A stretch of DNA of 64,000 nt, taken from the sequence record MT708547.1; one strand, written 5' to 3'. Below are positions 1 through 64,000 of the stretch, in pieces. The stretch's first letter is position 1; each line of letters begins with the position of its first letter. The notes under the pieces were generated by a model. It saw nothing but the letters and a program-made list of their open reading frames with translations. It had not been told where the DNA came from and made no database searches. A program made the position numbers and the translations under genes.

Positions 1-255
1 GATGATCTAACCGTTGATGAGGAAACCCCAACTTTTGATATGGAATCTGATGCTTCCTTTGATGATATTGAAGAACCTGTACCGGAAGATCGTGCAATGA
101 AAGAATCTGTACAATATACCCAAGTTGGTATCAAAATGGAAAGTACTAAAGGTACTATTGGTACAAAATATTTCAGTACTCATAAAGAAGCTGAAAAATG
201 GCTCAAAGAAAATGAATCTAAAGTCAAAAAAGTACTTGGGTTCGAGAAAAAATAA
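1..255 (+). CDS. Hypothetical protein, 5'-truncated by window edge
   Basis: Frame is open from base 1 to TAA at 253-255; acidic sequence. Confidence 0.6.
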   Translation, partial: DDLTVDEETPTFDMESDASFDDIEEPVPEDRAMKESVQYTQVGIKMESTKGTIGTKYFSTHKEAEKWLKENESKVKKVLGFEKK

Positions 256-263
256 GGTTAATT

Positions 264-614
264 ATGAAATTTCGTGATATTGTAAAAATCACAGAAGATG
301 CACCACCAAAAGATATTCGCAATATGATCACCAGTATTGCATTATCACTAGTTGCATCTGGTAGGGAAGAGGTTGGTATTCAGTCATTGGTTAATGAAAT
401 TAAGAAAAGGACTGGTATTGATGTTCCTTATAATGTGATGATGGATATTTTAAATTCGTTGCCATTTGTTCAGGATGCAAATTCTGATAGAGTACAATTT
501 TCAGGAACTGATACCAGTACTGACTTTAAGCAACCTAATTCAGAAGAAAGTTCTGAACAAAAAGTACAAGATATGGCTGGTAAAGCAGCCACCGACAGTA
601 TGAAATCACTATAA
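264..614 (+). CDS. Hypothetical protein
   Basis: 116-aa ORF with AAGGT RBS. Confidence 0.7.
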   Translation: MKFRDIVKITEDAPPKDIRNMITSIALSLVASGREEVGIQSLVNEIKKRTGIDVPYNVMMDILNSLPFVQDANSDRVQFSGTDTSTDFKQPNSEESSEQKVQDMAGKAATDSMKSL

Positions 615-619
615 AATTT

Positions 620-649
620 TTGAACAAAAAGACAAAAATAAGCTATAAT
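620..649 (+). promoter_or_regulatory. Sigma70-like early promoter
   Basis: TTGAAC-N18-TATAAT; the same A-rich design recurs at 6448, 24108, 51041, 53333, 54204, 54373 and 54580. Confidence 0.7.
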
Positions 650-666
650 TATGGAGTAACAAGGGA

Positions 667-1374
667 ATGTTTGTTCCACCTATTATTAGCAGATATTCTT
701 ATGTTGATTATAAAAGAATTGAAGGCGGCTCTCAGGGTCGCCTTTATTCTACCCCAACCGGAAATCTGCCATCGGTAACTACAATTCTAAGTGCCACATC
801 CAATGATGAAGGATTGAAAAAATGGCGTGAATTTGTGGGAGAAGAAAAAGCCAATGCTATCACACTGGAAGCAACGACAATTGGTACCTTTATGCATGAA
901 AATTTAGAAAATAGATTAAATTCTAAGCCAGATCATGAAGGTGGTATGCCAGTACGTGTATTAGCAAGAAAAATGGCTGATAAAATTCAAGAAGAAGCGT
1001 GGCCTAAAATTAATGAAGTATGGGGTCAGGAAGTACCACTGTACTATGAAGGTCTATGGGCTGGAACAACAGATTTGGTTGGAATTCATGACGGAATTCC
1101 AACCATCATGGATTACAAAAATTCTAGAAAAAAGAAAACATGGAATCATATTGAAAATTACCGTTTACAAATTGCCGCATATGCGTTGGCTCATAACTAT
1201 ATGTATGGAACTGATATACGACGTGGTGTAATATTTGTTTGTGTAAGAGAAGATCCTCAAAATTTACAATATCAGGAATTTATAATTGAAGGTGATGATT
1301 TTGATGAAGCCGTACAAATGTGGATTTCTAGAGTAGAGCAATATTATATAATGAATGGGCAAATTATAAATTAA
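667..1374 (+). CDS. PD-(D/E)XK exonuclease (Cas4/MGME1-like)
   Basis: LPSVTTIL, GTFMHENLE, AGTTDLVG, IMDYKNS and YRLQIAAYALA motifs. Confidence 0.85.
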   Translation: MFVPPIISRYSYVDYKRIEGGSQGRLYSTPTGNLPSVTTILSATSNDEGLKKWREFVGEEKANAITLEATTIGTFMHENLENRLNSKPDHEGGMPVRVLARKMADKIQEEAWPKINEVWGQEVPLYYEGLWAGTTDLVGIHDGIPTIMDYKNSRKKKTWNHIENYRLQIAAYALAHNYMYGTDIRRGVIFVCVREDPQNLQYQEFIIEGDDFDEAVQMWISRVEQYYIMNGQIIN

Positions 1375-1394
1375 ATTAGCAAACTGGAGTAACA

Positions 1395-1931
1395 ATGAAA
1401 GACAACGTATACATTTATATTATTAAAGTACTGGAAGGTAAAGGTTACGATATCAATGAAGTAATCAAGAAAAGCGATAAAGAAATCAAATCTCTTCCTC
1501 TATCTCGTCAGATTATTGAGGGTATTATTTCTTATAAAGAAAAGGGTTCCCCAAAACTAGAAGAAATCGAAAAGGAAATCTTTGATAAGAGATATAACCC
1601 AGACGTGGAAGTAAAAACTTCAGATATTATCGAATATGTAAAAAACACCGATGAACAAAATGAAGTCCTGGATAATATTAAACAAGAACAACTTGAAGAA
1701 ATTCCTGATGATGTAATTGTAATTAAACATACTGCTCCGAACAAAGAAGATTTGGATATCATCAAAGATGCCCTTCAACAAAAAGAACTCCGTACAATTG
1801 CAAAATATGTTAAACACCTGAAAGACACCGTTCCTTCTGCTATTATGTCTGCTGTTGATAGTGTGACTATTAATGACCTAATTAATGCACGAATTGCAGA
1901 AGTAAAATCAGCAGAAGAAAAAACTAAATAA
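1395..1931 (+). CDS. Hypothetical protein
   Basis: 178-aa ORF with GGAG RBS. Confidence 0.7.
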   Translation: MKDNVYIYIIKVLEGKGYDINEVIKKSDKEIKSLPLSRQIIEGIISYKEKGSPKLEEIEKEIFDKRYNPDVEVKTSDIIEYVKNTDEQNEVLDNIKQEQLEEIPDDVIVIKHTAPNKEDLDIIKDALQQKELRTIAKYVKHLKDTVPSAIMSAVDSVTINDLINARIAEVKSAEEKTK

Positions 1932-1962
1932 TCCTATAACGAACTTTGATTAAGGGTTTAAT

Positions 1963-2538
1963 ATGGCTCAACAACAAATCGCTTTACAACAAATCAGAAC
2001 AGGTAAACAGCGTGATTTACCGGATGCGTTGGAAAAAGGACAACTAGGATTCAGTACTGACGTAGGTCGTATGTTCGTTGGTTTACCATCCTCATCTGAT
2101 CCTGCAAGTTTAGTAGCAGGTCGTAATTGGGACAATGCACCAAATAGTGGGAAAGAAAATGTAGAAATTATTACGGAGTTTACACCATGGCAGGTTGTTT
2201 CTAATATTGTAAACCGACCGTATGTATTCTCTGTACCGAAGGGTGGTAGTACGCAAATTTCAATTCAAAGTGATAATAGAGTGTTTCTTGATTATATGGC
2301 ATATAACGATACTTCCAGTATTCTGGAAAGTGGTAATGTACAAATGTTGTGTAATGATTCAAAAACACTACTGGCACAATTTAATAATACAACTCAAGAA
2401 GAGGGTATCATTTCATTGACTTTCTCGGATGCAACATTCGATGAAAGTACTAAATTGATGGTATTCACTATCACTAATAATGACACGGAAAGTGATTATA
2501 GTATAGAATTCGTATATAGAGGCTGGGATAAACCGTAA
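1963..2538 (+). CDS. Putative virion/tail-associated protein
   Basis: N-terminal QIRTGKQRDLPDALEKGQLGFSTDVGRMFVG resembles the N-terminal module of phage tail-fibre/tropism proteins. Confidence 0.5.
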   Translation: MAQQQIALQQIRTGKQRDLPDALEKGQLGFSTDVGRMFVGLPSSSDPASLVAGRNWDNAPNSGKENVEIITEFTPWQVVSNIVNRPYVFSVPKGGSTQISIQSDNRVFLDYMAYNDTSSILESGNVQMLCNDSKTLLAQFNNTTQEEGIISLTFSDATFDESTKLMVFTITNNDTESDYSIEFVYRGWDKP

Positions 2539-2605
2539 AAGGCTCCCAGCCTTTTTATCCCCTAAAATAATTAAAAACAATAAAAAAAACTTAAAAGGAT
2601 GTAAA

Positions 2606-4921
2606 ATGATTAACGTTATTAAACGTGATGGATCAAAAGAACCACTCGACCTTGATAAAATTCACCAGATTTTATTTTTTGCATGTGAAGGTATTTCTGG
2701 TGTGTCTGTGTCCGAAATTGAAATTCGTGCTAAATTGCAATTTCATGAAGGAATTAAAACTTCTGTAATTCATGATATCCTAATTAAAAGTTCATCAGAG
2801 CTTATTTCTGAAGATACTCCAAATTATCAATACGTAGCTGGTCGTCTTTTGAATTATAGTATTCGTAAAGAAGTTTATGGTCAGTATGAACCAATTCCTT
2901 ACGGAGAATATGTAAATAACATGGTTCAAAAAGGTATATACGATCCTATCATTCTGGAAAAATATAATTCAGCAGAAATCGAAGAACTCGGGAAATGCAT
3001 TAAACACAAACGTGATGATAAATTTACTTTTGTTGCAATGAGTCAATGGCAAGGTAAGTATCTGTGTAAAAACCGTGTAACTAAAGAAATTTATGAAACA
3101 CCACAAATGGCTTATATGACTATCGCTGCTACGATTTTCTCTGAATACAGTACTGAAATTCGTTTGTCATATGTTAAGAAGTTCTATGATGCTATTAGTA
3201 CTTTTGATATTAGTTTACCAACTCCGATTATGTCCGGTCTTCGCACTAATACACGTCAGTTCTCAAGTTGTGTAGTACTGAATGTTGGCGATAGTCTTGA
3301 TAGTATTGGTTCCAGTAATCATGCAATCCTGCGTTATATTTCACGTAAAGCAGGGCTTGGTGTTAATATGGGACGTATTCGTGCAATTGATTCTGCAATT
3401 CGTGATGGTGATGCAGTACATACTGGTGTAGTACCATTCTTATCCGCATTAGCAAAAACAGTTAAAAGCTGTTCACAGGGAGGTGTAAGAGGTGGTGCAG
3501 CAACCGTACATTTTCCAATGTGGCATTTGGAATTTGAAAATATTGTAGTACTGAAAAATAATAAAGGAACTGAATTTAACCGAGTAAGACAACTGGACTA
3601 TTGCTTCCAAATCAATAAGACATTATATCAACGATTGATTGATGGAAAAGACATTACATTCTTTAGCCCACATGATGTTCCTGATCTATATGATGCATTT
3701 TGTGCTGATCAAGAAGAATTTGAACGTCTGTATATTAAGTATGAACTCGATGAAACTATTCGTAGGAAAACTATGCCAGCGATTGAAGCATTTAGTCATC
3801 TAATACAAGAGCGTGCAGAAACTGGTCGCATTTATATTCAGAATATTGATAATGCCAATGAGCATGGTTCATTTATTCCAGAAATTGCACCAATTGAGCA
3901 AAGTAATTTGTGTCAGGAAATTGATTTACCATCTGTTCCATTTGAAGATATTAATAATGGTGAAGGTCTTATTAGCCTATGTACTTTGAGTGCTATTAAC
4001 TGGGGTAATTTTGACAAACCCGAAGATATGGAAGAAGCGTGTGATTTGGCTGTCCGTGCCCTGGATGCTATTCTTGATTATCAGGATTATCCAGTACTAC
4101 ATGCTGAACGAGCTACAAAGCTCTACAGACCACTTGGTGTTGGTATTATGAGCCTAGCCTATTTCCTGGCTAAACGTGGCTTAAAATACGATACAAACGC
4201 ATTGAGCACTATTAACGAATGGTCAGAAGCGTGGTCTTATTATTTGATTAAAGCATCCGTAAACCTTGCAAAAGAAAAAGGGCATTGTGATGGATTTAAG
4301 AATACTAAGTACTCACTGGGTTTATTCCCACATGACACTTATAAATCAGATTCATATATCAATGAAATTGCACCATATGAATTAAAACAAGATTGGGATT
4401 CCCTACGTGAAGAAATGATGGTGTATGGTATTCGTAATGCTACATTACATGCAAATATGCCAGGAGAAACATCATCACAAATCAGTAATAGTACTGCTGG
4501 TATTGAAAAGATTCGTTCTCTTGTAACAGTAAAAACTTCTAAAGATGGTGTTCTTAAACAAGTTGTACCTGAAATTTCAAAATTAAAGAACAAATATGAC
4601 CTACTATGGGAACAATCTGATAATATTGGTTATCTTCAGGTGTGCGGCGTTATGCAGAAATATATGGATCAAGGTATAAGTACTAATACGAGTTATAATC
4701 CTGAAAAGTTCCAAGATGGAAAAGTGCCAATGTCAGTACTGTTAACAGAACTTCTAATGGCTTATAAACTTAACACAAAACAACTATACTATCATAACGT
4801 GTTGGACAATGCTTCTGAAGTTGATATTGACAAATATATGGAAGAAAAAAATAAATTAACAAAAAATGATATTGTTTTGCTTGAGCTACCAGAAGATGAC
4901 TGTGAGAGTTGTAAATTGTAA
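2606..4921 (+). CDS. nrdA: Ribonucleoside-diphosphate reductase class Ia, alpha subunit
   Basis: ATP-cone VIKRDG, SLPTPIM, FSSC, GGVRGGAAT, QSNLCQEI, LKQLYY-like motif and C-terminal CESCKL. Confidence 0.98.
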   Translation: MINVIKRDGSKEPLDLDKIHQILFFACEGISGVSVSEIEIRAKLQFHEGIKTSVIHDILIKSSSELISEDTPNYQYVAGRLLNYSIRKEVYGQYEPIPYGEYVNNMVQKGIYDPIILEKYNSAEIEELGKCIKHKRDDKFTFVAMSQWQGKYLCKNRVTKEIYETPQMAYMTIAATIFSEYSTEIRLSYVKKFYDAISTFDISLPTPIMSGLRTNTRQFSSCVVLNVGDSLDSIGSSNHAILRYISRKAGLGVNMGRIRAIDSAIRDGDAVHTGVVPFLSALAKTVKSCSQGGVRGGAATVHFPMWHLEFENIVVLKNNKGTEFNRVRQLDYCFQINKTLYQRLIDGKDITFFSPHDVPDLYDAFCADQEEFERLYIKYELDETIRRKTMPAIEAFSHLIQERAETGRIYIQNIDNANEHGSFIPEIAPIEQSNLCQEIDLPSVPFEDINNGEGLISLCTLSAINWGNFDKPEDMEEACDLAVRALDAILDYQDYPVLHAERATKLYRPLGVGIMSLAYFLAKRGLKYDTNALSTINEWSEAWSYYLIKASVNLAKEKGHCDGFKNTKYSLGLFPHDTYKSDSYINEIAPYELKQDWDSLREEMMVYGIRNATLHANMPGETSSQISNSTAGIEKIRSLVTVKTSKDGVLKQVVPEISKLKNKYDLLWEQSDNIGYLQVCGVMQKYMDQGISTNTSYNPEKFQDGKVPMSVLLTELLMAYKLNTKQLYYHNVLDNASEVDIDKYMEEKNKLTKNDIVLLELPEDDCESCKL

Positions 4922-5019
4922 TATATTAATTACTAAAAATATCACAAATTAATATCAATAGTAAAAAGCTAAACACCATATAACGGTTTTTTACTTTCGA
5001 ATACAAATAATAATATAAT

Positions 5020-5045
5020 AAATCCCACAATTAAGTGGGATTTTT
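5020..5045. terminator. Intrinsic terminator-like hairpin between nrdA and nrdB
   Basis: AAATCCCAC-AATTAA-GTGGGATTTTT. Confidence 0.6.
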
Positions 5046-5072
5046 ATTCTATAAAACAAAGGAATGTAACAA

Positions 5073-6197
5073 ATGTCAGTGTTTCAAAAAAATACAAAAT
5101 CACATTTAGAAAAGAATATGTTTTTTGATGAAGCGGTAGATATCCAACGCTTTGAAACTAACAAGTATTCTACCATTGAGAAATTAACCGAACAACAAAA
5201 AGGATTTTTCTGGAGTCCCGGTGAAGTTGATGTAAATAAAGACAAAATTGATTTTACTAAATTATCTGAAGCGGAAAAGCATATTTTCACTTCCAACCTC
5301 AAACGTCAGATACTACTTGATTCAGTACAGGGTCGTGGTCCAAACACGGTACTTCTACCACTGGCTTCGTTACCGGAAGTAGAAAATTTTATTGAAACTT
5401 GGGCGTTCTTTGAAGGTGCAATTCATAGTAAATCATATACTCATATTATTCGTAACATCTACACCAATCCATCTGAAGTATTTGATACTATGCTTGATAT
5501 TCCTGAAATTCTGGATTGTGCCGTTGACGTATCTAAGTACTATGATGATTTAGAAGAATACGGTACTTGGTATCGTATGCTTGGTGTTGGCACACATACT
5601 ATCAATGGTAAAGAACTTGTTATTGACATGTATGAACTGAAAAAGAAACTGTGGTTGTGCTTAAATTCCATTAACGTATTGGAGGGTATACGATTTTATG
5701 TCTCATTCGCTGCATCCTTTGCATTTGGTGAAAATAAAATCATGGAAGGTAATGCCAAGATCATTAGACTAATTGCGAGGGATGAGTCTCTCCATTTAGC
5801 AGCAACTCAAATGATGCTTCGTTTGTTGAAAAAAGAAGATCCAGACTTTGTTAAAATTTCTGAAGAATGCTATGATGAAGTCCAGAGTATGTTCTTGGAT
5901 GCTATTAAGCAAGAAGAAGACTGGGCTGATTATCTATTTAAAGATGGTTCTATTATCGGTCTTAATGCTGAAATACTAAAACAGTATGTTCGCTGGATTG
6001 GATCTAAACGTATGGCAGCAGTTGGAATTAAGTGTCCATATGCTGTAACGAAAAATAGCCCACTCCCATGGATGGAACATTGGATTAGTAGTGCGGGTGT
6101 GCAGGTTGCACCACAAGAAACTGAAATTAGTTCCTATGTAATTGGTGGTATAAAAGCCGATATTACAGAAAACACGTTCAGTACATTTAAACTATAA
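5073..6197 (+). CDS. nrdB: Ribonucleoside-diphosphate reductase class Ia, beta subunit
   Basis: FFWSPGEV, QILLDSVQGR, IHSKSYTHI, EGIRFYVSF, RDESLH, VAPQETEISSY. Confidence 0.98.
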   Translation: MSVFQKNTKSHLEKNMFFDEAVDIQRFETNKYSTIEKLTEQQKGFFWSPGEVDVNKDKIDFTKLSEAEKHIFTSNLKRQILLDSVQGRGPNTVLLPLASLPEVENFIETWAFFEGAIHSKSYTHIIRNIYTNPSEVFDTMLDIPEILDCAVDVSKYYDDLEEYGTWYRMLGVGTHTINGKELVIDMYELKKKLWLCLNSINVLEGIRFYVSFAASFAFGENKIMEGNAKIIRLIARDESLHLAATQMMLRLLKKEDPDFVKISEECYDEVQSMFLDAIKQEEDWADYLFKDGSIIGLNAEILKQYVRWIGSKRMAAVGIKCPYAVTKNSPLPWMEHWISSAGVQVAPQETEISSYVIGGIKADITENTFSTFKL

Positions 6198-6204
6198 AAT
6201 ACAA

Positions 6205-6236
6205 AATTCAGTACTGATTAAGTACTGAATTTTTTT
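6205..6236 (+). terminator. Terminator hairpin after nrdB
   Basis: AATTCAGTACT-GATTA-AGTACTGAATT followed by a T-run. Confidence 0.65.
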
Positions 6237-6250
6237 ATAAGGTATAAATT

Positions 6251-6442
6251 ATGGATGAAATAAATCATATTACAAAAGATGTTTTTACTATTGATTACGG
6301 GGTTGAATACAAATTCGTAATGCAAGGTGGGTTTGAAATTTTAGGCACCGTTGTTGATGTGTTTGATAACGGGATTGAGCTATCAGATGGCACTCGACTG
6401 GTGCAGGAGCATATTCTTTTATTCAAAGCGATGAAACGATAA
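6251..6442 (+). CDS. Hypothetical protein
   Basis: 63-aa ORF with AAGGT RBS. Confidence 0.6.
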   Translation: MDEINHITKDVFTIDYGVEYKFVMQGGFEILGTVVDVFDNGIELSDGTRLVQEHILLFKAMKR

Positions 6443-6514
6443 AATTTTTGAACAGACACAAATTCATGTGATATAATAAACTTGATAAAACACCAACACT
6501 AAGGAAACAAACAA

Positions 6515-6757
6515 ATGAACGAACTAAACAAAGAAGCTCTAAATGAAATGGTAGAAAACAACATCGAAGCAGCACAAGAAGAAATTGGTTATGAATTGTC
6601 AGAAGAAGATCTGGCAAAATCTCGTGATATCATTGCTCAACTGACTAAGTACTACAACATCAAAGATCAGAAACAAGAACATAACAAAAAGATCAAAGCA
6701 CAACGCCGAGCTAAAAATAAAGTACAACGTAATTCTCGTCGTATTAACCGAAAATAA
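6515..6757 (+). CDS. Hypothetical protein with basic C-terminus
   Basis: 80 aa; promoter at 6448-6477; AAGGA RBS. Confidence 0.7.
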   Translation: MNELNKEALNEMVENNIEAAQEEIGYELSEEDLAKSRDIIAQLTKYYNIKDQKQEHNKKIKAQRRAKNKVQRNSRRINRK

Positions 6758-6772
6758 AAAGAGGTACCCAAG

Positions 6773-7890
<1,118 letters not shown>

Positions 7891-7895
7891 TAAAA

Positions 7896-7917
7896 AAGGA
7901 GGACTGTTGTCCTCCTT
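7896..7917. terminator. Bidirectional terminator between convergent genes
   Basis: AAGGAGGAC-TGTT-GTCCTCCTT with an A-run upstream. Confidence 0.7.
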
Positions 7918-8560
7918 ATAGTTTATTTAATTCAGTACCAATAAACTGCATTTGATCTTTGATTTTATTGACAAGTAATTCAACTTCGAATTTATTACAA
8001 GGTTTATCAACTGTAATCATTGTATATCCTACGATTTCATACCCTTTGGTGTCCAAAATAGGAATAGTGATAACAGTATCATATGTGACCCTTGTGCTTT
8101 TAACATAAGCACATGTGAAGTTTTTCGGATCATAATTTTGACTACATTCGTTGTTTGAAGTATAGATATTTTCAAAATGTACTTTGTTTAAAAGTAATTC
8201 TTGAAAAGTATTATTTTTCTTGTCAATCAAATACATATAATTACTTATCTTTCTTTCTGGATAACGGTTTTTAAATGCTATCCCCTCTTGTGATACTATT
8301 ATTTTTGTATTTTTATCTTTGTTAAATTTATATACAACTATATATTGTACTGAATCATCAAGATTTATAATTTCTTGCATATTGGTATCAATCCTGTTGA
8401 TATGATAACTATATGGAAAAGCATTCTCTTGAATATGCGGAACTATTTGATTAACCAAAAAATCAGTTATTGTATCTTTATTGTAAATCATTAAAGAGAG
8501 TATAGTAACGAAAAACGCTATAATACAAAGCTTTGATAGACCATGTTTTGTGCTGAGCAT
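7916..8560 (-). CDS. T4 gpT-like holin-family membrane protein (paralog 2)
   Basis: One N-terminal TM helix plus a GAF-like soluble domain (VYKF ... IPILD ... VGY). Confidence 0.45.
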   Translation of the reverse strand: MLSTKHGLSKLCIIAFFVTILSLMIYNKDTITDFLVNQIVPHIQENAFPYSYHINRIDTNMQEIINLDDSVQYIVVYKFNKDKNTKIIVSQEGIAFKNRYPERKISNYMYLIDKKNNTFQELLLNKVHFENIYTSNNECSQNYDPKNFTCAYVKSTRVTYDTVITIPILDTKGYEIVGYTMITVDKPCNKFEVELLVNKIKDQMQFIGTELNKL

Positions 8561-8572
8561 AAGTTTACCTCC

Positions 8573-9295
8573 TTAATATTCCAAATAATAACCAACATCA
8601 TTCGCAATATTTTGTGCTATGTTGTTGAATTGCTCAACTTCAGCTTCATCTTTAGGAACTCTTTTGAAATATACAGCAATATACCCAGTTATTGTTGCAA
8701 ATTTAACAGGAGCAGAAACAAGATAAACATTTCCATCATTAACTAATGCAGGATAGTTAATCTGAGATGTATATTCGTTTCGTGTCTCGTTACTATCTTT
8801 CAAATACTCTGTGTATATTTTTTTTATTTCAACATAATATATGTGATTATTCCATAATTTATTAGTTTCTGCAAGAAATGAACTTAGTGGCAAGTTATCT
8901 AAATGGTAGACACTAATATCGTCTTTATTTGGTGGATTAACCTTATAGGTAACTAAAATACGTCTTTCTGAAAATTGTGTATTTTCAGGAACATACTTAT
9001 AAACTAATATCATAGATATATCATTTGGATAAGCATTGATTGCTTTAGTTAGCCCTTTATCAATAGTATCTTTATTTTCTTTCTTTATAGTATACTTCGT
9101 AGAATTTCCTAGTTCTTCATGTTTATTGGGATTGTTTAATGTATTATTGATATATAATGTCCAAGAATCTGCTGTACTATATATAATAAAACCAATAACC
9201 AAGCAAAAAAACACTGTAATTATTTTAGAAGTCTTCCATTTCGTGATCATATCAAGGAGTTTATTAATATTTTCACTATCAAAATTGATATTCAT
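8573..9295 (-). CDS. T4 gpT-like holin-family membrane protein (paralog 1)
   Basis: One TM helix; VYKYVPENTQF resembles T4 T VYSFRPKNLNY; SAPV ... GYIAVYF near the C-terminus. Confidence 0.5.
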   Translation of the reverse strand: MNINFDSENINKLLDMITKWKTSKIITVFFCLVIGFIIYSTADSWTLYINNTLNNPNKHEELGNSTKYTIKKENKDTIDKGLTKAINAYPNDISMILVYKYVPENTQFSERRILVTYKVNPPNKDDISVYHLDNLPLSSFLAETNKLWNNHIYYVEIKKIYTEYLKDSNETRNEYTSQINYPALVNDGNVYLVSAPVKFATITGYIAVYFKRVPKDEAEVEQFNNIAQNIANDVGYYLEY

Positions 9296-9323
9296 ATCTC
9301 AATCCCCATGAGTAGACTATATA

Positions 9324-9333
9324 GAGTATTTAC
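9324..9333 (-). promoter_or_regulatory. Putative late promoter (RTAAATACYC)
   Basis: GTAAATACTC on the minus strand; related motifs at 14177 (ATAAATACTC) and 20943 (GTAAATACCC); resembles T4 TATAAATA. Confidence 0.5.
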
Positions 9334-9368
9334 CCCAAAACTAATTTTACCATGAGATAATTCTTAAT

Positions 9369-9725
9369 ATGATAATTTTATACTTTCTATGGATTAATAT
9401 ATTATTAGTACTGATAACTTCAGGATTTAGTACTACTGCAATTGTTGTTTATATTTTAAGTTCAGTGTTTATGATTATGAGATCATTATCTATAATTTTC
9501 AGTACTGAATTAGCAAAAAAGAATAATGATTTTTATGTCTTTTTATCGGAACTTAAAGATGATAATCCAAAATTAACTAAAAGTAACATCGTGTGTTCCA
9601 ATTTAATACATTTGATACTAATATTTGTATTTTTGCATAGTTATATTGCATTGGGCTTTGTATTATTTAATGTTATTATTAGACTTATCGAATCATATAA
9701 AATGGAGAAATTATTTAATGGCTAA
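9369..9725 (+). CDS. Hypothetical membrane protein
   Basis: Several hydrophobic segments. Confidence 0.6.
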   Translation: MIILYFLWINILLVLITSGFSTTAIVVYILSSVFMIMRSLSIIFSTELAKKNNDFYVFLSELKDDNPKLTKSNIVCSNLIHLILIFVFLHSYIALGFVLFNVIIRLIESYKMEKLFNG

Positions 9726-10242
9726 AATTATTTTATGTACAGATAAAAATTACGGTATAGGATATAAAAATACAATTCCGTGGCATAGCAGTGAAGATTT
9801 TAAACACTTCAAAGAAGAAACTTTGAATAAAACTGTTGTGATGGGATATAATACATGGAAATCCCTACCAAATAAACCACTTTCAAAAAGACTTAATATT
9901 GTGCTTGTTAATCGTGCATATGAAGATCGTGATATGTATGATCAAACCAACGTCTTATTTCTGGATGAAGATAATTTAGAAAGTATTATTCGTAATAACC
10001 CTGATTGTGTTATTATTGGCGGTGCATCAATTTATAAAATGAGTTTGCCTCATGTAGATGAAATCGTACATAGTATAATTCCCAAAGAATTTGTATGTGA
10101 TTGCTTTTTTGACTTCACTATTGATAAGCGTGTGATTATTGAACGTGAAAGTTGTAAAACACTTGATGATGGTATTATGGTGGATTATTATAAATGCAAA
10201 CCAAATCCAGATTATGATGATTACGTGGATTCATATCAATGA
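9718..10242 (+). CDS. frd: Dihydrofolate reductase
   Basis: GIGYKNTIPWHSSEDFKHFK, VVMGYNTWKSLP, RLNIVL, IIGGASIY; start reassigned to ATG 9718. Confidence 0.95.
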   Translation: MAKIILCTDKNYGIGYKNTIPWHSSEDFKHFKEETLNKTVVMGYNTWKSLPNKPLSKRLNIVLVNRAYEDRDMYDQTNVLFLDEDNLESIIRNNPDCVIIGGASIYKMSLPHVDEIVHSIIPKEFVCDCFFDFTIDKRVIIERESCKTLDDGIMVDYYKCKPNPDYDDYVDSYQ

Positions 10243-10823
10243 AGATAAAGGATATGGAAGTTCATTTATGTGAGCGTGGTGAAATTTCTTCATTCATTGA
10301 AGAACATCATTATTCTAAAAATATTAATGGTTGTATAACTGATTATTGTTTCAAATTAACATATAATAATGAAATAATTGGTGCTATGTTTTATGGAAAA
10401 ATGGCTATGGCTAACCAATACAAAAGATTTGTTGATAGAGAAGAAGATTGTATTGAGTTGCGTAGATTATGCTGTATTGATGATACACCAAAAAACACTG
10501 AAAGTTTTTTTATTGGTAAAACACTAAAATGGCTTAAAAAGAACACGCAAATAAAGGTGGTTGTTAGTTATGCAGATCAAGAATATGGTCATAGTGGTAT
10601 AATTTATAAAGCATCTAATTTTGAATATAATGGATTTAAAAAAGGTGCTAAAGTTATAATCCACAATGGCAAACAATATCATGATAAAGCTATTAGAACT
10701 AAGTATAAAGGGAAGTTAAAACCATTTGCACAAAGATTAAAAGATGCATTAGACAGTGGTGATGCTTATTATAAACAAACTGCTGGAAAACATACTTACA
10801 CTTACAAGTTAAGGAAAACTTAG
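10239..10823 (+). CDS. Mom-like (GNAT-fold) putative DNA modification protein
   Basis: EEHHYSK, IELRRLC, TESFFIG, SYADQEYGHSGIIYKASNF. Confidence 0.7.
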   Translation: MKIKDMEVHLCERGEISSFIEEHHYSKNINGCITDYCFKLTYNNEIIGAMFYGKMAMANQYKRFVDREEDCIELRRLCCIDDTPKNTESFFIGKTLKWLKKNTQIKVVVSYADQEYGHSGIIYKASNFEYNGFKKGAKVIIHNGKQYHDKAIRTKYKGKLKPFAQRLKDALDSGDAYYKQTAGKHTYTYKLRKT

Positions 10824-10846
10824 TATCATATACTCAAGGAAGAATA

Positions 10847-12205
10847 ATGTCAATAAAAAAAGAAACTACAAAATTAAAACCCACCGCAGATCAGAAAGTT
10901 ATACTTGATGATTTTTTGGATAGAGTTGATAATTATCCAGGTAGGACTGAAGCTGTTCTTTCTGCACCTGCTGGTACTGGTAAAACGTTCACCACTGCTG
11001 AAATTATTAAATTACTTTATAAAGATTATAATATTGCGGTAACTTCTCCTACACACAAAGCAAATTCCGTAATTCAAAATATGCTTATCAACCAAGCAGG
11101 GATTACAAAAGAAGATGCAAAGGTAAGTACTATTCATTCTTTTCTTGGGCTTAAATTGGTACAGGAAAAAAATCATCAAGTACTGAAGCACGATCCACAT
11201 AGTAAATTATCAACAACCAACGTTGATGTTCTTATCGTGGACGAATGTTCTATGATTTCAGAAGAATTATATTTCCATATACAGAATCAATTACATCGTG
11301 TACGAAGGGCAGTGTTATACATTGGCGATAAATGTCAGTTACCACCAGTAGAAGCTGAAGTTATTGGTAAAGAAAAATTATCCCCAACCTTTGATGTTTC
11401 AGTACAGTATACATTAACTGAAGTACTACGTCAGGCAATGGACAATCCAGTACTATCAGTCGCTACTGCTATCAGAGAATGCATCGGTACCAATAAAGAT
11501 CCAATGCATATTATGGTCAATAACACAAAAGGCCATGATACTATCACACCCATTGATGATGAAGATTTATTTCTGAATGTATATAAGGATTTTATTATTG
11601 AAAACAAAGGTAATAGTAATAAAATTTTTGATTTCGTGAATGAAAATAAAATCCTTGCATATACGAATATGAGAGTTAATATTGCAAACATGTATATCAG
11701 AAATCAATTATATGATGTACTTGATGAATTTGTAAAAGGGGAACCTATTGTATTTGAGAGTATTACCGAAAATAGTCCATATTCTGTTCAACAAATTATT
11801 CAGTGTCCAAGAGTGAGAAAAGAATCATTTATGGGTATTGATTGTTGGCAGTTTCAGTTACTTAATGGTAGTTTCATTTACGGTGTTGGTCCTTCATCAC
11901 GTGCGGCAATGGAAGATCATTTACAGGATATGGTAAGAAAGATTGAAAAGAAAGTTTTTAATCCATTGACAAAACGACCATATGTATGGCAGGATTATTA
12001 TATCATTCGCAATAAAATGCATATCATTAATTACCCATACGCAACAACTGTCCACAAATCACAGGGTAGTACATTCGATAATATTTGGTTTGATACTGAT
12101 TTCATTGAGAGAATCCCAAACAATGATATGAAATGTCGAATTCTTTATACTGCAATGACACGTCCCAGATATAGTGTAATGTTAAGACAGAATGATTACT
12201 ATTAA
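10847..12205 (+). CDS. dda: SF1B DNA helicase (Dda/RecD-like)
   Basis: APAGTGKT, SPTHKA, IVDECSMI, IGDKCQLPPV, EVLRQ, TVHKSQGSTF, YTAMTR. Confidence 0.92.
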   Translation: MSIKKETTKLKPTADQKVILDDFLDRVDNYPGRTEAVLSAPAGTGKTFTTAEIIKLLYKDYNIAVTSPTHKANSVIQNMLINQAGITKEDAKVSTIHSFLGLKLVQEKNHQVLKHDPHSKLSTTNVDVLIVDECSMISEELYFHIQNQLHRVRRAVLYIGDKCQLPPVEAEVIGKEKLSPTFDVSVQYTLTEVLRQAMDNPVLSVATAIRECIGTNKDPMHIMVNNTKGHDTITPIDDEDLFLNVYKDFIIENKGNSNKIFDFVNENKILAYTNMRVNIANMYIRNQLYDVLDEFVKGEPIVFESITENSPYSVQQIIQCPRVRKESFMGIDCWQFQLLNGSFIYGVGPSSRAAMEDHLQDMVRKIEKKVFNPLTKRPYVWQDYYIIRNKMHIINYPYATTVHKSQGSTFDNIWFDTDFIERIPNNDMKCRILYTAMTRPRYSVMLRQNDYY

Positions 12206-12232
12206 AATAAATAACAAAAAGAACTCTATGTT

Positions 12233-12805
12233 TTGGAGAACAAAATGAATAACCAAATGCATGTTTTTAAAATTACAGTACCAGGTAAAGTACTGGATGA
12301 TAAACTATATTATCAATATACCGATTTCGAAGATGTAGTAGGTGATGCTACTAAACCACCAAGTGATGCACAAACTGTTGAGAAAAGTAAGGCGTATGTT
12401 CGTATGCGTTATTTCAATATTCAACTGGCATCTCTAATGATTCCTGTGTATGCTACATTTGAACCAACTACTGCTGGTACTTGTGCTGTTATTCCAGATA
12501 CACCAGTACTGCACATTGGATACGTAAGTTATGAACCGTTCCTTAGTACTCTAAGTGATGCCGCACGTGCAGCCTTGGATACTGAAGACAAACGCACCGC
12601 TGCCGCAGCAAGTGTTATTGAACAACTTCTAATCGACACCCTGGCTAAAGATCTGGTTGGTGAACAAGTACAAGTTCAAAAAACCACCAATCGCACTACA
12701 AGTCCACTAACAACCACTGAGGTTGATTATCGTGAAATCAGTATCGTGGAACTTGATGTTCCAGGAAGTGAAGTATTAGTTACTGTAGAATATGTAAAAT
12801 TATAA
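12233..12805 (+). CDS. Hypothetical protein (possibly late/virion)
   Basis: 190-aa ORF; AATAAATA upstream. Confidence 0.65.
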   Translation: MENKMNNQMHVFKITVPGKVLDDKLYYQYTDFEDVVGDATKPPSDAQTVEKSKAYVRMRYFNIQLASLMIPVYATFEPTTAGTCAVIPDTPVLHIGYVSYEPFLSTLSDAARAALDTEDKRTAAAASVIEQLLIDTLAKDLVGEQVQVQKTTNRTTSPLTTTEVDYREISIVELDVPGSEVLVTVEYVKL

Positions 12806-12826
12806 TTTTTCAATTGGAGTCTTGAC

Positions 12827-13015
12827 ATGCAGGATAAAAAATTCTATGATCGCATTATTGAAGATGAACAATTTTTTGATAAAGTAATCTATGATATTGA
12901 GCATTTTATTGAAAATGCTCCAACGGTGAAAGCACGTCAACTAGGCTATGCAGTAAAACAAGGCTTAGTTGAAATCAAAAAAATTGCATCATACTATTCT
13001 GATGCTAAAAAATAA
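12827..13015 (+). CDS. Hypothetical protein
   Basis: 62 aa with GGAG RBS. Confidence 0.6.
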   Translation: MQDKKFYDRIIEDEQFFDKVIYDIEHFIENAPTVKARQLGYAVKQGLVEIKKIASYYSDAKK

Positions 13016-13083
13016 TGCTTTACTAATGTTTTAAAATAACATATAATACAATCTTACCAATAAAAAACGGAGTAGTATAATAC

Positions 13084-13593
13084 ATGAAAGAAATTATTGC
13101 CAATGACAAAATTATTGCTAAAACTGTTCGTTTAGTAATGGACGGTTCTAGTGAAGTAATGGCAATTGCTAAAGCACGTCAGGAAGCCGATAATTTGGGT
13201 CTTGATATTGTGGTTGTAAATAATGGGGATGTGCCTGTAGTTAAAATTGTAGACCTTAACAAATACAAATACGAACTCAAACAATCAGAAAAAGCATCTC
13301 TGAAAAAACAGCGTCAGAATGTTATCAGTACTAAGGAGATTCAATTCACTTTCGGTACTCAGGATAATGATTTGATCGTTAAGGCTAAATCTGCTACTAA
13401 GTTTTTATCAGAAGGTAAAAATGTATTAATTGTTATGAAAACCGTTGGTCGTGGAAATACACCTCAATTAGTTAAACAAAATATTGATGCGATGAATGCT
13501 TTTGTGAAACGTCTTGGTGAAGTAGACTTTATCCAAAAAGTCGAATATCAGGGCAAAAAAGTAACATGCACTGTCAAAAGTACTGTAAAATAA
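13084..13593 (+). CDS. infC: Translation initiation factor IF-3 homolog
   Basis: ANDKI..VRLV, GLDIVVV, PVVKIVDLNKYKYE, KEIQF, DNDLIVKAK..KFLSEG.NV, GRG; two-domain IF-3 layout. Confidence 0.9.
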   Translation: MKEIIANDKIIAKTVRLVMDGSSEVMAIAKARQEADNLGLDIVVVNNGDVPVVKIVDLNKYKYELKQSEKASLKKQRQNVISTKEIQFTFGTQDNDLIVKAKSATKFLSEGKNVLIVMKTVGRGNTPQLVKQNIDAMNAFVKRLGEVDFIQKVEYQGKKVTCTVKSTVK

Positions 13594-14148
<555 letters not shown>

Positions 14149-14152
14149 TAAT

Positions 14153-14773
<621 letters not shown>

Positions 14774-14785
14774 GGAGTAAATCCA

Positions 14786-15703
14786 ATGCCTAGTAAGAGT
14801 CAATCACAAGCACGATTATTTGCAGCAATGGCACATGATCCAGAAATTGCAAAACAACATGGTGTTTCTATGAGTACAGCAAAAGAATGGAATAAATCAG
14901 ATGCAGAAATGGGTAATCTAAATAAAAGTTCTAAACTACCAAAGCATGTAAAAAAAGAAAAGACTGAAGAAAGTTCTACTCGTGATATTCTGGATTATCT
15001 CAATAATCTGGAATTACAGGACGAAATAGAACAAGAAGAGAAAGCGGTACAGTACAGTACAGAACGCTCTAGAATGCACCAAAAAGGCTGTCAGTGCGAC
15101 GATTGTTCCAATAATGAGCACCACTATTACCCTGATGTACAACACGCCCATGATTGCTCCTGTGATGATTGTGCTTCACATATTGAGTTACAGGAAATGC
15201 CACAGAGATTTGACGCATTTGCTGGACAAGACCGAGATGAATTCGTTGATAAAACCGCTGAAATGACAGGCAGACACAACATGGTTCCATTTGCTGAACA
15301 TGCTGATTATACTGTGTATAAAAATAAAAACGGTTCAGGGTTTATTGCTTATGACAAAGATGGTAAACAGCTTGCAGTACTTAGTGGGTATGTGAGTGAT
15401 AATGCAGTACATGGAGTACCAAATGTATTTGTTGAAGAAGCAATTGCATCCAAGACTGGTACTAAGGGTGTAATTTATACTATTTTCACTGATCTGTTAA
15501 ATGCAGGATATAAAATTTTAAGTGATGAATTACATTCAGATGATGCAATTACTTTTTGGTCTAAATTGATTTCATCTCATCAGGTATATGTGGTTGGTGA
15601 CGGTGAAGTACTGGCTCGTGCTAATACTCAAAAATTACACAAGTATTGGAGTTCAGATGAAACAAGTCCAAGTGCAGAATTACGTTTATTACTAGTAAAA
15701 TAA
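14786..15703 (+). CDS. Hypothetical protein with His/Cys-rich repeats and a possible GNAT-like C-terminus
   Basis: MPSKSQSQARLFAAMAH; HQKGCQCDDC and HAHDCSCDDC. Confidence 0.7.
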   Translation: MPSKSQSQARLFAAMAHDPEIAKQHGVSMSTAKEWNKSDAEMGNLNKSSKLPKHVKKEKTEESSTRDILDYLNNLELQDEIEQEEKAVQYSTERSRMHQKGCQCDDCSNNEHHYYPDVQHAHDCSCDDCASHIELQEMPQRFDAFAGQDRDEFVDKTAEMTGRHNMVPFAEHADYTVYKNKNGSGFIAYDKDGKQLAVLSGYVSDNAVHGVPNVFVEEAIASKTGTKGVIYTIFTDLLNAGYKILSDELHSDDAITFWSKLISSHQVYVVGDGEVLARANTQKLHKYWSSDETSPSAELRLLLVK

Positions 15704-15800
15704 AAAATGGGAGCTTATGCTCCCATAAATATTTTTGAACAAAAACATTAAAATCAACTATAATTTATACGTTATAACAAAGATACAAAAGGATTTAATA

Positions 15801-17768
15801 ATGGCTAAGAAACAAGAAAGTTCAGTACTTCAAGAACATGATGTACAACGCCTTAATGATTATCAACATGCTCGTCTACGCAGTGAAATGTACTTAGGAT
15901 CAAGAAGTATCCATGAAAGCCAAGTTCTCATTTTTGGGGAAAATTCATACCAAGTTACTAACATGGAATGGGTGCCTGCATTACTTACTGCATGTCGTGA
16001 ATTATGGGATAATTCACTTGATGAGTTTAAAAAAGCCGGTACTAAAGAACCGGTACTTAAAATTGAATTTGATGAAAATGAATTAACATTCAGTTGTATT
16101 GATAATGGACGCGGTATTCCAATTGATTATGTTCCAGATTTCAATACTAATCTCTGTACTATGGTAATGACTGAAACAAAGACTGGTAGAAACTTTGATG
16201 ATTCAAAGCGTGATGAAACTATTGGTCAAAATGGTCTGGGTGGATCCGTGGCAATGCTTGTAAGTTCTAAAGCTGAAATGGAAATACATCGAAAAGGTCG
16301 TCCATATAAAACATCAGCGTCCAATGATTCATATGATGGATTTTATAAATTCAGTCAAAATTTTAAAGAAGGTACTGAATTTATTCCAGAAATTCAAATT
16401 TCTGAACCAGTAATTAGAAAAATTAGTTCTGATAAAACAGGAACAAGTATTAGACTAACATTTAGTCCTTCTGTATTTCCTAACAGAAAATTACCAATTG
16501 AACTGTTGTACAGCATTTTAAAAGAAATGGCATCAGCAAATCCAACATATAAAATCTTTTTGAATAATAAACGAATTAATGTTAAACCAACTCCAGAAAA
16601 AACATTATTTAATGCATCTAAACTAATGCAACTAAATGTTAACGATGAATCTTTTAACTTTAACAGTACTTTTTATATTATTCCAAATGCTGTTAATAAT
16701 ATGAATACTAATTTTCATATGCATGGTTTAGTTAATAATGCACCAGCGTTCGATGGTGGTACTCATCTAGATACATTCAAGAAACATTTTTCACTTGGTA
16801 TTGCTAATGCTCTTGAAAAAGAAGCGAAGAAGCGTAAGATGAAGCCAAACCGTTCAGATATTGAAGAAGGGCTTCTGATTTATAATGTAACTACAATGAA
16901 AGCACCTTCATTCAATTCACAAATTAAATCCAAATTAACTAACGAAAATGTAGTTAAACCAATTCAACAAGCAATGAGTACTGAATGGTTCGAAGAATTA
17001 GTTAAAAAGAATAAAGATTGGGTTGATGAAATATTTGAACGTTGTGCTGCACGTACAAATAAAAAAGATGCAGAAGAAGATCGTCGTCTTGCTAAAAAAC
17101 TTCTTAAAGGTAAAGTTGCCAAACTACTTGATTCAGTTGGTACTGATCGTTCCAAATGTATTCTAATGTTGGCAGAAGGTGATTCTGCTATTTCTAACAT
17201 GGCTAGTGCTCGTGATCCTAATATTCATGGTATCTTACCTTTACGTGGTAAAATTATGAATGTGAGTGGTGAAGAGAAAACAAAAGAATTAATGGATTCT
17301 GATGCATTGCATGATATCATGGCTAGTATTAACCTAGTTCCAGGTGTGAAGGCAAATCGTGATGAATTGAGTTTTGGTAAATTATACATAGCAACGGATG
17401 AAGATACTGACGGCCTTAATATAGCCGCATTGATTTGTAATTTTCTTTATAAATTCTGGCCTGAACTATTTCAGGATGCCGATAATCCGTTTGTGTATGT
17501 ATTCAAAACTCCATTTATTATTCTGGAGAAAGGGAAAGAATCAAAATACTTCTATGGTTATAATGTTTCTGAATACAATCCTGAAGATTGGAAGGGTTGG
17601 AACGCCACACGTGCAAAAGGATTGGGAACATTGGAAAAGAGTAATTTCAGAGACGCATTCACCAATAGTGTAGCGGTTGCAATTACCGATGATGGTAATT
17701 TAGGTGAAACACTGGATTTGATATTCAATAAAAAGAGAGCAGATGATCGTAAAGCATGGATGGCTTAG
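15801..17768 (+). CDS. Type II DNA topoisomerase, ATPase/TOPRIM subunit (T4 gp39+60 / GyrB-like)
   Basis: RLRSEMYLGS, ELWDNSLDE, DNGRGIP, GQNGLGG, LAEGDSA, PLRGKIMN, TDEDTDG, KGLGT. Confidence 0.95.
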   Translation: MAKKQESSVLQEHDVQRLNDYQHARLRSEMYLGSRSIHESQVLIFGENSYQVTNMEWVPALLTACRELWDNSLDEFKKAGTKEPVLKIEFDENELTFSCIDNGRGIPIDYVPDFNTNLCTMVMTETKTGRNFDDSKRDETIGQNGLGGSVAMLVSSKAEMEIHRKGRPYKTSASNDSYDGFYKFSQNFKEGTEFIPEIQISEPVIRKISSDKTGTSIRLTFSPSVFPNRKLPIELLYSILKEMASANPTYKIFLNNKRINVKPTPEKTLFNASKLMQLNVNDESFNFNSTFYIIPNAVNNMNTNFHMHGLVNNAPAFDGGTHLDTFKKHFSLGIANALEKEAKKRKMKPNRSDIEEGLLIYNVTTMKAPSFNSQIKSKLTNENVVKPIQQAMSTEWFEELVKKNKDWVDEIFERCAARTNKKDAEEDRRLAKKLLKGKVAKLLDSVGTDRSKCILMLAEGDSAISNMASARDPNIHGILPLRGKIMNVSGEEKTKELMDSDALHDIMASINLVPGVKANRDELSFGKLYIATDEDTDGLNIAALICNFLYKFWPELFQDADNPFVYVFKTPFIILEKGKESKYFYGYNVSEYNPEDWKGWNATRAKGLGTLEKSNFRDAFTNSVAVAITDDGNLGETLDLIFNKKRADDRKAWMA

Positions 17769-17771
17769 GAT

Positions 17772-19481
17772 ATGAAACATGATGAAGTAGTTAGTATAAT
17801 TAAAAAATTTGCCAATGAAGTCAAGTCCAATGGGGAATCAGTACTAAAGCAAATTAAAAAGATGGATAGATATGAAGAAGTTATTTCATATCTAAAAAGC
17901 TATTATGGTGACTATGATATTAAAGTTCTAATTGGTTCAGTACTGAATGATTTAGATACCATTCCCATTGCTGCTTGTGGGAATGTATGTAGATTTGATG
18001 GATTAAAATTGAGGTACGTATGTACCTCATATAAAATGAACAAAGAAGAAACATGTCCTGAGTGTCATATTAAATTAAAAGAAATAATGAACAACAACAG
18101 AATGCAATCTGTGGAAATGAAGTACGGTACTCCATATATATCTAAAGTTCCAGAATTTAGAGAGAAAGCAAAAAATACAATGTTTAATGAGTATGGTGTA
18201 TATAATATTTCTAATTTGGATTCTGTGAAAAAGAAAAAAAGTGATAATTATCACAATAAAAGTTTAGAAGAAAAAGAACGTATTAAAGAAAAAAATAAGA
18301 AAAAAGTAATACAGACATATGGTGTTGATAACGTATCTAAATCTGAAATTGTAAAACAAAAGAAACTTGGTAATAAAAATCCATTCAATAATAGTACTTT
18401 TAAAATTAAAAATATCATTAATACAACCAAACGAAGATATAATAGCATAACAGACTATTTAAAAACCAATGATAAACCATATACACTAACTTACATGCCA
18501 TTTGCATATAAAGATGACCATGTATTTCAATGTAAGTGTGGTGAAATTATAAGTTGTAAAATACAATCGTTTGATACAATACGTTGTTATAAATGTTTCC
18601 CATTGGAAGTAAGTTCTGGTGAACTTTGGTTGAGACAAGAAATTGAAAATATTATAAGTAATACATCAACAAGTACTGAAATGTTATTAAATCAAAGGTA
18701 TGATTTTATTGATAACAGAGAAATTGATATATACTTACCTGAATTGAAAATAGGTTTTGAATTCAATGGTTCGTACTGGCATAATGATGAACACAAAGAT
18801 AAGTACTATCATCAGAAGAAATCGATTTCTGCAAAAAACAATGGTATCAATTTAATACATATCCATGAATCTGATTATAATAAAATAAAAGATAAAATTG
18901 TAATGAGATTAAAACATGTATTAAACAAAAATGATAAAACAATTTATGCAAGAAAATGTATTGTAAAAGAAGTATCATTTAAAGAAAGTGAAGTATTTTT
19001 GGATGAATATCATTTTCAACAATCATGTGTATCAGGTATAAGAATTGGATTATATTATGATAATGAATTAGTAGCATTGGCTACGTATGGAAAATCCAGA
19101 TATGACAAAAAATATGAATATGAATTATTGAGATTCTGTACCAAGTATTCGGTACCGGGTGGGTTTAGTAAAATAATGAAATACTTTGAGCAAACATACA
19201 ACCCTAAATCATTGATGACATATGCCGATCTGGACTGGAGTAATGGTAATGTTTATGAAAAAAATGGGTTTGAGTTTGTGAAATACACCGAACCAAGTTA
19301 CTTTTATGTGGATAAATATCAAAATAAAATTTCAAGATATGATTGTCGTAAAACGGAATTATTAAAACTGTATGATTGGGCTACCAATGATATGACGGAA
19401 ACTGAAATCTGTAAAAAATTAAATTACAATAAAATATATTCATCTGGAAATATCGTTTATCGTAAAATATATAACAAATAA
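17772..19481 (+). mobile_element. Free-standing Hef/DUF559-like endonuclease with a C-terminal Mom-like domain
   Basis: YGVYNIS/YGVDNVS repeats, Cys clusters, SSGE..EIDIYLPELKIGFEFNGSYWH, and C-terminal ELLRFC..TYADLDWSNGNVY. Confidence 0.75.
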
Positions 19482-19496
19482 CAAAGAGGCAATGGA

Positions 19497-20903
19497 ATGG
19501 CTAAAAAAGAAAAAACTCAAGGTATTGATAATGCAACATTAACGCTATTAGATTACAACAGTTCTGAATATTTGAATAGCACTTCACTAGAATATTCAAT
19601 GTATACATTAGATCGTGCTATTCCGGGAATTGATGGTCTAAAGAGTTCACAACGAAAAGCAATTTTTACGCTAAGTAAAATATCAGGTGAAATTAAAACA
19701 GTATCATGTGCTGGTCGCATGATTAGTGATGGTATCTATTTACATGGTGATTCATCTGCAAGTGGTACACTACAACAACTGGCATCACCTGTAGCAAACA
19801 ATTATCCACTCATTGGTAAACGTGGTGGTTTTGGTACACAGGTAAACAGTACACCAGCATCACCTCGATATACATATGTGAAGAAGAACAAAAGCACTGA
19901 AGAATTAATTCTTCGTGATATGGAAATTATTCCAATGCAAGAAAACTATGATGGTACCACTATGGAACCAACACATTTTCTTCCAATCATTCCATTATCG
20001 TTGTTTGGTAATGACAGTATGTCGGTTGGTTATAAGAGTACAATTCTTCCTTATAAAATTAAAGATATTATTGATAACTGTATCCGTGTTATTGATAAAA
20101 CTGAACTAAGAGAAATGACCCCATATTATGTATCAGTTGGTGCAAGCGAAACTGTAACTAAACTTGATGAAAACAAATATGAGTTCTATGGAACAGCAGA
20201 AGTTATTGATGCCAGTACCGTAAAAGTTACTGGATTGCCACCCAACTATAGCGTTGAAAAATTTGTTGAAAAATTAATTAAGATGGGTGATGATGGTGAA
20301 ATTCGTGATTATGATAATGGTAGTACTGATACCATTGATATAACGATAAAATTACCACGTGGTACATCAAGCAAATGGACTGAAAAGGATGTGATTGATT
20401 ATTTTGGTCTATCCAAGAAAATTACACAAATTCTTACAGTACTCGATGCGAATGGTCGTGTTCGTGTATATGATAACACTTCTGACCTAATTAAAGATTT
20501 CGTTGAATTTCGTTTTGGCTATTATATTAAACGTTATGAGAAAAAAGTTAAAGATTGCACTGAAGAAGTTATATATAAAATTCTAATTAAAGAATGCTTT
20601 GATAATGATATGATTGGTAAAGTTAAATCATTTAAGAATCGTGCTGAGTTAGTTGATTTTGTAACTAAACTCAATATTGATATTGGGGCAAGTGAAGATA
20701 ATATTCAAAGCATAGTTAATTATCCTTCTTATCGCTGGACACAGGAAAACTATAATGCAGTATTGAAAGATATTCAGGATAATATGGATTTAATTGATAA
20801 GTACAACGATTTACTTAATAATAAAAATAAAATTTGGGATATCTACAAAGAAGAACTTAAAGAGCTTCGTAAGATTGATTTTACACCAAAACAAGAAAAC
20901 TAA
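19497..20903 (+). CDS. Type II DNA topoisomerase, breakage-reunion subunit (T4 gp52 / GyrA-like)
   Basis: RAIPGIDGLKSSQRK, YLHGDSS, catalytic ASPRYT, PTHFLPIIP. Confidence 0.95.
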   Translation: MAKKEKTQGIDNATLTLLDYNSSEYLNSTSLEYSMYTLDRAIPGIDGLKSSQRKAIFTLSKISGEIKTVSCAGRMISDGIYLHGDSSASGTLQQLASPVANNYPLIGKRGGFGTQVNSTPASPRYTYVKKNKSTEELILRDMEIIPMQENYDGTTMEPTHFLPIIPLSLFGNDSMSVGYKSTILPYKIKDIIDNCIRVIDKTELREMTPYYVSVGASETVTKLDENKYEFYGTAEVIDASTVKVTGLPPNYSVEKFVEKLIKMGDDGEIRDYDNGSTDTIDITIKLPRGTSSKWTEKDVIDYFGLSKKITQILTVLDANGRVRVYDNTSDLIKDFVEFRFGYYIKRYEKKVKDCTEEVIYKILIKECFDNDMIGKVKSFKNRAELVDFVTKLNIDIGASEDNIQSIVNYPSYRWTQENYNAVLKDIQDNMDLIDKYNDLLNNKNKIWDIYKEELKELRKIDFTPKQEN

Positions 20904-20976
20904 TAATAAAGACTGGAGCACATATAATAGTGCTCCTTTTTAGTAAATACCCTATATAAAACGGGAGAAAAGAAGA

Positions 20977-23304
20977 ATGGAAAATTTTACTCCTTTATGG
21001 GATATAAAATCGGAATCTGAATTTATTCAAGAGAGTGCTGACATATTAGTAACAACAAATATTAATAAAGATCCAGATGATAAAAACACTTCGTATGTTC
21101 TCAAGGACGGGGAATATATACTAATTCAGTTTCTAATAGAAACAAAAAATAAAGATGATACCAGTTTTGTGGCAGAAGACCATTATACGTTGTATGCCGG
21201 TGAAGATGTTAATAATTTGAAAAACATAACCATGGGTATTACTAAAAATAAATCAATCGCAGGAAATCACTATGCTAAATTAACAAAAGAGCAATTTGAT
21301 TTAATTGATGAAAATACATCACCCATCTGGTATTTCAAATTACATTGTAAAAATAACGGAACATTTGATAGTATTGAAATTACTACATTTACAATAGTGA
21401 GTGTAACTCGCGTTTCTCCATCTGATAGCATTACCATTGGTACAATTACAACCAGTTCACAATCTATCACTTATAACAGTACTGAATTTTGGGTAACTCC
21501 CGGTGTAGTTGTTGGTGATGATAACAATAATTATTGTATAGGTGATATTAGTTTCGGTAATGATAGTACTCTGTTTGTACAGGCGTTTGGTCGTAAAGTA
21601 CCAGGAACCACACCGAGAGTATTTTATCCAATTTATCGTTTAATGTCTATTACAGAAGATGAATTACCACAAACTGATATTACTGGAAAGAGAGCAATTC
21701 TTTTTCCACAAAAAGAAGAATTCCCAATTACTGGCAATAACAAAGAAGTGAAAGTGAACATTCTTGATGAAACAACAAAAACCTATGATACAGGTTTGGT
21801 GTTCAACCCAAATGGACAATTCTTACAAGCATTTTTATATGATTCATCACCATATGATTTGTATTTTAAAGTTCAAATACAAGATATAGAAAGTTCGTAT
21901 ACTAATGATAGTGAGCGTTATGCAATTTCACAAAGTTTTAAATCCGGTCAGATGTTTTTATGTCCAAGTGAATTTGATTTCATTTATTCAAACGATGTTC
22001 CAGTCGCTAATCATTTATATCAGTTGAAATCTGGTGTTACTTACCCATATGTTGTTGACAGTGATACAGAAGACGGTTTGGAAAAACCCGTATTTAATAG
22101 TGATGACTGGGTTGATCTTGGTTTGTATGATAAAACACTGGGTACAGGGATTATTGGTGAAACAAAAATATTCAGAATGCTTGCAAACTCTGGTACTTCT
22201 GGTAAAATTAGTTTTATTACTGATAGTGATTTGGGTACTATTCATGTAGGTGAATATTTTGGTCACAGTACTTATCCTGTTATTGAAACAGATTCTGAAT
22301 TTAACGTATCTTTTAAAATAGTATCAGGTTCTGATATTACAAAATATGGACTTGAATTAAAACCAAATGGTTATTTATGTGGTACTGCGTATGCTAAAAG
22401 TACTGATTTCACTGCAAATGATGATATCCCACTCGAATTTGAAGTTGAGGCTTATGATACTTCTGGTCTGAGAAATACAAAAACATTCCAATTAAGAATT
22501 ATTCGTGGATTTGGAGAAAACTATATAAGTTCACATTTAGTACCATCTGTACAATTCGAAAGAGAATGGTTTAAATGTATTAGTTCTACGATATTTGGTA
22601 ATCAGCAATTATTCAGAATTTCTGACGAACGATATGGGTTACAAAAAGTTCCGCGTATTCTATTAAAAGAGAATTATGTTTCACAGGATTATAATTATAA
22701 TACACTAAAAGAACTAAAAAGAGTACTAAGGAAAAATATTATTGATGAAAATAATATCCCACAAGGTACTTTCAATTTAGTAATGGGTAATTACAAAGTA
22801 CTATCATGTCTTGACAATTTAGGAAATTTACAGTACGATTTATTATTCAGAGAAGTACACCCATCTGGTTCTATTATTTCAGTAAGTAATAATCCAAGAA
22901 GTTATTCGATTAAAAATTATACTTCTTTGACTGAAGTTTTTGGTTTAAGACAGAATTTGTTCAATGCTATTGGAGAAGACACTACCAATCTCATAACAGA
23001 TCCAGATGATTTGAATAACAGGGGGTTATATGTAACGGGTTTGGACAGTTCACAAATGCTCGATACCGTTCCTCGTTTCATGAATCATCCATATGAAGGT
23101 GATGGTCTTAGTTCTGAATTCATGGTATTAATACCGGTTGCTTACTGTTTGCCGGGTAAAGGCGATGATTTGTTCTATAATCTCTATCAAAACAATGAGC
23201 ACAAACTTATGGTAGGTACTGAATTTGAAGTTCCAGCAGTTGAATTTATTACTCATGTTGGCTATATGAAGGAAAAATTTCAAATTATTTTACAAAAATC
23301 TTAA
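20977..23304 (+). CDS. Large putative structural (baseplate/tail) protein
   Basis: 775 aa, Ser/Thr/Gly-rich and beta-like; late-type motif at 20943. Confidence 0.5.
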   Translation: MENFTPLWDIKSESEFIQESADILVTTNINKDPDDKNTSYVLKDGEYILIQFLIETKNKDDTSFVAEDHYTLYAGEDVNNLKNITMGITKNKSIAGNHYAKLTKEQFDLIDENTSPIWYFKLHCKNNGTFDSIEITTFTIVSVTRVSPSDSITIGTITTSSQSITYNSTEFWVTPGVVVGDDNNNYCIGDISFGNDSTLFVQAFGRKVPGTTPRVFYPIYRLMSITEDELPQTDITGKRAILFPQKEEFPITGNNKEVKVNILDETTKTYDTGLVFNPNGQFLQAFLYDSSPYDLYFKVQIQDIESSYTNDSERYAISQSFKSGQMFLCPSEFDFIYSNDVPVANHLYQLKSGVTYPYVVDSDTEDGLEKPVFNSDDWVDLGLYDKTLGTGIIGETKIFRMLANSGTSGKISFITDSDLGTIHVGEYFGHSTYPVIETDSEFNVSFKIVSGSDITKYGLELKPNGYLCGTAYAKSTDFTANDDIPLEFEVEAYDTSGLRNTKTFQLRIIRGFGENYISSHLVPSVQFEREWFKCISSTIFGNQQLFRISDERYGLQKVPRILLKENYVSQDYNYNTLKELKRVLRKNIIDENNIPQGTFNLVMGNYKVLSCLDNLGNLQYDLLFREVHPSGSIISVSNNPRSYSIKNYTSLTEVFGLRQNLFNAIGEDTTNLITDPDDLNNRGLYVTGLDSSQMLDTVPRFMNHPYEGDGLSSEFMVLIPVAYCLPGKGDDLFYNLYQNNEHKLMVGTEFEVPAVEFITHVGYMKEKFQIILQKS

Positions 23305-23317
23305 AAAGGAGTGTATA

Positions 23318-23626
23318 ATGTCTCATCCATTATTTGATGCCAGTGATTTTACAGATAAGGAATTATATGCTAAAATTAATGAGCAAATTTTACGTATAGC
23401 AAAAGCACGCTCGATTGGTATGAGTGAATCAGTAATTAGTCAAATGCAGATGCTTTTGGATTCTTATTATACAGAAATTGAAAACAGATCAACCAAAAAG
23501 GTTATAAGTAAAATGGAAGATTCAGATCCTTGTGTGTTTGATTTGAGTTCATATCTGGAAGACAACGACGGTGTGAAGAAGAAAAATGAAAGTACAGGGA
23601 AACAGATATATAAGTCCCAATGGTGA
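23318..23626 (+). CDS. Hypothetical protein
   Basis: 102 aa with AGGAG RBS. Confidence 0.7.
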   Translation: MSHPLFDASDFTDKELYAKINEQILRIAKARSIGMSESVISQMQMLLDSYYTEIENRSTKKVISKMEDSDPCVFDLSSYLEDNDGVKKKNESTGKQIYKSQW

Positions 23627-24104
23627 TGTTAAATGTAATCTAAATGCAGTAGTTTATGCCATTAATTGTGGTGCTGATATTCAGTACTTGCAATTAATGG
23701 ATTTGGATGAAAGAGAAAGATTACTTTTCAATGATAACTGTAAGAAGTTTGGTTTAGAACAACGTATGTTGGACTACACAATAGATCATGAACGTAATCA
23801 TGAATTATGGTGCTATGATCCATTCTATGATAAAATCAACCTCAAAGAGTTCTTTTTGAGTAAATGTGAAACGCCAGAAGCAAGAGAGCGAGTTCTTTAT
23901 GAACTGGAATTGTATGAATTTTACAATATGTCCAAATTACTTCGTTGTATGATTTGGTTGGTTGATTACTTTAAAGAAAATAATATCTTTTGGGGTTTGG
24001 GTCGTGGTAGTTCAGTATCATCTTATTGTTTATTTTTGATTGGATTACATTTGGTGGATTCGTTGAAATACGATTTAGATGTTAATGAATTTTTGAAATA
24101 TTGA
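23586..24104 (+). CDS. DNA polymerase III alpha (DnaE)-like fragment
   Basis: RERVLYELE..., IFWGLGRGSSVSSYCLFLIGLHLVDSLKYDL. Confidence 0.8.
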   Translation: MKVQGNRYISPNGDVKCNLNAVVYAINCGADIQYLQLMDLDERERLLFNDNCKKFGLEQRMLDYTIDHERNHELWCYDPFYDKINLKEFFLSKCETPEARERVLYELELYEFYNMSKLLRCMIWLVDYFKENNIFWGLGRGSSVSSYCLFLIGLHLVDSLKYDLDVNEFLKY

Positions 24105-24168
24105 TTTTTGAACAAAAATCACAAAAATGATATAATAAAGAAAACAATTAATAAAAAGGATTTTTAAA

Positions 24169-24528
24169 ATGGTAAAGCACGTATCTTATCGTGGTAAAGT
24201 TGTTGATATGGAATTACTTAAATCACAAAACCAATATAAAGCTGCAATTGGTAATGCACAACTAAATGCTCGCGGCGATAAAATTGGTCGAGGTGGTACG
24301 GTCATTAAAACGCGTGAACAATTGATGCAAGAACGTGAAGCTGCACTACAGGTTCCTGATTTTATTCCAGTACAGAATTCTTCCAGTACTGAATATTCAA
24401 CTGAATGGGATGATTCACAATTTAATGCATTTCCTGACATTACGGAATCACCACAAGAAGCACCAGCAGAAGTTCAGACGAAAAAAGCTGCACCACGTAG
24501 GACAAAAAAGGGTTCAAGTAATGAGTGA
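24169..24528 (+). CDS. Hypothetical protein
   Basis: 119 aa; promoter at 24108-24136. Confidence 0.7.
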   Translation: MVKHVSYRGKVVDMELLKSQNQYKAAIGNAQLNARGDKIGRGGTVIKTREQLMQEREAALQVPDFIPVQNSSSTEYSTEWDDSQFNAFPDITESPQEAPAEVQTKKAAPRRTKKGSSNE

Positions 24529-24853
24529 TAAAGTATTGAAAGCATGTAGAGGTAAAGTACTCGTAACTGATTTGGAAGTAGGTGAGCGAGTAACAAATGG
24601 TGGTATTGTTTTAACTAATGACAACGGTCGCAGTCGAGGCATTCGTTCCCGATGGGCTAAAGTTTATTCAATTGGTGAAGGTGTAACTGGTATTGAAGAA
24701 GGTCAATGGATTTTAATTGATCATGGTCGATGGAGCCGCACTATTGAAGTTGACGGTATTAAACTAAATCTAGTTGATTATCCAGCTTCAGTGATGTTAG
24801 TGTCAGATGACGACCCACGCCAGCGTTGCACTTCATTTAGTTATTTTTCTTAA
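24521..24853 (+). CDS. groES: GroES-like co-chaperonin
   Basis: KVLV..ERVTNGGIVLT..AKVYSIGEG..GQWILI; start reassigned to ATG 24521. Confidence 0.85.
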   Translation: MSDKVLKACRGKVLVTDLEVGERVTNGGIVLTNDNGRSRGIRSRWAKVYSIGEGVTGIEEGQWILIDHGRWSRTIEVDGIKLNLVDYPASVMLVSDDDPRQRCTSFSYFS

Positions 24854-24861
24854 TATTATTA

Positions 24862-24890
24862 AAAGTCCAGAATATTCTGGACTTTATTTT
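24862..24890 (+). terminator. Terminator hairpin
   Basis: AAAGTCCAGA-ATAT-TCTGGACTTT. Confidence 0.65.
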
Positions 24891-24904
24891 TTAATGAGGA
24901 AAAT

Positions 24905-25174
24905 ATGATAACACCAGAAGGACAATTCAGCTTCAAAGATATTATATTAGTGGCAAAAAATAATAGATTTATGCTGGAAGACAGAAAAAGAAAAAACAAA
25001 GTATATGAAGTACAACATGATACTTTTAAAACTATGTTAGTACTTGCTGCACAAGCAAAGGGGAGAGGATTTACTAAAAAAGTAAATTCATTTGAGTTTT
25101 TATATAACCAATTAGAAGTTACAGAAGATTTATTCACTGCATTAATGTATGATTTTACTGATTGGACTAATTAA
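24905..25174 (+). CDS. Hypothetical protein
   Basis: 89 aa with GAGGA RBS. Confidence 0.65.
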   Translation: MITPEGQFSFKDIILVAKNNRFMLEDRKRKNKVYEVQHDTFKTMLVLAAQAKGRGFTKKVNSFEFLYNQLEVTEDLFTALMYDFTDWTN

Positions 25175-25185
25175 AGGAAAAATAA

Positions 25186-26145
25186 ATGAGTAGTAGTACT
25201 TTATGGACAGAAAAATATCGCCCACTTACTATGGATGATTATGTTTCAAAAAATGACGCCCTTCGTCAAAAGATGGAAGAATGGATCCGTACTGGTGATA
25301 TTCCCCATATTGGTTTTTTTGGTCCAGCAGGAACTGGTAAAACGAGTGCGATTGGTGTTTTACTGAATGGATTGGAACAAAACGGTCACATTGATATGGG
25401 TGATGTGACTATTCTTAATATGAGTTCAGAAGGTATGGATGCTATTCGTGAAAAAATCGAAAGCACAGCACAGTTATCATGTTATGGAAGATACAGGATT
25501 TTTGTTCTCGAAGAGTTTGAAACTACTTCACAGCGTTCACAAGGTTCAATGAAACGTATTATGGAAGATTATCATGAAACTTCTCGTTTCATCATTACCA
25601 GTAATGAACCACATAAAATCCAAAAACCTATCATCTCCCGATTACAAGTAATTAATATCGAAAAACATGATATTGACCAATTCATGACGCGAGTACTCGA
25701 TATCCTTATCAAAGAAGGTGTTGAACTTGATACAGAAGAAAGTATTAATACAGTACAGGAATACATCAAAGCATCATACCCAGATTTTCGTAAAACACTA
25801 AATGTATTGCAACAAAATGTCATTAATGGTAAACTTGTCCACATGGAAGATAGTATTGAATCTTCTGCAACGTACAGAACCGAGATAGTAGAAGCACTGA
25901 AAAACGGTACTATTCGTGCAATGCGTGAAAAAATTGTACAAAGTATTCCAGAAGATGAGATGGATGCATTCTTTTCTTATCTGTACCGCAATGCTGAAAT
26001 GTTCAGTACTGAACCTGTTACTCTGATGAAAATCAAAGTAAAAATTCGTGATGCAGTTGTTAAACAAGCTACTGTATCAGACCGAGAAATGAATCTAAGT
26101 GCTTTACTTTGTGAAATAGATTTGATCTGTTCAGGAAATATGTAA
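25186..26145 (+). CDS. Sliding-clamp loader AAA+ subunit (RFC small / T4 gp44-like)
   Basis: LWTEKYRP, GPAGTGKT, EEFE, RIMED, SRF, ISRLQ, PDFRKTLNVLQ. Confidence 0.92.
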   Translation: MSSSTLWTEKYRPLTMDDYVSKNDALRQKMEEWIRTGDIPHIGFFGPAGTGKTSAIGVLLNGLEQNGHIDMGDVTILNMSSEGMDAIREKIESTAQLSCYGRYRIFVLEEFETTSQRSQGSMKRIMEDYHETSRFIITSNEPHKIQKPIISRLQVINIEKHDIDQFMTRVLDILIKEGVELDTEESINTVQEYIKASYPDFRKTLNVLQQNVINGKLVHMEDSIESSATYRTEIVEALKNGTIRAMREKIVQSIPEDEMDAFFSYLYRNAEMFSTEPVTLMKIKVKIRDAVVKQATVSDREMNLSALLCEIDLICSGNM

Positions 26146-26146
26146 A

Positions 26147-26770
26147 ATGAATAAACAAGATTGTCTTGTATTTGATTGTGATGAAGTTCTTCTTAACCAC
26201 TTAGGGGCTTTTCGCTCCTTTGTTTTTGAACATTACAATATCACACCGAATACTGAATACCCAGTTGAATATGATTTGGGATCGTGGTTTGATGTTTCTA
26301 ACACTGAAATTAACGAAATGATAAAACACTTCAATGAACGTTCTTATCAATTCGGATTACTAGAACCATTACAGAACAATACAGTAGAAGTAATGCATGA
26401 ATTGCGAAGAGAATTCCCTAATAAAAAAATTGTAGTATTAACTAAATCAGGCACTGGTGGTCATGGTGAAGTACTTAGAAAAGTAAATTTAATTAATGTC
26501 TTCGGGTATATATTCGATGACATTATTATAATTGAAATGTATGAATCCAAAAAAGGTGCACTATATCAATTACAACAAAAATATAATGTAAAATTTTTAG
26601 TTGATGATTATATTAAAAATATCAAGGATGCTATGCAATTGGGAATTCGTGGTATTATGCTTAAATCCACATATAATGAAATTTACAGTTCAAGTACTGA
26701 ATTTGATTATGTAAATAACTGGAGTGAGCTTAGATTAAAAATATACGAAATTTTGAACAGTAGTAAATAG
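26147..26770 (+). CDS. HAD-superfamily hydrolase (5'-nucleotidase-like)
   Basis: VFDCDEVL motif I, VLTK motif II, LVDDY motif IV. Confidence 0.75.
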   Translation: MNKQDCLVFDCDEVLLNHLGAFRSFVFEHYNITPNTEYPVEYDLGSWFDVSNTEINEMIKHFNERSYQFGLLEPLQNNTVEVMHELRREFPNKKIVVLTKSGTGGHGEVLRKVNLINVFGYIFDDIIIIEMYESKKGALYQLQQKYNVKFLVDDYIKNIKDAMQLGIRGIMLKSTYNEIYSSSTEFDYVNNWSELRLKIYEILNSSK

Positions 26771-26807
26771 TATATATGATTGTAGATTTATAAAGGAATA
26801 TAAAATT

Positions 26808-27353
26808 ATGCAAAACCCACAATCTACTATACAACAGTTATACGATAATCAGGGAATGTTGGATATTCTTATTGCTATTGAAAAATATTTTGAAGATAAT
26901 GATTTATATGCATATAAAGATATTCAAAGTGGTGAGATAGTTGAAGGCCCAAATATTGAAAAATACTGGGTAGAAATTGTACTGAAATATTATCGTGAAA
27001 ATTTTCCAGATCCTGCTGCATTTAAAATTCTGGAACGTCATGGTACTAAAGTTAAAGTTAAAGGTGATTATGAAATTCGCCCAATTGAACACCCACGTTC
27101 CCGTAGAGATATGGAGCAAGTTCCTGCACAAAATGGTACTGTTTCTATGCCTAAAGAAGAACGAGTACCAGTACTTTTAGTTAGAGTTCAAATTCCACGA
27201 AGTGTTATTAATCCAGAAAGCTTTGATGAATACAAACTAAGTATCGCTGAATTAAATAAATCTCAAATTCAGGATGTATCAGAATTTGAATCTGATGTGG
27301 AACAAGATGCTCCGGTGTCAGATGATGAACAATCAAATGCCGGGGGTATGTAA
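26808..27353 (+). CDS. Hypothetical protein
   Basis: 181 aa with AAGGA RBS. Confidence 0.7.
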   Translation: MQNPQSTIQQLYDNQGMLDILIAIEKYFEDNDLYAYKDIQSGEIVEGPNIEKYWVEIVLKYYRENFPDPAAFKILERHGTKVKVKGDYEIRPIEHPRSRRDMEQVPAQNGTVSMPKEERVPVLLVRVQIPRSVINPESFDEYKLSIAELNKSQIQDVSEFESDVEQDAPVSDDEQSNAGGM

Positions 27354-28030
27354 TGAAAGAACAATTAAATGAACAAGGACTGCGACCAAATATTCTTCAT
27401 GATTTGGTATATCCAATTATTAGTATAGATGAATATGAACCTAAAATTAATCAAGATAATATCGTGGTTATGTTTCAGGTATTGAATAATTATGATGCAG
27501 CATATGATTTATCTTCTTTTATAGAGAAGACAAGCAAAAATGCCATTGATACTGAAGCAGCGGAAACTCCTAATCTTGATGGTCGTTATACTGTATTTGT
27601 CGAGATGCCGAGAAATGTTGAATTTCCAGAAGCATTGTATGATATGATCGTCAATATTCAAAATCTGTGTCCAGATCCGAGTTGGAAATTACAGTTATAT
27701 GGGGTTAATGATCCAATTGATTTGGATGTAAAGGAAATCACCAAACTGATTAATTTGAGTTCACCTGAGAGTATTAAAGAATTTTTAGATGTAGAAGACG
27801 TAAAAATACTAAATGAGGGTGTTTTACAAATTTCAGTACACAATAAGGATTTGTATTATAGTACTGCATCTGCATTTGGTTCGGAAGATTATGTAAAAAA
27901 ACTTCTTTCCGAGAATGTTGATATTGATAACACACCTTTATCTAATTATCTGAGTACTGATTTTACTGTTGTTAGAAGTAATGACAAGTACATTGTTGAA
28001 AAGAATGGGAAATATTTAATACTTAAATAG
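27353..28030 (+). CDS. Hypothetical protein
   Basis: 225 aa, translationally coupled (TAATG). Confidence 0.7.
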   Translation: MKEQLNEQGLRPNILHDLVYPIISIDEYEPKINQDNIVVMFQVLNNYDAAYDLSSFIEKTSKNAIDTEAAETPNLDGRYTVFVEMPRNVEFPEALYDMIVNIQNLCPDPSWKLQLYGVNDPIDLDVKEITKLINLSSPESIKEFLDVEDVKILNEGVLQISVHNKDLYYSTASAFGSEDYVKKLLSENVDIDNTPLSNYLSTDFTVVRSNDKYIVEKNGKYLILK

Positions 28031-28041
28031 GGATTTATTGT

Positions 28042-28857
28042 ATGAGAGTATTGAAATATGTACAAGCATTACACCAGAATACTAAAATTGATGAATTCAA
28101 AAAAGAAAACGTCAAGAAACATGACAACAAAGATATAGCTATTAGGATGTATCTTCGTCGATTTGAGGTTAATAGAATTGGAAAAAACTGGAGTGGTGAA
28201 GTAAGAGAAGATTTGGATACTGATGCAATACTAAAATCATATCTAGCCCGAAAAATTTACATCAACGAAAAGAGAATTTATATAGATCACTATCGTGAAA
28301 TGGAAGAAAAGTTCACCGCTGGGTTATGGAAAATCTGGAGTATTGAACAATTTGGACACGAAGTACCTGAATTGAATGTACCAACTACATTCGAAGAATT
28401 ACATAATATTTTAGTTAACAAAAATATTCATGATAAATTTTCTTTGAAAGATACTATAGATTTAGCATTGACACACAGTATGCTACATGGATACAATGGT
28501 TTCTTCGAAACGTTTGATGAATTCGATTTACTATGTGCACTACCAGGAGAGAAAAGTTGGACTTTGAGTCAAACATTTTCACAAAAAAGCGATAACCGAA
28601 AACTGAGTCCACAACGCTGTATTCAAGTTGCTATTGCTATGTATAAACTGGACTATCTGAATTGTTCAGAACCATATCCACACTTCTGGAAGCAAAAAGC
28701 AATGGAATGTATGAACTATGCTTTGTGTAATATGGAAAAAAGTTATGAAATAAAATTCAGGAACGCAACTGTATACGACAATCCTGAAATTTGTGAGAAC
28801 CCAGACAGATACCCTCCACCAAAACCAATAGCTGAATACATCAAAAAAAGGACGTGA
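28042..28857 (+). CDS. Hypothetical protein
   Basis: 271-aa ORF. Confidence 0.7.
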   Translation: MRVLKYVQALHQNTKIDEFKKENVKKHDNKDIAIRMYLRRFEVNRIGKNWSGEVREDLDTDAILKSYLARKIYINEKRIYIDHYREMEEKFTAGLWKIWSIEQFGHEVPELNVPTTFEELHNILVNKNIHDKFSLKDTIDLALTHSMLHGYNGFFETFDEFDLLCALPGEKSWTLSQTFSQKSDNRKLSPQRCIQVAIAMYKLDYLNCSEPYPHFWKQKAMECMNYALCNMEKSYEIKFRNATVYDNPEICENPDRYPPPKPIAEYIKKRT

Positions 28858-28872
28858 AAACGTCCTTTTTTT
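28843..28872. terminator. Bidirectional terminator
   Basis: A7-GGACG-TGAAAA-CGTCC-T7. Confidence 0.75.
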
Positions 28873-28874
28873 AT

Positions 28875-28903
28875 TTGACAAATCATTTCAAAAGAGTTAT
28901 AGT
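28875..28903 (+). promoter_or_regulatory. Sigma70-like promoter
   Basis: TTGACA-N17-TATAGT. Confidence 0.7.
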
Positions 28904-28941
28904 ACTGAAAATGTTTAATTGAATAGGACGGATAAACCCAA

Positions 28942-30057
28942 ATGAAAGGTAAATTTTTCTTCAAAGAAAAAGGTAAAGAAATCGAAATCCAGGAGTTTGA
29001 TTTCGAATACGTTCTTAATTCTTTGTGTAAAGAATATAATCGCCATTCCAACAAAGAGTATTGCTATACTGTGATTGTTAGTAGAACTTATAATTCTCTT
29101 GGGGAACCAGTTTTTGATGTTCGCACATTAAATTTAAAAGAAATTTATTACGACAATGTTCGTTTGTGTGTATACGATCTCATGATGGACAAAATTGCAT
29201 TTCGCCGTCCAGAAATCAAAAACTTACCAGTTCCTGCATTACAGAAAGAATACCAGGAATGGAAAGAAGGTAAAGTTAAAAAATCGAGTACGCCAGTTGT
29301 TGTCGATATTCCTTTTAAAGAACTAAAACGTACTGAAATCTCCAGTAACGATCATCGTATTCCAGATATTATGTCACAATTTAATGTGGATAGTTCTAAA
29401 GCATTAAAAGTGCTGGATTGGATTGTTAATCTTCCAGTATGTACACAAGAAGTGACAATTAAAGTTCAAAACATCAGTACAAGACAACTGGAACTCAATG
29501 ATGCATTACAACAACACAGTGAATATATTCATAAACTAATGAATAACTTAACATCTGCGTTAGAAACATTATTTCCATTAAAGCCAACATTTACTCAGAA
29601 GTTATTTGGTAAACAACCAGTTATTAAAATAGAACAATCTGATTTAAAAAATGTGATGGATACATTGAAGAAAGCAGTACAGTATGACACCACTAAGTTT
29701 AATGGTATTGATACTATGTTTTCTTCTTTAATTAGTGATATTCGTGCAATGCAAGATGAATTTGGTACAGCAGAAAATGCATGTGATTTTGCTATCAGTA
29801 CATTAGAAGATAACTTTGAATTTGAATTAATGAAAAATCGCATTCTGAAAATGTCGATTACTAATACATCATCAGAAGCTGCACTAATTGGGTTCAATAA
29901 GAAATACAGAATAGATGTGGATCAAATGGTTGATATTCAAACAACAACGATTCCATGGATTATCATGCGTTTGCAGAATCAGGTAGGACAAACTGTTGAT
30001 TCTGAAACAGTTGATATTCTTAAAAATTTGGCATACGGTAAAAAAGATGACAAATAA
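28942..30057 (+). CDS. Coiled-coil protein, possible divergent TelA paralog
   Basis: Helical C-terminal half with KPTFTQKLFGK and TTTIPW. Confidence 0.5.
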   Translation: MKGKFFFKEKGKEIEIQEFDFEYVLNSLCKEYNRHSNKEYCYTVIVSRTYNSLGEPVFDVRTLNLKEIYYDNVRLCVYDLMMDKIAFRRPEIKNLPVPALQKEYQEWKEGKVKKSSTPVVVDIPFKELKRTEISSNDHRIPDIMSQFNVDSSKALKVLDWIVNLPVCTQEVTIKVQNISTRQLELNDALQQHSEYIHKLMNNLTSALETLFPLKPTFTQKLFGKQPVIKIEQSDLKNVMDTLKKAVQYDTTKFNGIDTMFSSLISDIRAMQDEFGTAENACDFAISTLEDNFEFELMKNRILKMSITNTSSEAALIGFNKKYRIDVDQMVDIQTTTIPWIIMRLQNQVGQTVDSETVDILKNLAYGKKDDK

Positions 30058-30149
30058 CGGTTGACACAGTAGCAGAGTGCTGTATAATCTTTTATATCGA
30101 AACAACATACAGCACTTAAAACTTTTAATTCACCGAAGGAAACATTACA

Positions 30150-31277
30150 ATGTCCGAGAAAGAAATTAATCCCACTAAAGCAACCAAGAAAACTAACACT
30201 AAAACGCGTAAAGCTCTAGCTATGGATGATTCTATCCTGGAAACTCCAAAAAAGAATCTACCGTCAAATGTTGCTTTGCGTGATACCAAAGGTACTCAAC
30301 TCGCATTAACTATTGAAAACATCAATAGCATTGGTACTGTAACTGGTACTAAAGTTGCTGCATTAAGCAATGACATTCTAACTAAAGTCAATGCAAGTGA
30401 TACCAGTACTGAATTTGGTAAATCAGTATCCACTATTCTGAATCTTACTCGTTCAGTTGATATTGAATCACTTGTACAGGATAAAAGCCTTATCGGTTGG
30501 TTGCGTTCTAAATTTGTTGATGTTAAACAAAAAGTAGGCGATCAGTACAAAAATAGTAAAGAACAAATTGATGAAATTCTTACAACCATGGAACGCGGTA
30601 TTATCCGCCAGCAAGGTGAGCAGACGTGGCTGGAAAATTCCTATAATGAAAGTAAGAACTATCTCTTTGAATTACGTGATTCACTTGATAATTTGCTTGA
30701 AGTAACTGCTGAACAACAATCTATTCTTGCTGAATACCAGAAAGATGAAAATGTTGATGTATATGTTATTCAAGATCAAAAAGCAATCGTGGATGCATTG
30801 GAACGTCAGGTTGATACCGTCCGTCGACTGATTCTGATGGTGGAAATTAATATTCCACAGATCGCGGCGATGAAGAAAGTGAATCTCAGTACTATCTCAA
30901 AATTCCATGATATGAAAACTATCATGATTCCGAGTTGGACTACTACTCTTAGTCAGAACTTGATCAGTGACCGCCAGAAAAAAGATCAAGAACTTACTGA
31001 ATTGTTGGCTAATGAAACAAACCGTATGTTGCGTGTGGGAAGTGAAATGGTTGGTAAGAATATGATCGCGGCAGCTAAAGCAGCAGGTCGAGGTGTAGTT
31101 GATGTTGAAACTCTTCGTATTGCACAGAAAAACATCGTCGATGGTATGACTCAAGTTATTCATGAAGAGAAGAAACTGAAAGAAGAACGTGCTAATGCTG
31201 CAATTGAAATGAGTAAAATGTCACTTGAGTTAAAAGAAACTCTTCGTGATATTGCAGAGAAATCCGGTAAAATCTAA
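30150..31277 (+). CDS. telA: TelA-like toxic anion resistance protein
   Basis: Long helical protein: SIG..LSNDILTKV..., GWLRSKF, QIDEI, QIAAM, IPSWTTTL. Confidence 0.7.
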   Translation: MSEKEINPTKATKKTNTKTRKALAMDDSILETPKKNLPSNVALRDTKGTQLALTIENINSIGTVTGTKVAALSNDILTKVNASDTSTEFGKSVSTILNLTRSVDIESLVQDKSLIGWLRSKFVDVKQKVGDQYKNSKEQIDEILTTMERGIIRQQGEQTWLENSYNESKNYLFELRDSLDNLLEVTAEQQSILAEYQKDENVDVYVIQDQKAIVDALERQVDTVRRLILMVEINIPQIAAMKKVNLSTISKFHDMKTIMIPSWTTTLSQNLISDRQKKDQELTELLANETNRMLRVGSEMVGKNMIAAAKAAGRGVVDVETLRIAQKNIVDGMTQVIHEEKKLKEERANAAIEMSKMSLELKETLRDIAEKSGKI

Positions 31278-31298
31278 TACACAATCATACTCACAGTT

Positions 31299-31328
31299 AA
31301 AAAGGTTCCACTTCTGGAACCTTTTTTT
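31299..31328. terminator. Terminator hairpin
   Basis: AAAAAGGTTCCA-CTTC-TGGAACCTTTTT. Confidence 0.75.
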
Positions 31329-31345
31329 AATATTGGAGGTTATTA

Positions 31346-32026
31346 ATGACAAAGTTGTTATCACTTGATATTGAATCATTTGGTGTACCTGAACGTTCTG
31401 GGTATAATATCGTAGTACCAAATTATGCGGTTGTGCTTATCCCAGATAATCCCATGCATTTAATTGAATCTTTTTCGTATGTAAAACTACCATTTCAACC
31501 ACAAGTGGAAAATGGATTAAAAGTTGATGCAGGTTCGATGGATTTTTGGTTCAATGAATGTAGGAAGTATTACCCAAATGCACTAAATGAAGTTACAAGT
31601 ACTTTCAATTTAAAAGAACCTGAAGTTTATCAAGTAACAAAATCTTCTAGATTTAAATCCAATGATGTTATTTCTATGTGGAAAGACCTCAGATATAATA
31701 TCTATGGTGAAGAAGAATCGTTGGAAATTTGGGGCAATGGTTGTAACTTTGATTGTAGTATTTTACAAGCAAATCATTTACTTCAATTCAATAAAGGTGA
31801 CTTGTGGAATTATGCTTCACCACAAAACGCCCGTTCTTTAAAACGATTGTTAAGTGCTGAAGAGCGTGAAGAAATGGATGAAATTGTTAAAAAACAGTTA
31901 TTAAAATTCACTGACTTTGCAGCAGGGCATGGTTTTAACGCACTGGAACTGCATCACCCATTATATGATGCAGCACGAGAAGCCATTCAGATTTCTTATT
32001 GCTTGAATAAAAAATCATCAAAATAA
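31346..32026 (+). CDS. DEDDh 3'-5' exonuclease (DexA/Rv2179c-like)
   Basis: LDIES, WGNGCNFDCSIL, HHPLYDA. Confidence 0.8.
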   Translation: MTKLLSLDIESFGVPERSGYNIVVPNYAVVLIPDNPMHLIESFSYVKLPFQPQVENGLKVDAGSMDFWFNECRKYYPNALNEVTSTFNLKEPEVYQVTKSSRFKSNDVISMWKDLRYNIYGEEESLEIWGNGCNFDCSILQANHLLQFNKGDLWNYASPQNARSLKRLLSAEEREEMDEIVKKQLLKFTDFAAGHGFNALELHHPLYDAAREAIQISYCLNKKSSK

Positions 32027-32091
32027 AAGTTGAAAAAATTTTGAATACAGGATATACTAGTTATATCCTTTTTAATTTAAGAGATGATCAA

Positions 32092-33189
32092 ATGTTAAGT
32101 TATGTCATTTTGTTACTACCTGCACTTATTGTTATGTTTGTGATGAAATACATTTATAACAAAGAAATTAGTACTAAAGAATTTTTGATTCATGGGGCTA
32201 TTTGTATTATTAGTGCAACTGTTGTATTGGCACTTTCTTATGCAATAAATTACGCTTCATTGACTGATACCCAGATTTTAAATGGTAAAGTACTAAGTAA
32301 GAACAAACACGTTGAGACTTGTACTCAATATAGCTCGTGTGAGCATTATTATGTAAAAGAAAAATGTCATTATTACACAGATAGTAAAGGAAAACGTCAC
32401 AAAAGTTGTGAAACATATAAAGTGTTTGATTATCCGTATGAAGTTGACTGGTATGTCAATACCAGTGTGGGTGACTTCAAAATTAAACGAGTCAACCGAC
32501 AAGGTACTACAACACCAAATAGATGGTCAGTTGTTAAAATAAATGATTATGCAAGTAATACTTCATATTATATAAATTATCTTCTTTCTGATAAAAATTC
32601 ATTATTCAGTACTGAAAATGATATCAAAAATTACAGCGAAAAATATTTGAATTCTCTACCAGAATATCCTGAAATTTTTGATTATTATCATACTGAACAT
32701 GTAATCAATACAACAAAAGCAGATGTTTCTGGTTTTGATGAATACATTAAAGATGAACTGAAAGATTTGGGATCATCTAAACAAGTAAACATTGAAATAT
32801 TAATTTATGATTACAAAGATGTTGACTTTGTTGATGCAGTATTGTTAAAATGGAAGGGTGGTAAGAAAAATGATGTTATCATGTTCTTTGGTATTGATGA
32901 AAATTCAATTGTAAAATCTTTCGTAAGTACATCTTTCGCCAAAGGAGTTGGTAATGAAGAATTACATTCCAAAATGAGAATTGATGCATTACAAGAGGAA
33001 TTAAATCTTGACTTAATCAAGAAAGAAGTACATAATATCAGTACAAAGTTCGTAAGACAACCAAATGAAAACTTTTCTTATCTAGCAACAAAACTGGAAC
33101 CAAGAAAAGATGTGATGATTTTGGTGTCTATTATATTGTTAATTCTGTCCTATTTCGTTGGACTATACATGAGAGATAATGAAGTATGA
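32092..33189 (+). CDS. Membrane protein, possible TPM-like domain
   Basis: Two N-terminal TMs and one C-terminal TM; WKGGKKNDVIMFFG; start reassigned to ATG 32092. Confidence 0.55.
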   Translation: MLSYVILLLPALIVMFVMKYIYNKEISTKEFLIHGAICIISATVVLALSYAINYASLTDTQILNGKVLSKNKHVETCTQYSSCEHYYVKEKCHYYTDSKGKRHKSCETYKVFDYPYEVDWYVNTSVGDFKIKRVNRQGTTTPNRWSVVKINDYASNTSYYINYLLSDKNSLFSTENDIKNYSEKYLNSLPEYPEIFDYYHTEHVINTTKADVSGFDEYIKDELKDLGSSKQVNIEILIYDYKDVDFVDAVLLKWKGGKKNDVIMFFGIDENSIVKSFVSTSFAKGVGNEELHSKMRIDALQEELNLDLIKKEVHNISTKFVRQPNENFSYLATKLEPRKDVMILVSIILLILSYFVGLYMRDNEV

Positions 33190-33740
33190 ATAAAAATCTA
33201 ATTGCTGTTTGTGCTGGACTGGTTTTAATTTTTTTGTGTGCAGTAGGTTATGTATCGATGTATAGTTCTGCTCATGATACTGCTGTGTCATTTGAAGAGA
33301 ATATTAAAAAGTACTACGATGCTAGTGAATCACAATTGAGTACATATACACTGACTATTCAGGAAAAAGTACAAATTTCCGACAAATATAAAGATGGCCT
33401 GAAAGAAGTAATTGAATCATATTTCAAAGGTCGTGAAGGTGCAGATCAAAACTTTGTAATGTCATATGTTCAACAGCATGTCCCAAATCTTGATCCTAAA
33501 ATGTATCAAGAACTAATGGTGACGATTGATTCAGGGCGAGAGAAGTTTAACAATCTTCAGAAAATGAAAATAGAACAATGTACTGAATATGGTAAATTCA
33601 GAAAAGGATTCTGGAATTCCAAAATTCTGGATAAGGATGTATTCCCAGGTAAAGATATTGAACATTACTGTGCAGTGGTATCCGATACACGTACCAAGAA
33701 TGCAATGAAAACTGGAGTACAAGAAGTTATTAAATTATAA
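33186..33740 (+). CDS. LemA-like membrane-anchored protein
   Basis: N-terminal TM followed by a helical domain (AVSFEENIKKYY..SQLS). Confidence 0.45.
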   Translation: MNKNLIAVCAGLVLIFLCAVGYVSMYSSAHDTAVSFEENIKKYYDASESQLSTYTLTIQEKVQISDKYKDGLKEVIESYFKGREGADQNFVMSYVQQHVPNLDPKMYQELMVTIDSGREKFNNLQKMKIEQCTEYGKFRKGFWNSKILDKDVFPGKDIEHYCAVVSDTRTKNAMKTGVQEVIKL

Positions 33741-33743
33741 TTT

Positions 33744-33770
33744 GAAGGGGAGACGAAAGTCTTCCCTTTT
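33744..33770 (+). terminator. Terminator hairpin
   Basis: GAAGGGGAGAC-GAAA-GTCTTCCCTTTT. Confidence 0.65.
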
Positions 33771-33786
33771 CTTGTTAGGTGAATAT

Positions 33787-34377
33787 ATGTATCACAATGA
33801 AACAATAGAGCTATTTGAAATAATCAACTCATTTGAGCCGGAGATGTTAAAAACATTACCCAGTTATGATGTACAACACAACGGACGTTCTTTCAGTTAT
33901 ATTTCAACATATGCAGAATCAGAACATCCAATAAAATACAACGAATTTACGGTTAAATGGGTAACAGAAAGGGAAGATGAAGTTGTGCCAACTATTTCAG
34001 TTGGTTCTTCAACTTTAACATCATTGACTCGTACTTACAATAATGTCAGTACTGATTTATTGAATACTTGTACAGTACTTGTATCAAGTGATTTATCCAG
34101 ATTGATTTCAGTACAATGGGAAATGGGCTTGAATAGCAATATGATTTACCCACAGGCTATGATTAGTTCTACAATTATTAAAAAAACAACATCTGAAATG
34201 AAATTGATGAATGCGTTGTATTTGCGAAATGAAAGTGTATTAATTAATGGTGTACTTTATGATTTAAATGCAAATGCAAATGCATTCACTGAAGATATTA
34301 GTGATGATAAATCACATTTTTCTATACTAAACGTCATTAATTTAAGGAACATTTTTAATGAATTACGATTGGCTTGA
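33787..34377 (+). CDS. Hypothetical protein
   Basis: ORF; start reassigned to ATG 33787 after AGGTG. Confidence 0.6.
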   Translation: MYHNETIELFEIINSFEPEMLKTLPSYDVQHNGRSFSYISTYAESEHPIKYNEFTVKWVTEREDEVVPTISVGSSTLTSLTRTYNNVSTDLLNTCTVLVSSDLSRLISVQWEMGLNSNMIYPQAMISSTIIKKTTSEMKLMNALYLRNESVLINGVLYDLNANANAFTEDISDDKSHFSILNVINLRNIFNELRLA

Positions 34378-34921
34378 AACCCTTATTAACGAATCATGTA
34401 ATGCACTAAAAGAATATGATATTTCAGTGTTTTTCAATCCACTATTCAATGATCACAAATTTGAATCATTTGATATAGAAAAAAGAGATAATTTTATTAT
34501 CTTAAAAAATGGTATTAGTCAGAAAGAAGTCGTGACATATAAAAAGAATTCAAGTCCTTATAATATTAGTACTGCGATAGTTGGTAGTTCTGCGATAAAT
34601 GGTAATATCAATGTTTATAACAAAAATCCATTTCATGATGATTTACCTGATTATCACAGTATTGAGTATGTAAATTACACTTATTCATTTGTTTTCAGAC
34701 AAGACGGTTTTATCGGGTTTGATGTAAAGAAAAAATCAGAAACTTTATTGAATATTATTGTTGGAAATAGTGATATTTTGATATACAATGAAAATGGTTA
34801 TAACTGGTACAACAAAGAAACATTTGAAGAATTTTCATTTCAAAATTCATTAATTGAACCAAGAAAAAATTTTGATTTATTTTATATTAATTCTGTACTT
34901 AAAAATTTTAAATTAGTTTAA
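34358..34921 (+). CDS. F[QM]xS-module family protein
   Basis: C-terminal EEFSFQNSLIE. Confidence 0.65.
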   Translation: MNYDWLETLINESCNALKEYDISVFFNPLFNDHKFESFDIEKRDNFIILKNGISQKEVVTYKKNSSPYNISTAIVGSSAINGNINVYNKNPFHDDLPDYHSIEYVNYTYSFVFRQDGFIGFDVKKKSETLLNIIVGNSDILIYNENGYNWYNKETFEEFSFQNSLIEPRKNFDLFYINSVLKNFKLV

Positions 34922-34931
34922 GGATAATAAA

Positions 34932-35294
34932 ATGTGGTATATTATTAGTGTAGTAGTACTTTCTGTTTTGGTTGGTATTGTATTACTGAAAGGTGTAACG
35001 TATACAATGTCTAAAATAGACAAGTACCAGGAAAATTCAGTAATCGATTTGTTTATTGATTACCCAAAAAGCATCATTGCTTTTCTGTTTGTTATGGTAC
35101 TGATTGGTTTTTATATGGTATCTCATCAAATTGGAGAAATGTACACTTGTGCCATCCGAAGTAGTTCACAGAATGTAGAAACCGAATATAGTTGGTATTT
35201 TGATAAATGTCGCTTCAAAAATAAAGATGGTGCATGGGTAGATATTGATCGTTTATTGGGTATGCCTGATGGCAAAGAACATGAACAACAATGA
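34932..35294 (+). CDS. Hypothetical membrane protein
   Basis: Two TM segments. Confidence 0.65.
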   Translation: MWYIISVVVLSVLVGIVLLKGVTYTMSKIDKYQENSVIDLFIDYPKSIIAFLFVMVLIGFYMVSHQIGEMYTCAIRSSSQNVETEYSWYFDKCRFKNKDGAWVDIDRLLGMPDGKEHEQQ

Positions 35295-35805
35295 ACATAA
35301 ATTCTTCATAGAGCCAGAAGATGAAATAGACTATTTTGATGCAATAGACAGTACTGAAGATGGATATACACATATCAATATATATAGTAAAGGTAAAACT
35401 AAATTAGGACGCGATTTATCTAATTTTAGTCCCTATAGTTTTACGCTTGAACCATATGGATGGTTTCCATCAGTAGAGTCATTTTATTTCTGGTTTTTAA
35501 CTGGACAAAAACACCATGAGCTACGTAAGCTCTCTGGGGCGGCAGCTAAGGCTGCTGCGGAAAAGTATACCAATGACAGGCTTGAGATGAATGAGGAGCG
35601 TCTTGGTGTGATACAGGCCGCTATTTGTGCCAAGATAGTACAGAACCCCGACTTAGCAGAGCGTTTAAAGAAAAGTACATTAGCTTTTAAGCATTATTAT
35701 TGTTATGGTACTAAAGTAATAAACGTGGAAGATGAACATGGGTGGTTTGTTCAAACAATCGAAGATATAAGGACTGTATTAAAAGAAGGAGATGAACATG
35801 AATAA
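35281..35805 (+). CDS. NADAR-domain protein (T4 gp30.3-like)
   Basis: HINIYSKGKTKLGRDLSNF, FPSVESFY, AKIVQNPDL. Confidence 0.8.
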   Translation: MNNNEHKFFIEPEDEIDYFDAIDSTEDGYTHINIYSKGKTKLGRDLSNFSPYSFTLEPYGWFPSVESFYFWFLTGQKHHELRKLSGAAAKAAAEKYTNDRLEMNEERLGVIQAAICAKIVQNPDLAERLKKSTLAFKHYYCYGTKVINVEDEHGWFVQTIEDIRTVLKEGDEHE

Positions 35806-36031
35806 TACACAGTTTGAATCATTTGATATAGAGAGTATATTAAAACCAACTGATAACTGTACTGTACTTATGAATATGTACTGGATAGTCAAAGATGAAA
35901 AAGTCTTTAGATCATTGCGAACTAAAGTATGGCAATGCAATAAATTTGAGAGTGTAGTTAAACATGTAATCGAATCTTATCCTGGTTGTGAGGTTCGTTT
36001 TCTTGAATATGCTTATGTAAAGAAGGATTGA
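35792..36031 (+). CDS. Hypothetical protein
   Basis: 79 aa with AGGAG RBS. Confidence 0.6.
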   Translation: MNMNNTQFESFDIESILKPTDNCTVLMNMYWIVKDEKVFRSLRTKVWQCNKFESVVKHVIESYPGCEVRFLEYAYVKKD

Positions 36032-36474
36032 TTATGAAATATTATATGGTAACGGAAGGTGATTCGAGTGGTATTCATTTTTTATGGTCTTATTATGAAT
36101 TACTTGACTGTTGCACCGTAGAAGATGCAGAAGATTTATACAGAGAAGAAAATGGATATTCACTGGATGCACCTTATGGATTGAGAATTTATAGTAAAGA
36201 AATTACAGAAAAAGAATATCATGATGGATTGCATTTTAACGATTATTATGGTGTTAGAACGCTAATTACCGAATTGATGTTTAAAAATAACATTTTCCCA
36301 CTAAAAAGTTGGGCTTTAATGTTTGCAAATCCAAAAAAACCTGTTAGAATAGGGTTTCCTGGTTCACATCTAGTCTATCGTATGAATGATAAACGAGAGC
36401 TTAGCTACCAGTATGATTATGATTCACATAAGTTTGGTCTTCTACCAGCATTTAAAGGTTTGACAAATGAGTAA
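36028..36474 (+). CDS. Hypothetical protein
   Basis: 148-aa ORF in operon. Confidence 0.6.
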   Translation: MIMKYYMVTEGDSSGIHFLWSYYELLDCCTVEDAEDLYREENGYSLDAPYGLRIYSKEITEKEYHDGLHFNDYYGVRTLITELMFKNNIFPLKSWALMFANPKKPVRIGFPGSHLVYRMNDKRELSYQYDYDSHKFGLLPAFKGLTNE

Positions 36475-36802
36475 AGATTCATTAGAATTTATTTTACGTT
36501 GTGATTGTGGTGAAAAATCAGATCATGTAATTCACATTGCACAATACGATCTAGACGAAGAGTACGGTGATAATAAACTTGGCACTTGTTTAATCAGTGC
36601 TCGTTTAGAACCATGTAAAACATGGTATGAACGTGTTTGGATTGGTATCAAATACATCTTTGGTTACAATAGTTATCAGTATATGGATACAATGGTTGAT
36701 GTTGATATCCTACGTGAAGTAGTACAACAGTTAAAAGATGAACGTTCAGAAGAAGACAAAAAAGCTTCTCGTGAAAAACGCTCAGAGGTTAAGGTTCTAT
36801 GA
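36467..36802 (+). CDS. Hypothetical protein
   Basis: 111 aa; CDCG motif. Confidence 0.6.
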   Translation: MSKDSLEFILRCDCGEKSDHVIHIAQYDLDEEYGDNKLGTCLISARLEPCKTWYERVWIGIKYIFGYNSYQYMDTMVDVDILREVVQQLKDERSEEDKKASREKRSEVKVL

Positions 36803-36993
36803 GTGTGTTATTTGAAAAGAAATATTGTACTAAATGCTTGACAGCTTATACAATTCAGGGTATGATTTGTTGCTCAAACTGTCAAAGCACAGATGCTCAA
36901 ACGTTTTTGGTTGATGATCGTTACACCGATTTAATTCAATTCAAAGCGAATCGAAATTTAAAACATTTTAGTGCTTTACACGACAAAGATTGA
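36799..36993 (+). CDS. Small zinc-ribbon protein
   Basis: CTKC..CSNC. Confidence 0.55.
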   Translation: MSVLFEKKYCTKCLTAYTIQGMICCSNCQSTDAQTFLVDDRYTDLIQFKANRNLKHFSALHDKD

Positions 36994-37038
36994 ATGCTAT
37001 AATCATCTTAACTTAAACAAAAACAGGAATTACTTTAT

Positions 37039-37530
37039 ATGACTAACGTTAATACCAATCTAGTAACTGATATCAAAAAAGTTATTACTTCTCATCATTT
37101 CTTTGCACCAGAAAAACAACGAGTCATCTCTGATATCAAAGAAGATGAACTTAGTATTATTATTCGTTTTAAAGAACCTGGTGATGAAATTTCATCACAG
37201 TTCACTGTACTTCGTGGTAAATTCCGCGAAGAAGGCGTTGACAAGATCCCAGCTTACATTCTTTTTATTACACTTGGTAGTGTAATTAAGCTGGAAATTG
37301 ATGAAAATCTGGAGCGTTCATATAAATTTATGCTTGCACCAGTTACAGATGATGATAACGTTGAACTGGATTTCAAGAATGATTTCACTGAAGAAGAATT
37401 CTTTCAGCAAAGTACAATCCATGATTTCCGTTCAGTAACTTATGAACACGTCGAACTTATCAAAGATATGATTGAACCAGTTACCAGTTACGAGAAATAT
37501 CTCGATGGTCAAGCTGAAGGCAACGAATAA
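37039..37530 (+). CDS. F[QM]xS-module family protein
   Basis: TEEEFFQQSTIHDF. Confidence 0.7.
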   Translation: MTNVNTNLVTDIKKVITSHHFFAPEKQRVISDIKEDELSIIIRFKEPGDEISSQFTVLRGKFREEGVDKIPAYILFITLGSVIKLEIDENLERSYKFMLAPVTDDDNVELDFKNDFTEEEFFQQSTIHDFRSVTYEHVELIKDMIEPVTSYEKYLDGQAEGNE

Positions 37531-37534
37531 AAAT

Positions 37535-37561
37535 AAATAACCCACTTCGGTGGGTTATTTT
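37535..37561. terminator. Terminator hairpin with UUCG loop
   Basis: AAATAACCCAC-TTCG-GTGGGTTATTT. Confidence 0.8.
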
Positions 37562-37580
37562 CTATATAAGGATATAAATT

Positions 37581-38138
37581 ATGTTAAAAGAAATTCAAAA
37601 ATTAACAAATTCAATTGTAGATTTTCTTAAAGATAAAAATGGTTTTAGTACTGAAGTATCAAAACAGGGTGTTCAGTTAATCGTTAAAAGTCCTAATGGT
37701 ACTGAAACTTTGTATGATGTTTATGAATTGCTTTTATATAAACTTAGTGCTAATAAACTAGGTGGTGATATTCAGTTAAACATTAATGATAGTACTGAGG
37801 GTAAGATTTTTGCAATTAACACGAATGTAAATTTTGATATACATTCTAAAATCCTCGAAATTAATAATTCATTTGATGATTTCAAACACGACACCATTCG
37901 TGGTGTTTTTGTTAGTACTCAATTATCTGAAAGTACAAATCCGTTTTCGGTACTAACTATGTATAAAAATGGTACATGGGTTCGTTACGATTTAACACTG
38001 TCGGAATTACTGTACGCTTGTGTAAATGGGTATAAATTACAATTGAACGATTCAGGTTTTGTATACAATGAATTACGTGAATTGTGCGAAAATGTAAAAA
38101 AAGAAATGAAGCAAGAAGAAAATACAATATCCAAATAA
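37581..38138 (+). CDS. Hypothetical protein
   Basis: 185 aa with AAGGA RBS. Confidence 0.65.
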   Translation: MLKEIQKLTNSIVDFLKDKNGFSTEVSKQGVQLIVKSPNGTETLYDVYELLLYKLSANKLGGDIQLNINDSTEGKIFAINTNVNFDIHSKILEINNSFDDFKHDTIRGVFVSTQLSESTNPFSVLTMYKNGTWVRYDLTLSELLYACVNGYKLQLNDSGFVYNELRELCENVKKEMKQEENTISK

Positions 38139-38154
38139 TGAGGTAGATCTCTGT

Positions 38155-38577
38155 ATGACATTACATGAAGTACTGAATAGTTTCTTTGAATTGAATATTT
38201 CAGAAATGAAAACCAAACAAAATAGACACCAACATAGTGTTTGGTATGATGCCCAACCACAACCGTTTTTAATCAATTTTAAAGAAACAGAAACATACAC
38301 AATAATGAGATTTCATCATTTTGATGGTGAAAATAATTACAGGGTATCATATGATGCAGGAACTGATCGACTGATTTACACAGTAATGGGTACCATTTCA
38401 TCAACCATTACGATTGGAAACTTCTCTTCTTATAAATCAGAAGATAATTTTTTTCAGGATTCACTGATTAATGATTACAATGATTTATCATTCGAAGATA
38501 TTGACAAAATGATGAATATGTTCTATAATGTAAAAAATACAAGTTTATCCCTATTTGGTGAAGATGATGAAATTTGA
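38155..38577 (+). CDS. F[QM]xS-module family protein
   Basis: SEDNFFQDSLINDY. Confidence 0.7.
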   Translation: MTLHEVLNSFFELNISEMKTKQNRHQHSVWYDAQPQPFLINFKETETYTIMRFHHFDGENNYRVSYDAGTDRLIYTVMGTISSTITIGNFSSYKSEDNFFQDSLINDYNDLSFEDIDKMMNMFYNVKNTSLSLFGEDDEI

Positions 38578-39004
38578 TTTAGAAAAATTTCTGGATTTGG
38601 ATTTAGATTCATTTTATATCAGAAAGTTTATTTTTAAACCACACACAAATGTGGTTGATTATGCTGTGATTGAACTACATGAATCGGATTATACAATTTG
38701 GTACGATGTTGATGATTGTATTCAACTAAAGGAATGTGATGAATGTAAAGGTTATGTTCTGTTGTATGACCTCAATACAAATGAAATTACATTAAAAACT
38801 TCACATTATGATGAATACGGTATTATAACAAGACGTGAATGTGTTGCATTTTCACATGATGATTACACAGAAGAATCATTTTTTATGATTAGTACCTTAC
38901 ATGATGTTGGGGAATTTACATTTGAAACTTTCGATAAATTTAATAAAATTTTGAAAAAGATTAAATCAATGATCAAGGAAATTGAAAATGAACAGTCCAA
39001 GTAA
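38555..39004 (+). CDS. F[QM]xS-module family protein
   Basis: TEESFFMISTLHDV. Confidence 0.7.
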   Translation: MVKMMKFDLEKFLDLDLDSFYIRKFIFKPHTNVVDYAVIELHESDYTIWYDVDDCIQLKECDECKGYVLLYDLNTNEITLKTSHYDEYGIITRRECVAFSHDDYTEESFFMISTLHDVGEFTFETFDKFNKILKKIKSMIKEIENEQSK

Positions 39005-39401
39005 ATGTTATATTGTTATTCGTAATGATTTGGATATGCCAGAAGGTAAATTTGGTGCACAAATCGGTCATGGCATCGACGCAGTATGGAAAGAGGTTTT
39101 GGTAGCCGGTACAATGGTGCGTGCTGCAAATATAGCCAATGAACAACCAAAAGAGCGTGATATCAAAATACAGGATGAAATTTCTAAATGGGTGAGTGAC
39201 GGTAGTAGAAAGATTATTCTAAAAACAAAATCAGAAGACGAATTACTGAAAATTTATAAAAAGGTATTGTCTGAAGGTTGTATTTGTACTAAAATTTATG
39301 ATTATGGATTTAATTTTTTTGATGGTTTAACTTTAACTGGTATTGTTGTACATCCATGTTCAGAAGAAATTAAAACATTAAAACGAGTACGCTTATGGTA
39401 A
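38982..39401 (+). CDS. Peptidyl-tRNA hydrolase, PTH2 family
   Basis: YIVIRNDLDMPEGKFGAQIGHG, RKIILK, DYG. Confidence 0.85.
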   Translation: MKMNSPSKCYIVIRNDLDMPEGKFGAQIGHGIDAVWKEVLVAGTMVRAANIANEQPKERDIKIQDEISKWVSDGSRKIILKTKSEDELLKIYKKVLSEGCICTKIYDYGFNFFDGLTLTGIVVHPCSEEIKTLKRVRLW

Positions 39402-39769
39402 ATGAACATTTAAAAGAATTATGTTCTTTATGGAAATCATCTGATGTAAGATTTGAACCTGTACCCAAAAATAAAGATAACTGGCATAATTCTATTGTTA
39501 TGGGGTCTGGTGGTTTTTTTCTTTTACCTATGGTACTAAAAGATAAAAAAATAGGTATTGTTGTTTTATACAATGATCTTATATATTATTTTTTGTACGA
39601 AGATGAAATTCAGTACGTACATAATAATATGACACATACATACAAAAGAGATACCACACATGAAGAACTATTCCAACTAAGTACTTTATACGATGAAGTA
39701 ATTCAGTACGAAAACTTAATAGAAGTTTTTAACTTATATGATTCCGTAATGGAGGTAATTGAAAGATGA
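39395..39769 (+). CDS. F[QM]xS-module family protein
   Basis: THEELFQLSTLYDE. Confidence 0.7.
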   Translation: MVNEHLKELCSLWKSSDVRFEPVPKNKDNWHNSIVMGSGGFFLLPMVLKDKKIGIVVLYNDLIYYFLYEDEIQYVHNNMTHTYKRDTTHEELFQLSTLYDEVIQYENLIEVFNLYDSVMEVIER

Positions 39770-40107
39770 TGAGTCATTGTAAATTCTGGCTTCCTGTTAT
39801 GGTTGTTCTGTTTATTATTTTTACAGTAGTAAACTATAAAATCCACAATTCTATCCCAAGACAGCCTACAGCAGAAGAATTAGCTATTCATCAAAATAGT
39901 GGTTTATATGCTGAAGTACTCAATAAAATCAAAAACAAATGTACTGGTATCAGTGATAATGAAAAGAATACATTTTATACATGTGAAGATGGTTCTAAAG
40001 TATCAGTGATTTACTGGAAACGTCAAGAAAGAACTGGGTATGTCACTCGTGATTTTGATAAGGATGGTAAATTAATTTCAATTTATGGACACCCAGATGA
40101 TATCTAA
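39766..40107 (+). CDS. Hypothetical membrane-anchored protein
   Basis: N-terminal TM. Confidence 0.6.
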   Translation: MMSHCKFWLPVMVVLFIIFTVVNYKIHNSIPRQPTAEELAIHQNSGLYAEVLNKIKNKCTGISDNEKNTFYTCEDGSKVSVIYWKRQERTGYVTRDFDKDGKLISIYGHPDDI

Positions 40108-40549
40108 AGAACAACATAAATTTTTATTCAAAATATTGAATTCTTATAAAGTTAATAAGTTCAGTACTAAACACGTTCACAATCCAAAAATTATTATTAT
40201 CACAAGGCGATATATAGGAAATAACAGATTTGAAATACACTTATATAAAGGAACTATTTCATTAGAAATTCAAAGATATGGTATTATTTTATTATTAATT
40301 GAGTATAATCCAATTTCTGACAATATGACATTATTATTCAATGATAATGAACATTGTTCTGAAATCGTTTATCGTATAAACGATGTGTCGGAAATTCTTG
40401 AAGAAGATGGTTATTTTCAACAAAGTCTTGTACAAAATCTTCCATTGGAATATAATGATTTTTGTAAAATGATGGATGATATCACAACCATCAAAAATTC
40501 AATGCTGGAACGTTTTGAGTTAACAGAGCAAGTGTGCGACAATGACTAA
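40085..40549 (+). CDS. F[QM]xS-module family protein
   Basis: EEDGYFQQSLVQNL. Confidence 0.7.
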   Translation: MDTQMISKEQHKFLFKILNSYKVNKFSTKHVHNPKIIIITRRYIGNNRFEIHLYKGTISLEIQRYGIILLLIEYNPISDNMTLLFNDNEHCSEIVYRINDVSEILEEDGYFQQSLVQNLPLEYNDFCKMMDDITTIKNSMLERFELTEQVCDND

Positions 40550-40796
40550 AGTAGTTAGAAAGCGTAGAGTACTGGATAATGATGAATTCAAATCATTAGA
40601 GATTCATCGTCAATTGTTTCACCGTCTTTGTGCTGGTGAGAAACAAATTGTAGTTACTGAAACATATGAAGAACCAGAAAATATTTTCGGTAACTATTTC
40701 CCTGTATTCAATTTGTATATTAAACGCGGTCTATTGGAAGTAATTACAATAGATCAGTTACCGGAAGATGAACATGAATTTACTGTTATCAAATAA
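40542..40796 (+). CDS. Hypothetical protein
   Basis: 84 aa, overlapping start/stop. Confidence 0.6.
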   Translation: MTKVVRKRRVLDNDEFKSLEIHRQLFHRLCAGEKQIVVTETYEEPENIFGNYFPVFNLYIKRGLLEVITIDQLPEDEHEFTVIK

Positions 40797-40857
40797 AGAA
40801 CCATTAGATCGTGATGATGATTTTTATGATGAACGTTATGGTGAATCGGAGGAATAA

Positions 40858-41412
40858 ATGGGATTAGATATCTATAAATGTAAAATTAGTTCTACTAAAC
40901 AAGAACATGGTTTTATTACATGTTCACAAGAAGAGATTGATTCAAATAAATCAATTAAAGAACTATTCCAGAAATATAAAAATTATATCAATATCGGCAC
41001 TGAAGAATACATTGATATTGAACAAAGTTTAATCAAATTTAATCTTTCTGATGAATGGTTTTTATCTGGATATGAGTTCAATGAAGATGAGGATTCATAT
41101 TATGCAGTATTTGATTGTACTCTACCATTGTTCGATTCCGTAAAAGTATTATATAATGAACTCATCACAAAAGATGAAAAAGTTTATACATTATATTACA
41201 CAGAAATTGGCTATCAACGTAGAGATTATAAACCCGGAATCTATGCTGATCTTTGGGGATGTGACCATGAAGAACACGACGGATATTACAGCTTAAATGT
41301 TGTAACAGATAATTCAGTACTTGAACTTGTTAAAATGTATGCGAATGAAAATTCTCCACTTAGTCAATGGGTACTAAACGATAATGATGAATTTATTATC
41401 TTCGATTATTGA
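40858..41412 (+). CDS. Hypothetical protein (acidic)
   Basis: 184 aa with GGAGG RBS. Confidence 0.7.
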   Translation: MGLDIYKCKISSTKQEHGFITCSQEEIDSNKSIKELFQKYKNYINIGTEEYIDIEQSLIKFNLSDEWFLSGYEFNEDEDSYYAVFDCTLPLFDSVKVLYNELITKDEKVYTLYYTEIGYQRRDYKPGIYADLWGCDHEEHDGYYSLNVVTDNSVLELVKMYANENSPLSQWVLNDNDEFIIFDY

Positions 41413-41442
41413 GATTTCTAAATAAAATAAAACATAACAAGG

Positions 41443-42336
41443 ATGTTTATGAAACCTATTACAGTACTGTCATTATTCAATGGGATGAGTGTTGGGTATA
41501 TGGCACTAAAGAATGCTGGAATTCCAGTACAGAAATATTACTCATCAGAAATTGATAAATTTGCTATTGCTGAATCACAAGCCAACTACCCTGATATTAT
41601 TCAGTTAGGTGATATAACTAAATGGGAAGATTGGGATATCGACTGGGGTAGTATTGACCTACTTATTGGTGGAAGTCCTTGTACTGATGTAAGTTTTGCG
41701 GGAAAACAAGAGGGGTTAGTGAAACCAGATGAAAACGGTGATGGTGGAACACGAAGTGGTTTATTTTATATAATGATTGACATATTCAATCATATTAAAT
41801 CGATAAATCCAGATTTAAATTTTTTATTTGAAAATGTCAAGATGAAAAAAGAACATCTTGAAGAATTTAATAATAATATAGGGGTTGATCCTGTTCTAAT
41901 CAATTCTGAATTATATACTGCTCATTACAGACAGAGATATTACTGGATTAGCTCAAATAAGCTAATTCTCAATCCCACCTACGAAGCCCCCGTACTTCAA
42001 GATATTATTGTTAATGCATATACTGACAGGAATAAATCATATTGCATTGATGCCAATTACTGGAAAAAGGGGAACATTAAACAGTACTTACACAAATCAA
42101 GAAGACAGATTGTTTATCTAAGAGACGATCATGATTTATTCAGTACTGAAGAAAAAATTAACACATTTAAACTTAATGTTGATTATCGACATTTAACAGT
42201 AGATGAAGTATGTTTATTACAGGGTGTACCTGTTGGATTTTTTAAAGTAAGTAGTACAACACAAGCATACAAAATGCTAGGTAATGGATGGACATGTCCA
42301 GTTATTGAACATCTATTAAAGGAAATTTTCTTTTAA
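41443..42336 (+). CDS. DNA (cytosine-5) methyltransferase
   Basis: LSLFNGMSVG, SEID, GDI, GGSPCTD, FENV, RQRYYW, GNGW. Confidence 0.9.
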   Translation: MFMKPITVLSLFNGMSVGYMALKNAGIPVQKYYSSEIDKFAIAESQANYPDIIQLGDITKWEDWDIDWGSIDLLIGGSPCTDVSFAGKQEGLVKPDENGDGGTRSGLFYIMIDIFNHIKSINPDLNFLFENVKMKKEHLEEFNNNIGVDPVLINSELYTAHYRQRYYWISSNKLILNPTYEAPVLQDIIVNAYTDRNKSYCIDANYWKKGNIKQYLHKSRRQIVYLRDDHDLFSTEEKINTFKLNVDYRHLTVDEVCLLQGVPVGFFKVSSTTQAYKMLGNGWTCPVIEHLLKEIFF

Positions 42337-42365
42337 TTAATAATTTAAAATGGAAAATAATATCA

Positions 42366-42575
42366 ATGATTAGTAAAGTATACCTTGATGAAAATATTTC
42401 TAACGAAAAGACACAATATGCAGTTTATGATTCCTTGACTGATAAAGTACTAACAGAGAGTATTCATTCTTATAAAGCAGATGTTGAAGATTTTATGACA
42501 CACAAATATGGTGCTGACTGGCGTACAACACATGCATTATATAGTATTCGTGAAATTAAAATCGTAGTGTTATAA
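42366..42575 (+). CDS. Hypothetical protein
   Basis: 69-aa ORF. Confidence 0.55.
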   Translation: MISKVYLDENISNEKTQYAVYDSLTDKVLTESIHSYKADVEDFMTHKYGADWRTTHALYSIREIKIVVL

Positions 42576-42594
42576 ACAAAAAAATCCACCACAT

Positions 42595-43065
42595 GTGGAT
42601 TTTTTTCTATTTGAGATTAAATTAAACATGCATAATGAAGAAATAATTCATTTTCTTAAATTTTATTTAAAATGTATGAATGCTGTTCAAAAATTAATGG
42701 AATGTGAAATGATTAATGATTTCAATGATCATTTTGGATATATAAGTACAGATTTATATCCCGTCCCTGTTCGTGCAAAATGGAATTATGATCAAGATGC
42801 ATATGCAATGCAACTGGATTTTGATTTATTCGGACTTCCATCTAAATTTAATATAGGAACTATTTGTTTTGATAAAAATGATGGTTTGATTTTAATTTGT
42901 TATAACAATAAAACAGAAGTTGATTTAAAATACAGAGAATGGTTAACCGAAGAATCGTTTTTTCAGTCCTCGTTAATATATGATTTTGGTAGTACTGATT
43001 TACAGTACTGGAAAAAATGCATTGATTTATTTGAAAAGATTGAAGGAGTAATGACAGGTGTTTAA
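42595..43065 (+). CDS. F[QM]xS-module family protein
   Basis: WLTEESFFQSSLIYDFGSTDLQYWKKCIDL; close paralog of 53689..54138; true start is probably the internal ATG. Confidence 0.7.
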   Translation: MDFFLFEIKLNMHNEEIIHFLKFYLKCMNAVQKLMECEMINDFNDHFGYISTDLYPVPVRAKWNYDQDAYAMQLDFDLFGLPSKFNIGTICFDKNDGLILICYNNKTEVDLKYREWLTEESFFQSSLIYDFGSTDLQYWKKCIDLFEKIEGVMTGV

Positions 43066-43453
43066 AATAAAACTAATTTATACCACTGGTAATACATTCG
43101 AAACATGTGAAGTAGAAAGATTTATTAATTGCGAATGGGATACAGAAGAGAAAGCTATTCATGAAATGAATAAAATCCGAGAGCACTGGATTTTCAATAA
43201 AAAAATTAGTTCTACTCGTGATAAAGACACAAAGAAGAAATTGGTATCACAAGCTATTATGCAATCATGGTATAAACCTGGTAATTCTGAATATACTATG
43301 TTGCTAGTTGATAATGATGGAAATTCTTTTGAAATGTATGCTGCATGGTTAGGGTATTTTGAAATTCTTCACAGTACTGAAGTAGTAAATGCAAACCAAT
43401 TAGACAACTATATTGATTTCGATGAATTAAGATCAAATATGGGATTGTGGTAA
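43058..43453 (+). CDS. Hypothetical protein
   Basis: 131-aa ORF. Confidence 0.6.
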   Translation: MFKIKLIYTTGNTFETCEVERFINCEWDTEEKAIHEMNKIREHWIFNKKISSTRDKDTKKKLVSQAIMQSWYKPGNSEYTMLLVDNDGNSFEMYAAWLGYFEILHSTEVVNANQLDNYIDFDELRSNMGLW

Positions 43454-43887
43454 TGGATGGTCCAACTGTACTAAAAATCCTTCGTAAATTTAAACACCCA
43501 ATGTTGTTCGGACGTTGGAAATCGTTAAAAGAAAATAAAAATACCGACGATCAAAAAAATATCAATTATAGATGGTATTGGGATTATTCAAAAGATTATG
43601 GTGATTCACTTTGTATAAAAATTAAATTCAATAATTATAATAAATGGTCTAGAGATAAAAAATATATATATTCATATGATATTCACTTATCAAAGGAACA
43701 TGTATTTATTTTTCATAGAAGTTACAACAAATTTTCATTGAAACATGATGTACTATTTTCTATAAATGAATTATATGAAGATTTAGAAAGTGTATTATTT
43801 CAGCAATCATTATTGACTTCTACTGGTATGATGAGTACCCAAGAAATTGAAGTACTTAAAGAATTAAAAGATATGTATTTTCCATAA
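43447..43887 (+). CDS. F[QM]xS-module family protein
   Basis: LESVLFQQSLLTS. Confidence 0.65.
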   Translation: MVMDGPTVLKILRKFKHPMLFGRWKSLKENKNTDDQKNINYRWYWDYSKDYGDSLCIKIKFNNYNKWSRDKKYIYSYDIHLSKEHVFIFHRSYNKFSLKHDVLFSINELYEDLESVLFQQSLLTSTGMMSTQEIEVLKELKDMYFP

Positions 43888-43908
43888 TACAAATTGAGGA
43901 TATAATAA

Positions 43909-44436
43909 ATGTTTGGTATATTATATAAATGTAATGATGGTAGAGACTATTATTGTACTTCTTCGAGATTTGCACATTTCTCAGAAGATATTGAATCGAT
44001 TGCTGAATTTGCACAACAAAAAACTGCTGAAAAAATTGCAAACCATTTTACCAAAACAAATGATTTTGAAGAATTATATGGTACTGGTAAATTGTTAGTG
44101 ATTAAAGTAGTTAAAGTTCCTTTAAGTCTAAAGGAAATTCCATTGATTAAACTAAAATCTGGATACCGAATTTATTCAGAAGAAAATGATGAATATTATA
44201 GTGGTAATAAAAATCCAAAAAGTTTCAATCATTTAAATCTTGATGATTTACATTGTAGTACTGTTTATAAGTCAGAAAAAGAAGCACAAAAAACGATTGA
44301 TGCTATGATTAAAGAATTTTATGATTATGCATTCAACACTTATGAACCAGGTCATAATCGTTATGAATATCATGTAAAGATGTATGAAACAGATTACATC
44401 ATTGCTTCTAAATTAAAAATTGTTTATATTGAATAA
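43909..44436 (+). CDS. Hypothetical protein
   Basis: 175 aa with GAGGA RBS. Confidence 0.65.
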   Translation: MFGILYKCNDGRDYYCTSSRFAHFSEDIESIAEFAQQKTAEKIANHFTKTNDFEELYGTGKLLVIKVVKVPLSLKEIPLIKLKSGYRIYSEENDEYYSGNKNPKSFNHLNLDDLHCSTVYKSEKEAQKTIDAMIKEFYDYAFNTYEPGHNRYEYHVKMYETDYIIASKLKIVYIE

Positions 44437-44501
44437 AAAAAGCTTGACATATAAATTGACAATGATATAATAATTGCAAATCAACCAAAGAGTAAATTTG
44501 T

Positions 44502-44741
44502 ATGAAATATTATAATGGCTTTAGTGATATTGGTGTAAAGTTTGAAAATGGTAAAGGATACTATTTCCATGGTATGTCACCGTGGATTGAAACCAATGTA
44601 TCTGAGGGATTAATTAAGTCCCTTGCATACTATAAAAAACTTAATGAATATGATATTCCTATGCGTGAAAAATCATCATTCAGTACTTCAATCGTTGATA
44701 ACAAAGATCTTCTTATGGAGAAATTTAATGCCTTATCGTAA
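44502..44741 (+). CDS. Hypothetical protein
   Basis: 79 aa after promoter 44444-44471. Confidence 0.6.
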   Translation: MKYYNGFSDIGVKFENGKGYYFHGMSPWIETNVSEGLIKSLAYYKKLNEYDIPMREKSSFSTSIVDNKDLLMEKFNALS

Positions 44742-44886
44742 AAGTCGCGGTGAAATGCATCCAGAAACCAAAGCCTCATTAATGAATACGATGCTGATTG
44801 GAACAAATTATCATTACATTGTTATTGATGGCAAAATTCATAAAATTAATGTCAAAAAAATCCTTGACGAACGTCCTGATCTTTGA
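44728..44886 (+). CDS. Small hypothetical protein
   Basis: MPYRKSRGEM..., GGAG RBS. Confidence 0.5.
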   Translation: MPYRKSRGEMHPETKASLMNTMLIGTNYHYIVIDGKIHKINVKKILDERPDL

Positions 44887-44934
44887 TATAATCGTTCATA
44901 TCATCTACTGATACTATTAATTAAAGGAAATACC

Positions 44935-45366
44935 ATGAAATCTAAAATTCAGATGCGTCGTGCCAAACATATGATTGCTATTTGGTTAAAACCAGGTGAT
45001 AAAGAATCATTAAAAGATGCATTTGATACTGCTAAACGTTGCTGGAATCGTTCTTCACAACGTGTATTGAAAACATGGGCTAAGGAACTCTATAAGAATC
45101 CCGAACGTTATGAATTCACTGGTATGGCACATAAAGAGTTGAAATTGGAAGATTTCTTCACTGAAGATGATTGTCAATATGTACTGGATACTGTACAAGA
45201 ACACGTATCAGGTAGTGACAATCATTATGCTATTCGTAGTATTATTCAGCACAAATGGGTTTATGGACTCAGCACTGATTACGCTATCCAATATGGATTA
45301 GAAGCATACTTTGGTAAAGGTTTGAAATTTCGTCCTAAACGTCCAGTACTGAAAGGTATCAAATAA
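44935..45366 (+). CDS. Hypothetical protein
   Basis: 143 aa; promoter TTGACG-N17-TATAAT at 44864-44892. Confidence 0.7.
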   Translation: MKSKIQMRRAKHMIAIWLKPGDKESLKDAFDTAKRCWNRSSQRVLKTWAKELYKNPERYEFTGMAHKELKLEDFFTEDDCQYVLDTVQEHVSGSDNHYAIRSIIQHKWVYGLSTDYAIQYGLEAYFGKGLKFRPKRPVLKGIK

Positions 45367-45722
45367 TGAAACAATATGCTATCAAATATAAACCCAATGG
45401 GAAAATCATTTCTTTGTATAATACAAAAGAAGCTGCATTGGATCGTTGTAAGTTTATTGGTGGTGATTCTAATGTATTTGGTGTATTTGAAGTATTTGTA
45501 TATTTTGACCGTTATGATTCATCATATGAATGGATCGGTGTAGTACTGAAATCTAATAATACTGTATTGAATATCTTTGCTGATACTGGTGAAATTTCTA
45601 ATAGTTGCCAGTACTTAATTAAAAACAAGCATTGCTATACCAAAAATGTACAGATCCGTACTAATGGAAAAGAAATCAAAGCACCAAAAGTCAAAAAAGA
45701 TGAGTTTTCATTTGAGGATTAA
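45366..45722 (+). CDS. Hypothetical protein
   Basis: 118 aa, coupled. Confidence 0.6.
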   Translation: MKQYAIKYKPNGKIISLYNTKEAALDRCKFIGGDSNVFGVFEVFVYFDRYDSSYEWIGVVLKSNNTVLNIFADTGEISNSCQYLIKNKHCYTKNVQIRTNGKEIKAPKVKKDEFSFED

Positions 45723-45725
45723 ATA

Positions 45726-46268
45726 ATGGCTGGTATTGAAAAAGTTTGTGAATATAGTGGTGAATATCCAGGTGGTTTAATGTATGGATATAAGCGTAAT
45801 CATATTCAGGTTATTCCAAAATATCGCAAAGAATTTCGTGGTAAGAAAGCAACACTGCATGTATTTAAAAATGGTTTAAAAGAAGTATATAAATGTGGTG
45901 CACGAAGTGATGCAGAACTCAAATGCATAAATCCTAATCCAACTGAAGAGAATTGGGATAATCATGAGTATTATCGAATGGGTAAACGTACTCCCTGGGG
46001 AAAACCAGAAGTTTATGGTGTGTTCTTTGAAAATATCAAAGAATATAAAAATGCATTGAAGCAATATCATCAACGCCTTCTAATGGAATATGCTTATATT
46101 CTTGAAGTTCCAGAAGTTCAAGGCGAAGTCAATGGTTTGTACAGTAATTACAGTACAGATCTGACTTCGGTAAAACGCCGTATTCGTCGTTTGGTTGGAC
46201 GAAAAAACTTGACAATCATTTATCATGATTGTACAATGTACGAATTCTATGAATCATTGGGGTATTAA
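45726..46268 (+). CDS. Hypothetical protein
   Basis: 180 aa with GAGGA RBS. Confidence 0.65.
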   Translation: MAGIEKVCEYSGEYPGGLMYGYKRNHIQVIPKYRKEFRGKKATLHVFKNGLKEVYKCGARSDAELKCINPNPTEENWDNHEYYRMGKRTPWGKPEVYGVFFENIKEYKNALKQYHQRLLMEYAYILEVPEVQGEVNGLYSNYSTDLTSVKRRIRRLVGRKNLTIIYHDCTMYEFYESLGY

Positions 46269-46269
46269 T

Positions 46270-46536
46270 ATGAAAAAGATTATCATTGCAGCATTGCTCT
46301 GTACTCTAACTGGAGTAGTATCCAGTACAGCAAATGCTTCTCTTCTTGGTAATAACAACAATAAAGAAGAACAAAAAGGAAAATACCATATTACATGTTG
46401 GCATCCAAATGGTAGTGAATACGTAAATCGTGATATTAAAGACTTTTATTCTTATAATTCTTTACTATTGAAGATTATCAATTTAAATGATAGTGTTGAC
46501 TATGTTAATAGTGAATGTTATATTGAAAAATATTAA
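46270..46536 (+). CDS. Putative secreted protein
   Basis: Signal-peptide-like MKKIIIAALLCTLTGVVSSTANA. Confidence 0.6.
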   Translation: MKKIIIAALLCTLTGVVSSTANASLLGNNNNKEEQKGKYHITCWHPNGSEYVNRDIKDFYSYNSLLLKIINLNDSVDYVNSECYIEKY

Positions 46537-46726
46537 TTCTATTTCGAGAAATATGGTTTGGTTAATACAATCGATATTTCTTAATATATTGACATTGTTG
46601 ATTTTATTTACACCATCCATGATATATGTATATTTTGGTGGTAGTGATCCAAATATTGAATTTTCATGCAGAGTATTGGGATTTATTATTTGGTTGACCA
46701 TTCTTTTATATATAATGAGAAAATAA
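46487..46726 (+). CDS. Small membrane protein
   Basis: Two hydrophobic segments; start uncertain. Confidence 0.45.
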   Translation: MIVLTMLIVNVILKNINSISRNMVWLIQSIFLNILTLLILFTPSMIYVYFGGSDPNIEFSCRVLGFIIWLTILLYIMRK

Positions 46727-46727
46727 T

Positions 46728-47557
<830 letters not shown>

Positions 47558-47561
<4 letters not shown>

Positions 47562-47830
47562 AAATTTTAAAACTTCGTGTATCTGATTTTAGTTCAGAAA
47601 TTTATGTTGGTAACGATTTTAGCCCAGATCCTCTCGAAATGCTTGAAAAGATTCGCACTGCTGGTGCTATTGGGACTGAAACAGATCGTACAATGCATTT
47701 TCTTACTGAATCTAAAGATAAATTCGAAAAAGCACAAGAAGATGTAAAAAAGCTCTTGACAAAGAATGGTTATGTACTATATAATCCATGTACTGTCCTG
47801 ATTGATTGTAAGACTGAGAAGAGAAAATAA
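47558..47830 (+). CDS. Hypothetical protein
   Basis: 90 aa, ATGA overlap. Confidence 0.6.
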
Positions 47831-48128
47831 TATGTCAGAATTGCAAGAAAAATACATCTCTCTTAAAAAAGAACTCAACTCTGCTAAAGAGCAGAAAGAA
47901 AAATTGCTACCGCGTTATAAAGAACTCAATGAACTAGATAACAACGGATATAGTGTTGCACTAAATGACTTGGTAAATAAACGTACCAAAGCAGAAGAAC
48001 GCGAGTTTAATAACCTAAGCAAAAATATTAGTGCACTAAATAGCAAAATCACTGGATTGCAGAAAACGATCATCAAACTCGGTTCTGAAATCCTTGAAGA
48101 AATCGCTAAAAAAGCTGAACAAAATTAA
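47802..48128 (+). CDS. Coiled-coil hypothetical protein
   Basis: Heptad-rich; start is probably the internal ATG. Confidence 0.6.
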   Translation: MIVRLRRENNMSELQEKYISLKKELNSAKEQKEKLLPRYKELNELDNNGYSVALNDLVNKRTKAEEREFNNLSKNISALNSKITGLQKTIIKLGSEILEEIAKKAEQN

Positions 48129-48183
48129 TTTTTAGTGATATAATATAAGCATCAGTAAAAAAACTGATAAACATGGCGTCTCA

Positions 48184-48429
48184 ATGAAGAGACATTCTAT
48201 AAAAGAAACAAAAAAGGGTTATACAACAATGGCTAATGAAGTAAACAACAACGAACTAATCGATATCACCGATGTTGAACGTACTGAAAACTACATTCAG
48301 TTCCAAATCTCTCAAGCAGAATCGATGTTGGAAGAACATCATCGCATTGGTTCCAGGCCATTTATTTTCCACCACATTGTGACGTGGAAGAAAAATCTTC
48401 AATCTGAGCTTGATGCTCTTCGTAAGTAA
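48184..48429 (+). CDS. Hypothetical protein
   Basis: 81-aa ORF after a promoter-like element. Confidence 0.55.
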   Translation: MKRHSIKETKKGYTTMANEVNNNELIDITDVERTENYIQFQISQAESMLEEHHRIGSRPFIFHHIVTWKKNLQSELDALRK

Positions 48430-48508
48430 TATCAAATCCAGCCACTACGTATATGTAGTGGCTATTATTTTAAGTACATGTTTAAGTACATTACAAAGGT
48501 GAATTATC

Positions 48509-49012
<504 letters not shown>

Positions 49013-49040
49013 TATTTTATAATAAAAAGGGATATTTTAT

Positions 49041-49286
49041 ATGAATGAAAAAATTGTAAAACTAAACACTTTACTACAAGAAATTGTAGATCTAAGTTCT
49101 CACATGGATGATACACATATTCATATGGTTGAGGAATTATGTTCATCTGTACTTGCAGTATTTGCTGATCATGATTATGTTCCTATGGTACACGTAGAGG
49201 CACCTGAAGAAGACGGCGAAACTGAAATTTCTCCTGGTGTATTTGCTGTTCGCAAGGACAATAAAATTACGATTGTTAAAAAATAA
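49041..49286 (+). CDS. Hypothetical protein
   Basis: 81-aa ORF. Confidence 0.6.
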   Translation: MNEKIVKLNTLLQEIVDLSSHMDDTHIHMVEELCSSVLAVFADHDYVPMVHVEAPEEDGETEISPGVFAVRKDNKITIVKK

Positions 49287-49319
49287 TATTAAGGAGACTA
49301 CTAATAGTCTCCTTTATTT

Positions 49320-50218
<899 letters not shown>

Positions 50219-50220
50219 AT

Positions 50221-50427
50221 ATGCATGTAAAAATTAACCCAGAAAAGAACTTTTATAATGAAGTATTCGGTTCTGAAGATTTAGTACGTCATTTTCCTGA
50301 ATTAGAAACAACTGGCGTCGAAGTTTATTATGATGGTGACTTGTATCATATCATTAAAGATGGTAAACTAGCTGGAGATTGCTGTTTCTTTGATGAAGAA
50401 GAAATGGAACATCTTACCATTCTATAA
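50221..50427 (+). CDS. Hypothetical protein
   Basis: 68-aa ORF. Confidence 0.6.
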   Translation: MHVKINPEKNFYNEVFGSEDLVRHFPELETTGVEVYYDGDLYHIIKDGKLAGDCCFFDEEEMEHLTIL

Positions 50428-50444
50428 ATAAAAAATGGAGGCGA

Positions 50445-50588
50445 CTGTATTCAGTACTGAATCAATTGATCGTTGCGTAATCAGATTCAGTTAGCGTAGT
50501 ATTAGCTGGGACGCGTACTTGTGATCCGCAACCACAACGTACTTAAAATCCAACGCGTGGAGGGTAAGCATTCTGTACTGAATAGCAG
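50445..50588 (+). ncRNA. Putative structured ncRNA with loop-loop complementarity
   Basis: Closing stem TATTCAGTAC/GTACTGAATA; loops contain GTTGCG and CGCAAC. Confidence 0.55.
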
Positions 50589-50616
50589 AAGGGCTACAAA
50601 AACTTATACTTCAAAA

Positions 50617-50794
50617 AGGTTCGGGAAGTATTCGTAATAAACCGTTTAATCGTCTTATCAGTACTATGAACAACCAATATATTTGTGGTGGATATTATTG
50701 GACTCAAGTAGATGATATTATCTTTGTACGCTTTCTAACCAAAAGGTCAGATAATAAAAATGTAAGAAAATTTCAGTACTGATAGCTGGAACCT
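50617..50794 (+). ncRNA. Putative multibranch ncRNA
   Basis: Nested stems AGGTTC/GAACCT, TATCAGTACT/AGTACTGATA, CCAATA/TATTGG, ATTATCT/AGATAAT. Confidence 0.45.
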
Positions 50795-50853
50795 TACTAT
50801 AGTAAAAAAAGACCTGATATGACTCGCTTAGGTCTTTAAATTATATAATGCGA

Positions 50854-50925
50854 GGGACGCTACGCCTTAGTTTAGGGCTAAATCGTAAGGATTGAGTACT
50901 AAACCGCCTTGAGAGTCCCAAGGCA
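50854..50925 (+). ncRNA. Putative pseudoknotted ncRNA
   Basis: GGGAC/GTCCC crossing GCCTT/AAGGC; GC-rich and intergenic. Confidence 0.45.
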
Positions 50926-51073
50926 ACTTTTAATTTAAACAAATTTGTACAAAACACAAAAAGGTGATATAATGATTCTATCTGAAGAAGATTGGGGTGT
51001 TTATCCTAAAGACGAATTTGATGGATTTTAATAAAAAATCTTGAACAAAAACAAAATAATGTGATATAATATT

Positions 51074-51205
51074 AGTACTGAATGAGGATAGGTGCAGTTG
51101 GTGAGATACCTCATGAGAAATCATAGACACCGTAGAAAGCGAAGGGCTTGGTGAGCGACGGCAATAGACAAGCATAGTAGAGGCTTGAAGAACTCATTTA
51201 GTACT
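51074..51205 (+). ncRNA. Repeated ncRNA family B, copy 1
   Basis: Closing stem AGTACTGAATGAG/CTCATTTAGTACT; shares motifs with 51804-51903; promoter at 51041-51070. Confidence 0.65.
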
Positions 51206-51309
51206 TTTTTAATTTAAAGAATTGTGCACTAGTTGTTTTAAATCAGTAAAACACCGAAGATGCAAGTACTATGTAGTATGTCAAAATCAAATACAATAAG
51301 AGTATACAT

Positions 51310-51783
51310 ATGAAAGTCGAATTGGGAAGTACTATCAAAGCAGGTTATACTGTTTCAGTTACAACGTGGGAAAATGATGGAGATAATTATCAAACAAATG
51401 ACATTGTAGGTTTATCTAAAGAAGATGCAAAAATGTTTATTGATACTTTACCCATTTTTAAATGCGTTCATAGTAAAAAGAAAGGTCTTGGAAACAAAGA
51501 ACTTAATATTAACCAGTACTTGGGTAAGTTCGAAGACCTAATCAATAACAATATTATCACAGTGTCATTTGCTGAAAAATATTTTGGTTATATTAACCCA
51601 AATAGTGATTATGATGAAGATGAACAACAAGACACGATTATTGAAGCATTGTCTGAAATTCTAGGATATCCAGTTGAATACGATTATGGTTTTATCAGAG
51701 TCTTTGAAAAAGTTCAAGTACTCTACTTCGATGAAGATACCGTAATTCCTTCAGGTTTGAAAGTAGACACCAGTACTTTATAA
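51310..51783 (+). CDS. Hypothetical protein
   Basis: 157-aa ORF. Confidence 0.65.
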   Translation: MKVELGSTIKAGYTVSVTTWENDGDNYQTNDIVGLSKEDAKMFIDTLPIFKCVHSKKKGLGNKELNINQYLGKFEDLINNNIITVSFAEKYFGYINPNSDYDEDEQQDTIIEALSEILGYPVEYDYGFIRVFEKVQVLYFDEDTVIPSGLKVDTSTL

Positions 51784-51803
51784 CATATAAAATACAGAAC
51801 AAA

Positions 51804-51903
51804 TACTGAATGAGGATAGGTCATTGTGACCGGATGAAGTGAAAGGCTTGGTGAGCGACGGCAAAACCCAACCGTAGTAGAAGCTCTAGGAACTTATTCA
51901 GTA
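51804..51903 (+). ncRNA. Repeated ncRNA family B, copy 2
   Basis: TACTGAATGAG/CTTATTCAGTA; GGCTTGGTGAGCGACGGCAA identical to copy 1. Confidence 0.65.
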
Positions 51904-51924
51904 CATTTTAATTTAAAGAATTAT

Positions 51925-52020
51925 GTGGGTGTGGCGGTATTGGTTGTACGCAAAGGTCTTAAAAACCTTCAGAGGGCTTAAAATGCATTCCTCTTGTGAG
52001 TTCGAATCTCATCACCCGTA
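51925..52020 (+). tRNA. tRNA-Leu(TAA), CCA not encoded
   Basis: AAGGT-CT-TAA-AA-ACCTT anticodon arm, long variable arm, GTGAG-TTCGAAT-CTCAT T-arm. Confidence 0.85.
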
Positions 52021-52049
52021 CTCATTAAATAGTCAATGGATTGACACAA

Positions 52050-52868
52050 ATGGCAAGAAAAGATATATTAGAACAAAAAGAATTAATATTAGATTTAATT
52101 TCCAAGAATACCGCAAAATCAACAATATGTAAGATTTTAAATTGTAAATCATCAACGTTAGATACGTATTTGAAAAAGATGGGTATTATATATAAAGGAA
52201 ATCAATCTGGTAAAGGAACAAAGAAAGGAACACATTCAAAATATGTAGAAGCTTCACATTTTCTTAATAAAAATTCATCAATATCATCTAATCAATTAAA
52301 ACTAAAATTATTGAGAGAAGGATATTTTGAACATAAATGTTCAAAATGTGAATTGACAGAATGGATGGGTAAACGAATACCAATTGAATTGGAACACATA
52401 GATGGTGATAATACAAATAACGAATTATCAAATCTATGTATGTTATGCCCAAATTGTCACGCACAAACCGATACATATAAAGGAAAAAATAAAAAATCAG
52501 TTCGTGAAAAGAAACATATACAAGAAATTTTAAATTTTGAAAATTCTTTTGAACGTTCAGAAATAAAAGATAAAGTTGGGAAGAAAATTAGAATTTCCAA
52601 AATTAAAAAATGTGAAGAATGTGGTAATGAATATAAAGGTAAAAATAAAAAATATTGTTCACGTGTTTGTATGCATTTATCACAAAAAAAATTTCTTTTG
52701 ACATACGAAGAACTTAAAGAAATAATTTGGAAATATCCAAGAACAAAAATAGGAGAAATGTATGGTGTTTCTGATAATACTGTCTTGAAACGTTGTAAAC
52801 TTCTTGATATAGAAGTTCCACCATTGGGATATTTCATAAGTTCAAAATATAAAGATAATAATCAATAA
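52050..52868 (+). mobile_element. Free-standing HNH homing endonuclease
   Basis: CSKCELTEWMGKRIPIELEHIDGDNTNNELSNLCMLCPNCHAQT; C-terminal Zn finger and HTH-like segment. Confidence 0.9.
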
Positions 52869-52884
52869 TAAATATAATAACAAA

Positions 52885-52960
<76 letters not shown>

Positions 52961-52965
52961 AATTC

Positions 52966-53061
52966 AACAGGTAGTAACGCTCTTAGGTGTACATTAATAT
53001 AGGAATAAGGGTTAACAGTACTGTACACAAACGAGTAACCCCGAAAGACCCGAAACCTGTT
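52966..53061 (+). ncRNA. Putative structured ncRNA
   Basis: AACAGGT/ACCTGTT closing stem; GTGTACA/TGTACAC; GGGTTA/TAACCC pseudoknot candidate. Confidence 0.5.
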
Positions 53062-53071
53062 AAAGTTTTAC

Positions 53072-53121
53072 GGATGATTATAAATCTGAATTGACAGAAA
53101 CAGCTAAAACTGTTATTATCC
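53072..53121 (+). ncRNA. Repeated 50-nt ncRNA family A, copy 1
   Basis: GGATGAT/ATTATCC, TATAAATCTGAATTGACAG core, AACAG/CTGTT hairpin. Confidence 0.7.
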
Positions 53122-53129
53122 TATTTTAT

Positions 53130-53313
53130 TCCACAATCAGACGTATATGGTGTAAGTTACGTCGATGAAATCCAGAACAAGATCTCTGGTACTCTAGGAA
53201 GTGGTGAATGTTAACCTAGACGGGTTTGTTAATTGGACGATAAGCAATTAATACTTGACTAGCAGGTTTAAACTAGAGGTGACTGTCCTTCACTAAACTG
53301 GAAAACCGGATGG
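53130..53313 (+). ncRNA. Putative multi-hairpin ncRNA
   Basis: Hairpins GACGT/ACGTC, CCAGA/TCTGG, TCTAGG/CCTAGA, TTAATTG/CAATTAA, CTAG/CTAG. Confidence 0.45.
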
Positions 53314-53332
53314 ATTTTTAATTAAAAAAGTG

Positions 53333-53361
53333 TTGAACAAAATGTTCAATAATGATATAAT
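53333..53361 (+). promoter_or_regulatory. Sigma70-like promoter with a palindrome over the -35
   Basis: TTGAAC-N17-TATAAT containing TGAAC-N5-GTTCA. Confidence 0.7.
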
Positions 53362-53370
53362 AATTATCAA

Positions 53371-53443
53371 TGTAAGGCGTGGAACAATGTTTACATAAGT
53401 TACTTAGTAGCCTGTACGCCCCACGTCAAGGTAGCCGAAAGGC
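53371..53443 (+). ncRNA. Putative pseudoknotted ncRNA
   Basis: TGTAA/TTACA crossing GGCGTGG/CCACGTC; GCC-GAAA-GGC hairpin. Confidence 0.45.
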
Positions 53444-53452
53444 AAGTTTAAT

Positions 53453-53502
53453 GGGTGGTTATAAATCTGAATTGACAGAGACTATTAAAACAGTCACCAT
53501 CC
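53453..53502 (+). ncRNA. Repeated 50-nt ncRNA family A, copy 2
   Basis: GGGTGGT/ACCATCC; same core; GACT/AGTC. Confidence 0.7.
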
Positions 53503-53688
53503 AAATTTTAATTTAATAGTTTAGTATGAATAAAAAACAAATACATAAACAATATGATGAAATTGCAGTGAAGGTTTTTCGTGGTGAATTAGGTTATAAA
53601 CCATCTGTTAAATCTAAATATTCAAAATCTTCTTCACTAAAATTCAATCATAAAATAGAGTTTAAATAGTACTGGACAATAATATATA

Positions 53689-54138
53689 ATGAATATCACT
53701 AATGTAAAAGATTTTTTAGAATATTTTATTAAGAATACTCGTGCACGTGATGAATTAGAAAAGAATGGATTCATCCAAGGTTACGATTGCACTAATTTCT
53801 TTTATACTATTGATAAACATGAATATTATGTCGATGCAATTTTAATTGATGATGATGGGTATTGCGTTGGATTTTCGTTCGAAGATATATCACAAGATGC
53901 ACCAATAAACTTTTATGCATTATATTATAATAAAAAAGATAATATTTTGAAATTAGGATTTACCAGTGACACGGATGAAGATGTTGTATTCAATTGTAAC
54001 ACATGGTTGGAACATGATTCATTCTTTCAAAGTACATTAATTCATAACTTTATGACAACAGATTTAGAGTACTGGAAAACTTGTATAGAATTACTTAATG
54101 TAATTTATAATGAACAAGTCAAACAAAAATGGCAATAA
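53689..54138 (+). CDS. F[QM]xS-module family protein
   Basis: WLEHDSFFQSTLIHNFMTTDLEYWKTCIEL. Confidence 0.7.
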   Translation: MNITNVKDFLEYFIKNTRARDELEKNGFIQGYDCTNFFYTIDKHEYYVDAILIDDDGYCVGFSFEDISQDAPINFYALYYNKKDNILKLGFTSDTDEDVVFNCNTWLEHDSFFQSTLIHNFMTTDLEYWKTCIELLNVIYNEQVKQKWQ

Positions 54139-54203
54139 TCACAGAACGGTTCAGCATTTGGTAGTATGTTTGACTGAATAAAGCATAAACGTTTAAAAAA
54201 GTG

Positions 54204-54231
54204 TTGAACAAAAAGTTCAGTACTGTATAAT
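54204..54231 (+). promoter_or_regulatory. Promoter for tRNA-Arg
   Basis: TTGAAC-N16-TATAAT with TGAAC-N5-GTTCA. Confidence 0.65.
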
Positions 54232-54242
54232 TGACTTACTAC

Positions 54243-54316
54243 GTCCCCTTAGTTCAGTTGGATAGAACAACTGCCTTCTAAGCAGTAGGTCACTGGTTCG
54301 AGTCCAGTAGGGGATA
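54243..54316 (+). tRNA. tRNA-Arg(TCT)
   Basis: ACTGC-CT-TCT-AA-GCAGT; ACTGG-TTCGAGT-CCAGT. Confidence 0.92.
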
Positions 54317-54372
54317 TACCATACAATATGGGAATAGTTAGAAGATATTCCCAATTTTAATTTAAAAAAGTG

Positions 54373-54401
54373 TTGAACAAAAAGTTCAATAATGATATAA
54401 T
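54373..54401 (+). promoter_or_regulatory. Promoter for tRNA-Ser(GCT)
   Basis: TTGAAC-N17-TATAAT with TGAAC-N5-GTTCA. Confidence 0.7.
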
Positions 54402-54466
54402 GGTATTATAAAAGATTGTAATACATAATATTAACTTTTAAGAACATAATTAAGTTATCATACACA

Positions 54467-54558
<92 letters not shown>

Positions 54559-54577
54559 TAAAATTCAATTAAAAAAT

Positions 54578-54708
<131 letters not shown>

Positions 54709-54716
54709 GATTTCAT

Positions 54717-54766
54717 GGATAGTTATAAAGTTGAATTAACAGCGACACTTAAAATTGTCACTATCC
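54717..54766 (+). ncRNA. Repeated 50-nt ncRNA family A, copy 3
   Basis: GGATAGT/ACTATCC; TATAAAGTTGAATTAACAG; GACA/TGTC. Confidence 0.7.
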
Positions 54767-54825
54767 AAATTTTAATTTAAATAGTACTTGACAAAAATAT
54801 TCAGTACTGATACATAAAGAATATT

Positions 54826-55136
54826 GGCCCCTTAGCTCACGCTTTGGTTAGAGCAGACGACTCATCGATAAATGGTGACTTTCACAAGTAATTGTGATTG
54901 AAAAACTGGATGAATTCAGGGAAACCTTAACACATAATGGTGATGGCAATCCTGAGCCAAGCCCAATAAGCGTATTGGGAAGGTGCAGAGACTAGGTGGT
55001 TCAGCACGATCTTGCTGTGTAATACACCAATAGCGTCCGGCATCCTTATAGGATGATGATATAGTCCTTTCTATAATGAAAATTATAGGTAAAAAGAATC
55101 GTTTGGTACTGTGTTCGACTCACAGAGGGGCCACCA
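54826..55136 (+). tRNA. tRNA-Ile2(CAT), interrupted by a group I intron (exons 54826-54865 and 55097-55136)
   Basis: Joined exons give GGCCCCTTAGCTCA..GACGA-CT-CAT-AA-TCGTT..AGGGGCCACCA, closely resembling E. coli ileX. Confidence 0.92.
54866..55096 (+). mobile_element. Group I self-splicing intron, 231 nt, ORF-less
   Basis: AATTCAGGGAAACC (54913), GGCAATCCTGAGCCAA (54945), GAAGGTGCAGAGACTAG (54979), GATGATATAGTCC (55055); exon ends in U, intron ends in G. Confidence 0.92.
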
Positions 55137-55141
55137 CACAT

Positions 55142-55213
55142 TGTACTCTTCTCCTGTAAGGAGAATGACAAAAAGCTATCCGAAAGATAGAAAGCCTGAA
55201 ATAACAGGGTACA
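55142..55213 (+). ncRNA. Putative four-way-junction ncRNA
   Basis: TGTAC/GTACA enclosing TTCTCC/GGAGAA, CTATC/GATAG and CCTG/CAGG. Confidence 0.5.
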
Positions 55214-55223
55214 TTTAATCAAT

Positions 55224-55306
55224 TGGTAGTTGGCAGAGCGGCTTTTGCGACGGACTGTTAATCCGTGTCAGAAATGACAAGACTGGTTCGACTCCAGTAC
55301 TACCAG
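55224..55306 (+). tRNA. tRNA-Asn(GTT) with a long variable arm, CCA not encoded
   Basis: TGGTAGT/ACTACCA, ACGGA-CT-GTT-AA-TCCGT, GTCA-GAAA-TGAC arm, G73. Confidence 0.85.
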
Positions 55307-55371
55307 CATATAAAAAATGAACTTCAGAACAATAAATAATATCATAGAGGATATTATGAGGTCTGAAGTTC

Positions 55372-55917
55372 ATGGGAAGAAAGCAAACAGAAGAAACACG
55401 CAAAAAAATTTCTAATGCATTAAAAGCAAAAAATACAGTTTTACCCGAAAAAGAAATTATTGAAAAATACACAAACGGTATAGCTGTATATAAGTTAGCA
55501 AAAGAATACAAATGCCACAAAACAAGAATAAATTCTATAATTGAAGCTAGTGGTGTTAAACGACCAATCGCTACAAATAAAAATAGATTTTGTGAAATTC
55601 ATAAATGTAATTATGAAAAAAATCCACAAGGTAAGTGGAAATGTAATAAATGTGATATTCAACGTGTTTCTGATAGACGTAGAGAACTTAAATTACTTGC
55701 TGTGGAATATAAAGGTGGGTGTTGTGAAAAATGTGGATATGATAAATGCATAGCTGCGTTAGAATTTCACCATTTAGATCCAAATGAAAAAGATTTTGGA
55801 ATATCATCCAGTGGTCATACACGAAGTTTCGAAAAGTTAAAGATAGAACTTGATAAATGTATTATGGTTTGTGCTAATTGTCATCGTGAAATTCATGATG
55901 ATGAAAGAAAAGAATAA
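55372..55917 (+). mobile_element. Free-standing HNH endonuclease
   Basis: GGCCEKCGY..ALEFHHLDPNEKDF..ELDKCIMVCANCHREIH. Confidence 0.9.
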
Positions 55918-56115
<198 letters not shown>

Positions 56116-56139
56116 TTAATTTAAATGGAGTACTGAATA

Positions 56140-56340
56140 ATGTCCAAATATGTTAATCGTCAAAAACGAAAAGCACGTACTAAGGACGAAATTCTACAGT
56201 TGATACAAAAAAATCAAAAAGATGTAGTTATTGAAGAATATATTTTTCAGTACGGTAATCAACAATCAATGGTACAAGAAAGTAATGGTAAGTATCATTC
56301 TGAGCATTACGATCTCATTAAACGAATTCTTTTGAAATAA
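56140..56340 (+). CDS. Hypothetical protein
   Basis: 66 aa with GGAG RBS. Confidence 0.55.
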   Translation: MSKYVNRQKRKARTKDEILQLIQKNQKDVVIEEYIFQYGNQQSMVQESNGKYHSEHYDLIKRILLK

Positions 56341-56491
56341 ACAATAATACTCATCATCTAATATCAGTACTGATGCGTATCAGCAGGTGGCTTGATGGGC
56401 AGTACTGACAGGATACATCGTTCTCCGGTGGCGGGTTCGGTGGATATACGTAAAGTCGTATTGGGTATACCAAATATAATAATAAAAATAT

Positions 56492-56574
56492 GTAATAATG
56501 TGATAGCTCAAATAGGTAGAGCGGGAGGCCAAAGTGCTGACTGGTTTGTGAGTTCAATTCTCACCCGTTATTAC
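56492..56574 (+). ncRNA. tRNA-like RNA or tRNA pseudogene lacking a canonical anticodon arm
   Basis: D-arm TAGCTCAAATAGGTAGAGC, T-arm GTGAG-TTCAATT-CTCAC, 9-bp end stem. Confidence 0.6.
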
Positions 56575-56583
56575 TAAACTAGT

Positions 56584-56615
56584 AAGCTACCCTATGTTAT
56601 TCGGGTAGCTTTTTC
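56584..56615 (+). terminator. Terminator closing the RNA island
   Basis: AAGCTACCC..GGGTAGCTTTT. Confidence 0.75.
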
Positions 56616-56640
56616 TTTTTTTATAACAAGAGAGATTATC

Positions 56641-57057
56641 ATGAGTAAAGTTACTTTACTGAATATTTTACAAGAATGCTATGAAAAACTTGAAAATTCC
56701 AATCCAAGTGTCATATTCAACTCATCATTTGATAATTATTCTACTTCAAATTATAAAGCAAAAATTTTAGTATATAATCACTTTGATTTATCATCATTAA
56801 GTGATTGTAGTAACATTTACTTACACATTTGTGACTACAATGATGATAGTGGGTATACTATGACGATTGATATTTACAAAGGATATTTTTATTATAAAAA
56901 TAAAAAATTTGACAATTTTGAAAATTTATTCCCATTGACTGAAGATACGATGTTTCAGTACTCAACACTTTATGACACATCATCCTTGACAATCGATGAG
57001 TTAAATTTTATAATGTCTATTAGTTTGGATATTCCAATTTATGAAGCATCATTATAA
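56641..57057 (+). CDS. F[QM]xS-module family protein
   Basis: LTEDTMFQYSTLYDT. Confidence 0.7.
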   Translation: MSKVTLLNILQECYEKLENSNPSVIFNSSFDNYSTSNYKAKILVYNHFDLSSLSDCSNIYLHICDYNDDSGYTMTIDIYKGYFYYKNKKFDNFENLFPLTEDTMFQYSTLYDTSSLTIDELNFIMSISLDIPIYEASL

Positions 57058-57074
57058 AATCTAGGAGCATTTTT

Positions 57075-57227
57075 ATGAAAATTAAGTGTTGTGTATGTGA
57101 TTGTGAAATTGATGAAAAGCATGTATATGGCGAATGGGATGATTACTGCTCCGATTGCTGGGAATCTGAAGGACGTGATGCAGAACGATGGGAAGATGAG
57201 AGTGAGTGGGATGAGGATGAAGAATAA
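57075..57227 (+). CDS. 50-aa acidic zinc-finger miniprotein (absent from the ORF track)
   Basis: AGGAG RBS; MKIKCCVCDCEIDEKHVYGEWDDYCSDCWESEGRDAERWEDESEWDEDEE. Confidence 0.6.
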   Translation: MKIKCCVCDCEIDEKHVYGEWDDYCSDCWESEGRDAERWEDESEWDEDEE

Positions 57228-57323
57228 ACGTATGTTTAAAGTACTGTTTCTTCATGCGTTTTAATTTATAGAGGCTGATTCATTGAATCGGCCATTTTCT
57301 TTGTTAAAAAAAGAGATAAAAAT

Positions 57324-57731
57324 ATGAAAAAATTTCTTTCAAAAGAACACGAAGAAAATATTCTTAATGCATTGAGTGTATTTCCAGAGAGTGTCATAAG
57401 TAATAATAAGAATTCTACATATTATTATGGTAAAGGTAATTGGTTTTATTTTAGCGACAGTTCATATATGTGTGTATTAAATCTATGTACTGAAGAATAT
57501 TCTTATTGTTTAAGGATCGATCCTCGTTATAAATTAATCCTACTATGCGAAAAGAATGATGAATTTTATGAAAGTGAGATAGATGATACCGATTCATATA
57601 TTAGTAATTTTTATCTCGAAGAAGATGTTTATTTTATGGATAGTACTGTGAATGAAATTACTATTCCTTTTAGTATAATGAAACGTTCGCATGAATTTCT
57701 AAAATACAGCAGAGAAAAATTTCATGACTGA
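57324..57731 (+). CDS. F[QM]xS-module family protein
   Basis: LEEDVYFMDSTVNEI. Confidence 0.65.
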   Translation: MKKFLSKEHEENILNALSVFPESVISNNKNSTYYYGKGNWFYFSDSSYMCVLNLCTEEYSYCLRIDPRYKLILLCEKNDEFYESEIDDTDSYISNFYLEEDVYFMDSTVNEITIPFSIMKRSHEFLKYSREKFHD

Positions 57732-58095
57732 TATAAATGAAGTTATAGAGCATTTTTATAATTGGGTAATAACGGATCCAATAAAAACTGGATTAATTGA
57801 AAAATATAACTGCTCTATGTATTCTTATTGTTCAAATAAAGCTACGATGTATAGTAAGGATGTTGATAATTATTTACTAATCACTGACGATGTAGTTTAT
57901 GATGTATTTGACAATGAAATTGTCATTGATGGTGGTGATGTTGATATTGTAAAATTACATGATATAGATTTCTCATGTACTGAATCGGCGGCGTTCCAAT
58001 TAAGCACATTATATGATTTCCGATGCAGTACTGAAAGTATTGTATTATTATTGAAAATAGTACATATTTTAAGAAAAAAGAGAATGGTATTATAA
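57724..58095 (+). CDS. F[QM]xS-module family protein
   Basis: TESAAFQLSTLYDFRCSTESIVLLLKIV. Confidence 0.7.
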   Translation: MTDINEVIEHFYNWVITDPIKTGLIEKYNCSMYSYCSNKATMYSKDVDNYLLITDDVVYDVFDNEIVIDGGDVDIVKLHDIDFSCTESAAFQLSTLYDFRCSTESIVLLLKIVHILRKKRMVL

Positions 58096-58511
58096 TGGTG
58101 GAATTTAATGTTCAAGATTTTTATGATTTTGTAATGAAAGCAGAAAAGAATAATCGTGAATATATTAAAACAGTTGGGGGTAATATATATCAACACTACT
58201 GTTATTCTTTAACGGAGGGAATGGATGCATTTACAAATTCAACTATGGACAATGTATTATATAATTTATTAATGCATAATTGTCATTATGTATTTGATGT
58301 TTACAGTAATCAAATAATTTATAAAATTATATTTTTTGATAAAAAACAAATTGAAAATACAATTAATTTGGATTGTTATGATTCTGAATCAAAAGAAGGA
58401 TTTGCTTTTCAGTTATCAGTTTCATATGATTTCCCATTTAGTACTGAAGATTATATTTTAATGTTAAAGATTGTTGATAAATTAAGACTAAACGAAAGGA
58501 ATTTCAAATGA
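58095..58511 (+). CDS. F[QM]xS-module family protein
   Basis: KEGFAFQLSVSYDFPFSTEDYILMLKIV. Confidence 0.7.
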   Translation: MVEFNVQDFYDFVMKAEKNNREYIKTVGGNIYQHYCYSLTEGMDAFTNSTMDNVLYNLLMHNCHYVFDVYSNQIIYKIIFFDKKQIENTINLDCYDSESKEGFAFQLSVSYDFPFSTEDYILMLKIVDKLRLNERNFK

Positions 58512-58954
58512 ACATTACTAGTGTTAAACTAATTTTTGAAAACTGTGAAGCAATAGACATTCCTTTTAATGATATATTGTTTTTGCATATAGGGAAAGAA
58601 TACAAAAAAACACATAGAACTTTTAATTCTTTGTCTATAGAAACGGTTTTAAAAGAATTTGCTATTGCACTGAATAAGGATATTGAATGTAATTTCTGGA
58701 ATAACCAGAGCATCGAAGAAAGACTTGCTATGCGTGATATAACATGGGTAGAACTGTGCAATAATAATGAGAAAGTATCATATTATATTGAATGGCCTGA
58801 ATACGATGAGTATTATAGTACTGCACAACGTTTGCAGTACACACCAGATGGTAATTTAATTTTTACCAGTTCTACTCAATCATTCATCAAAATCGAAACT
58901 GATGATATCGATCATATGGCTAAATCAATTGGGATGTACGGACATGAAAAATGA
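58508..58954 (+). CDS. Hypothetical protein
   Basis: 148 aa, ATGA overlap. Confidence 0.65.
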   Translation: MNITSVKLIFENCEAIDIPFNDILFLHIGKEYKKTHRTFNSLSIETVLKEFAIALNKDIECNFWNNQSIEERLAMRDITWVELCNNNEKVSYYIEWPEYDEYYSTAQRLQYTPDGNLIFTSSTQSFIKIETDDIDHMAKSIGMYGHEK

Positions 58955-59387
58955 TAATGATGGGAATTTTATAAAAATTCATTTAAAAAGAACCTGGACA
59001 GATGTTGAATCAGGTGATATAATGAACGTAGAATATAGCACAGAAAAGATTTTAGTTAAAAACCAACTTAATGCAAATGATGAAGCAAATGATTTCATTG
59101 AAAAAAATGTTGGCGTTTATGTTCTTGATGGAATAGAATATAAAACTGAACTCATCGAGAAGGATGTTATGCAAGATAAACAGGTCTTTTTAACTAAAGA
59201 ACAAATGTTCGATTTTATTCTCAATAATACTGTGACAATCATTCCAGATAACACCATCTGGACTGATGAAAATGGTAATAAAGTCAAAAAGAAATATACA
59301 GTATCGATTAATTCAACATCAATGAGTGGGTTTGACTTAGAAGATGCTATTAATTACTACGTAAACAATAGGAGTTCAATGAAATGA
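58944..59387 (+). CDS. Hypothetical protein
   Basis: ORF; start reassigned to ATG 58944. Confidence 0.55.
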   Translation: MKNDNDGNFIKIHLKRTWTDVESGDIMNVEYSTEKILVKNQLNANDEANDFIEKNVGVYVLDGIEYKTELIEKDVMQDKQVFLTKEQMFDFILNNTVTIIPDNTIWTDENGNKVKKKYTVSINSTSMSGFDLEDAINYYVNNRSSMK

Positions 59388-59713
59388 TATTCATCATTGT
59401 CGCAGTTATTTGTTGTGTTACGGTTATTATCTGTAAATCAATTCAGGTAAAAAGTTATCATAAAGCACTGGAGATGGAAAAGAATTTATATAGTACTGAA
59501 ATTCTTTGTGAAGACCCTAATGCGAAAAAATCACCATATTCACTAACAAGAGAACTCCATGTAGAATCAGAAACATGGGGATGGACTGTAAACAGAAACG
59601 GTGAAAAAGTCAAAAGTTCAAATGGTTATTATCAAATTCTCAACTTAGATAAAGCACAAGAACTGATGAATACTATGGAAAAAATTGATGGATACAAAAT
59701 AACCAAATTTTAA
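59384..59713 (+). CDS. Membrane-anchored hypothetical protein
   Basis: N-terminal TM. Confidence 0.6.
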   Translation: MIFIIVAVICCVTVIICKSIQVKSYHKALEMEKNLYSTEILCEDPNAKKSPYSLTRELHVESETWGWTVNRNGEKVKSSNGYYQILNLDKAQELMNTMEKIDGYKITKF

Positions 59714-59729
59714 TCCAGGAGAAATATAT

Positions 59730-60068
59730 ATGGATATTAGTAGTACTATAAAATTCTTGGCAGAGAATTTTGAAAAGATTATCACAAGGGGTGGTTTAAT
59801 AGTTCACCCCAATACGAATATTATGTATCAAATTAGATTTGACACTCAGTCTTATGATCAAGTACTTGTATTTTCCAAGTTCAATGATTATAAAGAAGTA
59901 GTGATGTTTTGTTGTACAGAATTTGGTGTATATATCAAAGATACTGAAACTCAAACAATTTCCCATTACTTTTACCATACATTAATGGGCACTGATTTAT
60001 TTGGTCTTAAATTTAATGATTTGGCTAATTTGCATTACATGTTCAAACACTATCCACACACTAACTAA
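59730..60068 (+). CDS. Hypothetical protein
   Basis: 112 aa with AGGAG RBS. Confidence 0.6.
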   Translation: MDISSTIKFLAENFEKIITRGGLIVHPNTNIMYQIRFDTQSYDQVLVFSKFNDYKEVVMFCCTEFGVYIKDTETQTISHYFYHTLMGTDLFGLKFNDLANLHYMFKHYPHTN

Positions 60069-60077
60069 GGAAGTACA

Positions 60078-60905
60078 ATGAAAAATATTATTTTTAAAAA
60101 CGTTGCGTTTGTAAAAGATCTATACACTGGTGCATATGTATCTGGTAATAAACTAATTATCTCTGCTGGTAATGAATATGAAGTGCAATTTGAGTCCAGT
60201 GATAAGGCATTTGAAGGTTTAACTGAACTAGATAGTCTGTTGAATGCAGAAGAACATACCAAATCACCAAAAGCAAGTACTGTTTCTGATGAAATTACTT
60301 CTCTTTTGAACGGTATTAAAAACGGTTCAGTACTGAATACTATTAACGGAATTAATGACAAACTTCGTAATAAAGTAAGTTCATTTAAAAACGATGCACA
60401 AGAAAAAGCAATGGAAATCGCATTTGAAAAACTATTTAAAGAAGGTTCACTTGCTATCGATAAAGCTATTTCTGATCTGGACAACGCTTTCAACGTTCTG
60501 TTCCCTGAAGATGAAACAGAAACACCAAAACAACAAAATACAACTAGCACAAAACCCACTGAAAGCACAGAAAGTATTAAATCCAAAAAATTTAACATTG
60601 ATGATATTTTTAGTACTCTAAATGTTGGTCAGGATCAAAGTGTACTAACTTTTGATAAAATCATGGCTTCTGATAAGATCATTGATGATATGACAAGTAC
60701 TGAACTTCGTCGTATTATTGAGATTTTCATTGATGAAATTGTGAATTCCGAAAAAGGTAAAGAGATGATTGATTCAATCAAAACCAATTTTGGTACAGCA
60801 GAAGTTGATGCCGCGATCCAGAAAATCAAAGATACTGCATATCAGGTTTGTATTGAAAATTCAAATCTAACATTTGCTGATGTGATGCAAAAATACTTCT
60901 TTTAA
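60078..60905 (+). CDS. Hypothetical protein
   Basis: 275 aa with AAGGA RBS. Confidence 0.7.
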   Translation: MKNIIFKNVAFVKDLYTGAYVSGNKLIISAGNEYEVQFESSDKAFEGLTELDSLLNAEEHTKSPKASTVSDEITSLLNGIKNGSVLNTINGINDKLRNKVSSFKNDAQEKAMEIAFEKLFKEGSLAIDKAISDLDNAFNVLFPEDETETPKQQNTTSTKPTESTESIKSKKFNIDDIFSTLNVGQDQSVLTFDKIMASDKIIDDMTSTELRRIIEIFIDEIVNSEKGKEMIDSIKTNFGTAEVDAAIQKIKDTAYQVCIENSNLTFADVMQKYFF

Positions 60906-60926
60906 TGTATAAAATTTGATATAATA

Positions 60927-60953
60927 AAAGCCTCCCTTCGTGGAGGCTTTTTT
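60927..60953 (+). terminator. Terminator hairpin
   Basis: AAAAGCCTCC-CTTCGT-GAGGCTTTTTT. Confidence 0.75.
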
Positions 60954-60979
60954 CGTTCTTTTTTAATTTAAATTGAGTC

Positions 60980-61008
60980 TTGACAAATAATACATTTTTA
61001 TGTATAAT
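60980..61008 (+). promoter_or_regulatory. Consensus sigma70 promoter
   Basis: TTGACA-N17-TATAAT. Confidence 0.8.
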
Positions 61009-61043
61009 AATCCTAATAATTAGAAAAGTATCAGGTGTGATTT

Positions 61044-61628
61044 ATGTTAAGTACTTTTAAGCGAGTTTATTTAAGAAACAACAAAATGCAAGTTCGTTTA
61101 CACAAAGACGAAGCTGATTCGTTTATGGCTAAAGCTATTGTTAAATCTGAATTGTACAAACGCCTTTCACCAAAAGAAAGCTCGCCATATGGATTTAATC
61201 ACCCACACAGCCATTATGTTGGATTGGTGTGTGAACACGCTGCTTATGTGTTGTTCACGGAACTGGAAGAAATGACTGGCATCAAATACTATATCGATCC
61301 AGCATTCCAGAATAGTAAAAGAGATGGTGAATGTGATTTAATTGTTAACAATCTACGTATAGAAGTGAAGGGTATTAAGTACAAATCATGGACTAATTAT
61401 GGTCCGTGTATCAGTACAAGACAATTGAAGAATATTGAGAAAAAGGCAGATATCATTCTGTGGGTTTTGTATAATGAAAAACGTCATGAATTTTCGTTTG
61501 AAGGTTTTAATTATGTAAAAGATGTACATACTGTACCAGTTAAAATTACTGGTGCTAAAGGTAAACCACAAATTAAAAATCATCCAGTTATTGATATTAT
61601 TAAACCATTACAGGAATTACCAATATGA
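61044..61628 (+). CDS. Putative PD-(D/E)XK restriction-endonuclease-like protein
   Basis: GLVCEHAA..DGECDLIVNNLRIEVKG. Confidence 0.6.
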   Translation: MLSTFKRVYLRNNKMQVRLHKDEADSFMAKAIVKSELYKRLSPKESSPYGFNHPHSHYVGLVCEHAAYVLFTELEEMTGIKYYIDPAFQNSKRDGECDLIVNNLRIEVKGIKYKSWTNYGPCISTRQLKNIEKKADIILWVLYNEKRHEFSFEGFNYVKDVHTVPVKITGAKGKPQIKNHPVIDIIKPLQELPI

Positions 61629-61882
61629 TCAAATGTAATATCGTAGTGTATAATTATGAGATTAATTCACGCGATGGAAGTGAAGAATTAGTGAATTCAT
61701 ATTTAGAATATGTAGTTAATTTTCCAGTACTACCGGCGATTGGTTCTGAATTGAAAATTTATACATACAATGAAAAAGTATATGTAGTACTGGATATTGA
61801 ATACAGAACACGAATTATGGATTGTCATAATATTGACAATCCAAGTACTATGGAAATTAATATCATTGTTAAGGAAGTATAA
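61625..61882 (+). CDS. Hypothetical protein
   Basis: 85 aa; LPAIG motif similar to the next ORF. Confidence 0.6.
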   Translation: MIKCNIVVYNYEINSRDGSEELVNSYLEYVVNFPVLPAIGSELKIYTYNEKVYVVLDIEYRTRIMDCHNIDNPSTMEINIIVKEV

Positions 61883-62124
61883 TGAACCAACAATACATGA
61901 TTAAAGTGGTTTTGTACAAAAATGATAATCAGAGAACTAAAATCTGTTCTTCTTATGTTCAGTCATTGCCAAGAACCGGGGAACTTATTACAGTACTTAA
62001 TGATAAATTCATTGTTGAACAGATTGAACACACACTGTATCCAATTAGTACAACTGATACAGTTTCATGGAATATGAATCAACATTCTGAATCTGGTATT
62101 GCTATTATTTGTACAAAAACATAA
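61882..62124 (+). CDS. Hypothetical protein
   Basis: 80 aa; LPRTGE motif. Confidence 0.6.
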   Translation: MNQQYMIKVVLYKNDNQRTKICSSYVQSLPRTGELITVLNDKFIVEQIEHTLYPISTTDTVSWNMNQHSESGIAIICTKT

Positions 62125-62584
62125 GGTGCCACAATATATGATGTATTTTATATTTCTGTACTTAATATGTCACCTTGTTATTGTTACTATTATGGACAGA
62201 CATTCACACTTTGGATATAGTTATAAAGTTGCTAAGATTTATGGTTTTAAATCATATTTTGTTGCACTATTTTATAGTTATATACTCGATCCAAAGTATA
62301 TGGTATTGTCTCTTATACTACAAAAAGAAGCAAATATTGATACTATTTCTAAAATAGAATTCGTGTGTAGACGATTTCTTAATTCAGATGATAAATGCTC
62401 CATTGATTTTCATTCGGATAAAATCATTTTTGTGTATAAAGGTGTATTCACTTGTGGTATTGAATTAAATCAGGTATTAGGTGTAGTTGATATTTCATGG
62501 AATCATAATGTCATTATGCATCCAAGAACTATCAAGCTAATAGAAGCATGTAAAATAAAAGTTGACAGCGACACAAAGAGATGA
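62099..62584 (+). CDS. Hypothetical membrane protein
   Basis: Hydrophobic N-terminus; start uncertain. Confidence 0.5.
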   Translation: MLLFVQKHKVPQYMMYFIFLYLICHLVIVTIMDRHSHFGYSYKVAKIYGFKSYFVALFYSYILDPKYMVLSLILQKEANIDTISKIEFVCRRFLNSDDKCSIDFHSDKIIFVYKGVFTCGIELNQVLGVVDISWNHNVIMHPRTIKLIEACKIKVDSDTKR

Positions 62585-62612
62585 TATTATATAGAATAAA
62601 CATATTAAAGAG

Positions 62613-63086
62613 GTGTATATGGATTCTTTAGCTACTCTATTCAAACTGAATACTTCAGAAAAAGAAGGTTATTTGAGTATCAGTGATCTTGAAAATACAA
62701 GTGAATATATTTTCAAAAATACAATCAAAATTAAAGCGAATAAGGATAAAAGCAATACACATTTCACAAAATGGATTGCTTATTGGGAGGGTGTTAATTT
62801 CGCAGTTGAAATGACAGTTCTACCAAAAGTATTAAGTACCGGATTTGTTAAAGTTGTTATTATTGATAAAAATCTTCGACCAATTTCTGAAATTGGTGAA
62901 TACCCGGTTAAGGGTACTAAAGTTTTTGGTACCATGATCAATAATAAGTTCATGATCGAAAAAACAAAAACTCAATACATCAATCAGGTTATTTCTGAAT
63001 TCGAGAACAAACCTAAACCAAAAACTAAATCAGAAACCAATGAAGAATATGTTAATAAAATTAAAGAAGCATGGGGATTGAAATAA
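62613..63086 (+). CDS. Hypothetical protein
   Basis: 157 aa with GAGGT RBS. Confidence 0.65.
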   Translation: MYMDSLATLFKLNTSEKEGYLSISDLENTSEYIFKNTIKIKANKDKSNTHFTKWIAYWEGVNFAVEMTVLPKVLSTGFVKVVIIDKNLRPISEIGEYPVKGTKVFGTMINNKFMIEKTKTQYINQVISEFENKPKPKTKSETNEEYVNKIKEAWGLK

Positions 63087-63535
63087 TGTTAACTTTAAAA
63101 AATCTAAAGTACTTAATTATGATTAGTATTATCCTATTCATCTCCAATGTACCTATGGATATTTTTAAATTTGGTGACACACGATTGGGTGCATTCATTG
63201 GTGTATACAGTTTAATATTCTGCATCATAACATTTGTGGTTGCGTTTGTTATGTTCATTGAAGATATGTATGATGATAAAGACTTTTATTTCGAATTTCT
63301 CGGAAAAGATAGTTATTCATTTATCTGGACATTCTCTATTTTACCAGCATTAATTTATGCATTCTTTATCGCAGAGGGTGGTATCGCCTATGGAGTTATG
63401 GGTATCTTCTTATTTCTTTTCTGGGAAAGAATCAGAACTATTCAAAACCGATATGCTCAAGAATATCGTGATGAAGAACTAAAAAATGAAGCAATGCGTA
63501 AGAATTATCCACCAGAAGAGGTAGAAATTAAATGA
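63071..63535 (+). CDS. Four-TM membrane protein (paralog 1)
   Basis: Hydrophobic; layout similar to the next ORF. Confidence 0.6.
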   Translation: MGIEIMLTLKNLKYLIMISIILFISNVPMDIFKFGDTRLGAFIGVYSLIFCIITFVVAFVMFIEDMYDDKDFYFEFLGKDSYSFIWTFSILPALIYAFFIAEGGIAYGVMGIFLFLFWERIRTIQNRYAQEYRDEELKNEAMRKNYPPEEVEIK

Positions 63536-63960
63536 GTACTTATTTGAAAATAACACTATTTGCTTTTATTGTATTTCTTATTCAGTTATATGGTATTCTT
63601 GTACATAACTACAATTTACCTTCATTTCTGAATGAATCTTGGTATATTGGTTCTTTTTGGGTTACTGGAGCATTGGGTGTACTTGGGGTAATTCTGTCAA
63701 TTGCAATAATCATTATTACAGCCGACGATGCAGACAAAGAAACTACTATTAAAATGTTCGGATTTGATGAACTTAGTCCGTGGATTTATAGTAGACCATT
63801 CCTTTTATTGGCTATCGTATTTGTACAACTAGGTTCTCTATGGGTTGCTGCTTTCTGTTTTAGTGTGTGGTCTTACCAAACTCTTCAGATTAGTGAACAC
63901 CGTGACTATTTGATTGAAAAGCTAACAAAAGAGGCAGAAAAAGGCACCAAAAATCATTAA
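63532..63960 (+). CDS. Four-TM membrane protein (paralog 2)
   Basis: Hydrophobic; ATGA overlap. Confidence 0.6.
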   Translation: MSTYLKITLFAFIVFLIQLYGILVHNYNLPSFLNESWYIGSFWVTGALGVLGVILSIAIIIITADDADKETTIKMFGFDELSPWIYSRPFLLLAIVFVQLGSLWVAAFCFSVWSYQTLQISEHRDYLIEKLTKEAEKGTKNH

Positions 63961-64000
63961 TCATTGACAAATGTTCTTCACATGAGGTAATATCATTACC

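What the first reader, a model, noticed from the sequence alone, without database searches (positions are those of the whole stretch)
54826..55136. Phage tRNA-Ile2(CAU) gene split by a group I intron in the anticodon loop
Seen: removing 54866-55096 leaves a complete ileX-like tRNA ending in ACCA. The insert has the full group I core. P1 is CAUCG/UGGUG with the splice-site U.G pair. P2 is TCACAA-GTAA-TTGTGA. P3 is CTGGATG/CGTCCGG. The P, Q, R and S elements are at 54913, 54945, 54979 and 55055. P8 is CATCC/GGATG, P9 is CTATAAT-GAAA-ATTATAG, and the intron ends in G. Known: the Azoarcus tRNA-Ile(CAU) intron sits at this same position, directly after the anticodon, whereas characterised phage group I introns are mostly in protein genes. 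This intron has an extra helix between P7 and P3' (GGTG..CAGCA/TGCTG..CACC), so it is not a simple copy of the compact Azoarcus intron. Inference: the phage's AUA-decoding tRNA (which would need lysidine modification) depends on self-splicing. Gene callers and tRNA scanners would probably miss it.
Basis: partly seen in the sequence, partly recalled or inferred. Interest (0 to 1): 0.88.

Follow-up and report, generated by a model that had tools for sequence, protein, structure and literature searches.

The report
Self-splicing intron inside a phage tRNA
A giant Klebsiella phage carries an unannotated isoleucine tRNA gene that is split, directly after its anticodon, by a complete 231-base group I self-splicing intron. 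Reviews up to 2014 said such introns had never been seen in phage tRNA genes.

Summary
The window is Klebsiella phage Muenster, a jumbo phage of the genus Alcyoneusvirus.

- **Intron:** Positions 54866-55096 are a group I intron (Rfam RF00028, 104 bits, E 6e-26). [quoted passage not shown]
- **tRNA:** Joining 54826-54865 to 55097-55136 gives an 80-nt cloverleaf with anticodon CAU and an encoded CCA. It is 83% identical to E. coli ileX/ileY.
- **Annotation:** GenBank annotates nothing at this site. ARAGORN misses the gene.
- **Other split copies:** The same split gene occurs in 7 jumbo phage records. Across them, 16 base pairs in the tRNA and the intron change compensatorily.
- **Intron-less alleles:** These exist in RaK2, PBECO4/A4, WPEC5 and Hallingskeid, with an exact empty site.
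- **Relatives:** The ribozyme belongs to a compact, ORF-less family. In viruses it sits mostly in protein genes (terminase, psbA). It also sits in three uncultivated viral tRNA genes (two CAU, one UGU). In Gammaproteobacteria it forms one clade inside chromosomal tRNA-Ile(CAU) genes.
- **Extra helix:** It is unlike the two sequential hairpins of classical IA2 introns.

Splicing, lysidine modification and mobility are inferred, not shown. I rate this a new member of a known kind, of moderate to high interest.

The parts
54788..54816 (+). Promoter-like element upstream of the split tRNA: TTGACA, a 17-nt spacer, then TACATA. The tRNA 5' end lies 10 nt downstream.
   Evidence: Read from the sequence. 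The scan tool does not list it because the second hexamer ends in A. The same element precedes the intron-less tRNA(CAU) of RaK2. In OU509535 the second hexamer is TATAAT. Its function is inferred.
54826..54865 (+). 5' exon of tRNA(CAU): acceptor 5' strand, D arm with a 12-nt loop, anticodon-stem 5' strand, and anticodon CAT at 54863-54865.
   Evidence: The acceptor and anticodon stems pair with the 3' exon across the intron, with compensatory changes among phages.
54866..55096 (+). Group I intron, 231 nt, with no ORF of 34 aa or more inside it.
   Evidence: Rfam RF00028 at 104.1 bits. ORF list. Covariation.
54862..54878 (+). P1: exon UCAU plus intron CG, paired with the internal guide sequence UGGUGA. 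The U.G pair is at the 5' splice site (U54865.G54875).
   Evidence: 6 of 6 pairs are kept in 5 sequences. The C-G pair at intron position +1 becomes G-C in OU509535. In a viral tRNA-Thr(UGU) intron the guide reads GCAA and pairs with UUGU.
54882..54897 (+). P2 hairpin with a GUAA (GNRA) tetraloop.
   Evidence: (helix 5): one compensatory pair and one G.U change. The loop is GNRA across the family.
54906..54912 (+). P3 5' strand (CUGGAUG). It pairs with 55034-55040.
   Evidence: 7 invariant pairs.
54916..54984 (+). P4-P5-P6/P6a domain. It contains the conserved stretches AAUUCAGGGAAACC and GGCAAUCCUGAGCCAAGCC.
   Evidence: pair 100-121 changes from C-G to U-A in TH47 and Turkey5.
54988..54994 (+). 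P7 5' strand (G-A-GACUA), which holds the presumed guanosine-binding pair. It pairs with 55062-55067 (UAGUCC) and forms the pseudoknot with P3.
   Evidence: 6 invariant pairs. The binding site itself is inferred from general knowledge of group I introns.
54995..55028 (+). Extra nested hairpin between P7 and P3'. The outer helix is GGUG/CACC and the inner hairpin is CAGCA-CGAUCU-UGCUG. The 3' internal loop UGUAAUA is conserved.
   Evidence: both helices covary; the equivalent segment closes as a nested hairpin in 96 of 102 family members from viruses and bacteria.
55034..55040 (+). P3 3' strand (CGUCCGG).
55041..55055 (+). P8 hairpin.
   Evidence: the closing pair is U-A, C-G or U.G in different phages.
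55062..55067 (+). P7 3' strand, inside the conserved GAUAUAGUCC element.
55071..55088 (+). P9 hairpin with a GAAA tetraloop. An 8-nt tail follows, ending in the terminal G at 55096.
   Evidence: two compensatory pairs. There are some mismatches in Turkey5 and OU509535.
55097..55136 (+). 3' exon of tRNA(CAU): A37 A38, anticodon-stem 3' strand, 5-nt variable loop, T arm, acceptor 3' strand, discriminator A, and encoded CCA (55134-55136).
   Evidence: Erwinia phage Hallingskeid has the uninterrupted junction GACGACTCAT-AATCGTTTGG.
55372..55917 (+). Free-standing HNH endonuclease gene (NUMOD3 plus an HNH-type C-terminus) downstream of the split tRNA. It is a possible, untested helper for intron mobility.
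   Evidence: GenBank product name. Pfam NUMOD3. It is 76% identical to the HNH gene that directly follows the intron-less tRNA(CAU) of phage WPEC5.

Best explanation
Klebsiella phage Muenster encodes a tRNA-Ile2-type tRNA (anticodon CAU, for the AUA codon). Its gene is interrupted between nucleotides 36 and 37 by a 231-nt ORF-less group I ribozyme.

**Proposed mechanism.** The gene is probably transcribed from its own promoter-like element.
1. In the precursor, the anticodon-loop bases UCAU pair with the intron's guide sequence to form P1.
2. The anticodon stem, formed across the intron, holds the two exons together.
3. An external guanosine bound at P7 attacks after U36.
4. The freed 3' OH of U36 then attacks after the terminal G (55096). 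This ligates CAU to AAU and releases the intron.
5. The 80-nt product already carries CCA. The host's TilS enzyme would then convert C34 to lysidine so that the tRNA reads AUA. AUA is common in this AT-rich phage.

**Status of the intron.** It is a selfish passenger, not an invention of this gene. It belongs to a family that moves among viral protein genes, viral tRNA genes and bacterial tRNA-Ile(CAU) genes. It has no endonuclease gene of its own, so spread probably depends on recombination. Neighbouring free-standing HNH endonucleases may help.

**Shown versus inferred.** Shown: the sequence anatomy, the covariation, the homology, and the intron-plus and intron-minus alleles. Inferred: splicing activity, lysidine modification, AUA decoding, promoter use and the route of mobility.
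For: **Ribozyme**
- Rfam Intron_gpI scores 104.1 bits over the full model.
- On five split genes, 98.9% of 439 pair cells are standard pairs. Sixteen pairs change on both sides, spread over the acceptor, anticodon and T stems and over P1, P2, P5, the extra hairpin, P8 and P9. Slid controls give 32-48%.
- The guide sequence follows the anticodon: GUG-type for CAU, GCAA for UGU.

**tRNA**
- The spliced sequence folds as a cloverleaf.
- It is 82.9% identical over its full length to genes annotated tRNA-Ile, with a match in all 5426 E. coli genomes. It is 91% identical to an uninterrupted phage tRNA.
- It carries C4-G69 and C5-G68.
- AUA makes up 14.7 per 1000 codons, or 18% of Ile codons, in the window's long ORFs. 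The window is 31.5% G+C.
- The other tRNAs of the cluster also read A/U-rich codons.

**Movement**
- The intron is present in 7 of the jumbo phage records and absent from close relatives at the same locus.
- Between Muenster and OU509535 the ribozyme core is 98% identical. The exons are only 53-70% identical.
- Homologous introns lie in Vibrio phage terminase genes and a cyanophage psbA gene, in three viral tRNA genes, and in 41 bacterial tRNA(CAU) genes.
- HNH genes of three unrelated types sit next to the locus.
Against: - There are no transcript or splicing data.
- The spliced Muenster tRNA has an unusually long 12-nt D loop. ARAGORN at default settings rejects it.
- I found no convincing P10 pairing between the guide sequence and the 3' exon, so exon alignment would rest on the anticodon stem.
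- The TH47/Turkey5 allele lacks an encoded CCA and has a G2.U71 pair. P9 has mismatches in Turkey5 and OU509535.
- The -10 hexamer is weak.
- The Ile2 assignment rests on similarity to ileX and on acceptor-stem determinants that I recall from the literature, not on a dedicated classifier.
- The OU509535 exons lack C4-G69 and may be a Met tRNA.
Confidence: 0.85

Rival explanations
1. The split gene is a relic. The intron landed in the tRNA and no longer splices, or splices too poorly to matter. The phage then relies on the host's tRNA-Ile2.
For: - The 12-nt D loop makes ARAGORN reject the spliced product.
- TH47 and Turkey5 lack an encoded CCA and have a G.U pair in the acceptor stem.
- P9 has mismatches in two lineages.
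- Many related phages do without the intron, and some carry a different tRNA(CAU) at the site.
Against: - The copies differ by about 7% in the ribozyme core and 11-15% in the exons between the Klebsiella and E. coli phage lineages. Even so, 98.9% of pair cells stay paired, and 16 pairs changed on both sides in both tRNA and ribozyme helices. This pattern is expected under selection for both folds.
- All catalytic-core strands (P3, P4, P6, P7) are invariant.
- The full Rfam model is matched with no truncation.
Confidence: 0.07
2. The exons encode an elongator methionine tRNA, not the AUA-reading tRNA-Ile2. The intron would then split a tRNA-Met gene.
For: - The anticodon CAU is shared by Met and Ile2 tRNAs.
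- ARAGORN and most phage annotations label the intron-less relatives tRNA-Met.
- The OU509535 exons differ strongly and have A4-U69 instead of C4-G69.
Against: - In E. coli, all matches at E up to 0.01 fall at a median of two places per genome, and every listed row is annotated tRNA-Ile. No listed match is a Met tRNA.
- The acceptor stem begins GGCCCC, as in ileX. It has C4-G69 and C5-G68, which I recall as TilS determinants.
- The companion tRNAs in the cluster all serve A/U-ending codons that are rare in the host, and AUA is frequent in the phage.
- The 'tRNA-Met' labels come from tools that name a tRNA by its anticodon alone.
Confidence: 0.1
3. The phage did not gain the intron by invasion from a phage intron. 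Instead, a jumbo-phage ancestor captured an already split tRNA-Ile(CAU) gene from a bacterium. The intron is then simply a bacterial tRNA-Ile intron carried along.
For: - A clade of 40 bacterial tRNA(CAU) introns shares the same insertion site, P1, core motifs and nested hairpin.
- The AU test does not reject a tree that joins the Muenster/TH47/OU509535 trio to that clade (p = 0.14).
Against: - The free tree places the trio outside a clade with 100/100 support. That clade holds the bacterial introns plus 13 viral ones.
- Core identity reaches 84% to viral non-tRNA introns but at most 76% to bacterial ones.
- The phage exons resemble enterobacterial ileX and other phage tRNAs, not the tRNAs of the intron-bearing Gammaproteobacteria.
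- The same core sits in three different tRNA(CAU) bodies.
- A single clade for all CAU-resident introns is rejected (p = 0.011).
Confidence: 0.15

Closest known systems
[quoted passage not shown]
   Same: - The host gene type is the same: tRNA with anticodon CAU.
- The insertion point is the same, directly after the anticodon. The Azoarcus construct has a 40-nt 3' exon, as here (PMC13168695).
- Both are small, ORF-less ribozymes with P1 built from the anticodon loop and GNRA loops on P2 and P9.
- A homologous clade in Gammaproteobacteria also shares the core motifs and the extra hairpin.
   Different: - This intron is 231 nt; the Azoarcus intron is 205 nt.
- This one has a 34-nt nested hairpin between P7 and P3'. 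By my recollection of its sequence, the Azoarcus intron lacks it. I did not test this, because I could not fetch that sequence.
- The host here is a virulent jumbo phage, not a bacterial chromosome.
- In the tree, the phage trio lies outside the sampled bacterial tRNA(CAU) clade, although a joint clade is not rejected.
ORF-less group I introns in phage protein genes: Vibrio phage terminase large-subunit introns and cyanophage S-CBWM1 psbA intron 2
   Same: - They are alignable from P2 to P9, including the nested hairpin with its conserved GUAAUAC loop.
- BLAST identity is 82% over 170 nt with the Vibrio phage R16F terminase intron.
- Core identity with uncultivated viral introns reaches 84%.
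- They are similar in size (about 215-265 nt) and lack an ORF.
   Different: - Those introns interrupt protein-coding genes, so their P1 pairs with coding sequence.
- Here P1 pairs with an anticodon loop, and the exons can also pair with each other through the anticodon stem.
Subgroup IA2 phage introns (Twort-like Staphylococcus phages, T4 td)
   Same: - They share sequence from P2 through P7, and P9. Identity is 72-79% over about 120 nt with Staphylococcus Twortvirinae introns.
- Both have extra structure between P7 and P3', followed by a G-U-A motif.
   Different: - IA2 introns have two successive hairpins, P7.1 and P7.2, linked by GUA (PMC3428280 and PMC4227781). This arrangement is visible in the Silviavirus intron.
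- Here a single hairpin plus GUA is enclosed by an outer 4-bp helix.
- There is no P9.1/P9.2 extension.
Collaborative (trans) homing of an ORF-less intron with a free-standing homing endonuclease, as described for phage introns in the 2014 review
   Same: An ORF-less intron lies next to free-standing HNH genes. In Turkey5 and TH47 an HNH gene starts about 17 nt after the split tRNA. In Muenster an HNH gene lies 235 nt downstream.
   Different: - No cleavage data exist.
- The same HNH types also sit next to intron-less alleles in RaK2 and WPEC5. The simple model, in which the endonuclease cuts every intron-less allele, therefore cannot hold without target-site variation.

Membership tests
Group I intron (Rfam RF00028) | Covariance-model score above the curated gathering score | tested here: met
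   104.1 bits against a gathering score of 50. The full model (1-253) is matched, with E 6.4e-26.
Group I intron (Rfam RF00028) | P1 formed by the 5' exon end and an internal guide sequence, with a U.G wobble at the 5' splice site | tested here: met
   UCAU|CG pairs with UGGUGA. The U.G pair is kept in 5 of 5 sequences. The pair at intron position +1 changes from C-G to G-C in OU509535. The guide changes with the anticodon in a tRNA-Thr(UGU) example.
Group I intron (Rfam RF00028) | Conserved core P3-P8 with the P3/P7 pseudoknot, and a terminal G before the 3' splice site | tested here: met
   P3, P4, P6 and P7 are fully paired in all sequences. The intron ends in G in all phage, viral-contig and bacterial copies.
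Group I intron (Rfam RF00028) | Guanosine- and Mg2+-dependent self-splicing | not testable with these tools
   This needs in vitro transcription and a splicing assay.
Bacterial tRNA anticodon-loop group I introns (Azoarcus tRNA-Ile type) | Insertion in the anticodon loop directly 3' of the CAU anticodon of a tRNA-Ile(CAU) gene | tested here: met
   The splice junction is CAU|AAU. Both the Azoarcus construct and this gene have a 40-nt 3' exon.
Bacterial tRNA anticodon-loop group I introns (Azoarcus tRNA-Ile type) | Common descent with the bacterial tRNA(CAU) introns (same clade) | tested here: inconclusive
   The bacterial introns form one clade (100/79 support) that excludes the phage trio. 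The AU test does not reject joining them (p = 0.14). The Azoarcus intron itself could not be included.
Subgroup IA2 group I introns | Two hairpins, P7.1 and P7.2, between P7 and P3', linked by G-U-A (definition from PMC3428280 and PMC4227781) | tested here: not met
   Here one hairpin plus GUA is enclosed by an outer helix. This nested form is supported by covariation and is seen in 96 of 102 relatives. A Staphylococcus phage intron shows the classical two-hairpin form.
Subgroup IA2 group I introns | Extended P9 domain (P9.0, P9.1, P9.2) | tested here: not met
   There is a single 7-bp P9 with a GAAA loop, then an 8-nt tail.
tRNA-Ile2 (ileX type, lysidine-dependent AUA reader) | Complete cloverleaf with anticodon CAU after removal of the intron | tested here: met
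   The minimum-energy fold is a cloverleaf. ARAGORN calls tRNA(CAT) at a 90% threshold or after a 1-nt D-loop deletion. The TH47 and OU509535 spliced forms are called at default settings.
tRNA-Ile2 (ileX type, lysidine-dependent AUA reader) | Body sequence closer to ileX/ileY than to Met tRNAs | tested here: met
   82.9% identity over the full length, with a match in 5426 of 5426 E. coli genomes. All listed matches are annotated tRNA-Ile, and none is a Met tRNA.
tRNA-Ile2 (ileX type, lysidine-dependent AUA reader) | Acceptor-stem pairs C4-G69 and C5-G68, which TilS uses (determinants recalled from the literature, not checked here) | tested here: met
   The pairs are present in Muenster and TH47. 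OU509535 has A4-U69.
tRNA-Ile2 (ileX type, lysidine-dependent AUA reader) | Lysidine at position 34, isoleucine charging and AUA decoding | not testable with these tools
   This needs mass spectrometry of the tRNA and charging assays.
Mobile group I intron with its own homing endonuclease | An endonuclease ORF inside the intron | tested here: not met
   The longest ORF wholly inside the intron is 33 aa (a 38-aa ORF on the other strand also lies within it). Neither has an endonuclease motif that I could see.

The most novel reading that the evidence does not exclude
Phage tRNA genes may be a previously unseen bridge for tRNA introns. One intron family moves between phage protein genes, phage tRNA genes and bacterial tRNA-Ile(CAU) genes. 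Phages would then be the vehicle that seeded the scattered bacterial tRNA introns, or that picked them up. In mixed infections, the intron may also protect the phage's own tRNA gene from the free-standing HNH endonucleases that crowd this locus. It would then spread by collaborative homing.
Probability: 0.25. Interest if true: 0.75.

Novelty: new member of a known kind. Interest (0 to 1): 0.62.

Why it matters
**A gap in the record.** Group I introns in bacterial tRNA anticodon loops are textbook cases, and so are group I introns in phage protein genes. A 2014 review stated that no phage intron had been found in a tRNA gene despite the many phage tRNAs (PMC3984707). A tRNA review of the same year lists such introns only for cyanobacteria, alpha- and beta-proteobacteria and plastids (PMC4033280). 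My searches of the held library found no later report.

**What this finding adds.**
- It fills that gap with a well-supported case in cultured, sequenced phages of Klebsiella and E. coli.
- Standard annotation misses a functional-looking tRNA, so tRNA inventories of large phages are undercounted.
- It ties phage introns to a large, mostly unremarked clade of introns in gammaproteobacterial tRNA-Ile genes. That makes an old question testable with available phages: how do tRNA introns move between bacteria?

Tried and rejected
**Tried, with a null or limited result**
- ARAGORN on the spliced and unspliced Muenster sequence gave nothing at default settings. I traced this to the 12-nt D loop.
- ARAGORN's intron mode finds the TH47 and OU509535 genes but misplaces the TH47 intron.
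- The 16-mer GATGAATTCAGGGAAA, used to scan collections, is short for 596 Gb. Of 121 genome hits, 76 had no downstream core element. I treated those as chance.
- Brute-force joining of every T/G splice-site pair around 120 viral hits, followed by ARAGORN, found only three split tRNAs, even at a relaxed threshold.
- BLAST of the three viral-contig split tRNAs against cultured phages found no further split tRNAs (for two of them).
- Ten literature searches found no report of a group I intron in a phage tRNA gene. The library lacks most subscription journals.

**Considered and rejected**
- I first read the extra helix as classical IA2 P7.1/P7.2. I dropped this after seeing the two-hairpin form in a Staphylococcus phage intron and the published definitions.
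- I first thought the intron was unrelated to bacterial tRNA introns. I dropped this after the genome scan.

**Looked for, not found or not done**
- I looked for a P10 pairing and found none that was convincing.
- I did not fetch the Azoarcus or Anabaena intron sequences. Comparisons with them rest on memory and on the lengths given in PMC13168695.
Full report
**1. Where the window comes from and what is annotated**

The region is 100% identical to Klebsiella phage Muenster (MT708547.1, genus Alcyoneusvirus, 346,937 bp). Window position equals record position minus 248,000. It lies in a tRNA cluster. ARAGORN finds tRNA-Leu(UAA), Gly(UCC), Arg(UCU), Ser(GCU), Ser(UGA) and an odd 84-nt tRNA(GUU). 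The GenBank record has no feature between tRNA-Ser (ending at window 54708) and the tRNA(GUU) (starting at 55224). The four nearly identical records also show 'none' under the match. The feature is therefore unannotated.

**2. Check of the observation**

- Exon 1 is 54826-54865 and ends in the anticodon CAT.
- A 231-nt insert follows (54866-55096) and ends in G.
- Exon 2 is 55097-55136 and ends in ACCA.

Rfam's group I intron model matches 54840-55088 over its full length at 104.1 bits. The gathering score is 50 and the E-value is 6.4e-26 for the whole window. It is the only intron hit in the 64 kb.

| Helix | Coordinates | Note |
|---|---|---|
| P1 | 54862-54867 with 54873-54878 | UCAU\|CG with UGGUGA; U.G at the splice site |
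| P2 | 54882-54897 | GUAA loop |
| P3 | 54906-54912 with 55034-55040 | |
| P4-P6 | 54916-54984 | |
| P7 | 54988-54994 with 55062-55067 | |
| P8 | 55041-55055 | |
| P9 | 55071-55088 | GAAA loop |
| Extra hairpin | 54995-55028 | between P7 and P3' |

No ORF longer than 38 aa lies inside the insert.

**3. The exons make a tRNA of the ileX type**

The joined exons give an 80-nt sequence whose minimum-energy fold is a cloverleaf.

ARAGORN rejects this sequence at default settings. The only reason is a 12-nt D loop. Deleting one T, or lowering the threshold to 90%, gives tRNA(CAT). The spliced TH47 and OU509535 versions are called at default settings.

Against all complete E. coli genomes, the spliced sequence matches over its full length at 82.9% identity. 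Matches fall at a median of two places per genome, in 5426 of 5426 genomes, and every listed hit is annotated tRNA-Ile. No Met tRNA appears among the listed hits. The acceptor stem has C4-G69 and C5-G68, which I recall as TilS determinants (from memory).

The window is 31.5% G+C. AUA accounts for 14.7 per 1000 codons, or 18% of Ile codons, in its 53 long ORFs. The other tRNAs of the cluster also serve A/U-rich codons. An AUA-reading tRNA fits this set.

A promoter-like TTGACA-N17-TACATA element lies just upstream (54788-54816). The same element precedes the intron-less tRNA in RaK2. The scan tool does not score it.

**4. Other copies, and the evidence that both folds are under selection**

The split gene occurs in seven phage records:
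- Muenster, KP13-7 and RCIP0023 (identical);
- phiKp_21 (one difference);
- the E. coli Asteriusvirus phages TH47 and Turkey5 (about 89% identity);
- the Klebsiella phage assembly OU509535.

I aligned five of them (alignment A3). I then counted pairs for a structure that combines the tRNA cloverleaf with P1-P9 and the P3/P7 pseudoknot.
- 98.9% of 439 cells are standard pairs. When the 3' partners are slid by 1-3 columns, the figure is 32-48%.
- Sixteen pairs changed on both sides: four in the acceptor stem, one in the anticodon stem, three in the T stem, one each in P1, P2, P5, the outer and inner helices of the extra hairpin and P8, and two in P9.
- P3, P4, P6 and P7 are invariant.

The acceptor and anticodon stems pair across the intron. 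Their covariation therefore shows that the two halves are kept as one tRNA.

Caveats:
- Only three lineages are really independent.
- I derived the structure from the Muenster sequence.
- P9 has mismatches in Turkey5 and OU509535.
- TH47 and Turkey5 lack an encoded CCA and have a G2.U71 pair.

**5. Intron-less alleles and mosaicism**

- RaK2, a member of the same genus, has an uninterrupted tRNA(CAU) at the same locus behind the same promoter, but with a different body (Rfam tRNA 57.9 bits).
- Erwinia phage Hallingskeid has an uninterrupted tRNA that is 91% identical to the spliced Muenster tRNA. Its sequence reads straight through the junction: GACGACTCAT-AATCGTTTGG.
- PBECO4, A4, WPEC5 and many other Asteriusvirus phages have the intron-less counterpart of the TH47 allele.

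Between Muenster and OU509535, the ribozyme from P2 to P7' is 98% identical (186 of 189). The exons are only 70% and 53% identical, and the two intron ends (P1, P9) about 60%. So the same ribozyme core sits in three different tRNA(CAU) bodies. That requires intron transfer or recombination.

Both intron-plus lineages share the T-stem pair CTGTG/CACAG. The nearest intron-less alleles have CGGTG/CACCG. This would fit co-conversion, but it is a single base pair and weak evidence.

**6. The intron's relatives**

BLAST and alignment show homology from P2 to P9, including the extra hairpin, with ORF-less introns in two kinds of phage protein gene. These are the terminase large-subunit genes of Vibrio phages and intron 2 of the psbA gene of cyanophage S-CBWM1. 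The Vibrio phage R16F terminase intron is 82% identical over 170 nt.

Of these, 87 have the downstream GAUAUAGUC-type element within 300 nt. I joined every candidate splice-site pair around each hit and ran ARAGORN. Three of these viral introns lie in tRNA genes:
- L048, a tRNA(CAU);
- L050, a tRNA(CAU);
- L119, a tRNA-Thr(UGU).

All three sit between positions 36 and 37 and all are confirmed by Rfam at 84-92 bits. In L119 the guide sequence reads GCAA and pairs with UUGU, so the guide tracks the anticodon.

*Bacterial genomes.* The same scan of bacterial and archaeal genomes returned 121 matches. About 280 chance matches are expected for a 16-mer in 596 Gb, and 76 of the matches have no core element. 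Of the rest, 43 have a compact intron core (two more have the core element over 300 nt away) and 41 of those lie after CTCAT in a tRNA-Ile2-like gene. The hosts are mostly Gammaproteobacteria: Lysobacter, Luteimonas, Rhodanobacter, Dyella, Steroidobacteraceae, Woeseiaceae and Granulosicoccus. They include isolate genomes and contigs from 20 kb to megabase size. Rfam confirms three that I checked (51-78 bits). These bacterial introns share P1, the core motifs and the nested hairpin.

**7. The extra hairpin**

I took the segment between P7 and P3' from 102 family members and folded each alone. In 96 of them it closes as an outer 4-bp helix around an inner hairpin, with a conserved 3' internal loop (GUAAUAC or UURAUNAC). 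Both helices covary.

Published definitions of subgroup IA2 require two hairpins, P7.1 and P7.2, linked by G-U-A (PMC3428280 and PMC4227781). A Staphylococcus Silviavirus intron is 79% identical to ours over P2-P6 and shows exactly that form: UUCC-GAAA-GGAA, then GUA, then CACUC-AAGU-GAGUG. Ours keeps the first hairpin and the GUA, but replaces the second hairpin with an enclosing helix.

From memory, the P4-P6-P7 core sequences also resemble the IC3 tRNA introns of Anabaena and Azoarcus, which have no such insert. I therefore leave the subgroup open. The intron is related to both, and it fails the IA2 definition that I tested.

**8. Phylogeny of the cores**

I built a tree from 107 cores spanning P3 to P7' (169 columns, IQ-TREE with bootstraps).
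- The bacterial tRNA(CAU) introns form one clade (100/79 support, present in all bootstrap trees).
- The Muenster/TH47/OU509535 trio forms its own group among viral introns. Its nearest neighbour is the R16F terminase intron.
- L048 falls inside a clade with 100/100 support that holds the bacterial introns plus 12 viral ones. The trio is outside that clade.
- L119 groups with the psbA-type viral introns.
- Viral tRNA residence needs at least three origins on well-supported branches.

AU tests:

| Constraint | p |
|---|---|
| All CAU-resident introns form one clade | 0.011 (rejected) |
| The six viral tRNA-resident introns form one clade | 0.048 (borderline) |
| The trio plus the bacterial clade form one clade | 0.14 (not rejected) |

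Core identity of the Muenster intron reaches 84% to viral non-tRNA introns and at most 76% to bacterial ones.

Limits:
- The alignment is short.
- Sampling is biased by the exact 16-mer.
- The tree is rooted at the midpoint.
- The Azoarcus intron is not included.

**9. How it most likely works**

Shown:
- a complete group I fold;
- a P1 that uses the anticodon loop, with a U.G pair at the splice site;
- a terminal G;
- exons that can pair through the anticodon stem;
- conservation by compensatory change.

Inferred from the established group I mechanism:
1. Guanosine bound at P7 attacks after U36.
2. The 3' OH of U36 then attacks after G55096.
3. The exons are ligated to give CAU-AAU.

I found no convincing P10. 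As reported for the Anabaena pre-tRNA (Zaug et al. 1993, cited in PMC3984707), the anticodon stem may align the exons instead. The mature tRNA would need the host's TilS to read AUA.

For spread, the intron has no endonuclease gene. Three unrelated free-standing HNH genes flank this locus in different phages:

| HNH type | Where it lies | Notes |
|---|---|---|
| 181 aa, NUMOD3/HNH | Muenster, 55372-55917 | 76% identical to the gene that directly follows the intron-less tRNA in WPEC5 |
| 235 aa | Directly after the split tRNA in Turkey5, with an apparently homologous ORF start in TH47, and after the intron-less tRNA in RaK2 | 69% identical between RaK2 and Turkey5 |
| 141 aa, HNH_3 | After the split tRNA in OU509535 | |

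 This arrangement resembles the collaborative homing described in the 2014 review. However, the same HNH types also sit next to intron-less alleles, so the link is only a hypothesis.

**10. Comparison with what is known, and novelty**

The kind of element is known. Group I introns in the anticodon loops of bacterial tRNAs include tRNA-Ile(CAU) of Azoarcus, which has the same insertion site and a 205-nt intron (PMC13168695). Compact ORF-less group I introns in phage protein genes are also known.

What is new is the combination.
- A tRNA review of the same year lists group I intron-containing tRNAs only for cyanobacteria, alpha- and beta-proteobacteria and plastids (PMC4033280).
- Ten searches of the held library found no later report. 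The library lacks most subscription journals, so a prior report cannot be excluded.

I rate this a new member of a known kind. The link to a large gammaproteobacterial tRNA-Ile intron clade, and to at least two further independent invasions of viral tRNA genes, raises its interest. It bears on how tRNA introns spread, a question the review calls poorly evidenced.

**11. What remains untested**

- Splicing, in vitro or in vivo.
- Lysidine modification and AUA decoding.
- Use of the promoter.
- The effect of the 12-nt D loop.
- Endonuclease targets.
- The direction of transfer between phages and bacteria.

Noticed in passing
window 55224-55307 (+): The next gene is an 84-nt tRNA with anticodon GUU and an extra arm of about 12 nt in the variable region (ARAGORN; Rfam tRNA 46.8 bits). 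RaK2, A4 and Turkey5 have an ordinary 73-74-nt tRNA-Asn at the corresponding place. A long-arm tRNA with an Asn anticodon is unusual, and its amino-acid identity is unclear.
   Followed up: partly
window 55372-55917; L002 3925-4632; L004 1825-2529; L012 1741-2283; L005 1804-2229: Free-standing HNH endonuclease genes of three unrelated types sit next to the tRNA(CAU) locus in different jumbo phages, beside both intron-containing and intron-less alleles. The locus looks like a hot spot for homing endonuclease genes.
   Followed up: partly
window 52050-52868 (+): Another HNH endonuclease gene lies between tRNA-Leu and tRNA-Gly in the same cluster. The record annotates it as similar to T5 F-TflIV.
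   Followed up: no
window 54204-54231, 54373-54401, 54580-54608 (+): tRNA-Arg and both tRNA-Ser genes each have their own promoter-like TTGAAC-N16/17-TATAAT element directly upstream. This suggests separately transcribed tRNA genes rather than one polycistronic cluster.
   Followed up: no
L134-L253 (genome contigs), e.g. L167 7527-7792, L190 3004-3234, L148 3062-3300: Of the 43 bacterial intron cores found with the 16-mer, 41 lie after the CAU anticodon of tRNA-Ile2-like genes. The hosts are mostly Gammaproteobacteria (Lysobacterales, Steroidobacteraceae, Woeseiaceae, Granulosicoccus). They form one clade. The reviews I could read list tRNA group I introns only for cyanobacteria and for alpha- and beta-proteobacteria.
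   Followed up: partly
L048 5919-6040 and 7031-7154 (+): On the viral contig that carries a split tRNA(CAU), two further Rfam tRNA matches are 122 and 124 nt long. They may be more tRNA genes with inserts.
   Followed up: no
L007 470-733, 1161-1392, 1611-1848, 2284-2498: The terminase large-subunit gene of Vibrio phage vB_VpaM_R16F is broken by four group I introns. It is annotated as four separate 'terminase large subunit' CDSs. Phage 1.193.O shows the same pattern (three introns found in L008).
   Followed up: partly
L003 and L004 1501-1808: The TH47/Turkey5 split tRNA has no encoded CCA (it ends ACAA) and has a G2.U71 pair. The intron-less allele in A4, PBECO4 and WPEC5 has G2-C71 and an encoded CCA.
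   Followed up: no
L039 1900-3292; L083 4961-6940: The viral introns closest to the Muenster core (83-84% identity) lie just upstream of a 363-aa ORF that I took, from its sequence alone and without a search, to be a capsid-like gene. An HNH-type ORF lies next to them on the opposite strand.
   Followed up: no
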